From: Candidatus Bathyarchaeia archaeon
Lineage (GTDB): Archaea; Thermoproteota; Bathyarchaeia; Bathyarchaeales; Bathycorpusculaceae
NCBI GenBank assembly: GCA_038883855.1
Contig: JAVZLH010000020.1
Coordinates: 1 to 13,148 of the forward strand
DNA length: 13,148 nucleotides
Reading direction: 5' to 3'
Shown here: positions 1 through 13,148 of the stretch, one piece after another
Layout: each line of letters opens with the position of its first letter
Numbering within the stretch: position 1 is the stretch's first letter
Translations under genes and position numbers: made by a program
The notes under the pieces: generated by a model
The model's database searches: none
What the model was told of the DNA's origin: nothing
The model's input: the letters and a program-made list of their open reading frames with translations, nothing else

Positions 1-258
1 TTCTCCAACCCTGCTGGCGGCTAAAAAACAGTCAAAGCCAAAGCCAGAGCCAAGGTCAACAACAGTTTCTCCCACTTTTAAAGACGCCATAGCAATGGGG
101 TTCCCGCATCCGAGGCTTGGGGGAACTGTTTCAGTGCAGCAAGTTCCTTTGGGTGCCGGGGCTGTTGGGCTACAGCGTGAGCATTGGCTTTTTGCTATTT
201 TCGCATAACCTTTTCTCACGGTTTTCTTAACTTTTTTATTCCCCTGAGGTGTCTTCAT
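1..258 (-). CDS. arsM: Arsenite S-adenosylmethionine methyltransferase, N-terminal 86 codons (runs off the window edge)
   Basis: Not in ORF track; translated by hand from ATG at 258: [92 protein letters not shown] followed by [19 protein letters not shown] is the ArsM signature. AGGAG Shine-Dalgarno lies upstream. Confidence 0.9.
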
Positions 259-283
259 TTGAGAATCTCCTTTAAAATTGGTT

Positions 284-508
284 CTAGAGTTTTTTCACGG
301 GCTCTTCGAGATTCTCTGCTTTAACCATTATGAGGCAGCATACTTCACTTTTATCTTTTTCTTGGCAGCAGACAACAGCCAATTTGTCGTTGGGCTTTAA
401 TCCTGCTTTTTCCCTAATGTCCTTTGGGAGAACTATTTGGCCTTTCGAGTCTAAAGTTATTATTGCTTCAACTTTACAGCATCCCATACTGCTCATACAA
501 CCAGCCAT
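284..508 (-). CDS. Cys-rich AbrB/MazE/SpoVT-fold DNA-binding protein (resembles the so-called HgcAB-associated small proteins)
   Basis: [27 protein letters not shown] is the AbrB swapped-hairpin motif. 7 Cys including CC at residues 10-11, 47-48 and 57-58. Ends 25 nt upstream of the arsM start. The start could be Met1, Met5 or Met8. Confidence 0.85.
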
Positions 509-520
509 TAGGAATTATGG

Positions 521-584
521 AGTCAGTCAGCATATTAAAACTTATCGGATTAATCAGAAAATTCAGAAAAATCCAACAAAAATT
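521..584 (-). promoter_or_regulatory. Putative promoter/operator of the abrB-like-arsM unit
   Basis: Minus-strand TTTTAATA (540-533) lies about 25 nt upstream of the ATG at 508, consistent with a leaderless transcript. Palindrome GATTAATC at 548-555 and tandem TCAGAAAA at 554-561 and 563-570. The T-tracts on the minus strand may also terminate the upstream gene. Confidence 0.45.
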
Positions 585-619
585 ACACGACAATATAAAG
601 AAACGAAGATTAAAGAATC

Positions 620-880
620 CTAAAGCTTTTTGTAAACTTTGTCCTTCTCCCTAACCCTTTGAACAACCTTCAATCCTATACTTTGTCCAGCTTCAGCCCT
701 CTGAATATTCTTGTGTTCAATCTGCATGGAATCAACGGTTTGCTCAAAATCCGTTGTAGGTCCCTTAATTGCTATGGTGTCTCCAACAGCCAAAGGCGCG
801 GTAAGCTCAATTACGGCAACGCTGATTTTTGGGAAGAAGTGGGTTACCCTTCCAACTTCCACAAAGTTTTCTTCACTCAA
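620..880 (-). CDS. Small beta-barrel 'translation elongation factor-like' protein (EF-Tu domain II / U32 peptidase C-terminal-like)
   Basis: VGRVTHFFPKISVAVIEL...LAVGDTI.IKGPTTDFEQTVDSMQIEH...AEAGQSIGLKV...VREKDKVYK matches this stand-alone family as I recall it. TTG start preceded by GGAG. Confidence 0.8.
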   Translation of the reverse strand: MSEENFVEVGRVTHFFPKISVAVIELTAPLAVGDTIAIKGPTTDFEQTVDSMQIEHKNIQRAEAGQSIGLKVVQRVREKDKVYKKL

Positions 881-922
881 TATTTCATCTCCGAACTAAA
901 TTAGTGCGTATCTGCATAAAAA

Positions 923-2212
923 TTATTTGATAATTTCGCCTTCTAAATGGGTTGAAAAGGCTCTTAGAATCTTCACATGCAAAGTTTTGCCGAGTAGATT
1001 CTCAGCGCTTTTTATTGCAATAGGTTTGTAGGCAAAGTTGCGTCCAACCCATGAACCAGGAAACTTTCCAACTTCATCAACCAAAACTTCCCCAGACCAG
1101 CCGACCCAACGTCTATTCCTTTCTAAGGCAATTTTTCGGGCTAGGTTGCTCGCTAAAACACTTCTACGCTTAATCTCTTGAAGAGGCACAAAATCATCTT
1201 TCATTTCAGCTGCTGCTGTTCCTGGTCTGGCAAAAAACTTTGAAACATTTACTATGTCTGGCTTGACTTCTTCAATCAACTGCAGCGTTTCCTCAAATGC
1301 CTTCTCGTCTTCGCCGGGAAAACCGCAGATAATATCTGTTGCCATGGTTATTTCCGGAAAGACTTGTCTAAAAGCATCCACGATTCTTTTGAAGTCACTT
1401 ATAGAGTAGAATCTGCGCATGTGCTTCAAAATTTGGTCGTTTCCACTCTGCACGGGTAAGTGGATAAAGTTGAAGATTTTTTCGCTCTTGAAAGCTTGAA
1501 TTAACTCGTCCAGCATATCTGCCACCATGTTTGGAGTCATCATGCCAACCCGAACCTTGAAATCTCCTTTTATGCTGCGCAAGGCATTAAGCAACTCCGC
1601 AAGGTTCGCACCTAAATCTCTTCCATAACATGCCGTGTCTTGCGAAGTAATCCAAAACTCCTTAACACCCTTTTCCAAGTCCCCTTTCATCCTTTCAACA
1701 ATCTCTTCGACACTATAACTTCGTAAACGTCCCCGAGCGAAAACCACGCAGCAATAAGCACAAGAGCCTAAACAACCATAGCTTATCGGGATTATGCTTA
1801 CGACTGGATTTAGCTGCAGCCTAGGAAGGTTAAGTCTCGGTTTAGCGTTAACTGCCTCCTCCACCGCCACAACCTTTCCGCCTTCAAAAACACGCCTAAC
1901 AACTTCAACAATCTTTTCGCCTGCTGCAGGTCCAACAACCCCGTCAAAACGTGTTTCTCTATAAAGCCTTTCATAATTTATTAGTGGCAGACAACCAGCA
2001 ACAACAAGTTTTTTACTTGGCGGAACTCGCTTCAAAAGTTCTATCATCCTGTTTTCCGTGGGTCCTTTAACAGCACAAGTGTTGTAAACAACGAGGTCTG
2101 CGGCAGAAACTGAATCCACAATTTCGTATCCAGCCTCAGCTAAACAACCAGCCAAAACCTCCCCATCGGCTAAGTTCGTTGAACAACCGAAACTCTGAAT
2201 GAAAACGCGCAT
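923..2212 (-). CDS. mtaB: tRNA t6A37 methylthiotransferase, archaeal MtaB / CDKAL1-like radical SAM enzyme
   Basis: N-terminal MTTase domain (SFGCSTN, NTCAVK, AGCLP), CxxxCxxC (CLGSCAYC), RVGMMTP, HLPVQSG, DIICGFPGE and a C-terminal TRAM domain. Start moved to ATG 2212 (MRVFIQSFGC); the 42 upstream codons of the track ORF cross the divergent promoter region. Confidence 0.9.
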   Translation of the reverse strand: MRVFIQSFGCSTNLADGEVLAGCLAEAGYEIVDSVSAADLVVYNTCAVKGPTENRMIELLKRVPPSKKLVVAGCLPLINYERLYRETRFDGVVGPAAGEKIVEVVRRVFEGGKVVAVEEAVNAKPRLNLPRLQLNPVVSIIPISYGCLGSCAYCCVVFARGRLRSYSVEEIVERMKGDLEKGVKEFWITSQDTACYGRDLGANLAELLNALRSIKGDFKVRVGMMTPNMVADMLDELIQAFKSEKIFNFIHLPVQSGNDQILKHMRRFYSISDFKRIVDAFRQVFPEITMATDIICGFPGEDEKAFEETLQLIEEVKPDIVNVSKFFARPGTAAAEMKDDFVPLQEIKRRSVLASNLARKIALERNRRWVGWSGEVLVDEVGKFPGSWVGRNFAYKPIAIKSAENLLGKTLHVKILRAFSTHLEGEIIK

Positions 2213-2309
2213 TACCTTCCCATCACAAAACATTAAATGCTTCAACAACCAATAAAAACATAGAGATTTCCGCAAACGCGAATTAACAGAAACTTGAAAC
2301 GCTGATTCT

Positions 2310-2323
2310 AAAAAGCTTATAAG
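2310..2323 (+). promoter_or_regulatory. BRE/TATA-like element for cdrS-ftsZ
   Basis: AAAAAGCTTATAAG: purine run followed by TTATAA, about 100 nt upstream of the RHH ATG. The core CTTATAAG is palindromic. Confidence 0.5.
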
Positions 2324-2333
2324 GAAATAAACC

Positions 2334-2366
2334 AACATATTTAAAACATATTTAAAGCATGTTACA
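2334..2366 (+). repeat. 11-bp tandem direct repeat, 2 perfect copies plus 1 degenerate
   Basis: AACATATTTAA (2334-2344), AACATATTTAA (2345-2355), AGCATGTTACA (2356-2366). Confidence 0.75.
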
Positions 2367-2422
2367 TAGATATATCCATTTTATTCGCTCATTCTGAAGC
2401 TTACCTAGGAGGGAGAGTTTGA

Positions 2423-2578
2423 ATGAAGTTAATTACGCTCTATCTGCCTGAAACTTATTTAAAGGCTTTAGATCAGCTTGTGAACGAGAAGTTCTACCCC
2501 AACAGAGCTGAGGCAATTCGTGTAGCTATCCGTGATTTGATCAATTCTGAAGTTTGGCGGAGGACCAAGGTTGGCTAA
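2423..2578 (+). CDS. cdrS: Ribbon-helix-helix (CopG/MetJ/Arc) regulator, CdrS-like
   Basis: Not in ORF track. Hand translation: MKLITLYLPETYLKALDQLVNEKFYPNRAEAIRVAIRDLINSEVWRRTKVG* (51 aa), with a beta ribbon and the YPNR.EAIR.AIRDL motif. AGGAGG SD at 2407-2412. Overlaps the ftsZ start by 8 nt, as in the archaeal cdrS-ftsZ2 arrangement. Confidence 0.9.
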   Translation: MKLITLYLPETYLKALDQLVNEKFYPNRAEAIRVAIRDLINSEVWRRTKVG

Positions 2579-3686
2579 AATTTACCAAACAGAGCATCTG
2601 CTTAAGTACAACGGACATACTAGAATAGAAAGCAACATCCCGCAGATTGCAAACTGCCGAATAATGGTTGTCGGCGTCGGAGGGGCTGGCAGCAACACGG
2701 TAACAAGATTAATGGAGATGGGTATAACTGGTGCAGAGTGTGTGGCAGTAAACGCGGACGCACTTCACTTAAGGAATTCAAAGGCTCATCGGAAAATTTT
2801 GATAGGCGAAAAACTTACGCGAGGATTTGGAGTTGGCGGCGACCCGAAGCTGGGGAAAGCGGCAATAGAAGAGTCTAGAAAGCATATCGAGGAACTGTTT
2901 TCAAACGTTGACATAGTTTTCATAACAGCTGGACTCGGCGGCGGAACAGGAACAGGAGCCGCGCCAGTCATCGGGGAAATCGCGAGAAAAAAGGGTGCAA
3001 TAACAGTTGGTGTGGTTACAACGCCTTTCCGAATTGAAAAGGGACGCATTGAGTATGCAGCTAACGCCCTAACAGAGATGCGAAGACAATGCGACACTGT
3101 GGTGGTTATAGACAATAACAAGTTGATGCAGCTTGTGCCCCACTTGCCAATAAATGAGGCTTTCAAATTTGCAGACCAAGTCTTGGCGAACATGATTAAG
3201 GGAATTGTGGAGACAATTTCGGCGCCAAGCCTCATAAACCTTGACCTCGCAGACTTCAAAACAATTGTTAAACGCGGCGGGGTGGCGGTTATAGGCGTCG
3301 GCGAATCAGATGCGCCAAACCGCGCGGAAGAAGCAGTGCGAAACGCCTTAAGAAGCCCATTCTTAGACGTGGATTATGCTGGGGCAACTGGAGCCCTAAT
3401 ACATGTCACAGGCGATGCGCACATGACTATTGAAGAGGCAAACCGCGTTGGAGAAATCGTCACCGAAATGATGGATGAAAACGCCCTTGTCATCTGGGGA
3501 GCGCGGGTTAATCCGGAGGAAGACGGAAAACTCAAGGTCACTTTGGTTATGACGGGCATAAATTCGCCGCATATCTTAAGCGGGTTTGGAACAATTGCGC
3601 CTCAATTGTACAATTTGGAGCCCTACGCTGAACCGGAAAAACCTTTGGGAATAGAGCTTAACCTATACCAGATGGAAAATTTCTAA
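2571..3686 (+). CDS. ftsZ: Cell division GTPase FtsZ, probably FtsZ2 clade
   Basis: VVGVGGAG, tubulin signature GLGGGTGTG, IDNNKL and T7 loop PSLINLDLAD. TTG start with GGAGG at 2559-2563. The PSLINLD motif and cdrS linkage point to FtsZ2. Confidence 0.95.
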   Translation: MAKIYQTEHLLKYNGHTRIESNIPQIANCRIMVVGVGGAGSNTVTRLMEMGITGAECVAVNADALHLRNSKAHRKILIGEKLTRGFGVGGDPKLGKAAIEESRKHIEELFSNVDIVFITAGLGGGTGTGAAPVIGEIARKKGAITVGVVTTPFRIEKGRIEYAANALTEMRRQCDTVVVIDNNKLMQLVPHLPINEAFKFADQVLANMIKGIVETISAPSLINLDLADFKTIVKRGGVAVIGVGESDAPNRAEEAVRNALRSPFLDVDYAGATGALIHVTGDAHMTIEEANRVGEIVTEMMDENALVIWGARVNPEEDGKLKVTLVMTGINSPHILSGFGTIAPQLYNLEPYAEPEKPLGIELNLYQMENF

Positions 3687-3691
3687 GAGGT

Positions 3692-3715
3692 CTCCTTTCT
3701 CCATTATTATTTTTC
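3692..3715 (+). terminator. Pyrimidine/T-rich putative archaeal terminator after ftsZ
   Basis: CTCCTTTCTCCATTATTATTTTTC in the 29-nt gap between the convergent ftsZ and PHP genes. Confidence 0.4.
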
Positions 3716-4378
3716 CTAAAGCCTAAACCTCTTTTTAAGGGAGAGAAATTCTCTTTTCAACCTTGTCCCTAAGGGTATTGCGTTGCCGAAAGGTTCACAT
3801 AAGCCCTTACTTATGGCTTTAACAATTTTGTCAGTATCCAGTTCTGCGTCAACAACTGTGTAGGCGCAACCTATCTCTGGACCATAATGGGCGTCGCTTC
3901 CAGCAACCTTGACAACTCCAAGAATGGAAGTTATTTTCTGGCTTCGCTTTACTGAACGGTTGAAGGGAATTGAAGAAGAATTTATCACTTCCACAGCATC
4001 GAACTTGGCGTTAGTATGTTTTCCCAAACTTTCCTTAAAAAAGGCTGAGGGGTGACAAGCCACGGCTATGCCGCCTGCCTCATGGATTCTGTCAACAGTT
4101 TCGGCTACGCTGAGTTTCGGCGGAATCTGCTCCTCAATGTTAAGTCCGATGACATGCCCATCTAAACTTGTAACTTCGATTCCAGGGATGACTAGGCAGT
4201 CGGTTGTTCCTGCCATTTTTATGGCACCTTCAATCGTGTCATGGTCTGTTATGGCTATTCCATCTAGTCCACACTTTTTCACGTAAAAAACCAGTTCTTC
4301 CGGCTTGATTATTGCATCATAGGAGTAATGCGTGTGAACGTGGAGGTCTATTTTGACTTGCAGAAGCCTCACAACCAT
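3716..4378 (-). CDS. PHP-domain metal-dependent phosphoesterase
   Basis: DLHVHT, AITDHD, GIEVT, GH, HP, EVIN and GSDAH metal-binding motifs. Starts 9 nt after the metG stop; the true start may be a few codons further in. Confidence 0.9.
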   Translation of the reverse strand: MVVRLLQVKIDLHVHTHYSYDAIIKPEELVFYVKKCGLDGIAITDHDTIEGAIKMAGTTDCLVIPGIEVTSLDGHVIGLNIEEQIPPKLSVAETVDRIHEAGGIAVACHPSAFFKESLGKHTNAKFDAVEVINSSSIPFNRSVKRSQKITSILGVVKVAGSDAHYGPEIGCAYTVVDAELDTDKIVKAISKGLCEPFGNAIPLGTRLKREFLSLKKRFRL

Positions 4379-4387
4379 CTAAAGCCT

Positions 4388-6082
4388 TTAAGGAGATGTT
4401 GCTAGTTTTTTCCTAACCTTTTCCAGCATCTCGTCTAATTGGCGTTCGTCAGCCTCTATTTTTCGGAATAAGGGTTTAGCCTCAGCTATTATGTGATTTG
4501 GCGGCAAGGGTTCTAGTGCTTCACTCCATCTATGGTTGAAGACGCTTCCCTCCAGCCTCAAAGTTTTCCAAATTTCCTCTGCTGTAAATGGAATGAAAGG
4601 AGCTGAAACTATTGCCAATGCCTTAACAATTTGTACAGCCACATAGATGACGTTGGTTGCTTTGGCTTCGTCTCTTTTTATTAGTTTCCATGGCTCCTTA
4701 TCGTTTAAGTATTGGTTTCCCAAGCGACCTATGCTCATCATGGTGTTTGCTGCTGCTTGAAGCTTGCATTCCTCGATTTCTTCTGCAACCTCATTAACCT
4801 TTTCTTTAAGCATTTTCAGAATCTGTTTTGCATCTTCATCTAAGGTTTCAGTTTTCGGGATTACATTTTTGAAGCGCGTATTAACGAATTTCAGTGTTCT
4901 GTGGATGAAGTTGCCGAAGGTGTCGTTTAGATCTGCATTAACTTTTTCAATGAAGAGTTCCCAAGAAAAGTTTGTGTCCTTCGTTTCAGGTCTCGTCGAT
5001 ATTAGAAAGTACCGCCAATAATCCGGCGGGAAAAGCTCTAGGGCTTCATCTATCCATATGCCGATTCTCTGGCTTTTTGAAGCTTTTTCGCCTTTAAATT
5101 GGAGAAATTCTGTGGCTGAGACGTTCCATGGCAAGTTGTAATCTTCGCCTGAAGCTAAAAGCAGCGCTGGAAGAATTATCGTGTGGAATGGAATGTTATC
5201 CTTCCCCACAAAGTACAAGGTTTTCGCATTCTTGTCAAACCAGTATTCCCTCCACCCTTCGGGTTCACCATGATTCCTAAAGTACTCTATCGTTGCTGAA
5301 ACATAACCCAAAACAGCCTCAACCCAAACATAAATCGTCTTGTCCTCCGCACCGGGGAAAGGTGCTGATATCCCCCATCCAACATCTCTTGTTACGGCTC
5401 TTGGCTTTAGCCCCTCTCTAACAAGGTTTATGCTGAAGTTTTTTGTACTAGTTGAAAACTGCCTATTGTTCTCTAAGTATTCCGTAAGCTTATCTGAAAG
5501 TTTTGAGAGGTCAATGTACCAGTGTTTTGTATTTTTCACTACGGGCTTACCCTTGCAGATTACACAGTAGGGCTCAATCAATGTTGTGGGTTCTAAAAGT
5601 CTTCCGCAAGAGTCACATTGATCTCCACGTGCACGTTCATGACCACAATAAGGGCATTTTCCCTCAACAAACCTGTCCGGCAGGAAACGCTTACATTTTT
5701 CACAGTACAGCATCGGCGTTTCCTGCGTGAATATGTAACCATTTTTGTATATTTTCAATAGGTGGTTTTGGACGAACTCCTTATGCACGGGGCTTTCTGT
5801 TCTTGTGTAATTGTCGTAGGATATCCCCCATTTTTTGAACAACTCTGACACTTTCGCGTGGTTTCTATCCGTCAACTCTTTTGGATGTATACCAAGCCTT
5901 ACGGCTTCAACTTCTATGGGTGTGCCGTGTTCATCTGAACCGCTGACAAACAGAACATCTTCACCTTTTAACCTATAATATCTGGCAACAACGTCTGCGG
6001 ACAAGACAGACCCTACTAGGTTGCCGAGGTGAGGTGTGACATTTATGTAAGGCCATGCGGATGTGACTAAAACTTTTCCGAG
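4388..6082 (-). CDS. metG: Methionyl-tRNA synthetase, short form without C-terminal tRNA-binding domain; start codon apparently non-canonical
   Basis: GSDEHGTPI, four CxxC knuckles, YVWVEA, GKDNIPFH and KASKS (KMSKS equivalent). The frame stays open upstream of the track start (6004) and encodes GKVLVTSAWPYINVTPHLGNLVGSVL, including the HIGH motif (HLGN). The 5' end is placed at CTC 6082 by SD spacing. Confidence 0.93.
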   Translation of the reverse strand, partial: LGKVLVTSAWPYINVTPHLGNLVGSVLSADVVARYYRLKGEDVLFVSGSDEHGTPIEVEAVRLGIHPKELTDRNHAKVSELFKKWGISYDNYTRTESPVHKEFVQNHLLKIYKNGYIFTQETPMLYCEKCKRFLPDRFVEGKCPYCGHERARGDQCDSCGRLLEPTTLIEPYCVICKGKPVVKNTKHWYIDLSKLSDKLTEYLENNRQFSTSTKNFSINLVREGLKPRAVTRDVGWGISAPFPGAEDKTIYVWVEAVLGYVSATIEYFRNHGEPEGWREYWFDKNAKTLYFVGKDNIPFHTIILPALLLASGEDYNLPWNVSATEFLQFKGEKASKSQRIGIWIDEALELFPPDYWRYFLISTRPETKDTNFSWELFIEKVNADLNDTFGNFIHRTLKFVNTRFKNVIPKTETLDEDAKQILKMLKEKVNEVAEEIEECKLQAAANTMMSIGRLGNQYLNDKEPWKLIKRDEAKATNVIYVAVQIVKALAIVSAPFIPFTAEEIWKTLRLEGSVFNHRWSEALEPLPPNHIIAEAKPLFRKIEADERQLDEMLEKVRKKLATSP

Positions 6083-6090
6083 TTTTACGG

Positions 6091-6135
6091 CACCTCCAAA
6101 CGCTTTGAATTATAAACATAGATCTATTACTTAAA
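6091..6135 (-). promoter_or_regulatory. metG Shine-Dalgarno and candidate TATA boxes
   Basis: GGAGGTG at 6097-6091; TTTATAA at 6116-6110; TTTAAGTA at 6135-6128. Confidence 0.55.
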
Positions 6136-6136
6136 C

Positions 6137-6167
6137 AAAATGGAAAAAGTGTTGGGAAAAATGTGGG
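6137..6167 (-). terminator. Oligo-T terminator-like tract
   Basis: After tandem TAA TAA stops the minus strand reads CCCACATTTTTCCCAACACTTTTTCCATTTT, three T-runs. Confidence 0.5.
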
Positions 6168-6170
6168 TTA

Positions 6171-6749
6171 TTACTCTGTTTCTTCAGTTTTCCAGGCAAC
6201 TTTGGATTTGCGGCCTGAGAGGAATATTGCTGCAGCAAGTATTATTGTGCAGACGATCACTAGCACCACCAGAATTGTGAAGAGCATTACTAAATCATCC
6301 ATGTTTTGAAGCGCCATTGGATATGGCGTAACGATGCTTAACGGCACACTGTCTGTATGGGAGTATATGTTCCCTCCAAACTCGTAATAGACTATAAATC
6401 TGATAGCACCACTAACTGCCCTTGAATCGTCCGGTATTTTGAATGTATCTGTAGCACTATAATTTTCATCTTGAGAAATTACAACATTTGCGATCGTGAC
6501 AGTTTGGTTGCCCCCCCAGATGGGACTGTACCATGGATATTCTATTGTAATGTTTTTGAGAATGGCACCATCAGGACTAGAATTATACACCCAGAATTTT
6601 AATGTCCCAGATTCTCCTGGCTTATAGTATACTTTGTCGACGTAGCCATAAACGTCCAAGCTGGGAGCAGCCTTGGTTAGAGATACAAAAGCCGGCATCG
6701 ACGCTAATATAATAGCTACCGTAAAGGTTAAGATGGCTTTTTCTTTCAT
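6171..6749 (-). CDS. Hypothetical exported protein with C-terminal membrane anchor (probable Ig-like beta-sandwich glycoprotein)
   Basis: N-terminal signal-like segment (MKEKAILTFTVAIILASMPAFVSLTKA), DKVYYKPGESGTLKFWVYN beta-rich domain, four N-x-S/T sequons (NSS, NIT, NQT, NYS), C-terminal TM helix followed by basic residues. GGGTGA SD favours ATG 6749 over TTG 6752. Confidence 0.8.
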   Translation of the reverse strand: MKEKAILTFTVAIILASMPAFVSLTKAAPSLDVYGYVDKVYYKPGESGTLKFWVYNSSPDGAILKNITIEYPWYSPIWGGNQTVTIANVVISQDENYSATDTFKIPDDSRAVSGAIRFIVYYEFGGNIYSHTDSVPLSIVTPYPMALQNMDDLVMLFTILVVLVIVCTIILAAAIFLSGRKSKVAWKTEETE

Positions 6750-6786
6750 CAAATCACCCGCTTTAGACTTTGTTAGTTCTATGTTA

Positions 6787-8037
6787 CTATTTAAAATTTG
6801 TCATGTAGCGTTTAACGGTGACGCTATGTAGTTCTTGTAACGTTTTCTTCACATCTACAGATGGCGCATTTGTCTTTATTCCCTTTGGATTGAAGTGGGT
6901 AAGCGTTGACTGGAACCCCTTCTCCCTTAAAGCTCTTATAACCTCTTTAACTGACGGAACCGGAAAACCCAGTTTATCACATATTTTGTCTATTACATAA
7001 TAATTTGGCGGTGCATCAACCTCATTTCTTGCTAATGACAAGATTTTGCGGATTTTTTTCTTTTTTTCGAAATCTCTATTCCTAACATCTTCTTCCATTA
7101 GTTCACAAAAATCGAAGTGAAAGATTTTTCCAAGCCATAGTGGGCCGGCAAAGTCCATTTCTGAACCGCATTCTGGGCATACGCTGCTTGTGTTGTTTGT
7201 AAAGGGTTTGCTTACAGTTTCTCTATGAAAACAATTGAAGCAATGTAGTATGTAGCCCAGTTTCCCAACGCTTTCATCAGCTTTTGTTGCACCGTAATTT
7301 ACTTTTGCGTAGATACGAACATAATGATTTGTGCTATGGCTAAAAAGTATGTTTACGCCCATGTCATGTTTTGCCGCCGTGGTTGCTAGACATCCAGCCA
7401 CGAGTCTAACGGCTATTTCGTGGCAATATTCCGTATGCAAAGGTTTTCCGCCGTACTTGCGTATGCATGCTTTTGGGTGGACGCCGCAGAGGGGCGCCAT
7501 GTCCGTTGCTGTTACAGCTAGAAGACCATCGTCACGTAGGGCTCGAACGGCAGAATCAAGGAATGGTGCAGGTGAACCGAAGGGGTCTATATCTATGGCA
7601 TCGAATCTTTTGCGCGGAGCGGCATAACGGCTCAAAAAGAGATTTGCATCTTCATTTTTTACAGAAACACATTTGGTTAAGGCGTTTAGCTGCACATTGT
7701 ATTTTGCCAGTTCAGAAGCTTTCGGATTAATGTCGTTGATTAAGACCTTTTTGACACCATCAACTTCCGCTGCAAAGCGCACCCCTCTAACACCGCAGCC
7801 GGTCAAAGGCTCACATACGCAGATTTCGCGGTTCACCATTCTTTGATAGGCTTGCAGAGCTAAAACTGCTATGTCGCGGTTTAACTCCATAACTGGATTG
7901 TAGAAAACTGGAGCCTTAGAAGGCGCATATTCACTCGGTTCTTTTACGAAAGCTGAAAGTCTTGGAACCAGAACTTTAACTCTGCCTTCCTTAACAATTT
8001 CTGTTGGAAAATCACTCTTTGGTTTTTCGCTTTTCAT
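6787..8037 (-). CDS. trm1: tRNA (guanine-26-N2)-dimethyltransferase Trm1
   Basis: PVFYNPVMELNRD, GCGVRGVR, NDINP, IDIDPFGSP, VTATD and Zn motif CFNC...CPECG...GPLWLG. ATG 8037 overlaps the MarC TGA (ATGA). Confidence 0.95.
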   Translation of the reverse strand: MKSEKPKSDFPTEIVKEGRVKVLVPRLSAFVKEPSEYAPSKAPVFYNPVMELNRDIAVLALQAYQRMVNREICVCEPLTGCGVRGVRFAAEVDGVKKVLINDINPKASELAKYNVQLNALTKCVSVKNEDANLFLSRYAAPRKRFDAIDIDPFGSPAPFLDSAVRALRDDGLLAVTATDMAPLCGVHPKACIRKYGGKPLHTEYCHEIAVRLVAGCLATTAAKHDMGVNILFSHSTNHYVRIYAKVNYGATKADESVGKLGYILHCFNCFHRETVSKPFTNNTSSVCPECGSEMDFAGPLWLGKIFHFDFCELMEEDVRNRDFEKKKKIRKILSLARNEVDAPPNYYVIDKICDKLGFPVPSVKEVIRALREKGFQSTLTHFNPKGIKTNAPSVDVKKTLQELHSVTVKRYMTNFK

Positions 8038-8801
8038 GCAGACGCTATACCCCATTCCAGCATGGCTGAATGTATCATTTGCGAGGCTATCGCTGCTAAT
8101 ATTACGGCCATCACTCGACTTGCCGCTTGAACGCCGTTATTGCCGATTGCGGACACAAGCAGAGGGGCAAAGTGGAGCGTAAGGTACACACCTATGGCAG
8201 CCATTAAACCACCAATTAAAACGTTTACTATAGTGTAACTACTTGATAAAACAATAAGAGTAGTCATGGTTCCGGGTCCAACAAGAAGTGGAGTAGCCAA
8301 TGGCACAACTGCTACCTGTTTTATATCTATCGTCTTGGACCTTGACATTCCGCCAAGCATGTCTATCGCCAGTATTAGCAGCAAGATTCCTCCACCGAAC
8401 TTGAAGTTTGTAACGGAGACATCCAAAGCTGTCAATATTAATGATCCAAAAAGGGTAAAGGTCAGTAATAGGACCATAACTATTGTCGTTGTTGTGCTTG
8501 TTATTTTGCGCCTTTCAACATCCTTAAGTTTACCAGTATATGTGAGAAACGTTGGAATCGTGCTTATCGGGTTCATTATCGTGAAGAGTTGAATTGTTGT
8601 GTCGAAAATGGCTGCAGGGTCTATTTGAATCCACTCTTTTAAACCGCCCACCGTAAACCTAAAAGACGTTAAGAAAACAAGCAGAATTATGGCCAGTAAC
8701 AAAGCTAAGCGAAAAACTTTGCCATGCCTACGAGTTATCCATTCACTAAGTTGCCTTTCAAACGAGGAAACTATATCTTCGCGTTCCTTCTCGCCGCTCA
8801 T
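8034..8801 (-). CDS. MarC family integral membrane protein with N-terminal extension
   Basis: LFTIMNPISTIPTF, GGGILLLILAIDML, AVVPLATPLLVGPGTMTT and RVMAVILAAIA are MarC motifs. Start set at ATG 8801 (MSGEKERE). Confidence 0.88.
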   Translation of the reverse strand: MSGEKEREDIVSSFERQLSEWITRRHGKVFRLALLLAIILLVFLTSFRFTVGGLKEWIQIDPAAIFDTTIQLFTIMNPISTIPTFLTYTGKLKDVERRKITSTTTTIVMVLLLTFTLFGSLILTALDVSVTNFKFGGGILLLILAIDMLGGMSRSKTIDIKQVAVVPLATPLLVGPGTMTTLIVLSSSYTIVNVLIGGLMAAIGVYLTLHFAPLLVSAIGNNGVQAASRVMAVILAAIASQMIHSAMLEWGIASA

Positions 8802-8994
8802 ATTAAAACCTTCAGTCCATAGCAACACTTTAACTAGGATAAACAGTTTTAAGCTGAATATTAGATTTCTGTTTTAATAGCCTAAAACCATTTTAACATA
8901 TTAGGACAAATGTATAAGCGGGGATTCATGAAAGCGTTTATTTCAGCTGAGTTAAACCTTAAGGGTTTTTGCACAGGTGTGGAAGGTGGCAATT

Positions 8995-9543
8995 TTGAGA
9001 AAACGCATTTTCCTTTTGACCGGAAATCCTGGAATCGGTAAAACAACAGTGTTATTAAAAGTTGTTGAAGATTTAAAAACAAAAGGCTATAGTGTTGGCG
9101 GGATGATTAGCCGTGAGGTCCGCTCTCGCGGCGCTAGGGTAGGTTTTGAAATCTTAGACTTAAGTGATGGAAAACGGGGCTGGCTTGCGCATATCAACCA
9201 GAAAACTGGTCCACAAATTGGCAAGTATCGCGTTAACCTAGAAGACCTAAACAGTGTTGGCGCTGAAGCCATTTTAAAAGCGATTAAAGAATGTGCGGTT
9301 GTAGCCATAGACGAGGTTGGGCCCATGGAGCTTTTCTCAGAGAAATTTAGGGAAGCCGTTGAAAGGGCTGTTGAAAGTGGAAAGCTTGTTGTTGGCGTTG
9401 TTCATTGGAAAGCGCGAGATAAACTTGTAGAGAATTTAAAAGAACGGGAAGACGTGGAAGTGATAGCAGTCACATATGAGAATAGGGATAGACTGCATCA
9501 AACCCTCATAGAAAAAGCAGCAAAAGTTCTCGCATCAAAATAG
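8995..9543 (+). CDS. Nucleoside-triphosphatase, THEP1 / NTPase_1 family
   Basis: Walker A LTGNPGIGKTT, GGMISREVR..G.RVGF, IGKYRV and Walker B IDEVGPMEL. TTG 8995 follows GGAAGGTG; GTG 8977 is an alternative start. Confidence 0.92.
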   Translation: MRKRIFLLTGNPGIGKTTVLLKVVEDLKTKGYSVGGMISREVRSRGARVGFEILDLSDGKRGWLAHINQKTGPQIGKYRVNLEDLNSVGAEAILKAIKECAVVAIDEVGPMELFSEKFREAVERAVESGKLVVGVVHWKARDKLVENLKEREDVEVIAVTYENRDRLHQTLIEKAAKVLASK

Positions 9544-9594
9544 AGAACGAAACTCATAATACCAGAATTAAACATCACCATGAACGGGTTTATC

Positions 9595-10257
9595 ATGCTA
9601 ATAGCTGGAGTTGACGACGCAGGAAGAGGTTCGGTAATTGGACCTTTAGTCATTGCTGGCGTTTTAATGAGCGAAGATGATCTGCCAAAACTTGTGGAGT
9701 TAGGCGTTAAGGATTCAAAGCTCTTGTCTCCGCAAAGACGGGAAAAACTCACTGCGGAAATCAAGCGCATCGCCAAAAAATACGCTGTGATTAAGCTTTC
9801 TCCAAAGGATATTGATGCAGTTGTTCAAAGGGGCATAAAACTTCATAGGTTGAATAGGTTGGAGGCTCAGACCATGGCTAAGGTTATAGAAATGCTTAAG
9901 CCAGATGTCGCTTATGTGGACGCTTCAGATGTCTTGGAAGAACGCTTTAAACAGCATATCCTAGAATGTTTGCCGTTTAAGGTTGAAATAATTTCGGAGC
10001 ACAAGGCGGATAGGAAATATCCCATAGTTTCAGCTGCATCGATAATCGCAAAAGTGGAGCGTGACAGCGAAATAGCTGAACTAGCGGAAAAATACGGCGA
10101 CTTCGGATGCGGATACCCAACAGACCCAAAAACTATAAGCTTCCTCAAGGAATGTCTACAGAAAACTGGCGAATACCCAGATTTTGTTAGGAAGTCTTGG
10201 AAGCCCGCGAAAAGAGTGAAAAGCGAAAAAGATTCGCTTCAGAAAAAACTTATCTAA
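9595..10257 (+). CDS. rnhB: Ribonuclease HII
   Basis: IAGVDDAGRGSVIGPLV, GVKDSK, YVDASD, EHKAD..YPIVSAASIIAKVERD, GCGYPTDP and RKSW. Start at ATG 9595. Confidence 0.95.
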   Translation: MLIAGVDDAGRGSVIGPLVIAGVLMSEDDLPKLVELGVKDSKLLSPQRREKLTAEIKRIAKKYAVIKLSPKDIDAVVQRGIKLHRLNRLEAQTMAKVIEMLKPDVAYVDASDVLEERFKQHILECLPFKVEIISEHKADRKYPIVSAASIIAKVERDSEIAELAEKYGDFGCGYPTDPKTISFLKECLQKTGEYPDFVRKSWKPAKRVKSEKDSLQKKLI

Positions 10258-11198
10258 ACATTAGCTAGAAGGTCTTCAGGTGTTCTAACTCTCAGAAGTT
10301 CCTCTCCGCCTATGCAATATATATCTTTGTCAATAACCTTTTTACCATCAGTTACCAGCACAGGGTGCGCCTTGGCAACACGGCTTACGCTCAAAATTTC
10401 ATCAACCCGCCTCTCTAACCCCTGCTCTCTTTCATCTGTAACCCCGCCAACAATACGTGTTTTTTCATTCGGAACTGTTATGACGAAGTCGAAGGGAGCA
10501 CGCCTAACCGCTGTAATTTCATAGCCAACAAACTTTCTGAAAATCTTCTGAAGAAGCTTATTTCCAGAGATAACACGTCTAGCCTTTGACAGAAAACGCT
10601 TTTTTCTTCTCTTCGTCTTCTCGAAGATGTCCACAGACTTAGCAACAGGAATTCCCAAAGCCCAAACAAGCTTATATGCAGTTGTAACAGAAGCCTTAGC
10701 CATACCTCTCTCGTAACCGTAAACAGTTCTCCTAGATATGCCGACTATCTCAGCTATGTCGCCAACGGACAAGCCAAGTTCTTGCCGCCTACGCTTTATA
10801 GCTTCTCCGTCAATTTCAACATAATACCCTCCGGGACCGGCTTGAATCAACGGGTAAACTTGGCGGAGCACAATATCTTCAAAGGTTTTTAAGGTTACGG
10901 CAAAAATATCGTATCGAGAATACGCCGTGTCATCTTCCAGCGGTTTTTCTCGGGATTTTTCGCTTATTACAATGGATGCTGCTGAAAAACATTTGGAAAC
11001 ATTCATAAGCTCATGCGAATCTGTTGGGGAAAAATTGTCAATGTCTGGTTGAATCTTTATAAAGAGGAGATTATCGTTCTTTCGGGCTACAAAGTCGAAA
11101 CAGCTTGGGCGGGAGCAACATATCCTTGAAAGTGTAAAGTTAGCTTCCCTAAGCACAACCTCTGCAGTTCTAACTTTCTCCATCTCCATGTAGGTCAT
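10254..11198 (-). CDS. Archaeal Cro/C1-type HTH transcriptional regulator (COG1395-like)
   Basis: SCFDFVAR...LLFIKI N-terminal domain, AGPGGYYVEIDG, HTH RRQELGLSVGDIAEIVGISRRTVYGYERG and C-terminal RAPFD. Overlaps the convergent rnhB stop by 4 nt. Confidence 0.88.
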   Translation of the reverse strand: MTYMEMEKVRTAEVVLREANFTLSRICCSRPSCFDFVARKNDNLLFIKIQPDIDNFSPTDSHELMNVSKCFSAASIVISEKSREKPLEDDTAYSRYDIFAVTLKTFEDIVLRQVYPLIQAGPGGYYVEIDGEAIKRRRQELGLSVGDIAEIVGISRRTVYGYERGMAKASVTTAYKLVWALGIPVAKSVDIFEKTKRRKKRFLSKARRVISGNKLLQKIFRKFVGYEITAVRRAPFDFVITVPNEKTRIVGGVTDEREQGLERRVDEILSVSRVAKAHPVLVTDGKKVIDKDIYCIGGEELLRVRTPEDLLANV

Positions 11199-11202
11199 TT
11201 AG

Positions 11203-11239
11203 ACCTCACAAAAACATCAACAACATCCTTGGATATAAA
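11203..11239 (-). promoter_or_regulatory. Internal promoter and SD for the HTH regulator
   Basis: TTTATAT (11239-11233), GATGTT twice with 9-nt period (11227-11222, 11218-11213) and TGAGGT SD (11208-11203). Confidence 0.5.
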
Positions 11240-11246
11240 CAGTGCT

Positions 11247-11945
11247 TCATTCCGCAGCAGCCACTATCATAGCGTGAGCCTTATCATAAGGCTCTAGATG
11301 AATGACGTCTGCTATGCGGAAACCGCGACTTTCCAAAACCTTAACCTCACGCCTAAAAACCTCTGAAGGCTCCTTCGTTACATCTATACTCTGAGCTTTA
11401 ACGGCGAGCATAACCCAACCAGAATTTTTAAGGAATAAATCGGCGTTATCCGCTAAAACCTTAGCTTGTTCAGGCTGGGCTATGTCGCAGTAAATGTCGT
11501 CAACTTTCCCTCGAATGAAAAGGGCGTATTTTTCTGGGAGGCGAGCATCCTCGAGCAGAGGAGACATATTACGCCTATAAGCGCAAACGTTGCTTACAAG
11601 TTCCCGCATGGCTCTTGAAGCGAACTCCACACAGTAAACATGCCCATTCTCGCCAACTATGTCTGAAACGTGGCTTGCTGTTGTTCCAGAAGCTGCCCCA
11701 AGGTAGAGCACTTGATGACCTGGCTTTATTGGAACAGTCTTCAACCCTTTCAGTATAGCTGCTGCCAGCTTGCTTCTAAAAGCGTCCCAGAGGCGATATT
11801 CAACGCCCTCGTAATGCACCAGCCTTTCGCCGTAGACGTTCCTTCCCGGTGTCAAATTTTTGGTTGCAAGTCTTTGGGAGCCGTCTTCTAGGGTAGCCAC
11901 GTAAATGCCTTGAAACTGGGGGTGCTGTTTAATCTTTACTTGCAT
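11247..11945 (-). CDS. flpA: Fibrillarin-like rRNA/tRNA 2'-O-methyltransferase
   Basis: VYGERL, EYRLWDAFRSKLAAAI, VLYLGAASGTTASHVSD, DIAQPEQ and LEPYDKAH. Overlaps the nop5 3' end by 17 nt. Confidence 0.97.
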   Translation of the reverse strand: MQVKIKQHPQFQGIYVATLEDGSQRLATKNLTPGRNVYGERLVHYEGVEYRLWDAFRSKLAAAILKGLKTVPIKPGHQVLYLGAASGTTASHVSDIVGENGHVYCVEFASRAMRELVSNVCAYRRNMSPLLEDARLPEKYALFIRGKVDDIYCDIAQPEQAKVLADNADLFLKNSGWVMLAVKAQSIDVTKEPSEVFRREVKVLESRGFRIADVIHLEPYDKAHAMIVAAAE

Positions 11946-13148
11946 GTCTCCATTTTCTCCGTTTTTCCTTGCGTTTTGGCTTTTTCTCTTGAACTTTAGG
12001 CGGTTCGGAATATTTTTGGTGAATTTCTTCGATTCGCTTTTCTAAATCAGCCTTTAACTCTTCGCCGATGTATCTTCCTCCGAAGGCGTCTGTTCTCGCG
12101 GCTATGGCTAGTTTGCCAGCTAAAGCCCTAGCGATTTTCCCCCTCTGCCACTTCTTTGCTTCATGCAATAGAGTGTGCTGAAAGATTATCCCATGCTTCG
12201 GCGGTTTTGTTCCAGTTTTCAATGAGCGGAATAATGCTTTTTCCGCGCCTAAAACTTGGATTGTGCTTGCTGGACGTCTAGCCAAGTTTGTTAGTCCACC
12301 TGCGATGGCTATTAGACGTGCACCTAGAAGCGAGCCCACCAAAGCCTTTGTGTTTGGTGCAACCTCCTCCATAACTTTGTCCACATAGTCCTCTAGGGAT
12401 TGCCTCAGCTGATATAGGCTAAGAACGTTTTTGCACAGCGCTTGAATTTGCGCCATGTCTGTTTCCGGCAAATCCGCGCCCATTGACGCCTCAGCCTTCT
12501 TAACTATTTGTTCGGCTTTGGCTTTTGGAATTCCCTGCTTTTCTAGGTTTTCAACATTGAAGTTTTCTCTGCTGCCCAACTCTACAACCAGACGAGCGTA
12601 GGTTTCATGTTTCTCCAGTAGGCGGTCGAGTTCTGGGAAATGGATGCCGTACCATTCTCTTACGCGGCTCATGAAGAGGTTTATTGTCTTGTCCAGGTCG
12701 TCAAGCGTCTGGATGGCTTGAGCTATAACTAAATCCCTCCGTTCAACAGCTCCCTTAACCCTCAACTTTGCAATTTCCATCGTAAGGTTATGCAACCAAC
12801 CGTCAAAATCTTCTAGGCGCTTTACAAATCCAGTTTCAACAGCAAATTTTCCAACGTTTGAACGAACAAGCTCACCAGCCTTTGTCCCTCTAGAAACTTC
12901 AACAGAAACTCCGAGGCGCTCTTTTGCTTCAGCGGCGAGGCTGGAATCCTCGAATGTAAAGATTTCGTAACCTTTAGCTTTGAGCGTATTAATCAAATTT
13001 GCAACTTCATCCACAACTTTTCCAGATTCAACCTTCACTATTGCTTTAGCGGCTTCCTCGGGCTTACTGGAAAAAAGAACTTTATCCACAACCTCGTTTT
13101 CTTCGTTAAAAGCAAGAACCCCAAAGGGCGTTAGAATTATTGTTGCCT
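11929..13148 (-). CDS. nop5: C/D box sRNP protein Nop5 (Nop56/58), 5' end just outside the window
   Basis: RVREWYGIHFPEL, SMGADL, APN, PASTIQVLGAEKALFR, PPKHGIIFQH, RGKIARALAGKLAIAARTD and a K/R-rich tail. The frame is open from 13089 to the edge (ATIILTPFGVLAFNEENEV), a typical Nop5 N-terminus. Confidence 0.96.
   Translation of the reverse strand, partial: ATIILTPFGVLAFNEENEVVDKVLFSSKPEEAAKAIVKVESGKVVDEVANLINTLKAKGYEIFTFEDSSLAAEAKERLGVSVEVSRGTKAGELVRSNVGKFAVETGFVKRLEDFDGWLHNLTMEIAKLRVKGAVERRDLVIAQAIQTLDDLDKTINLFMSRVREWYGIHFPELDRLLEKHETYARLVVELGSRENFNVENLEKQGIPKAKAEQIVKKAEASMGADLPETDMAQIQALCKNVLSLYQLRQSLEDYVDKVMEEVAPNTKALVGSLLGARLIAIAGGLTNLARRPASTIQVLGAEKALFRSLKTGTKPPKHGIIFQHTLLHEAKKWQRGKIARALAGKLAIAARTDAFGGRYIGEELKADLEKRIEEIHQKYSEPPKVQEKKPKRKEKRRKWRHASKD

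Follow-up and report, generated by a model that had tools for sequence, protein, structure and literature searches.

The methionyl-tRNA synthetase gene of most Bathyarchaeia appears to start at a conserved CTC codon

Across most of the Bathyarchaeia, the gene for methionyl-tRNA synthetase (metG; product MetRS) appears to start at a conserved CTC codon behind a perfect ribosome-binding site. A CUC start of a protein is very unusual. The example described here is on the minus strand of a 13,148-nucleotide stretch of DNA (the window) from a hot-spring Bathyarchaeia archaeon. The genomes themselves show how the gene is built and conserved, that the CTC codon is homologous in position to canonical starts, and that the Shine-Dalgarno (SD) sequence matches and lies at a working distance. 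By sequence comparison, metG resembles the genes with a conserved non-canonical start: it lacks a canonical start codon and carries an odd codon at the homologous position, suitably spaced from a ribosome-binding site.

The metG frame runs from the stop codon TAA (6112-6110) through FKAFGGAVKLGKVLVTSAWPYINVTPHLGNLVGSV to TTG (6004-6002). Sequence and translation bear out the claim of an earlier note on this DNA that no ATG, GTG or TTG codon occurs in frame between the two. Since there is no earlier in-frame ATG, GTG or TTG, the program-made list of open reading frames opens metG at this TTG (4388..6004, 538 aa), which would lose both VLVTSAWPY and HLGN. The positions the note had given for GGAGGTG, 8 nt before CTC 6082-6080, and for a GTG-CCG-TAA mini-ORF at 6093-6085 also hold (Table 1).

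Table 1. Features at the 5' end of metG and the proposed extent of the gene, in window coordinates
Feature	Position	Strand	Basis
Upstream in-frame stop TAA, closing the metG frame	6110..6112	-	sequence, translation
First in-frame canonical start TTG, 3' of the HIGH motif	6002..6004	-	ORF list, translation
HLGN (HIGH motif) codons	6020..6031	-	sequence, translation
CTC, proposed non-canonical initiation codon	6080..6082	-	aligned codon across Bathyarchaeia loci
Proposed metG coding region, CTC 6082-6080 to stop 4390-4388, 564 codons	4388..6082	-	MetRS models, 1RQG alignment
GGAGGTG, Shine-Dalgarno sequence	6091..6097	-	16S 3' end complement, conserved spacing
8-nt spacer CCGTAAAA, non-coding by comparison	6083..6090	-	length 7 or 8 nt, variable letters
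Out-of-frame mini-ORF GTG-CCG-TAA, probably incidental	6085..6093	-	comparable mini-ORF in 26/56 loci, differing frames
TTTAAGTAATAGA, conserved upstream element, probably promoter (BRE/TATA-like)	6123..6135	-	motif conservation only
Out-of-frame ATG, rejected frameshift donor	6117..6119	-	other letters in same-genus relatives and a related strain

The encoded protein is a methionyl-tRNA synthetase, a class I aminoacyl-tRNA synthetase of the archaeal/eukaryotic type. In profile searches it scores 603.8 bits against NCBIfam NF001100 (cut-off 587) and 552.3 bits against TIGR00398 (cut-off 336.35), where residues 4-542 align with profile positions 2-530. It matches the Pyrococcus abyssi MetRS (1RQG) with an E-value of 4.8e-147. 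HLGN (6031-6020) follows VLVTSAWPY, and KASKS occurs further on within GEKASKSQRIG; we take these to be the HIGH-type and KMSKS-type motifs. The earlier note had proposed looking for another intact metG. None was found in the 85%-complete genome, and the remaining hits are different class I synthetases (E 1e-7 or weaker).

The note had also named an error in sequencing or assembly, such as the loss of 1 nt, as a real alternative. This is refuted by independent contigs and by the presence of CTC in relatives. Contigs from two other samples, run X2 (positions 6020-6300) and X3, which belongs to another study (5976-6300), match with 0 differences and no indels. The two same-genus genomes (G001 and G002) have the identical arrangement with a 573-codon open frame, and CTC is kept in both as well as in dozens of more distant genomes. 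Two RNA runs (X6 and X8) contain short contigs from relatives over 6037-6098 and one exact contig over 6182-6300; these are assembled contigs and are uninformative on transcript ends. The possibility that the locus is an artefact, a pseudogene or a frameshifted gene starting at ATG 6119-6117 is negligible. This ATG does open a 48-codon frame, which would run on into metG if one T before GGAGG were skipped. However, it is replaced in same-genus relatives (L005 and L006) and in a related strain, and a frameshift from it was rejected for that reason. A pseudogene is contradicted by an intact 564-codon frame that scores above the MetRS cut-offs, belongs to the only metG found and shares its unusual feature with genes throughout the class.

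The comparison covered 110 metG loci; 104 of them could be anchored, yielding 74 distinct loci from Bathyarchaeia and 23 others. Aligning related 5' regions, as the earlier note had suggested, places CTC at the start position in 54 of the 74; the others have TTC (5), ATC (2), CTG (2) or ACG (1), and in most of the other 10 a canonical start is found next to the aligned position. The loci are phylogenetically related, so these counts do not represent independent events; the recurrence of the arrangement in independent genomes across the class is more than chance. In a tree of the loci, every basal branch of a 70-row clade (support 97) carries CTC. Of the 23 outgroup loci, 6 have ATG, 2 have GTG and 1 has TTG at the aligned position. 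In Desulfurococcales, Thaumarchaeota and other outgroups the sequence is ATG/GTG/TTG-G-K/R-W, against CTC-G-K-V in the Bathyarchaeia. Residue 3 of 1RQG aligns with the lysine two codons after CTC, which places Met1 on CTC. Both alignments make CTC, which the earlier note had put at the expected methionine position, the best candidate for the initiation codon.

Canonical alternatives are absent from many of the 61 loci with CTC, TTC or ATC. In 26 there is no in-frame canonical start from this codon back to the stop, and in 17 there is none anywhere up to TSAWPY. The metG frame opens merely 5 codons before CTC in three loci (L073, L076 and L081), and in six, including that of the window, the start-less stretch does not contain even a one-mismatch codon. 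GTG or TTG occurs two codons upstream in 20 of the 61 loci and might act as the start in these, despite a distance of just 1-2 nt from GGTG; 15 further loci have a canonical codon farther upstream than this. The leucine codon four positions downstream varies (TTA 27, TTG 22, CTA 9, CTG 5, CTT 4, CTC 2), whereas the start position is never CTT, CTA or TTG in the Bathyarchaeia loci. The constraint is thus on the nucleotides and not on leucine.

The 16S rRNA gene is not present in this genome's assembly, and SSU rRNA genes of family relatives were used for this reason. All seven that are full-length end in GGATCACCTCCT, a perfect 7-nt complement of GGAGGTG. Among the metG loci the motif GG[AG]GGTG occurs 7-8 nt before the aligned codon, with GGTG at 7 nt in 40 loci and at 8 nt in 19. 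Genome-wide, the distance from GGTG to the start peaks at 5-7 nt (46, 45 and 45 cases), with 23 cases at 8 nt and 18 at 2 nt; the 8-nt spacer in the window is on the shoulder of this distribution, off its peak. The rRNA 3' ends of the relatives and the spacer statistics agree with the earlier note in making GGAGGTG a true anti-16S match at a working distance. The spacer itself takes 38 different forms among 56 loci and is always 7 or 8 nt long, which indicates that the region upstream of CTC is non-coding.

The same short interval could hold a start on another codon, either GUN two codons before CUC (position -2) or the codon directly before it (-1), reached by local scanning of the SD-anchored complex, with CUC conserved for another reason. 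In archaeal mRNAs led by an SD, the initiator tRNA is described as locally scanning triplets in the P site (PMC6237735). The -2 codon is GUA here and GUG in a third of relatives, and GTN occupies this position in 48 of 74 loci (GTT 22, GTG 19, GTA 5, GTC 2). ATG is found at -2 in three relatives of another gene of this genome, dnaG. However, other metG loci have ACC, ACG, AAT, AAA, ATA, ATT, ATC or GCT at -2, and the -1 codon takes 18 different forms. Position -2 also follows GGTG by just 1-2 nt, whereas this genome uses a window of 5-8 nt, and CTC/NTC alone is both conserved and aligned with the outgroup starts. A start at -2 or -1 is unlikely.

Farther upstream, a TTAAG[TC]A-type element is found 46-66 nt before the codon in 56 of the 61 loci and at 38 nt in one more, and is absent from four. 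It is probably a promoter (BRE/TATA-like), as judged from its conservation; as a generic promoter motif, TTTAAGTA is neither enriched nor positioned in this genome. In leaderless archaeal mRNAs the start codon is at the 5' end of the transcript and the promoter element is at a fixed distance of ~25-30 nt. The variable distance of the TTAAG[TC]A element, 46-66 nt before the codon, argues for a leader that contains the SD. A genus-specific TTTATAAT (6116-6109) is located ~25 nt before GTA 6088.

The leader does not appear to have a conserved structure. In a 30-sequence alignment RNAalifold predicts a consensus fold of -1.5 kcal/mol with 7 pairs, only one of which shows a compensatory change on both sides, in one sequence. 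The leader of the window folds to -13.4 kcal/mol, but its z-score is -0.57 and 56 of 200 shuffles are as stable. On these figures a riboswitch- or operator-like leader was rejected. More broadly, CTC and its flanks might form an RNA structure or a regulator's site, with a start that is made, or rendered unnecessary, in the RNA itself (by editing, for instance). The sole helix that RNAalifold proposes at this place is a 3-bp GAG/CUC pairing between the SD and the codon. C-to-U editing of CUC cannot yield AUG, GUG or UUG. The explanation as a whole, RNA structure and regulator's site included, is highly improbable.

Termination and reinitiation, which the earlier note had raised, would have the GTG-CCG-TAA mini-ORF translated and ribosomes restarting at CUC two bases on. 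Comparable mini-ORFs, ending 1-2 nt before the codon, occur in 26 of the 56 loci with GGTG, and an HflX-like gene of this genome has an ATG mini-ORF that ends 4 nt before its candidate ACG start. However, the mini-ORF is missing from the other 30 loci, and where the spacer is 7 nt long it is in another frame relative to metG than where the spacer is 8 nt. The GTG that opens it belongs to the SD and is not preceded by a separate SD, and reinitiation would need a start codon all the same. The suggestion is not borne out by the comparison and is very unlikely.

The explanation we favor, and consider probable, is SD-anchored initiation at a non-canonical CUC/NUC codon that has long been maintained by selection. 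In this scheme metG is an intact, functional, single-copy gene whose translation would start at CUC 6082-6080. The small ribosomal subunit would be positioned by the 7-nt duplex GGAGGUG:CACCUCC, formed 8 nt upstream with the 3' end of 16S rRNA, and CUC would pair with the initiator anticodon at the middle base alone. An ancestral AUG may have been replaced, probably via CUG, at the base of a large Bathyarchaeia clade, and selection since then would have retained CUC (rarely UUC or AUC), so that codon identity rather than the amino acid counts. We infer that ribosomes initiate on CUC with Met-tRNAi and that MetRS synthesis is tuned or regulated through the weakness of this codon.

One argument against a CUC start is that two of its three bases mismatch CAU, the anticodon of the initiator. 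An ARAGORN search that allowed for introns detected 31 tRNAs in the genome, one of them a normal initiator with A1:U72 and the anticodon CAU. No initiator-like GAG tRNA is among these 31, a weak result because the genome is incomplete. The genome also encodes the fidelity factor aIF1, which is described in other archaea as discriminating against non-canonical starts (PMC6237735). A literature search, with supplements outside its scope, found no paper describing CUC as an archaeal start codon or any non-canonical start of an archaeal metG.

Several other genes in the genome have unusual starts. Among 112 GG[AG]GGTG sites, 12 precede a canonical start and 4 precede long ORFs that open with CTC (metG and a homocysteine-biosynthesis gene, HcyBio), ACG (dnaG) or CTG (a ScpA-like gene). 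HcyBio is the only gene besides metG to combine a perfect SD with CTC, and CTC recurs in 7 of the 16 orthologues that could be anchored. The ACG of dnaG aligns with ATG in five relatives. Further genes also use non-canonical starts. A HisZ/HisRS-like gene on contig C22 is without a canonical start, and no orthologue was found in the 30 relatives searched. The exact pattern GGAGGTG-N7/8-CTC is no widespread signal, since five family genomes contain 10 hits against 22 for a reversed control, and only the two hits at metG open long ORFs. Together HcyBio and dnaG suggest a wider, possibly methionine-linked, use of weak starts, and the motif and CTC shared by HcyBio hint at a possible feedback on the charging of initiator tRNA. 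On the other hand, dnaG, the other odd-start genes and the ordinary ATG starts of metK and two MetE-like genes speak against a device limited to metG or to methionine genes, and a regulon of all methionine genes was rejected on the ATG starts.

HcyBio is also relevant to a more radical possibility, in which an elongator tRNA with a GAN anticodon (Leu on CUC, Phe on UUC, Ile on AUC) starts the chain, or MetRS and the homocysteine-forming enzyme are otherwise begun on CUC/NUC without Met-tRNAi, anchored by the strong SD. Genes for methionine supply could then be started even when Met-tRNAi is scarce. In the 30-sequence alignment the second and third codon positions (U and C) are invariant and the first is C, U or A, a pattern expected of decoding by a G34 tRNA and not of a CAU anticodon that reads near-cognate codons. 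G hardly ever occurs as the third base (CTG in 2 of 74 loci), and the only other gene with a perfect SD and CTC makes homocysteine. However, metK and the MetE-like genes use ATG, and the ACG of dnaG and the CTG of the ScpA-like gene behind the same type of SD fit a general SD-driven leniency. Internal methionine codons remain in MetRS, and the 31 tRNAs detected in this incomplete genome do not include tRNA-Leu(GAG). No initiation of this kind is known in archaea or bacteria, and we consider it improbable, both for metG and as a joint device of the two genes.

If SD-anchored initiation at CUC is correct, a codon sharing only its middle base with AUG is the sole start of an essential gene in a major uncultured archaeal class. 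It would widen what the eukaryote-like archaeal initiation complex accepts when an SD holds the mRNA, and provide a natural, conserved test case of aIF1/aIF2 fidelity against SD strength. With HcyBio, it would offer a testable tie between methionine supply and start-codon choice. An elongator-type start would escape the deadlock in which making more Met-tRNA itself needs Met-tRNAi. In practical terms, a start search restricted to ATG, GTG and TTG cuts metG to 538 aa without the HIGH motif, or lengthens it by starting at a chance GTG; similar errors would be expected for dnaG and several more genes, so annotations and completeness estimates for the lineage are affected.

Bacterial infC, which encodes IF3, has an AUU start codon and an established feedback loop of translational autoregulation. 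Like metG, it is an essential translation gene with a conserved odd start behind a normal ribosome-binding site, and the weakness of its start is thought to be the point. However, AUU is one base removed from AUG and CUC two, and feedback is established for infC but hypothetical for metG. The factors also differ (bacterial IF3 as opposed to archaeal aIF1/aIF2), and MetRS has no known role in start-codon proofreading.

Eukaryotes initiate at near-cognate CUG, ACG and GUG codons, including CUG translation initiated by Leu-tRNA. Here too non-AUG codons are read by eukaryote-like machinery, a possible precedent for elongator-tRNA starts. However, each of those codons still forms two of the three pairs with the initiator, relies on scanning and a Kozak context instead of an SD duplex, and usually gives a minor or alternative product, whereas CUC would give the sole product of an essential gene.

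Programmed +1 frameshifting of the prfB type uses an internal SD. Like metG, such a gene serves translation and has a strong SD-like motif next to a problem in its reading frame near the 5' end, but metG has no conserved upstream ORF, start or slippery site, and its SD-to-codon distance behaves as an initiation spacer. A prfB-like gene was rejected, with ATG 6119 unconserved and the mini-ORF, where present, in differing frames.

Ordinary SD-led initiation in archaea involves an SD that pairs with the 16S 3' end, a spacer of 5-8 nt and a short leader, all of which are found in metG. The start codons given for this mode in PMC7531240 are AUG, GUG and UUG, and the CUC of metG falls outside this set.

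On the minus strand, the metG frame is closed upstream by a TAA and then reads FKAFGGAVKLGKVLVTSAWPYINVTPHLGN... The first in-frame ATG, GTG or TTG after this stop is the TTG downstream of the HIGH motif, and for this reason the ORF listing begins the gene there (4388..6004, 538 aa). A start at 6004 would remove the first beta strand of MetRS together with the HIGH motif. The product read from the CTC, which an earlier note had proposed as the start, is a full MetRS, scoring 603.8 bits against NF001100 (cut-off 587) and 552.3 bits against TIGR00398 (cut-off 336), and matching the Pyrococcus abyssi enzyme 1RQG with an E-value of 4.8e-147. The frame, Shine-Dalgarno (SD) sequence, CTC and mini-ORF described in that note are each correct on the window sequence. 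The window is an entire 13.1-kb contig from a 1.11 Mb genome (85% complete) in which only one metG copy was found. The genes around metG belong to the ordinary housekeeping set of archaea (a MiaB-like radical-SAM enzyme, FtsZ, a PHP-domain protein, Trm1, a MarC-family membrane protein, RNase HII, fibrillarin and Nop5).

Sequence features at the 5' end of metG in the window
Feature	Position	Strand	Basis
SD GGAGGTG	6097-6091	minus	sequence; 8 nt separate SD and CTC
Candidate start CTC	6082-6080	minus	sequence
Out-of-frame GTG-CCG-TAA mini-ORF	6093-6085	minus	sequence
Upstream stop TAA	6112-6110	minus	
First in-frame canonical codon, TTG	6004-6002	minus	
HIGH motif (HLGN)	6031-6020	minus	
TTTAAGTA-type element (TTAAG[TC]A)	6123-6135	minus	

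The CTC reflects neither a sequence error nor a pseudogene. Assembled contigs from two other samples, X2 (over 6020-6300; same study as the probable source) and X3 (over 5976-6300; a different study), show 0 differing letters and 0 indels relative to the window, and both same-genus genomes keep the 573-codon open frame and the CTC in identical arrangement; the error that the earlier note had allowed for is refuted by these comparisons. A related strain in X2 has 22 differences over 5900-6099, none of them listed in 6060-6099. A frameshift from the upstream ATG 6119 was rejected because that ATG is not conserved among relatives.

Comparison across Bathyarchaeia drew on 110 metG loci from two sources: 40 family- and order-level relatives, which gave 29 loci in addition to that of the window, and 80 public genome records. 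Anchoring on the SAWPY...H.G motif succeeded in 104 (not in L027, L031, L032, L045, L064 and L082); the DNA upstream of L098 was too short. Collapsing identical 90-nt regions left 74 distinct Bathyarchaeia loci and 23 from other lineages, where L005-L033 are same-order relatives and L034-L113 were sorted by record title. The tabulation of the start-position codon across related 5' regions, suggested as a check on the CTC, bears it out: CTC occurs in 54 of the 74 loci, TTC in 5, ATC and CTG in 2 each, and ACG in 1. The remaining 10 have other codons, most of them with a TTG, ATG or GTG within two codons of the position. Between the end of the upstream GGTG and the codon there are 7 nt in 40 loci and 8 nt in 19; in 14 of the 74, no GGTG was found within 25 nt. 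The Leu codon four positions downstream (in KVLV) varies (TTA 27, TTG 22, CTA 9, CTG 5, CTT 4, CTC 2), whereas CTT, CTA and TTG are never seen at the start position among the 74 loci, which indicates constraint on the nucleotides rather than on leucine. Bases 2 and 3 of the start-position codon are invariant in a 30-sequence alignment. Upstream, conservation is confined to the SD motif. The spacer of 7 or 8 nt has 38 variants among 56 loci, and with both its length and sequence varying, the region upstream of the CTC cannot be coding. Two hot-spring DNA runs contain numerous short contigs of other organisms that pile up over window positions 6040-6099 (depth peak 6068-6095) and diverge just upstream of the SD, a result of conservation of the SD-CTC-GKVLV segment among co-occurring Bathyarchaeia.

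Use of another codon was surveyed in the 61 loci whose codon is CTC, TTC or ATC. In 26, the stretch from the upstream stop to this codon contains no in-frame canonical start (ATG, GTG or TTG), and in 17 none occurs anywhere up to TSAWPY; nine of the surveyed loci have their sole canonical codon at V or L in KVLV. Six loci, the window included, lack even a one-mismatch near-cognate in the same start-less stretch, and in L073, L076 and L081 the frame opens at the SD, no more than five codons ahead of this position. A GTG or TTG is present two codons before the CTC (the -2 codon) in 20 of the 61, at a position 1-2 nt after GGTG, and in 15 a canonical codon lies farther upstream, in variable places. 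One relative (L023) forms a 'natural experiment': it has lost the CTC, carries a stop in the codon just ahead of that position and has gained a GTG at the V of KVLV. Reinitiation from the mini-ORF, raised earlier, finds no support among relatives, as only 26 of 56 loci have a comparable mini-ORF, in differing frames. No conserved RNA structure was found (RNAalifold consensus -1.5 kcal/mol; the window's own leader folds at -13.4 kcal/mol, z = -0.57). In 56 of the 61 loci the TTAAG[TC]A element precedes the codon by 46-66 nt; it is conserved order-wide, yet does not recur as a general motif in this genome, and may be a promoter or a regulator's site. If a promoter, the SD would be transcribed in a short but variable leader, and from this conserved element we infer that a leaderless start at the -2 codon is disfavoured.

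The metG SD itself is real and correctly spaced. The SSU rRNA 3' end is GGATCACCTCCT in all seven full-length genes from family relatives (the 16S gene is absent from the window's own 85%-complete genome), and spacers from GGTG to the canonical start of long ORFs in this genome peak at 5-7 nt (46, 45 and 45 cases), while 23 spacers measure 8 nt and 18 measure 2 nt. Only 12 of the genome's 112 GG[AG]GGTG sites precede a canonical start (ORF of at least 60 codons). Four precede long ORFs without one, namely metG (CTC), a homocysteine-biosynthesis enzyme (CTC), dnaG (ACG) and an ScpA-like gene (CTG). Strong SDs thus accompany unusual start codons, which is what one would expect of a duplex that offsets weak codon-anticodon pairing.

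The homocysteine-biosynthesis gene (PF01837 plus two CBS domains; contig C17 of the window's genome G000, codon at 2410; L189:301, L190) has GGGGGTG, 7 nt and CTC, and is with metG the only CTC-led long ORF with a perfect SD in the genome. Among its orthologues (16 of 17 loci anchored), CTC follows an SD-type motif by 6-7 nt in 7 and ATG or TTG holds the matching position in 7 others; three with SD and CTC (L193, L199, L202) have an in-frame stop between the two, and their first canonical start falls inside the Pfam domain. Archaeal dnaG (C7, codon at 21423; L125:201, L131) has GGAGGTG, 7 nt and ACG, with no canonical start for 78 codons. In its relatives (21 of 27 loci anchored) the homologous codon is ACG in 15, three with ATG two codons upstream, and ATG in 5. 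The ScpA-like gene (C1, codon at 179132; L124:201) has GGAGGTG, 8 nt and CTG, its first canonical start lying 47 codons downstream. Five further ORFs without a nearby canonical start, with HflX-like, GltS/4Fe-4S-like, DUF35-HMG-CoA-synthase, CdvB-like and HisZ/HisRS-like products (L126-L130; C2:72200(-), C2:61511(+), C6:41336(-), C5:56167(-), C22:1685(+)), place ACG, ATC or TTC after an SD-like motif, and for the HflX-like and HisZ-like ORFs the profile matches extend to the N-terminus. By the same profiles, dnaG and the HflX-like and HisZ/HisRS-like genes lose conserved N-terminal parts if begun at the first canonical codon. No orthologue of the HisZ-like gene was found in 30 relatives searched.

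Outgroup metG genes (Desulfurococcales, Thaumarchaeota and others) have ATG, GTG or TTG followed by G-K/R-W-I-V, codon-for-codon with CTC-G-K-V-L-V; the CTC-homologous position is ATG in 6, GTG in 2 and TTG in 1 of 23 outgroup loci. Residue 3 of the 1RQG chain aligns opposite the K that lies two codons past the CTC, which places Met1 of this structure on the CTC. A FastTree of 96 MetRS sequences, start region left out, places 70 rows in a Bathyarchaeia clade (support 97), although with this fast method deep nodes need caution. All basal branches of the clade have CTC; TTC, ATC, CTG, ACG or nearby canonical starts are derived within it, and one CTG-bearing and one ATG-bearing sequence lie just outside. 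This pattern would fit a change from ATG to CTG to CTC, then long retention. Four Sulfolobales MAGs have ACG at the homologous position, L109 without any canonical start and with AGGTG 7 nt upstream, and L106, L110 and L112 with GTG two or three codons upstream. A Promethearchaeota MAG (L102) has AGGAGG, 9 nt and CTG, and the 27 codons shown include no canonical start.

The genome contains aIF1 and an ordinary initiator tRNA, and ATG is the start codon of metK and of two MetE-like genes. A 93-nt 'tRNA-Phe(aaa)' called by aragorn (C2:30916-31008), which closely follows a class I synthetase gene of 987 codons, is probably a misread intron-containing tRNA. Part of a 2018 paper (PMC6237735) describes discrimination by aIF1 against non-canonical starts and sampling of P-site triplets by initiator tRNA after SD pairing.

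SD-anchored initiation at the conserved CUC is, with somewhat better than even confidence, the most likely explanation for metG translation. No CUC start or non-canonical metG start in archaea was found in the full texts searched, which cover subscription journals little, so an earlier description is possible. On this reading the metG CTC would be an apparently new variant among genes already known to start at non-canonical codons, set apart by two mismatches to AUG, class-wide conservation and the recurrence of the same codon on a methionine-pathway gene. The known systems with which it compares are infC, eukaryotic CUG/Leu initiation and prfB.
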